Assembly: GCA_964016885.1 (NCBI GenBank)
Contig: OZ024740.1
Span: 331,824,001 to 331,888,000, forward strand
Direction of reading: 5' to 3'
Length of the DNA stretch: 64,000 nucleotides
Origin: Eledone cirrhosa
Taxonomy: Eukaryota
Under the pieces are notes generated by a model, which ran no database searches, had not been told where the DNA came from, and saw only the letters and a list, made by a program, of their open reading frames with translations. Position numbers and translations under genes: made by a program. Positions 1 to 64,000 of this stretch are shown piece after piece; the first letter of the stretch is position 1; every line of letters starts with the position of its first letter.

Positions 1-199
1 CTGTTAAATATTTATATTCTCTTCTGAAATGCTACAGCGAAAGAACGAAAAAAAATCCCTTTTGAACTTGTAAGCCATGCTCATGCAACACTCGTCTAAG
101 ACGTTTAGAGCAAGTGAATTGTGTGCTTCAAGCACAGTGAATAACTGGACAATCCCACTTTCACAACAATAGTGGTAGGAATACGAAAATAATAGCTCG

Positions 200-830
200 A
201 CAACAACGAGTCACAGGATATACATATGATTTTCTTCTCCTAGAACGATCTCCTTATATAGGCCAAGGTCCCGATCTCGTTGGGCTAACCGTGTGCTCCA
301 GGACTAATCCGAGTATCACAATTTCGTTCTTGGTGGATGAACTGAACCTTTATACCAACAATATAAATGGCATGAAGAATAACCTAGACCTGGTTATGAT
401 GTTCTCGAAAGATATAGAAATGGAATTTGACCAGGATAAATGTTCCTATATTTGTGTAGAGTGTGGAAAAACTACAAGCCAAACTAGCTATATCTCTATC
501 AATTCTACCCGAATGTTTCATGGGTATTAGACTGCTACAGATACTTAGGATAGAGGAAAATATATCACTTGATGGAATTTGTAACACAGAATGAGTATCC
601 ATGGAATGTAAAACAGGAATAAGAAACATATGACCTTCGAAACTCTCTGCGCTAAGAAATCAGTGGCCATAATGTGTTTCGTGTGCCTGTGCTGACACCA
701 ATATTTGTGCTACTTGACTGGACAAGAGATTCGAGTTATTGAAGTTAAAACCCTCCGACATCTACGAACAACCAGGCATAGAAGCCTACCTATAGAGCAA
801 ATCTCTCTACAAGAGGCATGTAACATCATA
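200..830 (+). mobile_element. Decayed non-LTR retrotransposon RT fragment, R4/Dong-like
   Basis: ORF 291-530 reads FLVDELNLY...LDLVMMFSKDIEMEFDQDKC, matching the R4/Dong 'L(F/Y)xDDLKLY...FSxDIxMxFGxDKC' pattern. YRYLG follows at ~537-551. Stops and frameshifts are present. Confidence 0.65.
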
Positions 831-864
831 AGGATTGGTAATGAGTTCTTTGAGAAATATTCCC

Positions 865-1408
<544 letters not shown>

Positions 1409-1565
1409 ATACATATATATATATAGTTAGGGAAGCAGAAAATTGCTATTTGTGATCCAGTTCGTGGTTGAGAAAGCCAGTTTCATGGATAGTTTCAACG
1501 TACGATCAGGGGTAACTCCACAAGTTTGTAAGAATTCCGTTCAATCTTGGAGTATAAAGTATAAA

Positions 1566-1639
1566 AGAGGTAAGCATGAAGAGAAGGGTTTTCTCCAGGT
1601 ATTTACCTGGATAAAATCCTTCTCTTAATGCTTACCTCT
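1566..1639. repeat. 36-bp-arm hairpin in a short insert between TA tracts
   Basis: agaggtaagcatgaagagaagggttttctccaggta-tt-tacctggataaaatccttctcttaatgcttacctct, with 3 mismatches. Confidence 0.85.
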
Positions 1640-2112
1640 GTTTTCTCTTTTATACTATATATATATATATACATACATATACGTATGTATATCCCAGAAA
1701 ATGCCCACACTTACGTAAAAAGGTAGTTGCATCGCTACGGCGTCTGGCACATTGCTGGCTGTGCAGTTTGGTGCATTAATTTGGTACTGCACTCGTGATG
1801 TTAGTTTGCACAATAGATTAAGTGACTGGTCTGTTGGTTAGATCTATGTAAGATGATAACAAAAGGGGAAATAAATGCGTAAACGTTATGGCTGGGAATA
1901 TGGAGTACAGATAGTGCACTTATTTATGTGCAACAAGAGACGCCAGAAGCAGGGGAAAAAGGACACCCGTTGATGAGAAGAGAAAAAGCATGCCAGTCAC
2001 TTTCTAAAGCTCCAGGCTAATATGCCGAACCAAGGGCCCATCGGTAAGAGGTGAGGTAGTGTAAGAAATAAGGAAAAATTGGAGTAAAATGAAGCCGGGA
2101 AGGATAGAAGGG

Positions 2113-2115
<3 letters not shown>

Positions 2116-2192
<77 letters not shown>
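2116..2192. repeat. (GA)n microsatellite
   Basis: Direct reading. Confidence 0.95.
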
Positions 2193-2194
<2 letters not shown>

Positions 2195-3793
2195 CCTGTG
2201 AGTATATATAAATGCATATTTATCAAAGTAGATGTTTGACATTAGAAATAATCCCTATGTAAATATACACAAAGCTGTATCAGTATTTGCTTTGCCTTGG
2301 ACAATACTGTTGGCATGGAGTTGCATAGTTGACTACTGTTCTTTCATAAAATACCTTGCCCATGCTTGGTCCTTGGCTGGTAAACTTCAAGGGGGCTCGC
2401 TATCACCGAATATGCCTTCAGTCACTCAATCAGTTAGTTATTACATACCCCACATGTATGTACATCATGCCTGCAGTCAATCTCTAATGTTCTCGATTTA
2501 TTTTTCTGTTTGTGTCTTTCTCAATGCACTGTTTAAATATCGATGGTCAGGCTTCCACATGACGTGAACGGTCAGACACATCCTTCATTCGATTAATACT
2601 GTCTTTACTATACATTTAATTGTTTCTACTTTTGGCACAAGGCCAGCAAATACTCAGTGCATTACTGGTATACATTTAATGTCAGCTCATGATGTTTGAA
2701 AACTATCAGGAATTTTGAGGGATTTATCTGGGTTTGAAACATGACACAAGAATTGTTCTCACTTCAAACTATAATGCAAGATTTTTTGATGATTAGATAA
2801 ATAAATAAGACAGTTTTTTTCAGTTTTATAGCCAAGGTTTGTTTCAGTTTCCTCTCAGATATATTTCTGTTTTCTTAGAGATTCCATTGCTATTGCTCCG
2901 ACGTGTTAGGTGAAGTAGCAATCTGCAATATAACAGGAGTTGTCTCCCTTGAACAGAGTTGCCTCCCTTAGTCCCTATTTCTGCTAAAATGTTTCATCTT
3001 TTATTCTTTTGATATCAATAAAAATAAATAATGAAATAATTCACTCCATATTTTAGTTACGCCACTTCATATATAAATTCACGTCTCGGTCAACTTTATA
3101 TCTCATCTCCCCAAACCAGACAAATAACGTACATGATAGATATCTTTGATTCTAGCTTTCCCCATAATTTGAGGCTTTGGGCCTTGTAAGAAATCGATAT
3201 TATTTTACGTAGCCCATCAATCGCATGAGCGACTTTGTAAAATATATCATAATTCTTTTGAAACATGGCATAACCATACTTTAAAAAGTTTATGATATAA
3301 TTACTATTTTTTTTTTAATCTACATAATAATTAATTATCCGTTACATTATATCCTTTTAAAGATGGGACCAACTAGGAATTGTAAATAGTAGTTGCACAT
3401 AATCTAGGTTTATTCCCGAAGGATATTTCACAGTGATAGAATTGATGGTTTAAAGAATTGTGAATAATAATAATAAATATTACCAATTGAATTCAGAATA
3501 GTTTTCTTCCTGCAATCATTGTTTCAGTCTCAGAGTTGCTGAAATACGGAATACATTATCTGCATCCTTTGTTAGCCGTCGGGATATGCATCCTTAAACC
3601 TTTCATGCTTCCTGCAATTTGCTTACAGATGTATGTGTGTTTCTGTGTGTATATCATGACTCATCCACTATTCTCTTTCCAGACATTTGTACACTATTTT
3701 ATGTACTATACCTGCACATTTGATGAGTTGTAGTGCAGCTGAGCACTGTACACAATAATTTTCGTTATTATTATTAATTCATTATTATCATTT

Positions 3794-3980
3794 GGATTGG
3801 CAGTATCGGTAGAGAGTCGCACACCATGCTTTGAAGCATAGAGTTACGTCCCTTTATGATCTGAGTTCAAATCCCGCCGAGGTTAACTTTGCCTTTCATC
3901 CTTATGGGGTCGATAAAATGAAGTACCAGCAAAACACTGGGTAATTGCTGGCCTTGTGCCAAAAGTAGAAACAATTATTA
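3794..3980 (+). mobile_element. tRNA-derived SINE with Meta-domain-like core (family A)
   Basis: A-box-like tggcagtatcggta, B-box gagttcaaatcc, core gttaactttgcctttcatccttatggggtcgataaaatgaagtaccag, tail gctggccttgtgccaaaagtagaaac. Multiple copies in the window. Confidence 0.85.
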
Positions 3981-4792
3981 TCATTGCAATTCAACTGAAC
4001 ATCAGCCGCATCAAATTGACTCACTTAAGATCTTAAGTGCCTTTCTTGGTCATCCCGCCCTCCCATCTAACAACAAACAAATTGCTTTTATTCCCTTGCT
4101 CGTTTGATATTTTCACGGGATCCAGCTTAGTCAATAATTAGGATATGATTAGGATATAATTAGGCGAATGATTTTAAGATAAATATTATAAACACATAAA
4201 CAATTGCTGATATTAATGAACTCTCGAAGAATGAGTTCTACAAATGTCAGTGTGTGGGTGTGGGGCTGCGTGTGTTCGTTCGAGAAACATGAATGTAATT
4301 GTATGCAGGGGTGTTAGAAGCCAATATATATTCACAGCAATATTAGTTAAATAATATATTTCAATTAATTTTGTGACACTATTTGCAACCTCAACGAAGC
4401 CGTTATAGGGACACACGAAAAAATACCAGTCAAATATTTTACAATGACGAAGCCAAAGACGAATCACTCGACCTGGTAGAAACAGCAACCAAGTGACTAT
4501 ATCATACCAGAATCTATGCAAAAAGGTAGCCTCTAATAAATCATTTGACCGGCTAGAAATAACAGAAAATGTTTATTATATTATGCTCAGCCCTCCCTAA
4601 AGTTATGGAACCACATACAATACCGTGAAAGTAATTACTGACATTTCAGAAAGGTAATGTTTTGACGCTATGATTTATAGGTATGAGCTTATATCTGCAG
4701 TACTTAACAACTTAGATTAAACAAAACAAGGCAGGTGAAATATTTATTATATGTGGGATTGATTTGTGGTAACCTGGGTTTAAACACCAATA

Positions 4793-4965
4793 ATGTTTCT
4801 ACTTTGGAACAAGGCCAGCAATTACCCAGTACATTACTGGTACTTTATTTTATCGACCCCGTAAGGAGGAAAGGCAAAGTAAACCTGGTGGATTTGAACT
4901 CAGACTGTAACTATGCTGGAAAGCATGGCGTCCTACTCTACCGATACTGACAAATCACCGCCCTT
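4793..4965 (-). mobile_element. SINE family A copy
   Basis: ctggtactttattttatcgaccccgtaaggaggaaaggcaaagtaaacc...gatttgaactcaga is the reverse complement of the family A core and B box. Confidence 0.8.
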
Positions 4966-5069
4966 TAAACACCATTAGTTTAAACACCAATAATACATCA
5001 TCGGTAAAACAAAAGTTCCTTCCCTTGGACTATTGATATTATTTGTTACTTTTTTCCATATGACATTAC

Positions 5070-5418
5070 CAAGTCTCGAATAATCGCACCCCCGACCCCC
5101 ACGTCTTAACTTTTCGGAATTTCTCCAACCACCCCGCCGCTTCTTAAATTCTACTAATTTATCTCCGAGCAAATTTTATTTTAAGTGGTAGCATTCCAGT
5201 GACAACTAATTTTTTTATACATTAAAAAGCAGTATATATGACAAAAAAATAATTCTGTTTTTTTTTTTAAATAAACGGAGACAACCTAGAAAAATTACCG
5301 ATTTTCAAACCCTTCCCCCGCTCATCTATCTCCAGCGAAATTTTATTTTAAGAGGTAACATTCCAGAAAGAATTAATTTTTTAATACATAAAAAACAACA
5401 ACAACATTATATATGACC
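5070..5418. mobile_element. Non-autonomous DNA-transposon-like fragment with internal ~180-bp duplication
   Basis: The segment aaattttattttaagtggtagcattccag...tatatgac occurs twice (~5170 and ~5340). A related sequence appears in reverse at ~17600-17780. Family not determined. Confidence 0.35.
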
Positions 5419-5419
5419 A

Positions 5420-5605
5420 CTGATGTCGGGGAACTTACTTAGTGGACACCTGCAAGATTATTAACCATCTTGCCAACAACAACCCTGAGCACTTTTTTTA
5501 ATTCCATGTGTCTAACACCCGTGGACATGCTTACAAAATCAGAAAACAACACAGCTCCCATGACTTTCGAAAATATTTCTGCACGCTCAGAGTTGCTGAA
5601 GTGTT
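5420..5605 (+). mobile_element. CR1/L2-type LINE 3' fragment
   Basis: Translates to SNTRGHAYKIRKQHSSHDFRKYFCTLRVAEV, the typical CR1-group C-terminal 'TRGH..K.....R..FF..RV' motif. Confidence 0.7.
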
Positions 5606-5732
5606 GAGGAGAGTTCTAATCCCTATATGGCAGAAGGTGACTGTAATCTGTTGGTGAGTCGAACAACATCACCGGGCACTTTATTGTGTCCAGTTGTGGC
5701 TACTCTGTTGTTAAGTTTTAGACCGGGAGTCA

Positions 5733-6415
5733 TGTATGTTCTTCTGGTTTTATCATTTCACAAATGTTTGCCAATAGAGAGAGAGCCGGTTTCTAACATA
5801 GACACAAGACTCTCCCATTGGAATTTGTAGAACATCAACTAGGTAGATATGTATGTATGCATGCATGCATGTGTGTGCAGGTATGGCTGTTGTTGTATGT
5901 GTGGATGTGGATGTTTTTAGTTGTATGTGTGCATGTGCATATACTTTGTATCTGTACAAGTCCATATGCAGTTATTAGATGCAGAATTTTTGGAATGTTT
6001 TACATATTTTTACTGTTCCATTAATGGATTGTACTTATAATTTCCTAACTAGTCGTATTTTTTCTGTTTCTGTGAAGCTCAACTTCTCAAGATCTGTACT
6101 GAGGCAGTTACTAACATATCCCAGTCCCCCAACAATAATCACAGGCATAAATATGAAGGTATAGTCAGGGTGGAGTATCTGTAGATTTCTTATTAGTTCT
6201 GCATAGATATTCTCCTTTTCGCTAATCTTTGATATTATATTGGCATCTGCTGGGCAGCTAACTTCCACTACTGTGCTTGCCTTCTTTTCCCTCTCCCATA
6301 TCATTATATCTGGTCTGTTATGCCTGCATTTTATTGGGGTTTTTACTGGAACATTCCACCAGTTCTTTTTCAAATTATGTGTATATGTTTTCAACATTGC
6401 TGTAGCTTTTAATGT
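5733..6415 (-). mobile_element. R4/Dong-like RLE retrotransposon 3' end (copy 1)
   Basis: ORF 6035-6526 contains RHNRPDIMIWEREKK...VVEVSCPADANI...EKENIY...PVIIVGGLG, a PD-(D/E)xK restriction-like endonuclease. The 3' UTR runs to ~5733. Confidence 0.8.
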
Positions 6416-6418
6416 ATG

Positions 6419-6452
<34 letters not shown>

Positions 6453-6486
6453 TGTATGTATGTATGCATGTATGTATGTATGTATG

Positions 6487-6850
6487 TATGTTCTTCTGGT
6501 TTTATAATTTCACAAAGTTTTACCAATAGAGAGAGAGTCGGTTTCTAACATAGACACAAGACTCTCTCATTGGAATTTACACAACATCAACTAGGTAGAT
6601 ATGTATGTATGCATGCATGTGTAGATATGGATGTTATTGTATGTGTGGATGTGTATGTTTTGAGTTGTATGTGTGCATGTGTATATGCTTTGTATCTGTA
6701 CATGTGTATATGCAGTTATTAGATGCAAAATTTTTGTAATGTTTTACATATTTTTACTGTTCCATTAATGGATTGTACTTGTAATTTCCTAACTAGTTGT
6801 GTTCTTTCTGTTCCTATGAAGCCTAGCTTCTCAAGATTTGTATTGAGGCA
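6487..6850 (-). mobile_element. R4/Dong-like 3' end (copy 2, shorter), flanked by (TATG)n
   Basis: Near-identical to 5735-6105. (TATG)n lies at 6416-6490 and 6851-6970. Confidence 0.8.
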
Positions 6851-7776
6851 TGTATGTATGTATGTATGTATGTATGTATGTATGTATGTATGTATGTATG
6901 TATGTATGTATGTATGTATGTATGTATGTATGTATGTATGTATGTATGTATGTATGTATGTATGCATGTATGTGTTGAGAATATGGGTGTATGAGTGTAG
7001 GTGTTTTAGTATTTATTATAATATAGCATTAAATTAAACACTATTAATGTAGTGTAGACTCCCGTCTTCGGAAAGCTTTTCTGACTAACTCAGACATTGA
7101 TATCAATATTCTCTGGAAGATCAACATCAACATCTATCACTGTTGCTGCTGCTCTTATTGCTACTAGGGTTGGGAGAAGGACTATTACGTATAGGGAATA
7201 GGTTCAACGTTCTTGCTTTGTCTAGTTTTACCTCAGCACATAACCTGCCAGCTTTAATCCATTCTGGTTCGATAAATCTACTCCATGGAAGTTCTTAGCG
7301 TCATTCCATAGATTGTGCTCTCCCACTGAAATATTCTGAGGACATGTGCCAATGGAAGAAACCTTATTACCAGGAGCTCTCACATTTTGAAGAATTGTGC
7401 TCACGGTGTGCCAAAATGATTAATCAATTTCTATTCATATTTAAGCATACTTCAATTCATCTCTTCCATCGCATACTATCTGTTAGTTATATATAAAAAT
7501 CTCCATCGAATCGCGCATTAAACACATACGGTAAACAAAAACAAAAAACGATGACATGTGCCTAAAGTGCCTAAAGTACAGACTGATTGGCCACGGATAT
7601 ATGGTATTTCATTTTAGATCTATTCCATCATGTGTGACCTTGTCCCAAACAAGTATTTGTAGAGATTGTTTAGCACGTAAAATTATAGAGAAAAATTAAT
7701 TTGCGAAAACGTTTCCATTCTTGGCGTTATTTTTAGTTTCACGTTCCCCTCTCCCACAGATGTAATTGCCAGATTC

Positions 7777-7777
<1 letters not shown>

Positions 7778-7867
<90 letters not shown>

Positions 7868-7882
7868 TGCGTGCGTGCGTGC

Positions 7883-7920
<38 letters not shown>

Positions 7921-7934
7921 GTGTGTGTGTGTGC

Positions 7935-8017
<83 letters not shown>

Positions 8018-8062
8018 CGTGTGTATATATGTATATATAGAGAGAAAGAGAGAGAGAGAGAA
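7778..8062. repeat. Compound (TA)/(GT)n/(GCGT)n/(GA)n microsatellite
   Basis: Direct reading. Confidence 0.95.
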
Positions 8063-9274
8063 TAAGAGAGGGAGGGGAGATGCAAATTCAATATGTATAA
8101 ATGAAAGTTAGGAGAATTTAAAATTCTATGGTCGTGCAACATCTGACATCTGTGTAAGCTTTTTGTGTTCATAGGCGAGTGGGATAATTACAATTGATGC
8201 AAATAATTTATAAAGCAACATTCTGGATCCTGTCTTTCGTTAAGAGTGAGGAAAAGAGAGAAAAGTGTATTAATGCTGTTTCGTTAGATATTAACTGTAT
8301 CGAAGGTGAATGGACAGCATCGTTACAGTGTTTGCTAGATTGCTCTAGAATCTATCGGAACCTTTAAAATAATGTGCCAGTCAGGGCAATAGATTTCCGG
8401 AATCGTTAGAGCGTCAGATGAGAGAGTTTTTTTTTTTTTTTTTAATATTCTAGCTCTTTGTATTATGAGGTCAAATTTCACAATCACCTTCTTGCGTGGT
8501 AGACATAACCTGTACTTCGGTTTAACATAGCCATCTGGCACTTTGATTTTTGTAGTTGAGACCACTGTTGTAAGCATTCCTGCTAGGTGCTCCATTTGAT
8601 AATACATCCCTCCTTCCAATAGCCCATCTGAAAGGATGATAGGCACTACCCTTATCTAATTAAACAGCTAAAAAATGTGAATATATTTATCGGGATAAAT
8701 TAATTAAAGCAGCTGATTTTCAAGCTACTTTATTTTTTAAATTATTAATAATACACAAATACTAAGTCATGCAATCACTGGAACATAAAATTACAATTCT
8801 AATCAGCTTGACCCTGTTAGAAATATCAGCTAAATAAATCAGAGCTGCAAATATTTTATTTGGTGCTATACCACAACGTACTGAACTTAGGCAACACAAA
8901 TAAATACACGCGTGCACATAAATACATACATACATTTGCCCGTTATTGTATACAATTAGTCATTATATATACTTTTAGACTGACTGACTCGAAAAAAACA
9001 TCAACAAGGGAGAACATTTATAAACTAAGGTATATAACTTGGTTTTGAATTATCTCCCTTGTTGTGGTTGATATTACAACTCGTTGTTTAGTACAATGAT
9101 GCATGCATGTTCCTGTGTCTCTGAGGTTGTCGTAGAGGCAGGTAGTGACATAAAACGTCATTTAAACCTGGTGCAACCCATCTCCACTTAAGGTATAAAT
9201 ACAGCCCATTTCTCCCAGGGAAGGTTATATGGTGAAAGAATGAAAGTTAGAAACAGATATAAAAGAAAAATCGC

Positions 9275-9410
9275 CCCCTGCATTTGATTGGTACTTTTTT
9301 TATCGACCTGAGAAGGATGAAAAGCAAAGTTGATGACGGTGAAATTTGAATTCAGATAGCAAGAAGTGGAAATGAATACGACAGAACATTCTATCCGGTG
9401 TTCTCTGCCT
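9275..9410 (-). mobile_element. SINE family A, diverged copy
   Basis: ggtactttttttatcgacctgagaaggatgaaaagcaaagttga...atttgaattcaga. Confidence 0.65.
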
Positions 9411-10058
9411 TAGTACAATGATAATGAGCACAAATATACGGTCGGTTATGGAAATTAAACCCTTAACTCGTCTATGAGCAATACAAATTTCGACTGATTC
9501 TGATAACTGCAGTTATATTTTTAGATTAAAGAGAAAAAAATGAAAATACTCATAAGCGACAGATTTCTTTCCACCAATATTATCCCCAGTAAAACAAGCC
9601 TGTTATCAAATTCGAGTGACCACAAATAATCACCCTGGCTGGACGAAGCAGGAAGCATGCATTGTAGATTGAATAACATTTAACTCTCAGTCATCAGTAG
9701 AAATTAGTATTGCCTTGTATTCTGGTTAAATCAATATGCTGCGTAATATGACTTTTACGTTTGTGTTCATATATCAATTAAAGGTAACTTGTTAACTATG
9801 AGTAGCGCAGTTTAAATATAGTTTATTTTAAATATATATTTATAATTTAAACTGGGATAAATTTGTAGACTTTCGAACTGAAATAACGCTTGACCACACG
9901 ATGGCACCTCTACTCAGCGGTCGCTTCACTAGAAATAGCAGCTCGTAACAGAAACTATTAGATACTGATTTCAATATTGATATGATAATTAATTTATAAA
10001 AAAGTACTCACACATATTTCTAATCTCACAATATATGTTTATGTACATATATATATAA

Positions 10059-10062
<4 letters not shown>

Positions 10063-10134
<72 letters not shown>

Positions 10135-10264
10135 GTGTGTGCGTGTGTGTGTGTGTGTGCGTGCGTGCGTACATGTGTGTGTGTGTGTGTGTGTGTGCGT
10201 GCGTGCGTGCGTGTGCGTGTGTGGGTGGGTGTGTGTGCGTGTGTGTGTGTGCGTGTGGGTGTGT
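10063..10264. repeat. (GT)n/(GCGT)n microsatellite
   Basis: Direct reading. Confidence 0.95.
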
Positions 10265-11719
10265 TGCTAAGACCGGGGAGACCACTAATCCTGAGAGTAC
10301 TCAGTGCATGCGGAGACACACACACACATTATTACGGGCCTGAAAACCCCTTTGAAATGCAACGTCATAAGAGGACGGCTAAACCTAAGCGGGTGCTAGA
10401 GGAATCAACATGTATGGGCAGAAAGCCTAAAGATGTAGAAGTGTATCATGAATATTTACAATCTGGCGAAATATATATTTCTTGGCAGAGGTGTCTAGCC
10501 ATATTTACTATTCAATATTACTTTACCCATCATTACTGAAATCAGATGTAATTATCTAGAATTTTCAGGCTTATAATATAACCAGTGAGAATCTCACTAT
10601 ATAATGTACATGCTTGTTGCTGTTGTATAGTTTCATGTCAGTCCTAAGGGATACGTTATTGGTGAAAGATATTGCAGCCAGGACTATATAAACTTTTGTA
10701 TTAGACATAGCATGTCACCACATTACTTTTTCTTTAACATGTTATTATGTTATTTGAGTAAAATTTAGCTGTTATTTCTAACAGAGCAACTGATAGTGTC
10801 GCAGTTGTCTGGAACCATTGCCTAGTTGGCGAAAGATGCTCGCATTCGATTTTGAAGCCTCTAAAAAAAAAGACACACCCTAAAATACTAATACTATGAA
10901 TAATAATTTAAATTTCAATAGTAAAATGTGTAACATTCATGTTTTAATCATTTTCTCATGCCACCCTACATGTTCTTATACCCTTGCTATTCGTCTCTAG
11001 TACAAGAAAATACTACACACCTGGTTTTAGCAGTCCATCGATGTTTCAAAAAGAACATTCATTTATGTTCAATCTCAGTTTAAAGTCGCAAAACCGCACG
11101 CACAAAATCAATTGTGTCTGATGCATGGGAAGTAACTCATGATAGCATGAAATCTATAAATTTCCTTTGTCTTAGGTCTCTTTGTATTAATTAGATCCTT
11201 TGCATATGTAGGCGGTAGAGACAATTCTTGCAGATAATTTATCTCAGTATCCACGATAACTTAATAAAATATTTACGTATTTATTGATATGACACACAGG
11301 TGAGAGACATCAAATGACATCAACTGACAATGCTTTTTCTTTGATAATGTATAATCAGAGAGGAAGAGCGGGGAAAGATAGCTTATTAACGTTTATAATC
11401 CTGACGTCTTTTCTCATTCAAGTGTTTTCTCTTATTATAGTAAATTTAAATAGATTCTTATGATTGTTATTATTGTTATTATTTTCAAGTCTGTTGATGT
11501 AACCTGTATTCTAAGTTAATGAGACATTCGACAATTCTAATGTTGACGCTGCTTATGATGGCCAGACAGATAATATATCTACATACAGTTAAGTGGACTG
11601 TTCTTGTTGAAACTGTTTCACGAGTGTAGAATAGTTGTAATACCACTTGTGATCTTCTCACTTATCTCTATACTATACGCAATGCCTCTGATTATTTACA
11701 TACGAAGAGGGGTGCTACT

Positions 11720-11900
11720 TTGTGGTCATTTGTTCTGCTAGAAATAACAGCTAAATGCCCGCAAATATAACCCCACTCTCTTAAGAAGGGAAAACACATT
11801 CGATAATATAATCATTGATACACGAAAAAAAAAAAAAGATTGGAGAATGTCATGGCTAGATTGATTTTGAAATTCGGGTTATAGTTAACATGGGGGCCAA
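11720..11900 (+). repeat. Dispersed repeat family (ctagaaata(a/g)cagc motif)
   Basis: Related pieces at ~4540-4700, ~8810, ~9925, ~10750 (reverse) and ~41420-41580. Class unknown. Confidence 0.4.
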
Positions 11901-13149
11901 ACGGCAATATGACCAGCATCAATAAAACAACAACAATTCCAGTAGGCCTAAGTGAGAACTATTAAATGTGGGTGTTGTGATATACATGCCTTTCCCAGGA
12001 TTATTAGAACAAACAATTACATGATTTCAAGAAATATTTCATTGGGAACTGGTCTTCATAACGAATGCCATTGTTGGTTGTTTTGATAGGGTAGCTTGCC
12101 GTATTTAGTTGTCACACATTAATGCGAGGATTCATCGTCGGTCTATACGCTGGGCAATTAGTTCATTTATCAACTGAACGCTCAATTGTGGAATTAATGT
12201 GTATGTTGGTGTTGAGTACTCAGCAGATGCGTACATTTAACATAATTTCCAATCCATATCAGCGTGACACTTTATGTGAAAAGCGATTTGATGGGTCTCG
12301 ATTTAGTCTCTGTCTCTCAATTTGTATTCAGAAGTTTTAGGTAGACCCGAGGCTATTGATATTGGCACTTGACCAAGTGGGGTCAAACTCAGAACCTCAT
12401 GATAGCGAAGAAAAATTCCTAACCACTGACCCATGCCTGCAATATTAACAAAATATTAATATAGTTGTACAATCAAAACAAGTGTTAAAATTGGCAAGAT
12501 TTTATTAGATTTATTGTAATGGGTTTGCGTATATTGGTTAGGAAAAGAAAATTAGATGATAAAGCTGTGACTACTTTTGATTCAAACATGCGTTGATAAA
12601 TATAAAATATTCAGATTAGTTTCAATTTATTTTATCTTGCCGAGGTTAACTTTGCCTTTCATCTTTCCGGAGTCGATAAAATAAAGTACCAGTCACGTAT
12701 ACTTACCACACAGGACATGCTGGTTCGAACAATCGTAAAGCCGGTGGTGACGTACGTAATATTGTGAAACAAGAAATGTTTATCTTAATTTCTTAAGTAT
12801 GTTAGCACTGACTACTATTTATTTTGTGCTTCTGTTAACCTGCATGTAACTGGCATGTTTCTGACAGCCGACATACAATGTATAAAGAGAGGAGAAAAGA
12901 AGCACAATTTTCTTTCATTTCCTAATAGATAGACAATTTTAATGTGCTGCTTGCAGCTATTCTATAGCCCACACACTGATTTCAAAATTTTAATACATTA
13001 TAGTAATTTTGCTATATATTTGCACAGGGGACTTAATTCTACAGTTTTTGTAACTGTTAGCTTTTTCGTGTCTATTGTAGAGTTAAGCACAGCTTCCTAC
13101 GGAAACTGTGTCTCCGACACATTTTCAATTTCCTGTTGCAGCCAATTCA

Positions 13150-13335
13150 TTTCTAATAGACAGTTGATGGGTCATCCGTCAGTTTAGACGATTCACATTC
13201 AGTTGTTCGATCAACTGAACTACCCACTCGTTAAATTAACGTCTGAGTGGCGGAGTATAGCCCAGACACATCTACACTTTATTTAAATCTAAGGTCGAAT
13301 CAGCGTGACACGCTTTGTGACAAAGCTGGACCTTT
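13150..13335 (-). mobile_element. SINE family B, 3' half
   Basis: Reverse complement resembles 59500-59650 (ccttgtcacaat...cacgttgaattt...gttcagattgactgg). A further diverged copy lies at ~12130-12290. Confidence 0.55.
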
Positions 13336-14015
13336 AAAATACAAGTATAAACCAATTTCACTTACAAAGCTTGGGCCAACATGATATGATAAAATTAACT
13401 AATCCAAGATGTAGCAGAAGTGGATCGGACAATGGATTTCATTTTGTGAAAAGAAATAGGTAACGAATCGATGATGCCTATGTGCATCATTACATGGTTA
13501 GTCCATTATCCGCATTGATGTGACAATTTAAAACACGATTCCCTCTTCTGAAGGAACTTTCTACTGAATCAAAGAAACAAAAACAAATTAAGGACTATTC
13601 CTCCTGTAGAAATGTGGAGATGTATGTAACGGTGGCATGCAATGAAAAAACGTAATTGAAATAAAATCCTGGTGTGAAAGTAAATGGAAATTTAAAAGAG
13701 AGCGAGAGAGAAGAAGAAATAAATGGAGTTGGGGGACAGAGTTCCTGTAAGTGTGAGAAGGTCAGAAATCTGGGTGTGAAGTGACGAAGCGAGTAGATTC
13801 TAATAATTAGAGATGGGAGGTATAAAGAGCTAGTCTCTCTCACAAGCTAAGGTAGTCGTCCAGTTATTGTTCTTAGAGTTGCTAGTTTAACACATTATTA
13901 ATTTGGTCAGCTGCAAAGCTTACTTCCTTTTACAATCACTAAATAAATATTCGCCGATGATTCTATCCAATATAACAAACCAAAATCAAACAGTAATATT
14001 GATTAGTTTCATGTA

Positions 14016-14218
<203 letters not shown>

Positions 14219-14479
14219 CGTACGTTAGGGTTTACAAACAAGGAAACTACTCAATACCAAAGTAGAGAATATATATTTATTACATTACTAAAACCACTTT
14301 CTGATGCTACTCAGAGTTTCGCAGTTTGTCGATGATCGTGAAACTGGAAATAATTTTACATGACACACTATATATAGCAAATATATTGGGTATATCTACT
14401 ATATTCATAAACTAGAAGGGAATATTTTTTCCGCTTTATTTTTTCTTCTTTTTCTTTTTCTACTTTTCTTTGTAGAATA

Positions 14480-14910
14480 CAATGGGCAGGCTTCCGAGAG
14501 AGGAGGAAAATCAGTTCTACGAAACTGAGACACTCGTCTTCTCAAGAAAGGAGTTCCAGTGAAGCAGGTAATGAAATTCAAGTGTCTCGGGCCCGTGTTT
14601 ATGAGTGATAGAAGGAAGGAGGCTGAATTAAGTGCAAGAATTGCAGGAGCGGGTGCAGTAATGCGCCAGCTTCATAATCGTTAATCAGAAAGGAGGTAGG
14701 CGTAAAATCCAAAGTCGCTATCTCCAATTCGGTATTCGTGGCATGAATATGGTCTTGAATATTGGGTAATGACAGAAAGAATACTATTGTAAATACAAGG
14801 ATCTATGAAGTAACGTTAATCGATAGGGTGTGTAGCTCGGAGATCTTAGAGTCACTCCAAGTAGAGTCGCTACTTCTTCGAATTGAGATATCACTGCTCC
14901 GATACTATGA
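14480..14910 (+). mobile_element. RTE-clade LINE, decayed post-RT fragment
   Basis: Translates (with frameshifts) to EFKCLGPVFMSDRRKEAELSARIAGAGAVMRQL...KVAISNSVFV...YGLEYWVMT, typical of Expander/Rex3-like RTE. Confidence 0.7.
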
Positions 14911-14974
14911 GTCACGACTCTCCACGCCACTGATGTTGTTTAAGGGAAATTCTAAGGCCGATAAAGCTTGACAC

Positions 14975-15112
14975 CGGTGACATCGCAACCCATTTCTACA
15001 GCAGAGTGAACTGGAGCTACATGAATAAAGTGTCTTGCTCGAGAACACAACACACAGCCCTCTTTGGGAATCCAACTTACAACCCAACGATCTAACCACT
15101 AAGCCACGCATC
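14975..15112 (-). mobile_element. SINE family B (CORE-like), 5' part
   Basis: The minus strand reads gcgtggcttagtggttag (A box)...gtgttgtgttctcgagcaagacactttattc. Confidence 0.65.
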
Positions 15113-16379
15113 AAATTACAATTGGGATTTATTTACGAACTGTTTGAACACCACTCATAGTTATTCGTTTCTATGAACTTTATTTTCACAATTACCATAT
15201 TCTTATGTGCGTATATATGAATTTGTGTATATATCCGGTTACAAATATATTGTGAATATGGACATAGGAGCATAGGTGTGTGCGTGTATTCATAGCTGCG
15301 TGTCTTTATAAATGCATATATGAATCCATTCTTACAAATATTTGTATGAATATGTAAGCGTAACCTTATACATATATAAGGTGTTGTTGTGCGAGAAGGC
15401 ATTTAGAAAGAATGTGAGAGGCAAGACTTTCATTGTGGTTAGCGCTTTGAGACTAGAAACGTGGAGTACGTTTCTAGTCTCAATTTCTTGTAGTAAGTGC
15501 GGTTTTCAATATGTAGCACGAACAATGAATCGTTGCTTTAGAGTATCAATGGACACAGGCATATACTTTGAATAAGTCATTATATATATATAACCATTTT
15601 AGGTAGCATGGGATATAATTCAGAGGAGGCAGGATACAAATTAGTGATGAAGCAAGAGAAGATGGCTCTTTGATTAAGCGTCCGTTGCTATTGAATGGGA
15701 ATTTAGGCTAATGTGTATTGTATACTCGCTGTGGTTAAATGATAGAATCACGAGTAGTGGTATGATTTCTAAGTGACGACAGCGTGTACCTTTTCTCCAC
15801 TGCGGGGAGAGCTCTTCCCCAATACTAGGAAGAAATGAGGAGATAAATGGAAAGAATTGAATAGATTATATGGGTTTGGAGGATTTTATTGTTGTAATGC
15901 TTTATTGCAGGCTTGCTTTACGTACAAATTGATGGGTTTGTTGGTAATCTGTGGGAAATATTTGGCTGAAGTAAGTTCGTTGATAGATGGTTTTTTACAA
16001 CCGCTTAATTAAGGATGGCCCAGATATGACGAGAAAAGGATGAGTGTAGTATTTTATGATACCTTTTATCAATAAATCTCTAGGTACATTATGTTTAAGT
16101 TCACATTTTTGGCACGAGGAATGTGCATAAGTTGTTATGGATGTAAAAAGAACTGTTAATGGTAAATGTTTTAAAGAAACCTATCAACGATTGTGCGGTT
16201 GAAAAAAGTCTGCTTTATGCTATCAGGAGGAGGTAGTAAACTTCTTTACGGATGATTCAAACTTAAGAAGGAAGCCTTCAGATGAATATACTAAATCAGA
16301 GGCGGTGTTATATTTTTCTCCCCAAACTAACAAAACAGCATCTATTTGTACATCCGCTACAATTTATGTACATATGATG

Positions 16380-17480
16380 TAGAGACAGATTTAGAGAAAG
16401 GGAGAGTTTGGTGGTAATTGATATAGAGAGGGCGGTTGGGAGAGTATGTTGTCTATTAGATATAGAGAGGGGGAGATATTGGTGTTTATTGATATAGAGA
16501 GAGAAATTTGAAGAGTTCCGTGTAGTAGATATACAGAGGGGGAGACTTTGGTATTAATTGATATAGAGGGGGAATTTGGAGAGTGTTGTATGGTTTATAT
16601 AGAGAGGGGAGAGTTTGGTAGTGACGGATAGAGTGAGGGGGAATGAAAGAGATTATTGCATGGTAAATGTGGAGAGGGGCTAGTTTGATGGTAAATGATA
16701 TAGTGAAATGGGTTGGGAGAGCGTGTTGTATACTAGATATAAAGAGGGGAAGAGATTGACGTTTGTTGATATAGAGAGAGGTAGTGGAAGAAAGTACCGT
16801 GTAGTAGATATAGAGAGGTTGAGGTTTTGGTGCTCATTGACATAGAGAAACGAAATGGAAGACAGTAATATGTAGTAGATATAGAGAGGGGGAGAGTTTG
16901 GTGGTAATGAATAGAGTGAGAGGATTGATAGAGATAGTTATTGTTCGATATAGAGAGGGAGAGAGTAAGTTTGGTAGTGATGGATAGTATGAGAGAGAAT
17001 GAGAGTGGGGGTTATATGGTAGATACAGAAGAGGCAAGGTTTGGTTGGAATTGATATAAGGGGGAGGGGATAGGAGAGTGTGTTGTATATTAGATATAGA
17101 GAGGGAAGGAGATTGATGTTTATTGATATAGAGAGGGGGGTGAAAGAGAGTACCGTGTAGTTGATATGGAGAGGGGGAGCATTTGGTGGTTGTAGATATA
17201 CAGAGAGGGATATAGAGAGAGTGCCGTGTAGGAGATATAGGGAGAGTGCCGTGTAGTAGATATAGAGAGGTTGAGAATTTAGGGGTGATTGATAAACAGA
17301 GGAAAAATGAGAGAAATATGTGTAGATATTTAGAGAGTGTGAGAGAGTCTTAGATATAGAGAGTTGGATAAGAGAGGTGGTGTCGTGGAAGATATATAGA
17401 GGGGTAGAGTATGGTTTTAGTAGATACAGAGAGTGGGATTAAAAAAGAGATATGTTTGATTGACATGGAGAGGAGGAGAG
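16380..17480. repeat. GA-rich minisatellite (~30/60-bp degenerate units)
   Basis: Recurrent gtagatatagagagggggagagtttggtggtaattgatatagagag-like units. Confidence 0.85.
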
Positions 17481-17823
17481 TTTGGTGGCACTCCCGGGTC
17501 CCAAATAATATGATCGGTGGCAATACCGGGGGGTGGGTGGCTTGTGAAATCATTAATTGTATAGTGTACGTTCGTAAACATGTGATTTCTTATAATGTTC
17601 TTTTGTCATATATAATGTTTTTTAATGTAAAATAAATTTGTTATTAGATTCTCCAGCTGCAATATCAATCACAATAAAATTTAGCAAAATTTAATAAGCT
17701 GCTGGGGGTATGTGTGTGGAGTAATATCAGGGGCGGAGAGGTGTTTAAAGAATCTGACAAATTAATAAGCGGGAAGTATTGACGGACGTAAGAATGAAAA
17801 CTCAATATCGAAGCAGAGTTTTA

Positions 17824-17953
17824 ATATTCATTTATTATGGCTAAGCCTTGTTACTCTGGAGTCTCACCTACGTACACACCAGACAAATTGAAGATCCTGT
17901 GACTGCGCAGGTGAAATTTTAGAGTAACAAAGCTCACCAATAGCGATAATAAA

Positions 17954-17960
<7 letters not shown>
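17824..17960. repeat. Fold-back repeat abutting (TA)n, with a degenerate HHR-like core
   Basis: atattcatttattatggcta...ttgttactctggagtctcacct is inverted relative to aggtgaaattttagagtaacaa...tagcgataataaatgaatat. The interior reads TTGAAGA-tcctg..cagg-t-GAAA-ttttagag-TA. Confidence 0.6.
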
Positions 17961-17992
<32 letters not shown>

Positions 17993-18192
17993 TATATTAT
18001 ATTTTGAGATTAAACTCTTAGTCGTTTACAATTAATCAGCTCCAAGAAAGAGGCATTTCTGAGCAGTGAAATACAAGTTATACATTAATATATATGATAA
18101 ACACAAAACGTGTTTGCATTGCAACAGACAAAGTTAGCTAGCAATGAAATAAACTAATTAAAGTGAATACAATTTGTCTGTCTCGATATAAG

Positions 18193-18249
<57 letters not shown>

Positions 18250-18369
18250 TATATATATACAAGAGAGAAATAAATTGGTTATAATACCAGTTTCTTACAA
18301 ATTGCGAAGAAGTTCGATATAGTCACCCCTTAGGAAAGGGCACAGAGCATATTTGTTAAAAATGATATA

Positions 18370-18603
18370 CAGTTGCGGTGGAACTAGGCGGCAGGGGGTC
18401 ATGTCTCCCTCCAATAATTATATTCTCTCCCAAACTACCAAATCATACATCTATTTGGATACGCGTTACAATTTATGTACATGTTATGTTTATCGCATAT
18501 CGAAGTTTTCTGACCATGTTATAGTGTAAAGAGCTTAAATAATCACTACAACTAAATTGTCCAAATTTGAGACCCCAGTTCAGAAATGCTTCCAACGCCT
18601 CTA
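18370..18603. mobile_element. MITE-like element
   Basis: Imperfect terminal inverted repeats agttgcggtggaact / gcttccaacgcctct. The internal segment tctcccaaactaccaaatcatacatctatttgg...tacaatttatgtaca recurs at ~16315-16375. Confidence 0.4.
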
Positions 18604-18999
18604 TAAATTCAGTGACTCTTTTGTGGTAAACGGGACTTTATTGTAAGGGAGTCTTTAATTCGATCGATGAGTTCGTAGATAAAATAGACATTAAATATGA
18701 TATTGCTAAGTAGATCTTTGAGAGCTGGAAGTGTTTAAAGCATAATTAAAAGTAGGATAAACAAGTCCGATGAGCTGGATAGTGAGACATTAATTATCAT
18801 TAAAGCTGAGGTTCAGTAGTATTTACTTGAGTTCTATGATAATTACATTATTCTGCCGGCAGAGAAGCCAGCGTGTGTTTTCGTGATAATTTGTAAGAGA
18901 TACCACGTCATGATTTTGCTTGGGAGTTGAGGGATAATAGTGGTTATTATTATATATTTCAGTAAATGATAAAGTAGAAAATCAAACTTTGCAGTTGTT

Positions 19000-20830
19000 A
19001 TCTTCCTGTTTCTTCTAAAACAACTACAACGGTACGCGATGGGCCCACTCACAGCCCCAGCGGTCAGAATGGAGAAGGCGTTTCCCCGGAGTACGGCAAG
19101 GGAGACGCGCTGGAAAAGCCACTACGACTGGCGGGGCTCACACCTACGGCTGGCCAGCTCAGCGCTTATGGTGGTGTTTAAGGAGGTAGCCCTGGGCTCG
19201 AACACACCAGAAGTCTCCACTGCCGGGGGTACGACCGTAAACCTGTTGGAGAGCGACCGGTATTTGAGGAGTTTGGCCCCCTCAGCCCGACGTGCAGCAG
19301 AACCTGTGTCAGTCGCAGACTGTACCAGGTTGCGGCTGCAGAAAGTGTCGGTGCAAGTGGCATCCCAGACGAGGGGTTTGCCACCGCGGAACGGGAAGAT
19401 GGTCATGCCATCTGGCCTTTTGCCGTCCCCTCGATCCATCCCCACCGGCTGGAGCTGGGAAAGGAAGCCTGCAACGTCCAAGCCATGCTTAATGACCTCG
19501 TTGAGGGCAGCATGGCGTGGAATACGGCCGGCATTGTGGCGATAAGAAAGTGGATGTAGACCGAAAGAGTCCACGGTAGAACCGCAGCGACATTGGTGTG
19601 GCTGCAGATCCGGATGGCGAACCTCAGGGAAACGCCGATGCGCAGGCTATGGTTGTCTAGCTGCGTGCCAGTGGAGAAGGAGGGCAGGGCATGGAGCCAG
19701 GCACCACTGTGGAGGCCGCACGAAAACAAGCAAGGAGGTGTGGTCGAGCTGGCGCGTGAGCCTGTCTGAGGCCAGGCTACACTGGATGGCATACTAAGTG
19801 CGTTGGGGGGACTTGACGTCAACAGGGGGAGAAGGAGAAGGGACGTCTACTGGGCTAAGTCCCAGCCGGTCCCACGTCTCACAGGCGGCCTCACGTTCTC
19901 TCAACACAGAGTGTTCTGTTGTGTTTTGAAGAACCCTGCTGACGAGGACGCGGCACGAGGTTACCGACGAAAGATACGCCGTCAAAGCTAGGGAGATCGA
20001 GGACCGGAGACAAAGGCCGCCATACCTGAAAGTTAAAGTGGCCTGTTGCCACCCTATGACGTCAAACTTGACGTTGCATATCTCCTCAGCTGTTACTCGG
20101 ATACAAGTCTCGAGGTCAGCGAATAGAGATGTATGGGTGTAGCACGGAGCGCTGCGGAGTGTATAGAGGAGCTTCGACATTGCGAAGATGTTCCTCAGCA
20201 GAAAGAGAGCTGGGTGGCCGTCAATCAAGCCCAGTCGGCTCTTGAGAGTCTGGAGCTGTTGAAGACTGGACCTGATGGTGGCGCGGATGGCCAGCGGGTG
20301 GATCGGTGACCCGAGGATGAGGAATCCTCTTTGGGTGTCACCTGAACCTGGTGCAGTATGGACCACACGTCGAAGAGGGAGGAAGCTAAGCTCGCAGCAT
20401 CGGAAGACATTGCCCACAGCAATGGGGCGTATGCCATCCTCTTTCTTCCTGAGAGCGGTGAGGCTGGCTGAAAAAAAGAGGCCTCGGGCGTAAGGGTTCA
20501 GGGCGCCATGGATGAGCCTATTCGTAGCGCCACAATTGCACTCAGAAGGCGGCGCCCGGCCTCAGTGGAGAGAGGGGATATCAACTCCTTGAGGTGCCCT
20601 GGTCGGAGACCATCAACACTTCCGCAGCTGCTAGCTGGGAAGGACCTGATGGCGGACATGATATCTGCATCAGAATCCACAAGGAGCAGGTGGGGGTCGG
20701 GTGGGAGTATGGGTCTGAAATCACTGGGTGGCAACTTGCAAGAGTGTATCAGATAACATCGATTCACTGGTTGAGAGACTTTCGCTTGAAGTGGAAAGTT
20801 TGATTGGTCGTAGAGCGGAGGAGGAGAATA
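19000..20830 (-). mobile_element. CRE-clade-like RLE non-LTR retrotransposon, internally deleted
   Basis: GC-rich island. Motifs in order: IRSFPASSCGSVDGLRPGHLKEL, RPIAVGNVFR, LILGSPI...LLRNIFAMSKLLYTLRSAPC, WQQATLTFRYGGLCLR, HSGAWLHALP, RHAALNEVI, KRPDGMTIFPFRGGKPLVWDATCTDT (RLE), PPAVETSGVF. Confidence 0.85.
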
Positions 20831-22769
20831 GATGCATTCCAAGATTTGCATAAGACACCTTATAAACATAGAAAAGTATGAATAGACAGGTGGCTACCCT
20901 AGTTAATGAGGCTTGAGCTGTTGTTATGAGAACCTTTGTTAAGAATTATGATGGGTTTTAAAACAATAAAGGTATAGGTATGTGTTGAAGTATTCTGATC
21001 CAGTGCTGAGAAATGAATTAGGTAGGCTGAAATAAATGTGGTTAAATCTATGCACGTTTACAGTTGTTCTACATCATATGCTAGTTTGGATTTGGCTTTC
21101 GTTGAAGAAAGGGTGGATAAGATAACTGATTTTGTTTTCAAATAGCAATCGGAATATATATCAAGGAAAGAGGGAGGCTTTAAATCTAGGTTAAGGTATA
21201 GCGGATACATTTAGACAAATTTTAACCTGAAATATATTGTTGGTTCTATAGTTAATAATACATATGTTGCATTTGCGAGTAGTGTGCTGTCGGTCAAAGG
21301 TATAACGTTGAGTGAAAATTGTAATTCGGTCCTGAAGATTTGTATTTATCTTCTCGCGAATTTCGTTTTCTTGAAGGGTAATAAAAGCTTAATAACTTGA
21401 TTAAGCAGTTGGTGTTGTAGATAAATAGATGTTATGTTTATTCCAACCTTCGGGCACTTCGAGGATTTACACTGCAGAATATATTTTAATAATTAACAGA
21501 GGAACATGAATGGTTGCTTTGTTAATAAGGGTAATTATGTTGATGTCACTATTGACTAAGGATTTAAGATTGTTTGGATGCCATTTGTGTCATAACGTGT
21601 TTTCAAACCAAATACTAAAGTACAGTAAAAGTTAAGGTCTTTATGGATGAAGTTAAATGATTGTTAGTACATATGGATAGATAAGGTTATGATAAAAATA
21701 TGCTGATAAAGCGCTTCTGTCATTATGTTGGTGCGTAAGGAGAAATATTAAGAAGATTCTGTGAAATTTCGGGCTTGTAGTTAAGTTAGGCTTCAGGGGC
21801 GATAAAATGGCGAAGAAAGATCTGCTAAGAATGAGTGTTTTATAATTTTAAAAGTTTAAAATTGTTAATATATATTTGTTCATTTTATCCCATTAGTGGC
21901 TCGTCGTGGTATACGACTGGGATTGCTTAGGGGTGCGTAAATTCTGCTATATGTGTTATGGATAGAGACGTTTGACTTGCGTGCGAAGAGTGATTGTTGG
22001 CAAGAATTATAGCTTGGGAAAAACATAGGGAGAACGTCAAGTTGCTGTCGAAGACGGAAAGAGGAGAGTGTTAGTGCCCTTGACTTTAGCCACTTCCGCT
22101 TAGAAGCACGCGTGGTCATTTAATTGACATTTTTATAATTAACACACTGGAATTTTCGTTGAAAAGTAATGTGCCTCTGGTGGTTCAGGGTAGATGATAT
22201 TCCAATGACGTTCTTAACATATGAATGGTATATATATTATTCTTTATCAGTAAATATTTATTCTTTCAAGTTATTCTGCATCTATCAGTTATAATCCTCT
22301 CACACCCACTTTTATTTTATCCTGTCCACTATTTATTCTATCCAATATTGATTAAGATCGGCTAGCATTTGTGTGTTATTTAGTGTTAGCTTCTGATTAA
22401 AATTACTCGAACATTTAGTGTCCTCTTTGGATCCCAATAAGTTTCTGATTTGAGCTTTTGTTAATATTGTTTCGTGTCGTTTGGATGGTCTTAGTGTAAT
22501 TGATTGATTTTAAGTTATTAAAATTCACAAATGTGTTTGTCCATAGTGTGAAGGGATTGTGGCGTGTTTCTTATTGCTTAGTGTTAGTTTCTATTTGGTT
22601 TTAATTGATTATTTAATTGCTGTCCCTTTTGTTTCACTTTGTTTCTTTGTTCAGGTTTATCGGTTTAAGTGGTGTAAGGTTTGGATTAGGTTAATGGGGG
22701 ATTGCAGGTTTTCGGTTTAGTCGGCCCTGGTTCTGGTTGCTGAGCGCATGTATTGCTCTAAATCGTGTC

Positions 22770-22850
22770 AACTTGCAATTGGGATGCTTTGAGTTCGATT
22801 CTCGGGCTAGCTGATGCGTTGTGTCCTTGAGCAAAACTCTGTATTTCGTG
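22770..22850 (+). mobile_element. SINE family B fragment
   Basis: gagttcgattctc (B box)...gcgttgtgtccttgagcaaaactctgtatttc. Confidence 0.55.
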
Positions 22851-22905
22851 TGTGCGTGTGTGTGTATATATGGATATGATTGTATGTATTGCAGATGCAT
22901 GTCTA

Positions 22906-22954
<49 letters not shown>

Positions 22955-23221
22955 GAATCTTCATATGTATATACAGTATAACATTCATCAGGTCTATTTT
23001 CTTATATATGTTTTTTTAGACTCCAGTCACGCACTCGGTCGATGTAATCAAATTTCTCCCCAAATTACTGACTTATACCAAAATTAGAAATCATTATAAA
23101 GACTGCACAGAGAATTGAACACCGAATACTTTGTATTAGGGTGTCACATCATCTTTCGTGTATATATGTGTACGTGTGTGTATGTCTGCATGTTCAAGTA
23201 TGCATGTATGTGATCGAGTGT

Positions 23222-23311
<90 letters not shown>

Positions 23312-23646
23312 TTATGTGTGCAAAGTGTGATTATGTATTTGTGAGTGCATGTCAATGACTGTATTTAATTTATGCGTTTCCTCCATACTTTGTAGAATGG
23401 GAAACCTTAGAAAATGTTATGAGTTCGTGTATGTGTGTAATATATATTCTTTTTGGGTGTTACAATATGCTGTGCAAACGTTTATGTGATTTGTGTACAG
23501 CTGAGTTTGCCTATATTTATATATGTGTATGTATTCATGTGCAATTATATGTGTATCTACACATTATAGGTATGTGTAATGTGTGTCAGCCTGTGAAACT
23601 CAGAACAGCAGTATTCTTAGTAATATAACACACATGTACTAACAGA

Positions 23647-24801
<1,155 letters not shown>

Positions 24802-24818
24802 CATATATATATATATAT

Positions 24819-25232
24819 ATGTAAGTATGTATGTATACGTACATACATATATGTATACAGACGTACAGTAGCATGCATATATATATATATATACATATAT
24901 ACATACAGGTACACATACATATATGTACGCATCAGTTTAGCGGACGCTTATTATAGTGCCCGCTTTGTTCGTTTGTAAACAAACTGAACAGCCTGAATTT
25001 ATGCCGAACGTTCAACTATCTGGCAGATGGGTATACGGTGCTGATGATAGCTAACAAGCTTGAAACTAGTACATCGTTCCTGTGTCAGTGTTGAAGAAAA
25101 AGGTGACGTGGTTGCCTTAACACCGCGCGGCATAAATTCAGGCTGTTCAGTTTGTTTACAAACGAACAAAGCGGGCACTATAATAAGCGTCCGCTAAACT
25201 GATGCGTACATATATGTATGTGTACCTGTATG

Positions 25233-25320
<88 letters not shown>

Positions 25321-25375
25321 TGCTACTGTACGTCTGTATACATATATGTATGTACGTATACATACATACTTACAT
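24819..25375. repeat. Fold-back element (arms 24819-25006 and 25128-25375) with a 121-nt spacer
   Basis: The arms are reverse complements, e.g. cagtttagcggacgcttattatagtgcccgctttg / caaagcgggcactataataagcgtccgctaaactg. They differ mainly in TA-run length. Confidence 0.92.
25035..25077 (+). ncRNA. Minimal type I hammerhead ribozyme
   Basis: acggtg-CTGATGA-t agct aaca agct t-GAAA-ctag-TA-catcgt. Stem I is 6 bp (one G-U), stem III is the palindrome ACTAGT, and the GUA site is at 25071. Confidence 0.8.
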
Positions 25376-25458
25376 TTAAGTAAGTGCCGTTCTAAGAGTG
25401 AGAAATGAAATTTCGTTTTCATTTTATTACAACTTATATATATATATATATGTGTATA

Positions 25459-25571
<113 letters not shown>

Positions 25572-25573
25572 GT

Positions 25574-27672
25574 ATATTTATTAAAATAACAGATTAAAGT
25601 TTAAGCAAAGAATCGCTGCTTTCACCCTTAACGGGATCTTCTGAGACTAACAACGTCAATCTGTAAACGCAGAAGTGGATATTTCAAAAAACGTTGCAAC
25701 CGGAGGAAGACAGGAAGACGATACTTTGGTCCGTGGAAACGTTCGCTGGCAAAGAACGGGAAAAAACGAATATAATACGTCATTAATAGGAGCGGTGAAA
25801 AACAATTACGCGGAAGACAGAACCACGTTTATGGTATAAAAGAGTTCGTAGACTAATATTCTCTTAGGTGGTGCATAGAGACGTTCTCTGGCAATGAACG
25901 AAAAAAACGAAGATAATACGTCGTATGTGGAGCGTGGAGAACTATTGCACGGAAAGACAAAACCACGTAAATGGTATAGCAGAAGTCGTAGACTAAAATT
26001 CTAACTAGGAGACCGAATGAATCTCCGCTTCAGAGTTAAGAACAAAATAAATAAATACAATACAGAAGTAATAGGAATTAAATAAATACATACACGCATA
26101 CAAATACGTACGTACACAAGCATACGCGAAAACACTTATCATAGGTATACAAAACCACGCACATATAAATATGTGTGTGTGTGTGTATGCGTGTATACAA
26201 ATAAATAAATAATTAAATAAACGTATATAAATAAATAAATACATATATAACAAGCGCACACACATACCTACATGTAAATACACAAATGTTCGGAGACGTA
26301 AGTCAACCAAAACATGAAGTACACATATACACACACCCTACATGCGTATGTACCTGCATACTCACACAGACGCCAAACTCCCGTATACACATAACCAAAC
26401 CATATGTACCAGAATATATAAAATTATACGCCATAACATATACAATCAAATATACGTACGAGAGGGTATACGTACCTTCGCAAAACATACAGGTAATATA
26501 TACTTACCTATGCAAATAAGTAATGGTATAAACAAAACATATACCTAGCTACCACATCAAGACGTAAAATATCCACGTATAGATCGTACTATCCGTTAGG
26601 GTATAACGTGGGGCTGTAATACAGGAAAGTGTTGTGCAATTTATGTTTACAAGCCGAAATTGCCTCAGATTTTTTGTTTAAGATGTGGTTTCTGGCGTAG
26701 AGTATTTCCAGGGCCTCAGCGGCGCAGAGGTCACATGGTCTTTTATTTCCGTTATACGATCTAGCCCTAGCTAGGATCTCCCAGTGTAACTTATATTGGG
26801 TGTGGTTGTCTTTTAGACTCCAGATATAAGCTGAAAGTGACGTCATATTCCTTCTTAGAGGGTAACGAAAAGAATGGGTATGCATGTAAAGACGCTGCTT
26901 GAATCTATTGGCGGTTAACCCTATGTAGGCCCTACGGGACGTGGGTGTTTCAACCTTACATTAGTAGACAATGTTACTAGAGAGGCATTTCCCGGATAGA
27001 GGGCAATCAACCCGATTCCTACAATTAGAGTTAGTACTAACCACAGGGTTGCACGTGTTCCTACGTCTAGGTAGTTTAGCTAAATTTGAAGCTGTGATGT
27101 TATGTGCAAGGTTAGGAGTCGTAGAGTAAGAAATTTGAATAGTATTACTATTAAAAAGTTTACTATATTTATGTGTGGGGGGAAAATGCTTCATAATAAG
27201 GGAAAGAAAGATCTTAGCTAATGGTGTGGCCACCTCCATTTTATATGGTGGGTTATACCAACAAATGCGACGGGATCTATTCCTTCTAGGTCTATTTTCG
27301 TACTCTGTATATGCTACCTTATCGACAAATCCACTCCGAGCAAGAGCTTCATTGTAATAAGTGGAATGGTCGTTGAAAATATGCTCGTTAGTAGATAGAC
27401 GGGAAAGCCTCAACGAAACGTTTCTTTCCAGGTTCTTGGTTATGCTGGCAGGATGGTGGGAATCGTTTTTTGAAATATCCACTTCTGCGTTTACAGATTG
27501 ACTTTGTTAGTTTCAGAAGATCCCGTTAAGGGTGAAAGCAGCGATTCTTTGCTTAAACTTTAATCTGTTATTTTAATAAATATTTGCTCTACGGTTCTTA
27601 TATATTTGACATATATTTATCCTTATCGAGCCCTCTTTGGATTTTAGTCTCCAAATTTATTCTTATTACTAT
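25574..27672 (-). mobile_element. 5'-truncated Penelope-like element with inverted pLTR at its 5' end
   Basis: ORF remnants: SHHPASITKNL (thumb), RRICWYNPPY...KHFPPTHKYSKLFN, NCRNRVDCPLSGKC, IVY*C...AYIGLT..FKQRLYMH (GIY-YIG), CDLCAAE, SACKH. Segment 25574-25693 is inverted at 27464-27583. Flanked by (TA)n. Confidence 0.9.
26589..27463 (-). pseudogene. PLE RT-thumb/linker/GIY-YIG coding remnant
   Basis: ORFs 26961-27482 and 26589-26885 are in the same frame, separated by one TAA stop. Confidence 0.85.
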
Positions 27673-28715
27673 ATATATGTATATATATGTGTGTATATAT
27701 ATATAAAGCCGACTGACATGACAGTCGGCTTTCCTGATGATTTCCTCCAAGTCAATCAGCCTATATTTCACTAGATTGTGTTGTAGATATATTCCTTTGC
27801 GCGTTTGTGTATGTGTGTGTATGAGTGGGCGTCAGTATGAGAGAGGTTTTATATTTCTATTTTCTAAAATGTATTTAGCCATGACGGCTAACGTAATGCT
27901 GCATCAGTGACTTCAGGCTTGAATGTTCTATCTTTCGTGTCTCATCTGTGCAATCGTCGATGATATATACACGGTATATTACTTAAGCACAGTTATTCAC
28001 TTCTTTATTACACTAGGATGTAATCACTGGGTGACTGGGTGTTTCGGAACAATGAGATTCGTTATATACAGTTCAGAGCACGCTACCTCATTTTGGCATT
28101 CATTTCACTTTCATTTACAAGCTAAATAAATAATTATATAAATAAAATGCCCTCCTTTAAGTTGATAGCGTTACATCAGGTTGAATTATGTATAAAAGAA
28201 CCTAAAAGGATATCAATATTAAGTTATTATATGATAAATAGCACTAACTAGAGTAGTATATGAATCGAAACATGATTGATATTTCAAGAAATGAATATTT
28301 TTGATATCAAACAAGTGCAACAACATGAATCCTACATAATTGGCTCCTCAAAAGCCAGCAAGTGATGACTAAACCATTTAGTACTTTGGTACATTATCTA
28401 GTTAGTAGAGTACTATATTTGTGAGATTGAATTTGCAATCTGTGATGTTCATGTCTTCTCCAAGGAAATTAGTGACACAAATGAAGTGAAATGTAGTCAG
28501 AAAAAAGTAAATCTAAAACGTCTGACGATCTAGTATACCGGAAACATACTTTCTTATCTATTGAATTCGAACATTCAATTAGGTGTGCATTTGAAGATGT
28601 TCTAGACGATGTATGAGAAAATCTAGTTAGTTTTGTTTAATGTGATAGGACGTTTTAATTGGTGTAAATATAGGATACAGGAAGTAGAGGAAATGAAAGA
28701 AAAAATTGAATTATA

Positions 28716-28935
<220 letters not shown>

Positions 28936-29081
28936 ATACTCACACACAAGTATATTTCAATTAAATATGATATCAAATCTACTTACTTTCAGACACACTC
29001 ATCATACATACATTCATCCACATACAAGCATGTACACATCTCAGATGTGTCACCATGTCTAATGTGTATATGCATATATAC

Positions 29082-29150
<69 letters not shown>

Positions 29151-29529
29151 TTATATACATACTTGATGGAATATACACGTAATGGTATATATACAAAAAA
29201 CACACACTCGGAAATACGAATAATAACATTAAAATAAGCATATTGTCAACAGAGTGTATGAGAGATTTAGATTGCACAGCATTTCTATTGTGTGTTATTT
29301 AGATGAGTGAACAATTTTCATAACCCAACAATATCACACCCAGCTGTCGGCAGCACAGAAACAGAAATATCTAAGCCGTTCATATTATTAGGAATGCTGT
29401 ATAATCGAATTTTTTTTTCCCCGTGATGAATATACATTGGCAACAGAATACCATGGTTTCTGTGTGAAACTGTTATTTATTTTCATATAAATACTTGGTG
29501 TGTATTGTACGTTGCATGTAGATACGTTT

Positions 29530-29700
29530 GGGCGTGTGCTTAATGGCTTCGGCTCACGAATGATATGTTATGTTTTCGATTGCCGCCGGTTTTGCAAGAC
29601 ACTTTATTTCACATTTATCTAGTCTACTTAGTTGAAAACAATTGTGTTAAGGGTCTGTAAAATGCTCAGCACGTGTCTGTAAAATGCTCAGCAAAGCCCA
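29530..29700 (+). mobile_element. SINE family B, diverged copy
   Basis: ttcggctcacgaat...gcaagacactttatttcaca...gttgaaaa, similar to 59365-59470. Confidence 0.55.
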
Positions 29701-30334
29701 TATTAAATTGAAGTATTTACAGGTCTAGTTCTGAAGAGGAGGACCAAGCGCTGTGATGCGGTTTTAGCTATCGTCAACACTTTATAATTGTTAGATTACT
29801 TAAAGGTTTATCCAACTTACTATTTTCATTTGAAATTTATATATCGCTATGATATAAGGCAACAAAAACTAGAAGCTATATCGATTGCTACAAGACGCAA
29901 TGCATGAACCATGATAATTTCTTTAATTTGCTCTAAAGTTTTTATCCAAATTCTTAACTAACTCTATACTTAGCTACGACCCTATTTTACAACGGGGCTA
30001 AAAGTATTACAAAACCACAAGTTAAAACTCACTGATACTTAGAAAAAATAAATGATGTTTCCTGAATTGCTTACAGCTATACATATCAAAACTTCAAAAT
30101 TCCAAGACCAATGAATATCCCCCTGATTCAATATCTAGAATAGTAAGGTAAAAAAAAAATCTATAGAATACATTGCTGCAAATTCATAAGATGCTGGAAA
30201 TTCGAACGTTGGAAAATTTACGCCATTTTGAAATACTTTGCAAGTTTAAGTCAAATTCAACGTAATATTTGATAAAGAGGCGGCATCTGATTCTACTCAA
30301 ATGACAGTTTGCTGTTTAGTATATAACGACATTA

Positions 30335-30515
30335 TCAGTATCGGTAGTGCTTCAGACACCATGTTTTGCAGCACAGAGTGATGGCACTTTACATTCTGAT
30401 TTCAAATCCCGCCGAGGTTAACTTTGCCTTTTCTCCTTATGGGGTCGATAAAATAAATCACTAGTAATGCACAGGAGTAATTGCTGGCCTTGTGCCAAAA
30501 GTAGAAACAATTATT
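30335..30515 (+). mobile_element. SINE family A copy
   Basis: cagtatcggtag...ttcaaatcccgccgaggttaactttgcc...ggggtcgataaaa...gctggccttgtgccaaaagtagaaac. Confidence 0.85.
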
Positions 30516-31306
30516 AAAGAAACTTCATGATAATAAATCGAAAAGCTCTTCCAAAGACATGACATTTTCTCTCTTTATCCTTCCTTCTCTACTCACCTCA
30601 TCTATCAATCCATTTCTTCTTCCACTATCTATACGCATTCACATCATTACAAATTCATGCTATAAAACATAAATTTAATTATTCCTTTGCTCTCAATTAG
30701 CGCATTTTATGCATATTGATTCGGCAGACAATCCTATCAATCATAGAACGCAAACGAGACTCAGTTCTTGTGCCATTTATTTCCGCTATACAGCATTGGC
30801 CTATATTTTACTATTTCGCTGTTGCACAATGCATGTCTCATCAATAAATTACTTAGATCTATAAATATATAGTTTTAACGATTTTGAACCTCCTTTAGTG
30901 AAATGTTGCCAAGAGCATGTTTCAAATTGCCAACAAATGTAACATATCTTACCTCAAACATAAACCAAGGCCGTACTGTCTAACGTTTAGAGTTAATGGA
31001 AAGAAGTTTCACACTGACTTAATCTTTTGATTTACGAAGACCAAAATTAGAAAATATACATTAACCTTTTATTATTTAAACTTCAACATGAAAATCATTG
31101 TCAGAGTATAATGTAGTTATTATATGATTAAAACAAATTGTTATAGCACTGTATTATGCACATTCTCGGGCAAGTCATATACCATTTAAATGTAGGAACT
31201 ATGACAAATATGCTTCAATCATAATATTTAATTTCTAAAATGGTTATCTAAAGCGTCAATATAGTTAGCAAGAAATCTCTATTTGATTTTCAAGACTTTC
31301 ACATAA

Positions 31307-31516
31307 GGGCAGTATCGGTAGAGAGGTGGACAACATGCTTTGCAGCATAGAGTTACGGTCCTTTACGGTCTGAGTTCAAATCCCACCGAGGTTAACTTTG
31401 CCTTTCATCCTTACGGGTTCGGTAAAATAAAGTACCAGTCACGCACTGGGGTCGATTTAATCGACTTTCCCCTCCTCCCAAATTGCTGGCCTTGTGCCTA
31501 TATAAGAAACCATTAT
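31307..31516 (+). mobile_element. SINE family A copy (longer tail variant)
   Basis: Same head and core, then gtaccagtcacgcactggggtcgatttaatcgact...gctggccttgtgcc. Confidence 0.85.
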
Positions 31517-34500
31517 TCATGGAAAGTATTAATTGACTAAGCAATGCAAACATTTTATCAATGCTTCTGATATGTTTTCCAAGTCAGATATGATACGTCA
31601 AAGTAAACACCCAGTTAGTAATACCTGGATTTTATATTGATAAGTTTAGTTCTACAATCTTGTAAGCTATGTTAGTAGTTACAAAAACCCTTGCGATTCT
31701 CAAATAACTAATATACTTATACATCAATTTTTTAACAATTATTTTTGAACTCTCAATCAGCACGTATTACCTGTTCATGATGCACTCTGTTGATTAATAG
31801 GCATATTTATCATTTGCTACATATATCTGTGGACATTTAAATGTTATTTCGGAGAATAGAGTTCTTCTGAAAATAAGATATGGACACCACGACAGAAGAA
31901 ATAATCATATAATAAATAGTCGTAAAAGTATTATTTGGGAAACGATATGAACCTCATATCCCATGACTTGTTGTGCAGCACACTTATGACTAAGCTATCA
32001 AAGCCTTCATATAACACACGTGATCGATATTTATTTTCCTTTCGCTTTATTTGATATAACTTCTCTATTTACTCTTTCTCCTTCTATCAATTTCAAATGT
32101 TTTCTGCAACCCTTCATATATACGCGTTTACATCATTGCCTTTGTTTTCTAAATCGTAGATCAAGTTGGGAGCTTCTCATCCAATCATTGTTGAACACTG
32201 GATACTGTAATTCTATTTCCGCCGAAGCTACAAAAATTGACGTTGTAATTCTGTCTCCGTTGAAGTTACAAAAATCTATAATTTAGATAGAAAGAAAGAA
32301 AGTCTATTATAGATATAAGTAAAATAATCAATTTTTACAGAGTCATATTCCTCCATAAACGTATAACAAGTACACAAATAATTAGCTTTATATATGGCTG
32401 GTAGTATTTCATCGATTGATAACTACTTTGTGGAAGAGATGAGCAAAGAGATAGTCATATATTTAATAGAAGAGGTATTGAAATGAAAAATGTAAATGTA
32501 CAAAGAAAGCATACTGTTATCGAAACAGTACATATGTTTATTTCCGTTAGATTTAGCAAGTGAAGTATTGCAGTAAACATGATTTATATTCAGTAAATGT
32601 AATCGGTGAATTAGCAGAAGTCTACAATGAAAGTTTGATGGAACTACAGTACTGAGATAAATGATAACAGTATGCAGTGTTTTATAATACCCTTACAGTG
32701 AATGTCAATAAAGTAAATTGGTTAATTTAAAAGACAAGTTCCCTTTCGAAATTGATGAGGTCTTTAAGTGAAACACACAGTAAAGGTTAGGCTCCATGAA
32801 ACCATTGAGGATAATCACTCTAAAACGATGATAATGACAATAACGATTACTTCGTGCATAAAATAATATGTTCCAATATCGATTACTAGATATCTGTGAT
32901 TTATGTAACCTTCAGAGTAGGTGGATATTCTCGTTGGTGAATATATAAAAAGACATATATAGTTCCATAACTAGAAATCATCTGACGGAACTACCAACTA
33001 TCTGTGACTCCTATCTAAATTATTATTGCTTCAGGCAGTAATTTTCTCCTTTGAACTTACTTTGCAATAAATGAAACACCGCTTATCAAATTTTCGTGAA
33101 AATTACTGTCAACTCGTTCTATCTGGTTTTTCATAGTTTCACAGCTTTCAAAGCTACCAAAAATGGAATATAACATAAACCTAGTTAAACACTACATCGT
33201 TATCACTATTGTATGGTGTTTACTCTTAAAATAAACTAAATAATGTAGTTTGACAATGCTGCCTGAATTCAGAACGATAAGTTATATCATATTGTATATC
33301 TCTCTAACGATATCTTTGAATGATGAATGTCAGCAAGCAACCTATTATTTGGAGTTTATAATAAAAAGAAAACAACTTAGCCATCAGGGATAATACAATG
33401 TATTGAGTTGGAAAATGTATTTAGCGAATTTAAATAGTTTCTACCAAGAAGTAAAATCGTGTCACTTGTGCTATTCACTGGAGGATTATCATAATTGTAC
33501 AGGGTTTATCACACCAAGCTCTATAGTTGTTAATTGAAATTATACTTGGCTTTATAGAAATGCAAATAATATCAGTAAGACAGGGATTGTGTTAGGTGAA
33601 TTAAGGGCGTTTTCTCTATCTTTAATGGCTTAGTCAAAAGACTATTGGTGATACTTATAACTCTTTTCATAGCCACCGAGAATGACGTTCAGAAATTGGA
33701 AGTTATTTTCATTGTAGTGATCTGATCCGCGTTCTTTTAACAGAAGTAAAGGAACTGAAAGACCAGATGTTAAACAACATTTGCTTAGAGAATTATGTAG
33801 AGCTTTCTGAGAAATATAAAAATTTGATCTAATGAGTATGGATTAGTAATTCCTCTAACCTGGAATATTCGTCCCGGTCCGATTTCTTGTTTTGTTTTAT
33901 GTTTTTCCTTTTTTGTGAAGCATTAATGCCAATCCTCCATCCTCTCAGCCGATACAGTTTACATGTATTACAATGCCTCCTTCAGATATCGGCACATTTT
34001 CGTAAACGACTGTTTCATCCTATGGAAGGTGTGTTACAGAGTTTAGAATCTTTGTTACAAGCATACTGTAGAAGTTATCCCAAAGACCAAGTCCTTCTTC
34101 ATATATCAGAATTAACGGTAGTTAATATCATTTAACTTCTAACATATTCCTTTATTAGTTACAGCATGACTATAAGTTTATCAAGTTCGCTTCGTAATAA
34201 TAAGGTTAAATTTAGCCTTCATTGTGTGGCGTCTTTTACCATAGTCCCAGGCTGGCCTAAGTCTCGAGGCTGAGGGAAACTGTCAATCGTTGGATGGATC
34301 ATGATCATAATTGAAAGATTCAAATTATATTCTATTTTACTCTGATTCTGTACGAGTATAACCTTACTGGTTCAGGCTTCTATAATTATCCTCTAATTCA
34401 ATGAATAAATAATACAGTTGATCGTAAAATAAATTAATCATCGACGAAAACGGCGGCAACCCATTTACTTATAATACTCTACAGTTATGTTCCCATTACA

Positions 34501-35362
34501 TGAATTATAGAATGTCTGTAATATATAAAATGACATGCTTAGCATAATACTATCATTAATTAGAAATACAATCATATGTAACAATACACCATATAAAAGA
34601 AATTTATGCGTCAACGAATACAGATATGTTTTTACGGTACATTTATATGCAATGCTATAATTATGTTGCTACAGCATTGCCATAGACATGATGGCTGACA
34701 CAAACTACAGAAAAAAAGAACGTCGTGACAAATAAGACAATGCACCACATTAAGATTTATTATTTCTATTTATTGAACATGTTAGCCGAATACTGAACAA
34801 ATATATTTATCATAATTATTTATTACTTTCTCTCAAACACGACAGACGAAAAATTTCTCAAAGTAATTCTCATTTTGTCTCAGGAGACTTCAAGACAACA
34901 ATGTTTTTTTTTATGATTCGTTGACTAAATAGATCATTTATAAAATAAACACTATACATATAATTCCATAGGGTTGACATAAAATATATATAAGTCGATG
35001 CAGTTTTGTAAATTTATGGTAGCATTATATCATTATTGTCAGTTTAATTTCCAAAGCTACGTTATTATACTTGTGTACTATAACAATATACTTTGTATTA
35101 CAAACGTCACTATATTAGTGATATATAAACATATATTTCTACACTCTCAAATTGGTCCACATACTAAAAGTATCGAATATGCCATACCATTACGTGCATA
35201 AAAGTAGTGCAATATCGTTTACAGGAAGTGTCAGGGAAAGCGTTTTGTATTCTCGGTCAGGAAGTCGATTAAAGGTTTATATCCTTTTTCAGTTTACGAG
35301 AAATTCATATTTTCTGGCCTATTTGCATGTCTACATATTACAAATGTGTATATTTATATACA

Positions 35363-36416
35363 CACTAGATTACTCTTGACCCGTTGGGTCACGTTCACAT
35401 AAAAATACTTTTTTTTTTAAAATCATGTTCACTTAAAAATAATTTTTAAATAATTAAAATATACACAGACATGTCTCTTTTACAATCTACTCTCAAAACC
35501 ACCATCTCGTTATCTCTCTCTATTTTTCAAGGTACCCAGCAAATCCCCGTATCTCGGGAACCCATTCTCCGATTTACTTGAAACTAGTTTTATTCCATTT
35601 GTATTCCCATTTCAGGGGCAACTTCCTTTCAAAGTATTTACCCATTATGCACCGTTTGGGCTGTATTAAATTACATCATGCACACAATCACAGTCTTAGT
35701 AGTACATAGATTGGTGCAGTTTCGGTTATCCACACTGCATATATATAATTACCCGTGCCTTGCTGCGTTTAACACATTATTTTTTTTTGTAAGAATATGA
35801 TGATTGATTTTAAATCAGTGATATAATTTATGGAGAAAAACTCTGCATTTCAATATTACTCAATGTAAAATGTAATGCATGAAAAATTGGAAAACATTAT
35901 TTTTTGTAATATTTTGTAACCAAAATTACATTATTAAATATTATTCTTATTTTGTTTCTTGTAAATACATTTTTTCAAAATATCAATTCCAAACTTTTGT
36001 GAATAGGCATCATATCTTGTCATATACATATGGTTTAAATTTCATATAAATCAAAAGGAAAATATTTTCAGCGGGCGTTTGTGCCCCTGTTCAACCTTAA
36101 TAGGGGGATTAACCCACATTAGGGTGTCTTAATATTATTCAAATTTGGTGAAATTTTGTGAATAGGCATCATATCTCGTGATTTACCTATGGTTTAAATT
36201 TCGTATAAATCGAAGGGAAAACATTTTCAGCGGGGGTTTGTGCCCACGGGGAACCCTTTGATTATAATGAAATATATTTATCCAAATACCCTGTGCAATA
36301 TAGTTTCAGAATATTATATGATTATGGGGGTCTATCTCCAAAAACCATAGGAGGAGTACGTGAACAACAAACAAACAAACAGACAGGAACTAAAACTTTA
36401 TATATATATATATATA
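35363..36416 (+). mobile_element. Helentron/DINE-1-like non-autonomous element(s)
   Basis: Starts with actag plus hairpin gacccgttgggtc. A second start attacccgtgccttgctgcg lies at 35747, there is an internal duplication (~36000 vs ~36160), and it ends acaaacaaacagacagg...tttatatat. This layout is typical of HINE/DINE-1-like elements. Confidence 0.45.
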
Positions 36417-36580
36417 TTAGAATTGGCGCTCTAAAATAGCGATATATATATATGAATGTATATATAGTGTATTTTGCAATACACTGTATGCTTAATTAAA
36501 AGCATTTCGAAGACCTTATGCTATTGTTTTAGAGTAGTGACAGTCTCACTTACTTTAAATTTTCAGCAAACAGGGGAGAT

Positions 36581-36629
36581 AAAGCTGACAGAGCTATGTT
36601 TCGTACTGATTGGTACTTATCAAAGCCAA
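36581..36629 (-). ncRNA. Type I hammerhead ribozyme, U3-A8 core variant
   Basis: Minus strand: ttggct-TTGATAA-gtac caatca gtac-GAAA-catagctctg-TC-agcttt. Confidence 0.7.
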
Positions 36630-36684
36630 GTACTCCACCTGTTTGCTGAAAATCATGAATGTTTGATTGTTATAGGTGGAGTAC

Positions 36685-36733
36685 TAGGCTTTGATAAGTA
36701 CGAATCAGTACGAAACATACCTCTGTCAGCTTT
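36685..36733 (+). ncRNA. Type I hammerhead ribozyme, U3-A8 core variant
   Basis: taggct-TTGATAA-gtac gaatca gtac-GAAA-catacctctg-TC-agcttt, with the GUC site at 36727. Confidence 0.7.
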
Positions 36734-37005
36734 ATCTCCCCTGTTTGCTGAAAATTTAAAGTAAGTGAGACTGTCACTACTCTAAAACAATAGCATAAGG
36801 TCTTCGAAATGCTTTTAATTAAGCATACAGTGTATTGCAAAATACACTATATATACATTCATATATATATCGCTATTTCAGAGCGCCAATTCTAATTTTC
36901 AATTTCTGCTTGACCGGCAACCGCTCTGTATAATCAGTTCCTGATTATTACTAGAAATTCTATAATAATCAAACATTCATTGTTTTCAGCAAACAGGTGG
37001 AGTAC

Positions 37006-37054
37006 TTGGCTTTGATAAGTACGAATCAGTACGAAACATAGCACTGTCAGCTTT
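37006..37054 (+). ncRNA. Type I hammerhead ribozyme, U3-A8 core variant
   Basis: ttggct-TTGATAA-gtac gaatca gtac-GAAA-catagcactg-TC-agcttt, with the GUC site at 37048. Stem I is extended by ggag/ctcc and by ttttcagcaaacagg (36983-36997) / cctgtttgctgaaaa (37061-37075). Confidence 0.72.
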
Positions 37055-37165
37055 ATCTCCCCTGTTTGCTGAAAATTTAAAGTAAGTGAGACTGTCACTA
37101 CTCTAAAACAATAGCATAAGGTCTTCGAAATGCTTTTAATTAAGCTTACAGTGTATTGCAAAATA

Positions 37166-37225
<60 letters not shown>

Positions 37226-38332
37226 ATGTAGGAGGTGTGTTTTATTGTAGTACAATAAAGCAATGCAAATATCGGATAAGTAGCACTCTACAGTTTGTAG
37301 GACTGGAGTATAAATAATATAAAATCAAAAGATGGTTAAAAGAGTTCCAAGTATTTTATTATGCGCATTTCAAAAACAAATATCATCATGAGATGATATC
37401 TGCGTTTTCATCAGATAAAATAGGGATACATGATATGAAGGTTAAAAAACACTTGTGAATAGTGAAGTTTTAAATCAACATATGAAAAATAATTTAAGAT
37501 TGATGTGTGATATTGGGAAAAAGTGAGGCGGGGTTGGAAAGGGTGAGAAAGAGGAGGAGATGAGAGTAGAGAATGGTGGGGGAGGAGTATAAGAAGGAAG
37601 AATGAGAGGGGGGAGATAAGGGTGATAGAGAGCGAGAGATAGCCTTTACAACTGAGAAAAATATATATTGTCTCACGGAGAGAAGTTAAAAAGCCGTTGG
37701 AAGATAATAGATAATTTGAAAGAATTTGAAATTAAAAGTTGATGAAGAGAAAAAGGGTGTTTAGAATAATATTAGATTCAGGTTTGTATATTGAAGGGTT
37801 TAATAATATGTGCGAGGAAAAGAAATTGTTAATATGTATTATTGAAATAAAAATATTAATGTTATTAAGGATATACTGTGAAAAGAAGTAGAAGAGTGGA
37901 TGGGTTATGAATTTAGAGGAATTATTTAGTGTTTAAGTTTGTTTTTATGTAATGTAATATGTGTGCGTAATATATGTAAATAGTTTGTTTAAAAATGAGC
38001 GCAGAAAGCAAAGAAGACAATAATGATTAAGAAAGAAAAAAATCTAACATCAAAATATATATGTTTACGAAATGTTTTCTAATGGTAATAATATAATATA
38101 ATAAAGGAGATTAGTTAGGGTTTGTTTTTATGTATTGTAATATGTAATATGTAAAAGTCAGACGAGCATGAAAGGAAGAAAAATATAAGGAACTAAGGAG
38201 GAAAAATCTAACGTCAAAAACAATGTTTATGTTTACGAAGGATTGTTAAAGGTAACACTATAATGTATTTAAAAGGTAATAATAATTAGCCGTCGAAACG
38301 GCTTGAGCTCAGCCGCCGAGGTCCTACTCGTT

Positions 38333-38500
<168 letters not shown>

Positions 38501-38625
38501 ATTTAGTATATCTACTAACATATGCGTACAGATGTACGCACTCTAATGCTAGCAAATACATAAGTTATGTCATAGTACCTAGGTGGTTCAATGCAGGAGG
38601 ATGCAGAACAATAATATAAAAGACG

Positions 38626-38743
<118 letters not shown>

Positions 38744-39066
38744 GTATGTATATGGGATATCAAGTTATCGTTTTACGTAAACCAGTTAGTGGTTGTAGGT
38801 ACTCTGTATTATGGATAGTTTTAACGTACTGCGTTGTTTGATTCAACAAGTGATTTCCATAGTTGGGTAGCGAGTTCGCGAGAATTCCCGTGCAGGTTGT
38901 TCTTGGAATAATAGTAGTGAAAGAATGAAGAATAACATGGTTGACCGTACAAAAAGGGTTTTATTTATAGTATTGATTAGGTGAGTCTAAAGGCCGCTAA
39001 TCACTCGAAGTATATACAGTATGTGTCTCTGATCAAATCATCGGAATACTGGAGGGTTTAACATAT

Positions 39067-39173
<107 letters not shown>

Positions 39174-39179
39174 ACCATT

Positions 39180-39375
39180 ACTAAGGTTTCTCTGCTTCGA
39201 GGTCCTGCCAATCACTCCTTTCAGACAGGTGACCAGCGCCATCAGTTCATTGAATTCTCCCGTTCTGATATGTGCGCCGGGCTTAATTACTTTTAATGCT
39301 GTCAGAATTTCATCAAAGAAGGATCTGTTTTCGGGCTCACTGTTTTTGGTATATCCTTGCACCATCCACAGAGGA
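39180..39375 (-). mobile_element. RTE LINE endonuclease fragment
   Basis: MVQGYTKNSEPENRSFFDEILTAL...GEFN, homologous to the endonuclease at 43128-43331. Confidence 0.65.
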
Positions 39376-39639
39376 ATTTCCTATATATTGGCCGTGTCGC
39401 TATCCACCACATGCAACCCGTTCTCTAGCATAGCAGCTCTGATACCTAGCACAACAATAGCCATAAGTATACAAGGTATAAGCGAAATCGGAAATAGATG
39501 TTTTCTATTATGTGATGGGTGTTTATGTTAAGATGACTGGGCTGTTAACTGACTCTATCTAGTTATATGCAGCCTGTGACTGCCCACAAAATCCACGAAA
39601 CTGACTAATTAGGAGGGCAAACTGAGGAGGATGTATCGG

Positions 39640-40400
39640 GTGGATATGATTCAGCTATTGAATGTTGGTGGGGAAAGCGGCTCATTATGGTACCAAGCGG
39701 CATGAAGATTCTATGATCAACCCTGAGGTTAAATATATCATCCTGTCAAAGAAGCGGATTCGGGCTTACAACGGTTGATTTCGGAATAAGACTTCTTTCG
39801 TGTACTCTCGGCACAAGCAGGCAGGACAGATTATAGTAGAGTTTAGCTTTAGATTTGCAAATATAATATTCTAGCAGATCATCCAGCGAATTCGTGATAA
39901 GAAGTCCCTCTTTATGCCTGTTATCAAGATCTCATCTGGGGTACTCCCTGAAGATATTCATCATTGCAAGGTTGAGAGAATACTTTGCTGATCTTCTAAC
40001 TATTGTCACAACAAGGTCTAATGTACATAAAGTGCATGTATGAGTGAAGACTAACAGCCTTAAACAAAGAATGTGTGCTGTAGGTGTGTAGGGTTACCTG
40101 GATCTCTGGAGAGGTCTAAATGCAATGGCAATCAGGAGTGATAATATCATTTATAAAAAAGAAAGACAAGAGAGATTGCTCTAATTATATAGGGATCTCT
40201 CTCCTGGTTAAATTTCTCCGGTAATGTATATGCTAAGTGTCTAGCTAAAGAGATGTCGAGATATTGTTGAGTTTAATTGAGCTGACGAACAGTGTCATTG
40301 TCACACTGTATGTAGCACAGCTGATCAAATATTCACTTTGCGATAGATTTTGAGATATCGCGGGAGTGTTTGACAAATTGTCTATGCTTGTTTCATGCTT
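39640..40400 (+). mobile_element. RTE LINE fragment (pre-RT and RT N-terminus)
   Basis: Frameshifted remnants WQSGVIISFIKK..RDCSNYIGISL..GNVYAKCL...ADEQCHC....STADQIFTLR*IFE. Confidence 0.7.
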
Positions 40401-40853
40401 TGTAAGAACCTTTCTTTGCTTGGATGGTATCTTTAAACTCCTGATTCAACTAGGTGTCTCGCACAACACCGGATGGCTTACGCCCCAAGCAAATAACAGC
40501 CGAGACCTATCCACCAGTTTCAATGTTCTCCGTTTGTTGAGAGTTGTGAATTTGGATGGAATTGTATATGTAATAGTCTCACCTTAAGAGTTCTCCTGCA
40601 CGAATTTAAGAAACGTGTTGCATATTTTTATACTTGCCCAATGTGATATTATTAAGTGAATTATATTATCAAATTGCTCACATGCATTTAGATCCATACA
40701 TACAGAGATACACACATATATACACACGTAAGCATATATACAGTTACATACATATACGTGGGAATACACAATCACCCGAGTACTTCCAGACACATAGACA
40801 CAAATACATTCATATGTTTACAACATACACGCATTCATATATATATATATATA

Positions 40854-40892
<39 letters not shown>

Positions 40893-41929
40893 GCGTGTGT
40901 GTGTGTATATATATATAGAGAGAGAAGCAAACACCGTACATTCATGCACCATGCACACATACATATTCAAATCACATAAAATATGAATAAGCGGTGGAAA
41001 GACAGCAAACCACGTGAGACACACATCCTTAGTGCTTTATGGGCTTAAATTCTCAGCCATGACAGAAAATTGATATCGCTAGCTTGAAGTAACATTCTTG
41101 ATATTTCTGACATTTACTCTGCCAAGGAGAAATGGAGAAAAGCTGAGCAGTACCCATAACATTTATTGACAATCCTACACTGCTGAAGCTGTCACTGTTC
41201 ATATTCAGCTTTAAATTCTGATGTTCAATACCTCGAGGCAAAATGCGTGCAAAGCAGGAATTTTAAGAGATTTGTATTATTTGAGAAGGAAAAAAGAGAT
41301 GTTAGATATAGAACGTCAGTTTTCTTCTTTCTGTTGTGTGTTGCAGTCTTGTATCAAAACATAGTCGATAAAAACACAAACGAAGCACACAACACTATAA
41401 AAGTCTATGAGCGAGTCGCCAAGAGGCCTGAAATCACACCCTACCATCTCAACAAAAAGAAACAACACATTTCATAACATATTAGATATTGTAATCTTTG
41501 ATATAAAAAAAGACAAGATAGTTATGTCTGGAAAGGCTATGATCATAAGTCTATCAGCTTAGGGCTAACCATAGATTAAAAAGAAAACAAAACAACTACG
41601 GTACATCGCTAAAAGCGTGAGCACATAACTAGTGTTAATTCTCACAATATTTCGAAGGTTGTTTTAAGAACATATGCAACACATCTTTCAATCTTTCACA
41701 ATTTTTGTTCTTTTTAGTCACATATAAATCCCACAGTTTGCTTCTTTGACAACGCCAAGATGTATTTAAAAAGAGTGTGCAACGATGATGGATTAAATTG
41801 GCTGGTTCGTTTCTATCAGATGAATGCATAAAGTGTTGACATCATGAAATATAATTTGCCATGTTTCTGACGAGATATGTAATACTATATCGTCTGGAAA
41901 ATCCAGACGACTGATCCTATACTATACTA

Positions 41930-43900
41930 CGTGTAACCCGGCTGTGAATGTCAGTACTGTCCATGGTGATCATGCAGAGGATAGCTAAAATAACGCACTC
42001 TAGACTAGGTCCGACATCCACATTGAATGATATCGACATAGCCCCATCTATCCGAATACGAATACTAGATCATTCCTATAGAGGCATCTAGGCAACACGA
42101 ATTGTCAATTCATCCCATGTAAAGACTTCCACAACAGATGCTCTGGGACGTGGTCATATGGCTTTTCGAAGTCTACGAAACAAGAATACAGCTCTTGGCA
42201 GTACTCCAACAATTTCTCAAAGATCTGGCGCATTGTGAATATTTGCTCGGCTGTGATGCGTCGGGACCTGCCTGCCATATATTCGTCAGCTAACGAGGAC
42301 TCAACTGCATCCCTGTCTTTGCCAAACACTTGGCATATATTTTACCGAGAACCCTCTATAATCGGAACAATTTCTTTTGTCTCTCCTTTTGAAAATTGGC
42401 ATTATCACTCCAGATTTCCATTAGTTAGCTGTCTTTCCTAAGATCCATGCAACACGGCACGCACGACTTAGCCAGAAAATACGTTCTCAATTTAAGGCTA
42501 TTAATATCTCGGGCCGAATTTCATCCTCCACAGCGGCCTTACCACATTTGATTTCTTTGTCTGCTCTTTTGACCTGTCTATGAAAGGGTAGTCGTTGTTC
42601 CAAGGTGCACTTCGTGAACATCAGTAGATGACTTATTTCCGAGCCAACCTTTGTTAGCTCTATTCTTTGCTCAGATGACATTTTGACTACTTGCCGTCCA
42701 CTGTTGCATTAATTTGCTCTTACCCGTAGCATTTATAATTCTCCACTCCATTTCAACGTCCTCAGTTTTATCAGGCAGTTCTTTGAATAAGGATGCAATC
42801 GTATCCGTACCTGCTCCTAATTTCTTATCTGCCAGCGCTTCACACTTTATCCTGTAGGTCGAGCTGGACCTGTCAGTTCTCTTGGCTTTAAATTATCTCA
42901 GATTGCATATTCTTAGATGCTGATCAGTTGACAGCTCAGCTTATCTCTTAGCAGGAACATCCAGCCTAGCACAGAATGAAAAAGATCAGAGGCAATAACA
43001 AATTCAGTTCTCGATCTCTGTCCCCGATTCCCAATTATACCATGTGTATTTATGGATATATTTGTGCTGGAGGAAGTTGTTCATAACAGAGAGCCCATTA
43101 TTGTAACGGATGTGTAATGAGACCTCTTCATTTACATATAAATCGAAATTTCAATGTCAGGTAGTTCGTGCAAGGATGTGCATTGAAGACTTCCATTAGG
43201 ATACACGACTCAGTCATAACTACGATTAATGATGCAGTGACTTCATCAAAGGGGGATCTGTTTTCGGGCTCACTCTTTGGCGTATGAACTTGTACCACTG
43301 TTAGAGAACCTTCTTTTACCCTAAGCTTCAAGAAGAAAGGTCATCACTCCTAACGGCATCCGATTCATAACACATTCTGATAGCTGAGCTTTGTGAGTTT
43401 TTCTAATTCTGTCTGTGAAATTTTCTGGCACCACGCCTGAATAATGGAGTTTCCATCCTCCATCGAAATCTACAGCACCAAATCCACGGAATGTTACAGA
43501 TTAAATATAAAATCCACTTTGATGTTACAGATTAAATATAGTTGAAGAAAATTCCAACTATATTTAATCTGTAACATCTGGCTCCCTACCTTAAGGATTT
43601 AAAGTTCCAGTTACCAAATTTCAGGTTTTGCTACCTTATGGACGCTCTTTGTTGTCTCTGGATATGTAACATTTGTACTTCCATTCCACACTTCCCAGGA
43701 AAGGTTGTAGGTCCCTCGCAAGTTCTTGCGGCGTTGAGTGGAAGATGCAATATAGTTTTGAAACCTAATGTCTGATCGTGTCCCTTGTAACCCACGCAAA
43801 GTTTAATTCATTATGTATGCCTTTGCTGTTTCTGGCCATTTTGCATGTACTTCGTTGGTCTCATTCTCTCCACTCCCCGATTTTTTTATGTGTTCAGACC
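41930..43900 (-). mobile_element. RTE (Expander/Rex3-like) LINE, 3'-truncated and decayed
   Basis: EN remnant (LTVVQVHTPKSEPENRSPFDEV...FNAH) at ~43000-43640. RT remnants KCGKAAVEDEIRPEILIAL and TAEQIFTMRQIFEKLLEY...CFVDFEKPYDHVP. Confidence 0.85.
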
Positions 43901-45078
43901 CGCGAAGACTAGGGTTTTTTAGAGATGGCTTTTACTCCTTCATAGTTACATCATTGGGATGTCGAACGACCAGTGTCTCTCATTGCAATAGCTCCCTTAG
44001 TAGTTTAGCGTTGTTGGTCCTTGGTTGTTATTTGTCGAACAAGACACCACATATATGGCAACTAACCATCATATCTAGTAGCTGTATCGCTATCCGCCAC
44101 CTGCTTCTCGTTCTCTAGCAGAACATCTCTGTCGAGAAATATATTCGTATATAATATATATATCATATATATATACACATAAATACAACTACACAGAAAC
44201 ACACATACAAATATATATATGTATGTTTGTACATATGAAACATTCGCATCACACGTAAAATGTAGCAAATATTATCTTCATCAAATGTTCTTTTAAAAGT
44301 CATTTACAAACTATCGACAAAGACTCTAGCACATAAATCCAGACAGTATGTAGACAAATAAAAAGTGTTTTAGTCTGTTTTCTATGTAGTAAAAATCAAT
44401 GAGATTACGAAAATATATAATTTCATAATGATACCATATGTTCTGCCAACTCTGCATTTTAGATTTGCCAACCATCAAACAGAAGTAGTGCAATGTTCCT
44501 TTCGTGCTGTCTTTACTTTCTTCTTTTCCATTCTAACAAAAATATCTAGTATTGATTTTCTTGTATAATTTTCTTAAGCTGTTCAACGGGAAGTAAATGT
44601 AAGATCTTGCATCTCACTGAATTTCCTCTATCTGAGATCTACTCTTCTGTACAAATGATTGTCACAAACAACCATAACTTAGAAACTTTAAACAGAAAAT
44701 TGTGACTATTTGAGATGACTCGAGTCTCCCTAATTCAATGTTTTCCTCGTATTCTTACTAACAACAAAGTTCTACTGTTAACCAATAATTTACTAATGCA
44801 TTTATATGTCATGCAAGCTAAAATAAATGATGTGACCATGAGATAATGGAAACGTCTGATGTTTCGGACATTCATCGTGTGCATCACTTGGAACTTTCTC
44901 TTTTCTTCTTCAATAACGAACCTGACTTGGAATCCTCTGATATCTTCCTTTCTTTCACGGTAACTACGCTTATTTGTACTACCAAGTGTGCTTTTGACTT
45001 ATTTTTTATCGACAAAGACCAGCACAGCAGAGATTTCCTCCGAGTAGAACATTTCCAATTTTTATTGGCATATATACC

Positions 45079-45098
45079 AGAAGAAGAAGAAGAAGAAA

Positions 45099-45128
<30 letters not shown>
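45079..45128. repeat. (GAA)n microsatellite
   Basis: Direct reading. Confidence 0.95.
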
Positions 45129-45130
<2 letters not shown>

Positions 45131-45905
45131 CATGACCTATGACATCTATAGGCACACCAAGTGAGGGGAGGGGTGATAAATAAATACCACTCCTCGGCTG
45201 CTACCAAAGGAAACAGTGTTCCAGAGAAAATATGTTTTCCACAGAGTAGACAGCACTAAAAACACTCATGGACCAGTTGTTGGTGTTAGGCTGACTGGTG
45301 GATCAAGCTAATCACTTAAACATTGAGGCTAATGAATAATTATTGCATGCCATTAACAGGAATCTAGTATTATATTTACATGAATTCAGTTTGCAGTGAA
45401 GCATTATTTCTCCTATTAATATTATATTTAAAAAGACAAGGTCCGAGTGGCTGTATTAAATTGGATAGTGATTATATTTACCACCCAACACATTGAGCTT
45501 GGAGAAAATTAACAAGGTGTTTGCAGCAATGTACCATAATATAAAATCAAGTTTTCAGAAATGCTATATTTATACTAATTATAAACTAAATATTCTTTTG
45601 AGTTGTCTCAATTCCTATTTATAATAGCAAGAATCACATGCATAGTTTAACGTTTAGCTGTTTCTAAATATCATTAATATGCCACAAATGAAAATTGTTT
45701 AATCACAAACTGAACATGCTATTAAGTCCTGCTGAGGGAAAAGGTTACATGTCAATGCACAGTAGTTATCCCTCCAATTTGTGGAGTACATTGAACTTAG
45801 TGATCCAATGACATGAGCATCACTAATTAACTCACACACATGCACACACGTGTTTGCATACACCCACACACAAAAACACACACACAGACACATATATATC
45901 TATAT

Positions 45906-45967
<62 letters not shown>

Positions 45968-46036
45968 TATGAAGAGAGAAGAAACATTTAGATATAATTA
46001 GTAATAAAATGTATCATACCTAAACTGCTCCTAGAT

Positions 46037-46126
46037 TCCTCGACTACGTAGTTTCGTGGCATAGACACAAACAATACATCATAAAGATATAGAGTCCCTG
46101 CGAGGTCTGCCGACTTATCAAGAGGA
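46037..46126 (-). ncRNA. Type I hammerhead ribozyme, U3-A8 core, long stem II
   Basis: Minus strand: tcctc-TTGATAA-gtcggcagac...gtctatgccac-GAAA-ctacgtag-TC-gagga. Stem III is the palindrome ACTACGTAGT. Confidence 0.75.
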
Positions 46127-46631
46127 TACCTCATTTTACTAGTCTCAAGAACGCGTCTACACGACGTGAGAAAGAATCCCAAAAGGCGGAGGGGGAGATA
46201 GTCACGCGATATAACGGTCGAGAAACAGAGCTAAGCCTCTTATAACCACGAAGAAAATACCACGGAGGCGGAGGGGGTATTCATATCGAGGCCGCAGAAG
46301 AGGTGGTGAAGAAGGCTAGAAGTATGAGTAATGGAAGCTTTCCAGTTGTCCCCACACTTCAAAGATTGCTCGACCAGAGGGAGTTATTAACAATATATTT
46401 AGAAACACACAGATACATGCGGACACACACATATATACATGAATGCATCCGCACCCAACTGTGAGTTAAGGGTGCCAACTTCACCGATGTTGCTCAATGA
46501 ATGACCGGGACAGACCAATTCAGTTGAACCAGACTGAACCAGTATCAGAGTTAAAAATACATTATGAAGAGAGAAGAAACATTTAGATATAATTAGTAAT
46601 AAAATGTATCATACCTAAACTGCTCCTAAAT

Positions 46632-46721
46632 TCCTCGACTACGTAGTTTCGTGGCATAAACAAAAACAATATATCGTAAAGATATAGAGTCCCTGCGAGG
46701 TCTGCCGACTTATCAAGAGGA
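46632..46721 (-). ncRNA. Type I hammerhead ribozyme, U3-A8 core, long stem II (second copy)
   Basis: Same motif 595 bp away. Substitutions between the two motifs fall in the distal stem II region, and the core is unchanged. Confidence 0.75.
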
Positions 46722-46760
46722 TACCTCATTTTACTAGTCTCAAGAACGCGTCTACACGAC

Positions 46761-46813
<53 letters not shown>

Positions 46814-47092
46814 TGTATGTATGTATCTATGTATCTATGTATATATTGATTTGACACCATTCATTATCAGGTATCTATACAAGATGTCTGAGTTTGTATG
46901 GCATGCCTGCCATTGTTTGTCTTCCTATTTAGTAGCCCAAACGCTCATCACGTTAACCAGCACGAGCTATGCTTATTCCCGCTTCCATATAAAATACATC
47001 AGATAATTAAAATAAATCATTATTTAAGATATTCACTCTTTTTAACATTTAGAATTTGTGTGAGTCGACTGCAAGTGGTCTGTATTATTTCG

Positions 47093-47280
47093 GTGGATTG
47101 GCAGTATCGGTAGAGGGTCGGACGCCATGCTTTGACGTATAGAGTTACGGCCCTTGCCATTCTGAGTTCAAATCCCGCTGAGGTTAACTTTGCCTTTCAT
47201 CCTTACGGGCTCGATAAAATAAAGTACCAGTAATACACTGGGTTATTGCTGGTCTTGTGCCAAAAGTAGAAACAATTATT
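47093..47280 (+). mobile_element. SINE family A copy
   Basis: ggtggattggcagtatcggtag...gagttcaaatcccgctgaggttaactttgcc...gtgccaaaagtagaaac. Confidence 0.88.
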
Positions 47281-48667
47281 TAATTTGAACAATATAATGA
47301 ACGCTACTTTCCTTTCTCTGACTAAACCATGACAAAGCAACAGTTTCTTATTTTACCATTTGAAACTGTAATATGCCTAAATAAGTCATCCCAGTGTTAC
47401 ATTTTTCTCTCGCGATTAAATAAAATAAATAACTTCAACATCATTAGTATTGATTTAATTTACTCTAACATTTAAAACAAATATAAGACCTTGTACTGAA
47501 CTTTGAAATGATTAGACCCCTTTCAATATCATGTCTGTGACTGAAATAGACATTTTTTGTGTAATTCTATTTTACAAATATTGCCTCTGTCAGGGCAAGT
47601 CTGGAATTAACTTAAAAAAGGTTTTCCACGTTTACTGTCAGTTTTAACCACTCTTTTTACTCGGGTACTCATGGATATATTATTGCCTTTTAGCCACATT
47701 CATACGCCGTGTTGAACGTAGCAGGGCAATTAAATCAAAAATTCAGTACTTAGTTTCCCGTTTTATATTGACGAATTATACATTATAATTGTGTTACAGT
47801 TTGTTATATTAAGCAGCAGAAAGTTAGATATTTCCAACATGCATCTGTCACCTTATAGAGTAATACTTTATCAAAATTACAAATGAGAAATCTAAAAATA
47901 TCTGTAAAGATGTTAATAACATGACGATTACCCTCATACTCTCTACTGTTACCTTAACCTACTTGGCTTTACATTTATCATCGACGTTGAAATACAAATT
48001 AATAAAAATAAAATTATTTCTGTCAAAAGTGCAAAAAATGAGCTTTTATCTACGTTGTTATTTAAAATTCTTCCATGAGAATATTTCCTCTTCTTTCAGA
48101 AAATCCACATATTGTAAAGATAAGTTAATCCGTCCACAAAGATATCAAATAGACCTGTTGACGGTGTTCTATGCCAATGTTCGCAGTGTTAAGCGGACAT
48201 ATGATTAATATCAACCCTTGACAAGACTAATATATCGCAGCTAGGTTTTTGCTTTTCTGGTGGGGGAAATTGAAGCTTGTTGAAATAAGAAATATGTCCA
48301 CTGAAAACAAAACCAATGAAGCGCATTTTGTATTCAGGAGGCGCGTGTCGCATATCTAATGCTGTCCTCGTTCAGACAGATTACATATACGCTGTAATTG
48401 AAGCTCCATCGAGCATACACAAACATACGAAAATCTGTTATCCTCATGTATTATTATTCTCTTTCAGATCAAAGTATGTATCCGTTATATTGTCCATAAA
48501 AGAAAAGATTGAACTGCGATGTCACCTTATATTTTGTAGATATCACGTGCATAGAGTGTGACCGATTTCCTCAACCTGACCTATTAACAGCGCTCGATAA
48601 GATGTGTGTAATTTAAGTTACTACAGGCATACACGCAAAGAAATGTATGTACACATATATATATATG

Positions 48668-48698
<31 letters not shown>

Positions 48699-50429
48699 GG
48701 GGGGGGGGGGTATATATATATATGTATGTATGTATGTGTGTTCACATTGGCGCCAATAATAATTTCTCCATTTTCTTCTTATACCAGTTGCGAAACTGAA
48801 TATTCATTACTGTCAAACATTTCAATAAATATATCAGGCCAACTAATCGAATTGTGGTGATGCAAGCATTGAAAGATAATGTATTGTCGAATGAATGTAG
48901 AACATGTAGTTAGTAAGTGTATATTTGCTGTTTCTGAAGCAACTTTACTCATTGTGTGAACTGCAGCTTCCTATAGTGTCCTTTACATGAAATGGGAAAA
49001 GAAAAAAAATAACACAATATATAAATAAAAAATAAAACGAAAGTAAAAGCGAAATGTTCACTCACTTCGAATTGTATCAGTCAGAACCACTGATAGTGAA
49101 GCTGTCAGATAATGGAAAATGCTGTCTTACTAATGAACATGGCTTAATGGACAGACTTCGGTAATTTATACTGTATTACAGTTCCGGCATTAATCAAGAC
49201 AATGGCTGAGAAAAGATGGAAGGAAAGAAAGAATATTTCTAACGAAAGATACAAAGAATGAGAGAAAGAATAAAATAAAGAAATACAGGAGTAAAGATAG
49301 AAAAACAACAAAAAGGGATATAAGGAAGATAGAAAGAAAAAAAGAATTTAAAGGACACTTAAAACTGTGATCGGAGATAGGAATGGCATTAATTGGATTT
49401 CAAAAATGATATTAATTTTCGCGGAAAATTGGTTTTACGCGAAGACATAGCCCGTTGTACAGACAACTATATAACATTATGCTGCTACATTTCTATAAGA
49501 AATTCAACGCATATTACAAATGATGGACATTGTGTTTTCTTCTCTATCTTTCCTTCTTTGATACTGTCCTCCTTTTTTTGTTCTCTTTACACCTTCTTTT
49601 GATATTTTTATTTTTATTTTTGTTATATTCTTTGTCTATTTAGTTAGGGTTGGTTGATAAAGTATATTATTCAGAATGAAGTCTTTAGATCTGGTAACAT
49701 TCTCACAGCATTAGCTCAGCTTTCAACTAACTGAATCGCGTTTTGCTTGAACAAATTATACAATAGACAATTCCACTATTGCAGAGCAATCCTATCGTTA
49801 AACATTGCTTTTGATGGTTAGCAAGTGGAATTTAGTGGCATGATGGTGATGATGCTAGTTGCTTTGGTGCTGATGGTATCGCTAGTGGCGCTGCTGATAC
49901 TATTAGTAATGTTAGTAGTAGATATATATTTGTTGTTGTTCTTCTTGTTGTCGTTGTGGTGGCGGTGGTGGTAGCTTAAAAATCGATATGATTTCTTTTC
50001 ATAAAAATTCTCTTAGTATTGTGAAGATAGTGCGGTGAATTCTTTCTTCTCCATAAATGAGGTCATCAACGGTACAAATACCTTTCTTTGACGGTATAAC
50101 AAGGCCAGCTAATTTACCACGCTTCAGCCTCTATTTACCATTTTGGTTTCATTCCATTGTATTCACCGGTTCCTTAAGCATTGAAAATTTCGTAGAAATA
50201 TCTTCTTTTTTTTTTGTATTTCATGTAATGTTCCTTACCCAACGTCACCTCTACTGTACACTATCCTCGCTTTCGCCTTCTCACTGTCCACTTATTTCAG
50301 TCTCCAAGGGTACTTTATTCAATTTTCTCAAGAAATATTATAGTTGTCGGCTATTATTATGGTCATTTGCTTTGTTGCGCTTACACTCAAATTTCAAATT
50401 TTAGCAAAAACTTCTTAAGTGAGCTGCGA

Positions 50430-50742
<313 letters not shown>

Positions 50743-51249
50743 TGTTTATTTTTAATAAACATTTTCTCCAAACCTTAATTCAGTCTTTTATTCTCCCTTT
50801 TTCTCATTCTCAGTCCCTTCTTTTCTCTTTCTGTCTCTTTGATATCAATGCCATTTGCTATCTTCACGCATATTCTATGCAACCTCTAATCGTTCTGTAC
50901 CAAATCTCTTCCAAAACATGTTCAAAGATCAAATGTACAACACCGTGAACACAACAACACAAATATGGAAACCAGCAACAGCAATAACAACATTTCCAAA
51001 AAGACCCATATCATAAACAAAGCAATAGCGTTAATGGTAGTATTAAGGAACAAATGACAGCAGCAATACCACCATTGTCGATGCAGCAACGAATATAACT
51101 ACACCACTACTTTAACGGTAATGTGGTAAATAGAGCCACTACTACTGATCTTACTACTACCACTGCTACCACTGCTACAATAACAACTACTACTACTAAT
51201 ACTACTAGAAATATTAACAAGAACATCAACAACAACAACAACAACGATG

Positions 51250-51281
<32 letters not shown>

Positions 51282-51292
51282 TTTTTCCACTT

Positions 51293-51383
51293 GTGGGACA
51301 AGGCCAGCAAATACTCAGTGTATTACTGGTACTTTATTTTATCGACCCCGTAAGGATGAAAGGCAAAGTTAACCTCGGCGGGA
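51293..51383 (-). mobile_element. SINE family A 3' half between (TAA)n tracts
   Basis: acaaggccagc...ctggtactttattttatcgaccccgtaaggatgaaaggcaaagttaacctcggcgggat. Confidence 0.8.
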
Positions 51384-51384
51384 T

Positions 51385-51455
<71 letters not shown>

Positions 51456-52113
51456 TATTAATAAATAATAATAATAATAATAATAATATAATAATAATAA
51501 TAATAATAAATTCTTAAATTTTAATAAAAAGAATGTTGACGATGACGAGGAAGATAATGACGATGATGATTGAATAACAATATTGAACTGAACAACCATA
51601 ACAACAAAACAATTGTAGGTTTTCAAACTTCCGAAACGAAGGAATTATTTCTTTCTCCTCTTACTCCCTTTTGTTCCCTTTCTCAATCTCTTTGCCTGTT
51701 TCTTCTCTCTCCATCTCTCTCCGCCTCCCCTTCTCTCTCTTTCTCAACTCCTAGATTTTGTTATTCAAATAATCTCACTGTACTCCATGTTAAAAGAGAT
51801 TGTCTTGTTATTTCTACACATAAAACGGTGCAAAGGGAAACAAAACAAAAACAAAATGTCAGAAGAATTTGGAAAACAAATAACAACATCTCTTTAGAAT
51901 GTGGTCATGGTAACGAATGATGTATTTAAGCATTAGAAATTCAACCTACCCCACATTTCTATGTATTTACTCCCCTTCTTTAACCTCCTTTTCTTTCATT
52001 CTTTCATGCGCACTTTATCAGCATGCTACTTGCATGAATGAGCAAAGGACTATCATAATGATGATAAGAACGAAGAAAAGGCGTATGGAGACCACGGAAT
52101 AACTAAATAACGA

Positions 52114-52147
<34 letters not shown>

Positions 52148-52304
52148 CTTTCTTTATTAACCACAAGGGTTTACACAAAGTAGACATTAAGGACAGTACA
52201 AGACAATACAGGACGGTACAAATGGGCATTTCTGCGTGTAAAAATAAAAATAAAAAATAAACAGAAATAAAAAAAAAAAATAATAATAATTATAATAATA
52301 ATAG

Positions 52305-52937
52305 GAAGCTATTGACTATCTACAACATGTCCCACAAGAGGAGTGATGTCGATAGACTCTACTTAAAAAGAGCTGAAGGTGGAAGAGATCTTATCAGCAT
52401 AGAGGACTGTGTTCTGATGGAGAAAAAAAACCTGCCCAAATACGTGACTGACAGTAGGGAGCCAATGCTCAGAATTGTACTGAAGGAGAAGACAATAGAC
52501 CAGGGGATGATTTTAGGATACAGACGGACAAGAAATTAGAACACAATAGGCGTGACCTGGTGGTTTTGGACAAGGAAAAAAGATCGTGCCTGATTGTAGA
52601 TGTAGCCTCCCCATTTGACACGAGAGTGCAAGAAAAGGAGAGGGAGAAAATTAATCGATACTAGGAATTAAAGTGGGAATTAAAAAGGATTTGGAACTGC
52701 CATGAAATCAAGGTCGTCCCGATTGCTATAGGCGCACTAGGTGCTATCTCAAAGAGTTTCCAAGGATGGTTAAAGAAAATTAGTCCAGCCCTGCTTTTTG
52801 GGTCACTTCAAAGGCATGCATGCTGGGAACAGCAAGAAACCCCCGATACGTCCTGAATATCTGAGGCTGCAGGTAGCGGCTTGATATTCATTTCAACAAA
52901 CTTTCCAGTTAAATACTTCAATGACTGAGAATCAAAG
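52305..52937 (+). mobile_element. R4/Dong-like RLE retrotransposon 3' fragment
   Basis: HKRSDVDRLYLKRAEGGRDLISIED, then EHNRRDLVVLDKEKRSCLIVDVASPFDTRVQEKEREKINRY*ELK...VVPIAIGALG. Preceded by (TAA)n and followed by (CAA)n. Confidence 0.85.
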
Positions 52938-53145
<208 letters not shown>

Positions 53146-53164
53146 ATAGTAATGATAATCATGA

Positions 53165-54730
53165 TTTTTTTATTGGCCACAAAGGACTAATACATTGAGG
53201 GCGATACACGGTAAAACAACAACACAGAATGCAGTTTACACCGAGTAAAGTGAAATCGATATCAGCTAAGGGGAAAATCAATAGGTATAGCAATAATAAT
53301 AATAGCGAGTAACCGTGTTTTCGGGTAATTCTAGGGAGAAACCCAAAGAAACGCAAAAATTACTCTGTAAAATCTCGGACATTAAATGTGCCCTCTCCCA
53401 GTTTCTCTTATCTTGCTTTAGAAAATCATAGACATTAAAACCATTCGGTGTTGACAAACTCTATCTCATCTTTCATAAAACAGTAGAAGGTAGAACCCAC
53501 TCCTTACCCTCTCGTTTCTCTTCAAGTATTAGTTGAAGAAGTTGATGGAACTTTTGCCGATGAGGAAGGTTACTTTTCTCAAATATCTTAGTGGTAACCA
53601 GCATACATCTACCTTCAAATAGCTACCAGGCATTGGGGTATCTGTGACACCCCCGTTCTAAAGAAAGGTAGTTGTAGAAGTTTCAATACAGACCTAGCTG
53701 ATAACCGGATCCCTCCTACACGCTATAGCAGTTCTTTGGCACAAGCTCACTAGTCTGCTATGCATGGACACTAGGTGATTGCAGGCATGGCAGCTTGTTG
53801 CCCTGCATGCAACTGAAATAGGTACAGCTGAGGTTACATCCTGCATTTAGAGCTTGTCTGCGGCAACGCCCAGTGCCTCTCCCAGGAATTCGTCACATAC
53901 CTTCTATTAACATTATATCGCGTTTTCCAGCTGGTAAAATGACCACACCCTATTTGCCAGGCTTCCAACCCTAGCTTATGCTTGCTACATGATTACAGCT
54001 TGGTAAAATAGACGGGCTGCAGAATCTATCGCATGAAATGTACGCTCAATGGTTAGAATTCGCTTCGTTTCCTAATCGTTGCAATATCCAAGGAAATTCC
54101 GCCGGAGCGTTAACTATACCATATATGTGTAACATTAGCAATGGTTAGCTGGGACCACCATGTTGAGTATTTTGGTAGTAAATAGATTTTCTGGCTAGTT
54201 GAACTCCATAAAATCTGTATTAGCAAGTGTTCGAGTTCGGTTGTTGTGGGGTCCTAGGAACTTGGAGTCATGTTTCAAACGAACCTCCAGATAGATCTGG
54301 TGTAGGAAGAGCTTACGAAATCAGTAACCAGTACCAGTCAGAAATGAACAAGAGAAAACTGTCCGTCGATTGTCGGGTAGAGCTGGTCAACACCTACTTC
54401 GCTTCGGTGGTATACTACCGCCTACCTCCACATAATCCTTGCATGCGCACAAAGTGTAATGTTCCTAGGATATTTTAGGATGTCCCCTAGAGAGTTCCTA
54501 CTCTGATTCTAGCATGCTTCCAGAATGATACGTGGAATGTCTCTAGTCCAAAGAATTTTGGTATTCCATCTGTGCGGGCAGTGACTGCTACTACTTTGAA
54601 AGTATCATCACCTTCCTCCCCGCTATTCACGTCCAGAGACACCAGCCTACATTCCAGATCCTCGAAAATTCTTTCTTCTACGCCAAGGCTTTTCCAAATG
54701 AGCACTGCTATACACCTCGAACCGGATTGA
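53165..54730 (-). mobile_element. L1/Tx1-like LINE remnant with internal inversion
   Basis: Minus 54490-54715: AVLIWKSL...DLECRLVSLDV...FKVVAV (APE endonuclease-like). Plus 54255-54425: KRKLSVDCRVELVNTYFASVVYYRL (post-RT). Minus 53165-54200: decayed C-terminus and a 3' tail ending in tggccaataaa. A similar tail lies at ~52150-52260. Confidence 0.6.
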
Positions 54731-55586
54731 CTACAAGAATCACGCTTTGTAATCGTCCATGAACAGAGTTAGTTAGTGGTTCTCGGAAATCTTATATGTT
54801 TCGAATATGTTGCAACTACATCCACATGCATTGCCTCTAGGTCATTGACCAATTATCACTATTTCGATTCCATGTCACTTCAAGAGGAAGTATTACAATT
54901 TCAATTATAACAGAAATTGCTAAAAGAAGCATTTTTGAATCTTCTCTGAAATTTTCTACGTCAGTGGAAACCAATTTTGATGTTCGGCGTATTTTCCCTT
55001 TGTTCTCTGTTTAAGAAGTCAATCTGCTTTTACTTTCATGGGGTGGGCGTTGGGGATTCAATTCATTCCACCGTATGTTATTAAGTTGTTGTGTTTCTAT
55101 ATGAGCTCCATTAATTCAATGTTGTCCTTCCGGCCAACTGTGAAATTTCGGAGAGTTTTTTGTGACTGCAAATACAGTGGATATCCTTGCAGTTATTGAT
55201 GCTGCTGTTGCTGCCGCTATTGCTGCTGCTGTTTCTGCCTCTGGTCGTCCTGTTATGCTTTTTTAAGTTCTTGTATTTTGTTGTAAAGTTGTACAGATTG
55301 CGATATGCTAGTGGTTTGTATTCAACTACTTTCGGTTGCACATCATTCAGAATATTTTCCACATGATAGAAGCAACTACAAGATCAAATATTTGCCCAAC
55401 CCACACTTAAAACTCAAAGCATGAGACAATAATAGCTGAGATTCTTAAAATTGACATTAAAGAAACATTGAAAGGTAAACATAGCCACGGAAATGATAAT
55501 AACTTTGTGCTAGAAAAAGGCAAAAATGTTGATTTAAACATTTGCTTCACAAAAGCAAACAACAACACCAAGAATCTCCCCTCTCG

Positions 55587-55629
<43 letters not shown>

Positions 55630-57067
55630 GTCTACATCTTCAAACCTGTTCGACGTCTCCATGGGATCGTTTGACAGTGCTGACGTATGTGACTTGGTTG
55701 GAACTTTTTATCTTAGACATATTACGTGTTAGATTCCCAGACTTCCACACGGGAATATACCGTGACGATGGACTGACTTTATCGAGCCATAAAAGTGGTC
55801 ACCACATCGACCGGTTTAAAAAAAACTTAGCTTCTACCTTCAATGAGTTAGGTCTTAGGATAACAGTTTGCCACAAACCTCTCTAGCGTAGATTTCTTAG
55901 ACATTAATTTAGAACTTCGCACACACACCCACAGACCCTTCCATAAGCTAAACGAGAAACTTAATTACATTCACAAGGACTCATGCCATCCTCCCACTGT
56001 TTTTAGAAACTTCGTTAAGAATATCAGTACTAGAATCTCAAACTACTCCTCTAATAAGGCTATTTTTGACAGGGCAGCACCCTACTATAACACGGCGTTG
56101 GCTAACAGCGGCTTCTCACAACCTATCACTTACTCTCCCACTAGCAACAACACTATTAAGAAAAGTAAGGGCAACAATAGACAAACTATCTGGTTCTCTC
56201 CTCCTTTCTTACTCAACGTTAAAACCAATGTAGGAAAAATATTTCTAGCCCTCTTAGATAGACACTTCCCCATAGGTCATAAATACCGCTCCATTTTTAA
56301 CCGACACAAAGTTAAACTAGGATACTCCTGGCTAAGAACATGAAGGCCCACATCACCAGCAGCCCTAGGAGCAACAGCCCACCAGGGTGCTCTTGCCGTA
56401 AGCCTGAAGCTTACCCCCTTCAACAGCAATGCAACACACCAGCTGTAATCTATGAAGCTGTGGTCACTTACAAACGACCAAACGAACCACAGGAGGTCAA
56501 ATCCTATGTGGGCATGGCGGAGGGCCGATTCAAGGAACGTTTCCTCAACCACCAGTCTACCTTCAGATACCCGGACAGACGTTCATCCACGAAACTCGCG
56601 AGCCTCGTATGGTCCCTCAAGAACTCAAGTATAGACTAATCCATTCAATGGAAAGCCATCACTATGTTCAAGCCATACGCAAGGGGAAATCCGACGTGTG
56701 GCTTATGTATTGACGAACAAATAACTATTCTAAAGAGATTACGCAATAGTGATTGCCTAAACACGAGTGATGAATTTTTCACACGTTGTCCACACGTCCC
56801 CAAACACCTATTGCATAACCACGAGGCTCCGGACTGATTCTTTGTAATTTTATTTTCAACCTAAAAACTTTTCGGACTTTCGCAGTTATCTCCCTTTCAT
56901 CTCTCGCACGCAGTCTAGTATTGCCTGTGTAAAGGGACCGGGTTTCTGCGCATGCGCGTTCGTACGGTTGTCTTTCCTGTTCCTATAACCATGCCCATAC
57001 CGAGCTGAAGATCCGCTAAGGTGAAACAATTGTTCTCGGTATGGTGAACTAACTCTTGTGTAACTAC

Positions 57068-57072
<5 letters not shown>
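55630..57072 (+). mobile_element. 5'-truncated Penelope-like element (RT C-half, GIY-YIG, 3' pLTR), possibly Naiad-type
   Basis: MGSFDSADVCDLVG, GIYRDDGL, VDFLDINL, YIHKDSCHPP, IWFSPPF..NVKTNVGKIFL..DRHFP, CSCRKP..PL..C, VIYEA...YVGMAEGRFKERFLNH, CGLCIDE, RCPH. Several frameshifts. (TA)n lies at both ends. Confidence 0.92.
56995..57044 (+). ncRNA. Minimal type I hammerhead ribozyme in PLE 3' region
   Basis: ccataccgag-CTGAAGA-t cc gctaa gg t-GAAA-caattg-TT-ctcggtatgg. Stem I is a perfect 10 bp, stem III is the palindrome ACAATTGT, and the GUU site is at 57034. Confidence 0.82.
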
Positions 57073-57103
<31 letters not shown>

Positions 57104-57890
57104 GACTAATACACAGACATGACACACGCACGCACATACACATATCTGTACAAATTCGGCCATTCGCATTGGTTGAAAGGCTTAGAGACATTTTTGTAAA
57201 TATTGTCGTCCAAAAAATAATTATTACCAAAGATTTTAAAAAATACATGAAAGCAGTATGCTGTCCATCAATCTGGTCAAATTATTTGAAAATGTTTGTC
57301 TAGTGCCCTACATTAATGGTGAAATAGGGATATAAGGAAACAGAAACTTGTTCCTAGTCGCACACTACTATATATAACCTAAAAGAGAGAAGTATCTTTG
57401 AATCTTGCCTCGTTATTAAATTTGTGTTTATATAATTGTAGATGGTGAATCTAGAAATCACCAAAAATATCATGTAGTCACGAAAACCAAGTAGAGATTT
57501 ACGTAGAATACTGATCCATTGTTTGGGTACAGCAGCAAATTCAATGATCGGCAAGCTATTTTCTTGTCCCAAAATGCGTCTCGTGAGTGCTTGCAAGTTA
57601 AAGGCATGAGAAAAGCATTGAGGCAAAGAGTTAGGGAGAGTAAAATGAACAGAAGCTAATGCATCATTTTCCATAAACTCATGTCAGAGGGTCATCCCCA
57701 GTTACATACTAAAAGTTTATCGAAAGACCTTGCCTGGTTGTCTTCGCCGATCTCAACAAGTATATAACCAATACCGACTAGTGAAGATGAAGATATGGCA
57801 GTTCAACTGATTCCAATGTCCAAGACATGGTGCTGAGTATGTATTTGCCCATATCCACAATAGGCCTGTCATAATTTCTTAAGGACGACG

Positions 57891-57921
<31 letters not shown>

Positions 57922-58081
57922 TAGGATTGGTGCTCTGAAATAGCGATGTATACATGAATGTATGTATAGTATATTTGGCAATATACTGTATGTTTAATTA
58001 AAAACATTTTGAAGACTTTGCGCTATTATTTTAAAGTAGTGACAATGTCACTTACTTCTTTTTTCAGCAAAGCAAGGGAGA

Positions 58082-58127
58082 TACGCTGACAGATCTGTTT
58101 CACACTGTTGGTGTTCATCAGAGCCTA
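58082..58127 (-). ncRNA. Type I hammerhead ribozyme, canonical core
   Basis: Minus strand: taggct-CTGATGA-acac caaca gtgt-GAAA-cagatctg-TC-agcgta. Confidence 0.85.
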
Positions 58128-58422
58128 GCACTCGCCGACCTTTGCCGAAAATTATAGAGGTTGGATTCTTATAGAATTCCAGTAATAATCAGGAACTAAT
58201 TATACAGAGTGATTGCCGGTCCAGCAAAAATTGAAAATTAGGATTGGTGCTCTCAAATAGCGATATATGAATGTATGTATAGTATATTTGGCAATATAAT
58301 GTATGTTTAATTAAAAACATTTTTGCTGGACCGGCAATCGCTCTGTATAATCAGTTCCTGATTATTACTGGAATTCTATAACAATCCAGCCTCTATAATT
58401 TTCGGCAAATGTCGGCGAGTGC

Positions 58423-58468
58423 TAGGCTCTGATGAACACCAACAGTGTGAAACAGATCTGTCAGCTTA
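58423..58468 (+). ncRNA. Type I hammerhead ribozyme, canonical core
   Basis: taggct-CTGATGA-acac caaca gtgt-GAAA-cagatctg-TC-agctta. Stem III is the palindrome ACAGATCTGT, and the GUC site is at 58462. Confidence 0.9.
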
Positions 58469-58473
58469 TCTCC

Positions 58474-59340
58474 GTCCCTTTGAAGATAGAGCGACTCTGT
58501 AGGGCTGAGAGAGATTCTAATTTCCACGTTGTTAAGGTGGCTGCAACACATTGACAGATGTTGACTAGAAGATCTGTTGTTTAATGGTTCGACTGAGTTT
58601 AGAAAGCTGTGTCTTGACTTGAGCATCTTTGATACTAGATTACAGCTGTGAAGTGGATGACGAATATCACTTTCCTGCTTCAACGTGTGATGTGAGAGAG
58701 AAACATGCCAGTAAGCAAGTAGATATCACCCACTTTGATTGGCTTAAGACTTTCAGTGATTGATCTGCAAAAAGCGTTTAAGGAAGAGTGGATTTTCGTT
58801 GCATGTGACGATCTACTCCACATTGGTGAGGTATATTCCACTGTGGAGTAACACAGGTTTAGGGCTGTGGAACTGATTGTACTGGCATGGGTACCGTATT
58901 TGATGTGAGCCAGCTTCTTTAGGGTGTTGTCTTTCATCCGACCAATGCTTTAGTGTTTAAAATATGGTTCTTGTATGTAAAGGGGTGGTCCAGAGTGACC
59001 TCGAGGTATACAGGCTTGGAAGTGTACTCTTATCATTTTCTATACCAGTAGACCTTGAGTTGACGGTTAGCCTCCCTCCTCCGTAGGTTGTAGGCACTGA
59101 ATTGGGTCTTGTCAGGGTTAGGCCGAAGGTGCTTGACAGCATAGTATGGGATATGACTGGCCGGAACACGTTAAGTATGGTCCCAACGTCCCTCGAAATA
59201 TTGCTTCTGGGATGCAAAGCAAAGATCATCTGCATAGTGGAACTCCTAGTATTTGAGTGGGTGGGTTGATCATTTGTGTAGATATTCAAGAGAAAGGGAG
59301 CAAGCATACTCCCTTGGCGCAGACGATTCTTCTGTCATCA
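58474..59340 (-). mobile_element. Ingi/Vingi-like LINE RT 3' fragment
   Basis: LRQGSMLAPFLLNIYTNDQP, YADDLC, HLRPNPDKTQ, PVYLEVTLD, NTLKKLA...TALNLCYSTVEYTSPMWSRSSHA...CRSITESLKP. Confidence 0.7.
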
Positions 59341-59345
59341 CGATC

Positions 59346-59660
59346 GGCTTTGTAGTGAGGATATTCGGCTCACAATCGTAAGGCCACGAGTTCGAATCCT
59401 CATGATGCATTGTGTCCTTGAACAAGACACTTTATTTCACGTTACTCCACTCCACTCACATGTTGAAAATGATATCTAACAGTAATATGAGGGGGCAGCC
59501 TTGTCACAATCTGTATCACGTTGAATTTCCCTGAGAACTACTTTAAGGCATACGTTTCTGTGGAATGCTCAGCCAGTTGCACGTTTATTTCATGAGCAGG
59601 CTGTTCCGTTGTTCAGATTGACTGGAACACTCGTCGTGGTAAACGATGGAATGCAAGTAT
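59346..59660 (+). mobile_element. tRNA-derived SINE family B (CORE-like), near full length
   Basis: B box gagttcgaatcc, then core gcattgtgtccttgaacaagacactttatttcacgtt and a 3' tail shared with the 12130 and 13150 copies. Confidence 0.75.
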
Positions 59661-59778
59661 TCAGCATTATACACACACGCATACATATATATATATATAT
59701 ATATATATTTATTTATATTTTCAATTTGGAGGTAAAATAACTTGAGTTGTTGTTATTATTTTCATTGTTAAATTAATA

Positions 59779-59835
<57 letters not shown>

Positions 59836-60105
59836 GACAAACACACATATATTTTTTGGAATTTGGCTCTATGGAATAATAAAGTAAATATATAATCATG
59901 ATTTAAACTGTCGTTATAAATTACTGAAAATGATTACCATTGTCATTGCTATTACTAGACTTATTATTCATATTATCATCAATAACATCACACTGAAACT
60001 CTGCTGATAAATATTTATTTGTTAAGAAAGTAATTATGAAACAGAGATCACGTGGAAACAATAAACTCTGTACATAGTAAATAAACGTAATCTACGACAC
60101 CGAAT

Positions 60106-60177
<72 letters not shown>

Positions 60178-60709
60178 ACAGAAAATATAACAATATATAT
60201 TTATACATATATATATTATGTATGTATGAGAGTGTATGTATGTGTGTGTGTATATGCGTGCGTGTTTGTGTGTGCGTGTGCATATATATATATATATATA
60301 TATGGACTATTCTGCAATAATCACATCACGTTTCTGAAGAGACTAGCATTTTCATATTTTTAACATGAATCATAGACGTAAAGTACAACGATATTCAGAT
60401 CATTCTGAATTAAAACAAGTAAGTGCAGACAACTTTAATCATCTATTAGATTTATGGTTGTATACTCCAAATATACTCATCATTTTTGCTTTATAAGAAC
60501 GAAAATAAACAGATCAGTCGTACGAATCACATACAAATGTTCATACACATCTTCCTAAGCCCCAAAACAGGGACATCAAAACACACACACATCACATACA
60601 TACACTCCATACACTCTTTATAATATAACCATACTCTACTCTCGAGTATTCTGTTGCGTATCGAGTATCGATTATTTTGTTGCGTAATGGTCTAACTGAA
60701 TCCATGCAG

Positions 60710-60749
<40 letters not shown>

Positions 60750-61126
60750 TTAGTAGCTTCTCTTACAACTAATACATGCCGACTAAATATGCTCATTCCA
60801 CTTTTCCCTTCAATAAGGTATATTACCTTAGAGTTATAACATTACTTTTAGACAGCTTTGCAAATTGAAGACAGCGACCGATAGACGAGCCGCGGTGACC
60901 AAAGCGACGAAAAAAACTGAACTCAAGAAAATCTGACAAACCCGGACCATCGCGTCGATACCAAATATAACACATAATATATAACATATAATATATAATA
61001 TACATCACATATAACATATATCTTTGCTAGGTTTCTGTAAATCCAAAATCGACAAAATCCACTTACAGGGACCTGTAAGTTATTGGTTTTGGAAGACAGA
61101 ACAGTAGAATTTACTTCGTCTACAAT

Positions 61127-61127
<1 letters not shown>

Positions 61128-61180
<53 letters not shown>

Positions 61181-61229
61181 AAGAAGAAGAAGAAGAAGAA
61201 GAAGAAGAAGAAGAAGAAGAAGAAGAAGA
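61128..61229. repeat. (TAG)n/(GAA)n microsatellite
   Basis: Direct reading. Confidence 0.95.
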
Positions 61230-61701
61230 GGCAGTACTTAATTTTCTTTTATACCACTATATGCCACTAGGAACACCTGGGTTTGAATCTAATGGGAAGT
61301 TAGGGAACATTTTTTGTGGTGTGTCTCCAAAGTATGAGGTTCTCTGACCGTACGAAATTTCTCATGGCAAACTGGAGAAGATACTTAAACTTTGCGTATT
61401 TCCTACAATCTGCCTCATATAATTGTACTAAATATAATACCTATGGTTCTGTGAAGTTGAATTAATTTAGCGGCAAATATGTATACCTAATTTAGCTGCT
61501 CAATTATCTTAAATATATGTATGTTCGCCAAAGAATCAACTGTGTGTTGTGAATATAATGCGAACCAATGAAGTTCCTGCGGGTTGTCAGACCACTATCG
61601 CTTCAGACGTTGACATTCTCTCACAAGTTACTCTTCTAATCGACTCTTTGTACACCCATAGAGGTTTGCAAACATACAGACAATTACAGGCATACAACAA
61701 A

Positions 61702-61743
<42 letters not shown>

Positions 61744-61894
61744 AGAGAGAGAGAGAGGGAGAGGGGGGAGAGAGAAAGAAAGATAGAAAGACACATAGAG
61801 AGAGGGATAGAGAGCACTGGAGAAAGTGAAAGATTATTTTCAAAAACCCAAAAGAAGCCAGGGCACTCCATTCAGTAATCATCATTTTCAGCTT

Positions 61895-61919
61895 TATATA
61901 TGCATACATACATGCATTC

Positions 61920-62001
<82 letters not shown>

Positions 62002-62062
62002 GTGTACCTATGTATATATGTATTTATGTATATACATATATATATATACATATATATACATG

Positions 62063-62154
<92 letters not shown>

Positions 62155-62285
62155 TATATATACATTACATATATATATACATATATATACACATATATAC
62201 ATACAAATATATATATATATATACATATATATACATACATATATATGTATATATATATATGTATATATATATGTATATATATATG

Positions 62286-62316
<31 letters not shown>

Positions 62317-62404
62317 GTATATACATATATATATATATATATATATACATAAATACATACATACATAGGTACATATATATATATATATACACACATATAT
62401 ATAT

Positions 62405-62445
<41 letters not shown>

Positions 62446-62495
62446 TAGATAGATTTTGAGTTTATGTTTGTTGTATATATATATATATATATATA
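61895..62495. repeat. Long degenerate (TA)n/(CA)n tract
   Basis: Direct reading. Confidence 0.95.
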
Positions 62496-62789
62496 GTGTT
62501 TACTCCGGCAATACTTCTTAATTTACTAAAATTACAAATTACTGCCATTTTCTCACAGTTGGAACTGATATGTTTGCTGCATCCGGAGATATTGGCAAAG
62601 CTAAAAGTATTGGCAAAGATGCAAGTGACTTGAGTAAAAGTATTGATCCAATGGTTGAGATGCAACCAATTATCCACAGAGTAATATTTAGACGTTGAAG
62701 CGCCATCTACATATAAATGACTAGTAGTGTTCTTGGAGAAAACTTAGAACTCATTTATTGATAAAGTGAAAGTAAATGTATCACTGTGA

Positions 62790-63520
62790 CGACAATGATG
62801 ATGTTTATCATGATCATGATCATGTGTAATAGCGAGTGTAGTAATCACCAACATAAAAGACGTAGTTAAATTCACAACCATCGCCAACTTCACCAAGGCA
62901 AGCAACCTTACTAGTGCTAGCATCACAACGGATATCATCAATACAAGCAACAACATGAACATCAAACTCCACCATCAAAATGACGACTGGATACCAACAA
63001 TAGCTTCATCAGCCTCATAAACATTACCAGCAGCACGTCCTTCATCATTATTGTCATCACCAACGTCATCATCATCGTCATCATCATCGTTCTCATAATA
63101 GATATAATCTTTATTTCCATCATGCTGATCATCATTATTATCAACATCAACACCAATGTCAACATCACAATCATTATCAACAGTATCATTCTAATCGACG
63201 TCATCATTGTCTTTACTCAACCCCAACGCGTCATTCATCATCATTGTCATCATCCTTACCGTCGTTGTTACCGTCTCGTCGTCATCGTCGTCAGTGTTCT
63301 TATCATCATCATCATCATCATCAGTATAATCATCATAATCATTATCATTATCATCTTCATCATCATCATAAGCTTTATCATCATCACGATCATCATGGTC
63401 ATCATCATCATCATCATCATCATTACCATCATCATCAACACCACTAACAACAACAACATCATCAACAACCCCACCAACAACGACACCACCCATATCTCTA
63501 CCACCACCAAACCACGACCA
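62790..63520. repeat. Degenerate (CAT)n/(CAA)n low-complexity region
   Basis: Direct reading. It produces spurious poly-His, poly-Ile, poly-Asp and poly-Met ORFs. Confidence 0.9.
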
Positions 63521-63629
63521 CCCACAGACAGATCATTCTCTATCCGCAATAGCCATGAAAGAAGTATGTTCGTTGACACTACTAGAGCTAACAACAGATT
63601 GGAGAACTCGAAACTTGAGAAGAAGACAC

Positions 63630-64000
63630 TTGTCTAAAATGTGATGATTTGATTGACACTGCTGTAATTTATATGTTGCAAGTCTTGGGAATAGGTGTCC
63701 TCAATGTTGTGTCCACTTCTTTGGCCACTGCTTCGTTTCTCATATCTTATGACAGATAACTGCCAGAGTTTTGTTGCGTTTTAGCCTTTCTTGTTTAGAA
63801 GCTATAATGTCATATCATCCACTCTTGTGGATTTTCTGTTTGCGAGCTTGCACACGAATTGACATATCCCCGAGTACTCTATTCTTGTTGGTGGAATTAT
63901 CGAAGATGGTGGTGGTATATCTGAGTTTGTGATCATGGAGGTAGTCGCAATACTCATACCAGCTTTTGTTGACATTAGTCCAGTCTGTGAGACGCAAACC
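63630..64000 (-). mobile_element. RTE (BovB-like) LINE fragment, running off the window end
   Basis: WYEYCDYL...LAVICHKI*ETKQWPKKWTQ, matching the RTE pre-RT 'WxEYC..LY' and 'IC..IWET..WP..WT.S' motifs. Confidence 0.65.

What the first reader, a model, noticed from the sequence alone, without database searches (positions are those of the whole stretch)
45962..46762. Unrelated 595-bp unit with terminally redundant U3-A8 hammerheads and a ~59-nt stem II domain
Seen: about 200 bp of direct terminal redundancy, each copy containing tcctc-TTGATAA-[long stem II]-GAAA-ctacgtag-TC-gagga on the minus strand. The predicted cleavage sites (46637 and 46042) are 595 nt apart. There is no ORF, and (TA)n lies on both sides. 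No similarity to the 321-bp family is visible outside the core. Inference: a second HHR family that also uses U3-A8. Its palindromic stem III could allow dimeric cleavage between the two tandem motifs, as reported for PLE HHRs (Cervera & de la Pena 2014; Lunse et al. 2017).
Basis: partly seen in the sequence, partly recalled or inferred. Interest (0 to 1): 0.75.

Follow-up and report, generated by a model that had tools for sequence, protein, structure and literature searches.

The report
Variant-core hammerhead retrozyme, 595-base unit
This is one young copy of an abundant, protein-free jumping repeat of a known kind (an animal "retrozyme"), whose 595-base unit carries a predicted self-cutting hammerhead RNA with a rare but already published base-pair swap in its core, and whose insertion scars suggest it is likely copied from an RNA circle by Penelope-type enzymes.

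Summary
Window 45962-46762 (minus strand) holds 1.35 units of a 595-bp repeat, with two hammerhead (HHR) motifs whose C17 sites (46637, 46042) lie 595 nt apart. It has no ORF and (TA)n on both sides.

The unit is not unique. One junction 21-mer occurs 2,002 times in the own genome and an internal 21-mer 4,908 times. Copies are 97-100% identical, and older subfamilies exist (540 pattern hits).

Across subfamilies, helices I, II and III keep pairing (90.8% of cells, against 34-53% for slid controls). Four pairs changed on both sides. Helix III stays a perfect 10-nt palindrome in three versions, which fits only a two-molecule (dimeric) hammerhead. Cutting itself is untested, and Rfam models do not detect the motif.

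Insertions carry the Penelope-like footprint. All 3' ends sit in (TA)n, 5' ends vary, units join seamlessly, and 19 of 40 insertions are head-to-head pairs. Every pair (19 of 19) joins one arm ending at unit position ~80 to one ending at ~244-262. That suggests both DNA ends prime on one RNA molecule.

Verdict: a new member of a known kind (animal non-LTR retrozyme with a U3-A8 Penelope-type HHR). This scan noted the same family before on other DNA of this genome. No autonomous partner was found, and expression could not be checked.

The parts
45962..46762 (-). Whole insertion: 1.35 units of the 595-bp retrozyme (unit positions 470-595, 1-595, 1-80)
   Evidence: blastn of a family unit against the window; direct repeat
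46637..46762 (-). 5'-truncated first unit (unit positions 470-595), ending with hammerhead 1
46042..46636 (-). One complete unit from G1.1 (46636) to C17 (46042): the predicted monomer released by double cleavage. It folds far better than shuffles (a near-identical copy: -181.2 vs -144.1 +/- 6.3 kcal/mol, z -5.9)
45962..46041 (-). Terminal partial unit (positions 1-80), ending at the family's main fixed 3' end (...CATAATGTAT|(AT)n)
46632..46721 (-). Hammerhead 1 (type I, U3-A8 core): helix I UCCUC/GAGGA, core UUGAUAA, 59-nt helix II domain, GAAA, helix III, predicted cut after C17 = 46637. It has one private change (ACG for ATG) against the family's commonest form
46037..46126 (-). Hammerhead 2, predicted cut after C17 = 46042. 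It carries three private substitutions clustered in distal helix II
46651..46709 (-). Helix II domain of hammerhead 1: 6-bp base with a bulged C, an internal loop, then 7-bp and 6-bp helices
46638..46647 (-). Helix III palindrome ACUACGUAGU of hammerhead 1 (hammerhead 2: 46043-46052)
46385..46393 (-). Unit positions 244-252 (AAAUAUAUUGUUAAUA region): the family's second, fuzzier 3'-end site. It is read through in this copy
45925..45961 (.). (TA)n target microsatellite abutting the 3' end of the insertion
46763..46846 (.). (TA)n target microsatellite abutting the 5'-truncated end

Best explanation
The 801-bp feature is one recent insertion of a non-coding, non-autonomous retroelement of the animal retrozyme kind, and its RNA is predicted to cut itself at a U3-A8 type I hammerhead.

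Shown here:
- A 595-bp unit with thousands of near-identical dispersed copies.
- A hammerhead fold kept by compensatory changes.
- Fixed 3' ends in (TA)n, variable 5' ends, seamless multi-unit arms and head-to-head pairs.

Inferred:
- Transcripts holding two or more units pair their palindromic helix III strands into a double hammerhead and are cut after C17.
- The 595-nt monomer is likely closed into a circle by a host RNA ligase.
- A Penelope-like element's endonuclease and reverse transcriptase would nick (TA)n and prime on AU-rich sites of the RNA (position 80, and with the other DNA end position ~250).
- The enzyme would then copy round the junction one to four times. That recreates the two flanking hammerheads needed for the next cycle.
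For: Family size:
- The unit gave 1,509 first-look candidates; 162 matches were scored, at 97-100% identity.
- The junction 21-mer of site 80 with (TA)n occurs 2,002 times, and the read-through 21-mer 4,908 times. Reversed-pattern controls gave 0.

Hammerhead fold:
- All core positions fit the hammerhead consensus except the paired swap C3-G8 to U3-A8. That swap is a published natural covariant in Penelope-like-element HHRs (PMC4209133, passages).
- Older subfamilies gave 540 hits to a pattern, with control 0.
- Alignment A1 has 59 rows. 90.8% of cells pair, against 34.2-52.7% when partners are slid. There are 26 double-change cells against 8.5 +/- 2.6 in shuffles (0 of 500 reach it).
- Helix I: pair 2.2-1.2 reads UA 44 / CG 6 / UG 5, and pair 2.4-1.4 reads CG 43 / UA 6 / UG 5.
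- Helix III central pairs read AU 47 / GC 10 and CG 52 / UA 4. This gives three palindromes: ACUACGUAGU, ACUGCGCAGU and ACUGUACAGU.
- The two central pairs cannot form in a one-molecule hairpin.
- Cofolding two copies gives the domain-swapped double hammerhead at -61.7 kcal/mol, against 2 x -24.0 for monomers.
- The monomer RNA is highly structured, z = -5.9.

Mobility (40 distinct insertions, 59 arms):
- 3' ends fall at positions 76-82 in 38 arms and 244-262 in 21 arms.
- 5' ends are spread over positions 1-561.
- Every outer end abuts (TA)n.
- 19 of 19 head-to-head pairs join one site-80 arm to one site-250 arm. If sites were chosen independently, this would be expected with probability about 4e-7.
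- Of 21 single arms, 19 end at site 80.
- The same two sites are seen in 6 of 6 readable pairs of old subfamilies.
- Private variants are shared by all units and both arms of an insertion; for example, all 8 hammerheads of the C11 locus share one.
- 5' truncation, partial tandems, an inverted 5'-truncated neighbour and a (TA)n bias are the published Penelope-like footprint (PMC8557442, passages).
Against: - No Rfam hammerhead model matches, even at E <= 10.
- The isolated 96-nt motif folds no better than shuffles (z -1.36 and -0.88).
- Helix I has only 5 bp in this family, and I found no loop-loop contact.
- In one search the number of pairs with a double change (4) and of extra pair types (26) did not exceed the shuffles (472 and 465 of 500 shuffles reach them). 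The four events are inherited by subfamilies, not many independent ones.
- All aligned rows were found with patterns that fix the core, so core conservation itself is not tested.
- Expression, cleavage ends and circles could not be examined.
- 5' ends are not enriched at the cleavage site: (TA)n joined to position 1 gave 2 hits, against 6 for a control at position 589/590.
- Units within an insertion are only modestly more alike (0.36% and 0.24% differences) than units of different insertions (0.59%).
- No autonomous partner shares sequence with the unit among 30 PLE loci.
Confidence: 0.75

Rival explanations
1. The element is mobilised as described, but its template is an uncleaved linear multimer transcribed from a tandem copy, not a circle. 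The two fixed priming sites reflect how the Penelope-like enzyme holds one stretch of RNA (positions 80-250) between the two DNA ends.
For: Penelope-like elements themselves make partial tandems and inverted copies without any known circle (PMC8557442, passages). The heterotypic rule would also follow from a fixed protein-RNA geometry. Units within an insertion are not identical: 0.36% differences.
Against: Arms reach 4.1 units and still share private variants in every unit and in both arms. This needs a source whose units were already homogenised. Multimers hold several copies of each site, so homotypic pairs would be expected, yet 0 of 19 were seen.
Confidence: 0.2
2. The hammerhead-like motif does not cut. 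The conserved hairpins and the palindrome serve only as recognition or priming structures of a SINE-like Penelope-dependent repeat.
For: There is no Rfam match. No expression or cleavage data exist. There is no excess of 5' ends at the predicted cut. Published minimal Penelope hammerheads cleave poorly in vitro (PMC4209133, passages). Other blocks of the unit are as conserved as the motif.
Against: All 13 core positions fit, with the one known compensated swap. G10.1-C11.1 is kept in 58 of 59 rows. Helix I covaries at two pairs, although it joins strands 85 nt apart that flank exactly the core. Chance expectation for the strict motif is 0.02 per window.
Confidence: 0.1
3. It is an ordinary satellite or minisatellite that grew locally by unequal crossing-over, with dispersed copies arising from segmental duplication.
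For: The units are in tandem. The 2026 preprint discusses local amplification for retrozyme arrays (bioRxiv 10.64898/2026.07.22.740005, Discussion passage).
Against: 40 of 40 insertions have different flanks. All have a fixed 3' end joined to (TA)n and a different 5' truncation point, and 19 carry an inverted arm. There are 2,002 identical 3' junctions genome-wide.
Confidence: 0.03

Closest known systems
Animal non-LTR retrozymes (Cervera and de la Pena 2020, PMC7229834; Li, Clavereau and Pollet 2026, bioRxiv 10.64898/2026.07.22.740005)
   Same: Short tandem units, each with a type I hammerhead. No ORF, LTR or PBS. Low GC (42%). Strongly structured RNA. Dispersed in many copies. Proposed spread through self-cleaved, ligated RNA circles and a Penelope-like reverse transcriptase.
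   Different: The unit of 595 nt is above the 170-400 nt of the 2020 paper, but inside the 51-972 bp range of the 2026 preprint. The core is U3-A8. Helix II is a 59-nt branched domain, not 4 bp plus a loop. The papers' passages that I read describe neither (TA)n targeting nor two fixed 3' ends used one each in head-to-head pairs. A full-text search for 'retrozyme' with 'twin priming' found 0 papers.
Penelope-like-element hammerheads (min-HHR and variants; Cervera and de la Pena 2014, PMC4209133)
   Same: U3-A8 in place of C3-G8 (reported there for Schistosoma mansoni Cercyon relatives, about 1,300 hits). A 6-bp helix II base with a bulged nucleotide on its 5' side. G10.1-C11.1. A short helix I. 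A small palindromic helix III read as a sign of dimeric action.
   Different: Here the motif sits in a 0.6-kb ORF-less tandem unit, not in the pseudo-LTR of a coding element. Helix II carries a long extension. Helix III is a full 10-nt palindrome.
Double hammerhead of newt/salamander satellite 2 and axolotl retrozymes (Forster et al. 1988, cited in PMC4209133; PMC7229834)
   Same: A weak one-molecule helix III with a palindromic tetraloop, which becomes a long helix when two motifs pair. In axolotl, dimeric constructs cleave far better than monomers.
   Different: No sequence similarity. Canonical C3-G8 core. Units of 330-350 bp. Activity is shown there and only predicted here.
Insertion architecture of Penelope-like elements, including Naiads (Craig et al. 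2021, PMC8557442)
   Same: Frequent 5' truncation, partial tandems, an inverted 5'-truncated copy at the 5' side, and a preference for (TA)n microsatellites.
   Different: Those are coding elements of 3-4 kb. I found no sequence shared between this unit and 30 GIY-YIG loci of the same genome.

Membership tests
Hammerhead ribozyme, type I | Conserved core: C3 U4 G5 A6 N7 G8 A9, G12 A13 A14, A15.1-U16.1, H17 | tested here: met
   The core reads UUGAUAA / GAA / A...U / C. The only departure is the paired swap U3-A8, a published natural covariant (PMC4209133). Conservation across subfamilies is not informative, because the search patterns fixed these bases.
Hammerhead ribozyme, type I | Three helices around the core, kept by compensatory change | tested here: met
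   90.8% of cells pair, against 34-53% for slid controls. Double changes occur at two helix I pairs and two helix III pairs. CG/UG/UA series occur at two distal helix II pairs. The count of covarying pairs is not above the shuffles (4 against a mean of 5.5).
Hammerhead ribozyme, type I | Match to curated Rfam hammerhead models | tested here: not met
   No hammerhead family is listed at gathering score for the window or at E <= 10 for 45800-46900. The likely causes are the U3/A8 letters and the 59-nt helix II.
Hammerhead ribozyme, type I | Site-specific self-cleavage after H17 | not testable with these tools
   The read-based route was not available. The genomic proxy, 5' ends at G1.1, gave no excess.
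Hammerhead ribozyme, type I | Loop-loop tertiary contact between helices I and II | not tested
   Helix I is open and 5 bp long. I looked for no tertiary contact beyond the secondary structure.
Animal non-LTR retrozyme | Tandem units, each with a type I hammerhead; no ORF or LTR; low GC | tested here: met
   frames of 80 aa or less, GC 42%.
Animal non-LTR retrozyme | Expressed as unit-length linear and circular RNA | not testable with these tools
Animal non-LTR retrozyme | Dispersed copies made by retrotransposition | tested here: met
   40 of 40 insertions have distinct flanks, fixed 3' ends and variable 5' ends. There are 2,002 identical 3' junctions.
Penelope-like-element dependant (non-autonomous PLE derivative) | PLE insertion footprint: 5' truncation, partial tandem, inverted 5'-truncated copy, microsatellite target | tested here: met
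   compared with passages of PMC8557442.
Penelope-like-element dependant (non-autonomous PLE derivative) | Sequence shared with the pseudo-LTR or 3' end of an autonomous PLE of the same genome | tested here: inconclusive
   30 of more than 10,596 GIY-YIG candidates were examined, each with 1.5 kb on either side. None shares sequence with the unit, apart from one unrelated nearby insertion at L116.

The most novel reading that the evidence does not exclude
Each insertion is made from a single monomeric RNA circle. Both 3' ends of one Penelope-cut (TA)n break prime on the same circle, at its two different AU-rich sites (position 80 and about 250). Each reverse transcriptase then runs round the circle up to four times. 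The strict one-of-each rule (19 of 19 pairs here, 6 of 6 in old subfamilies) would be the first sequence-level footprint of rolling-circle reverse transcription and two-ended priming for animal retrozymes.
Probability: 0.4. Interest if true: 0.65.

Novelty: new member of a known kind. Interest (0 to 1): 0.4.

Why it matters
Retrozymes are the animal counterpart of viroid-like RNA circles, and how they get back into DNA has only been proposed, not shown. This family is young (0.6% divergence), large, and has sharply defined ends. It therefore offers clean material to test three things:
- whether a U3-A8 hammerhead with a long helix II cuts;
- whether it must act as a dimer;
- whether a Penelope-type enzyme copies an RNA circle from two start sites.

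On its own, the copy in this window is an ordinary member of that family.

Tried and rejected
1. Rfam, at gathering score and at E <= 10: no hammerhead hit. Only microRNA-like noise appeared on the (TA)n tracts.

2. I suspected that the first hammerhead of each insertion was a distinct 'type A'. This was an artefact of using the window's own mutated unit as query. The window's 46042 motif has three private changes.

3. I looked for run-off at the ribozyme cut. Three arms seemed to start at position 1, but inspection left only one (L013). The other two continue to about position 574. Genome-wide, (TA)n joined to position 1 gave 2 hits against 6 for a control. There is no enrichment.

4. Partner search. 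30 GIY-YIG loci were scanned by blastn and by my hammerhead descriptor and showed no homology. A weak likeness between a PLE 3' end and site 80 (TTCTTCCTCATAAT...) was not picked up by blastn, so I dropped it.

5. A pattern for the same helix III with a shorter helix II found only deletion derivatives and relatives of the family, no coding element.

6. The conservation profile along the unit is confounded by how the copies were chosen. It also shows several blocks as conserved as the motif.

7. Divergence within and between insertions differs only modestly.

9. One look-up of the scan's earlier notes failed on a word limit and was not repeated.

Full report
**Observation**

Reading the minus strand of 45700-47000 and the repeat finder confirm a 211-nt direct repeat, 45957-46167 and 46552-46762, at 97% identity and spacing 595. 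Each copy reads tcctc-TTGATAA-[59 nt]-GAAA-ctacgtag-TC|gagga. C17 lies at 46637 and 46042.

Mapped on a family unit, the insertion covers unit positions 470-595, then 1-595, then 1-80. This is exactly 45962-46762. (TA)n abuts both ends. No frame longer than 80 aa is open in four joined units on either strand. GC is 42%. The 321-bp family elsewhere in the window shares only chance words of 18 nt or less.

The motif is not a chance pattern. My descriptor gives 9 hits in the window against 0.38 +/- 0.75 in 50 shuffles and 0 in the reversed sequence. The strict form gives 3 against 0.02.

**A large young family**

The own genome is 3.0 Gb, and the window lies at C1:331824001-331888000. The unit there gave 1,509 first-look candidates, of which 162 matches were scored at 97-100% identity.

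The 21-mer that joins unit position 80 to (TA)n occurs 2,002 times. The 21-mer that reads through position 80 occurs 4,908 times. Both controls gave 0. Spacings of 588, 591 and 595 nt are seen in these lists.

Earlier notes of this scan describe the same family on other DNA of this genome, as '591 nt apart' (e1-9590809).

**Is it a hammerhead?**

Against the reading:
- Rfam does not see it, either at gathering score or at E <= 10.
- The isolated 96-nt motif folds no better than shuffles, z -1.36 and -0.88.

For the reading:
- Every core position fits a type I hammerhead except C3-G8, which is replaced by U3-A8.
- This swap is in print for Penelope-like-element hammerheads of Schistosoma (PMC4209133, passages). 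A full-text search for 'hammerhead' with 'U3-A8' returned only that paper.
- The same paper describes a 6-bp helix II with a bulged base and a small palindromic helix III. Both are present here.

Copies of the young family are too alike to test pairing, so I looked for older relatives.
- A pattern fixing the core and helix III found diverged subfamilies.
- A second pattern found 540 places, with control 0.
- I hand-picked 40 of the 100 places listed. I aligned them with 17 motifs from earlier loci and the two motifs of the window, giving alignment A1 with 59 rows.

On my hammerhead structure:
- 90.8% of cells pair, against 34.2-52.7% when partners are slid by 1-3 columns.
- 26 cells carry a change on both sides, against 8.5 +/- 2.6 in shuffles (0 of 500 reach it).
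- The double changes sit at helix I pairs 2.2-1.2 (UA 44, CG 6, UG 5) and 2.4-1.4 (CG 43, UA 6, UG 5).
- They also sit at the two central helix III pairs (AU 47, GC 10; CG 52, UA 4).
- Two distal helix II pairs run through CG, UG and UA.

Against this:
- The number of pairs with a double change (4) and of extra pair types (26) is not above the shuffles.
- The changes are inherited by subfamilies, so they stand for about four events.
- The core letters were fixed by the search patterns, so their conservation is not evidence.

**Dimeric action**

Helix III is ACUACGUAGU, ACUGCGCAGU or ACUGUACAGU in different subfamilies. One copy reads CUGUGCAG, a wobble intermediate. All three main forms are perfect palindromes.

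The two pairs that covary are the innermost ones. They cannot form in a one-molecule hairpin, but they do form when two motifs pair. Cofolding two copies predicts exactly the domain-swapped double hammerhead: a 10-bp intermolecular helix III with helix I formed in trans. Its energy is -61.7 kcal/mol, against 2 x -24.0 for two monomers.

Dimeric action through palindromic helix III is established for newt and axolotl motifs and proposed for Penelope-like hammerheads (PMC7229834 and PMC4209133, passages).

**How it moves**

I mapped 40 distinct insertions, which make 59 arms. 23 came from the loci and 17 more.

- 3' ends fall in two classes. 38 arms end at positions 76-82, nearly all at 80 (GTAT|). 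21 arms end at 244-262.
- Every outer end abuts (TA)n.
- 5' ends spread from position 1 to 561.
- Units join seamlessly, and arms reach 4.1 units.
- Nineteen insertions are head-to-head pairs. All 19 join a site-80 arm to a site-250 arm. With independent choice at the observed frequencies this has probability about 4e-7.
- Of 21 single arms, 19 use site 80.
- Old subfamilies show the same two sites, and 6 of 6 readable pairs are likewise mixed.
- Private variants are shared by all units and by both arms of an insertion.
- Overall, however, units within an insertion differ by 0.36% (same arm) and 0.24% (across arms), against 0.59% between insertions. This is a modest gap.

5' truncation, partial tandems, an inverted 5'-truncated neighbour and (TA)n preference are the published marks of Penelope-like elements (PMC8557442, passages).

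The monomer RNA is strongly structured: -181.2 kcal/mol against -144.1 +/- 6.3 for shuffles, z -5.9. In that fold, both 3'-end sites lie just after long hairpins.

My reading is target-primed reverse transcription in which both DNA ends of a (TA)n break prime on one continuous RNA, most simply a monomer circle. A linear multimer held in a fixed geometry is not excluded.

**What failed or stayed open**

- 5' ends are not enriched at G1.1: 2 hits against 6 for a control.
- The genome holds more than 10,596 GIY-YIG candidates. Thirty loci examined share nothing with the unit, except one unrelated nearby insertion.
- One C-terminal-endonuclease family among them also ends in (TA)n and carries a possible U3-A8 mini-hammerhead. 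I could not link it to this unit.

**Comparison and verdict**

The element matches animal non-LTR retrozymes in every feature I could test. It also matches Penelope-type hammerheads in core swap, helix II base and palindromic helix III.

Its size lies inside the 51-972 bp reported in 2026 (bioRxiv 10.64898/2026.07.22.740005; Results read, part 1 of 2). Supplements of that preprint are closed and might list similar families.

Two things are not described in the passages I read: the long helix II domain, and the one-of-each rule for two fixed 3' ends. 'Retrozyme' with 'twin priming' returns no paper.

It is a new member of a known kind.

Noticed in passing
window 36587 (-), 36727 (+), 37048 (+): The 321-bp family has U3-A8 hammerheads: GGCT-TTGATAA-GTACGAATCAGTAC-GAAA-CATAGCTCTG-TC-AGCT. 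One motif lies on the opposite strand, which suggests the same head-to-head insertion style.
   Followed up: partly
window 58462 (+): A canonical C3-G8 type I hammerhead: TAGGCT-CTGATGA-ACACCAACAGTGT-GAAA-CAGATCTG-TC-AGCTTA. Its helix III is palindromic. Its helix I resembles that of the U3-A8 321-bp family, so the two may be core-swapped relatives.
   Followed up: no
L102, L111, L115, L092, L110 (own genome): A Penelope-like family whose ORF ends about 10 aa after the GIY-YIG domain. It has a 3' untranslated region of about 650 nt ending ...CTCCCTGTTTTC|(AT)n. About 200 nt before that end lies a possible U3-A8 mini-hammerhead: TTGATAA-T-GCAT-ATAA-ATGC-T-GAAA-CCGG-TA. The motif was read by eye only.
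   Followed up: partly
window 46056-46075 (-): The second hammerhead of this copy carries three private substitutions within about 15 nt of distal helix II. The family-wide divergence is about 0.6%. This may be a mutation cluster or a copying error.
   Followed up: no
L013:1501 (own genome): One arm of a head-to-head pair starts exactly at G1.1, the predicted cleavage product end. It is the only such case among 59 arms.
   Followed up: yes
L149:~1779-1800 and L156:~640-680 (own genome): Two arms have their inner 5' end near unit position 574, inside the 3' strand of the helix II hairpin. This may be a pause or switch point of the reverse transcriptase.
   Followed up: no
own genome, whole: More than 10,596 first-look candidates for the GIY-YIG domain. 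Penelope-like elements are therefore very abundant in this genome.
   Followed up: no
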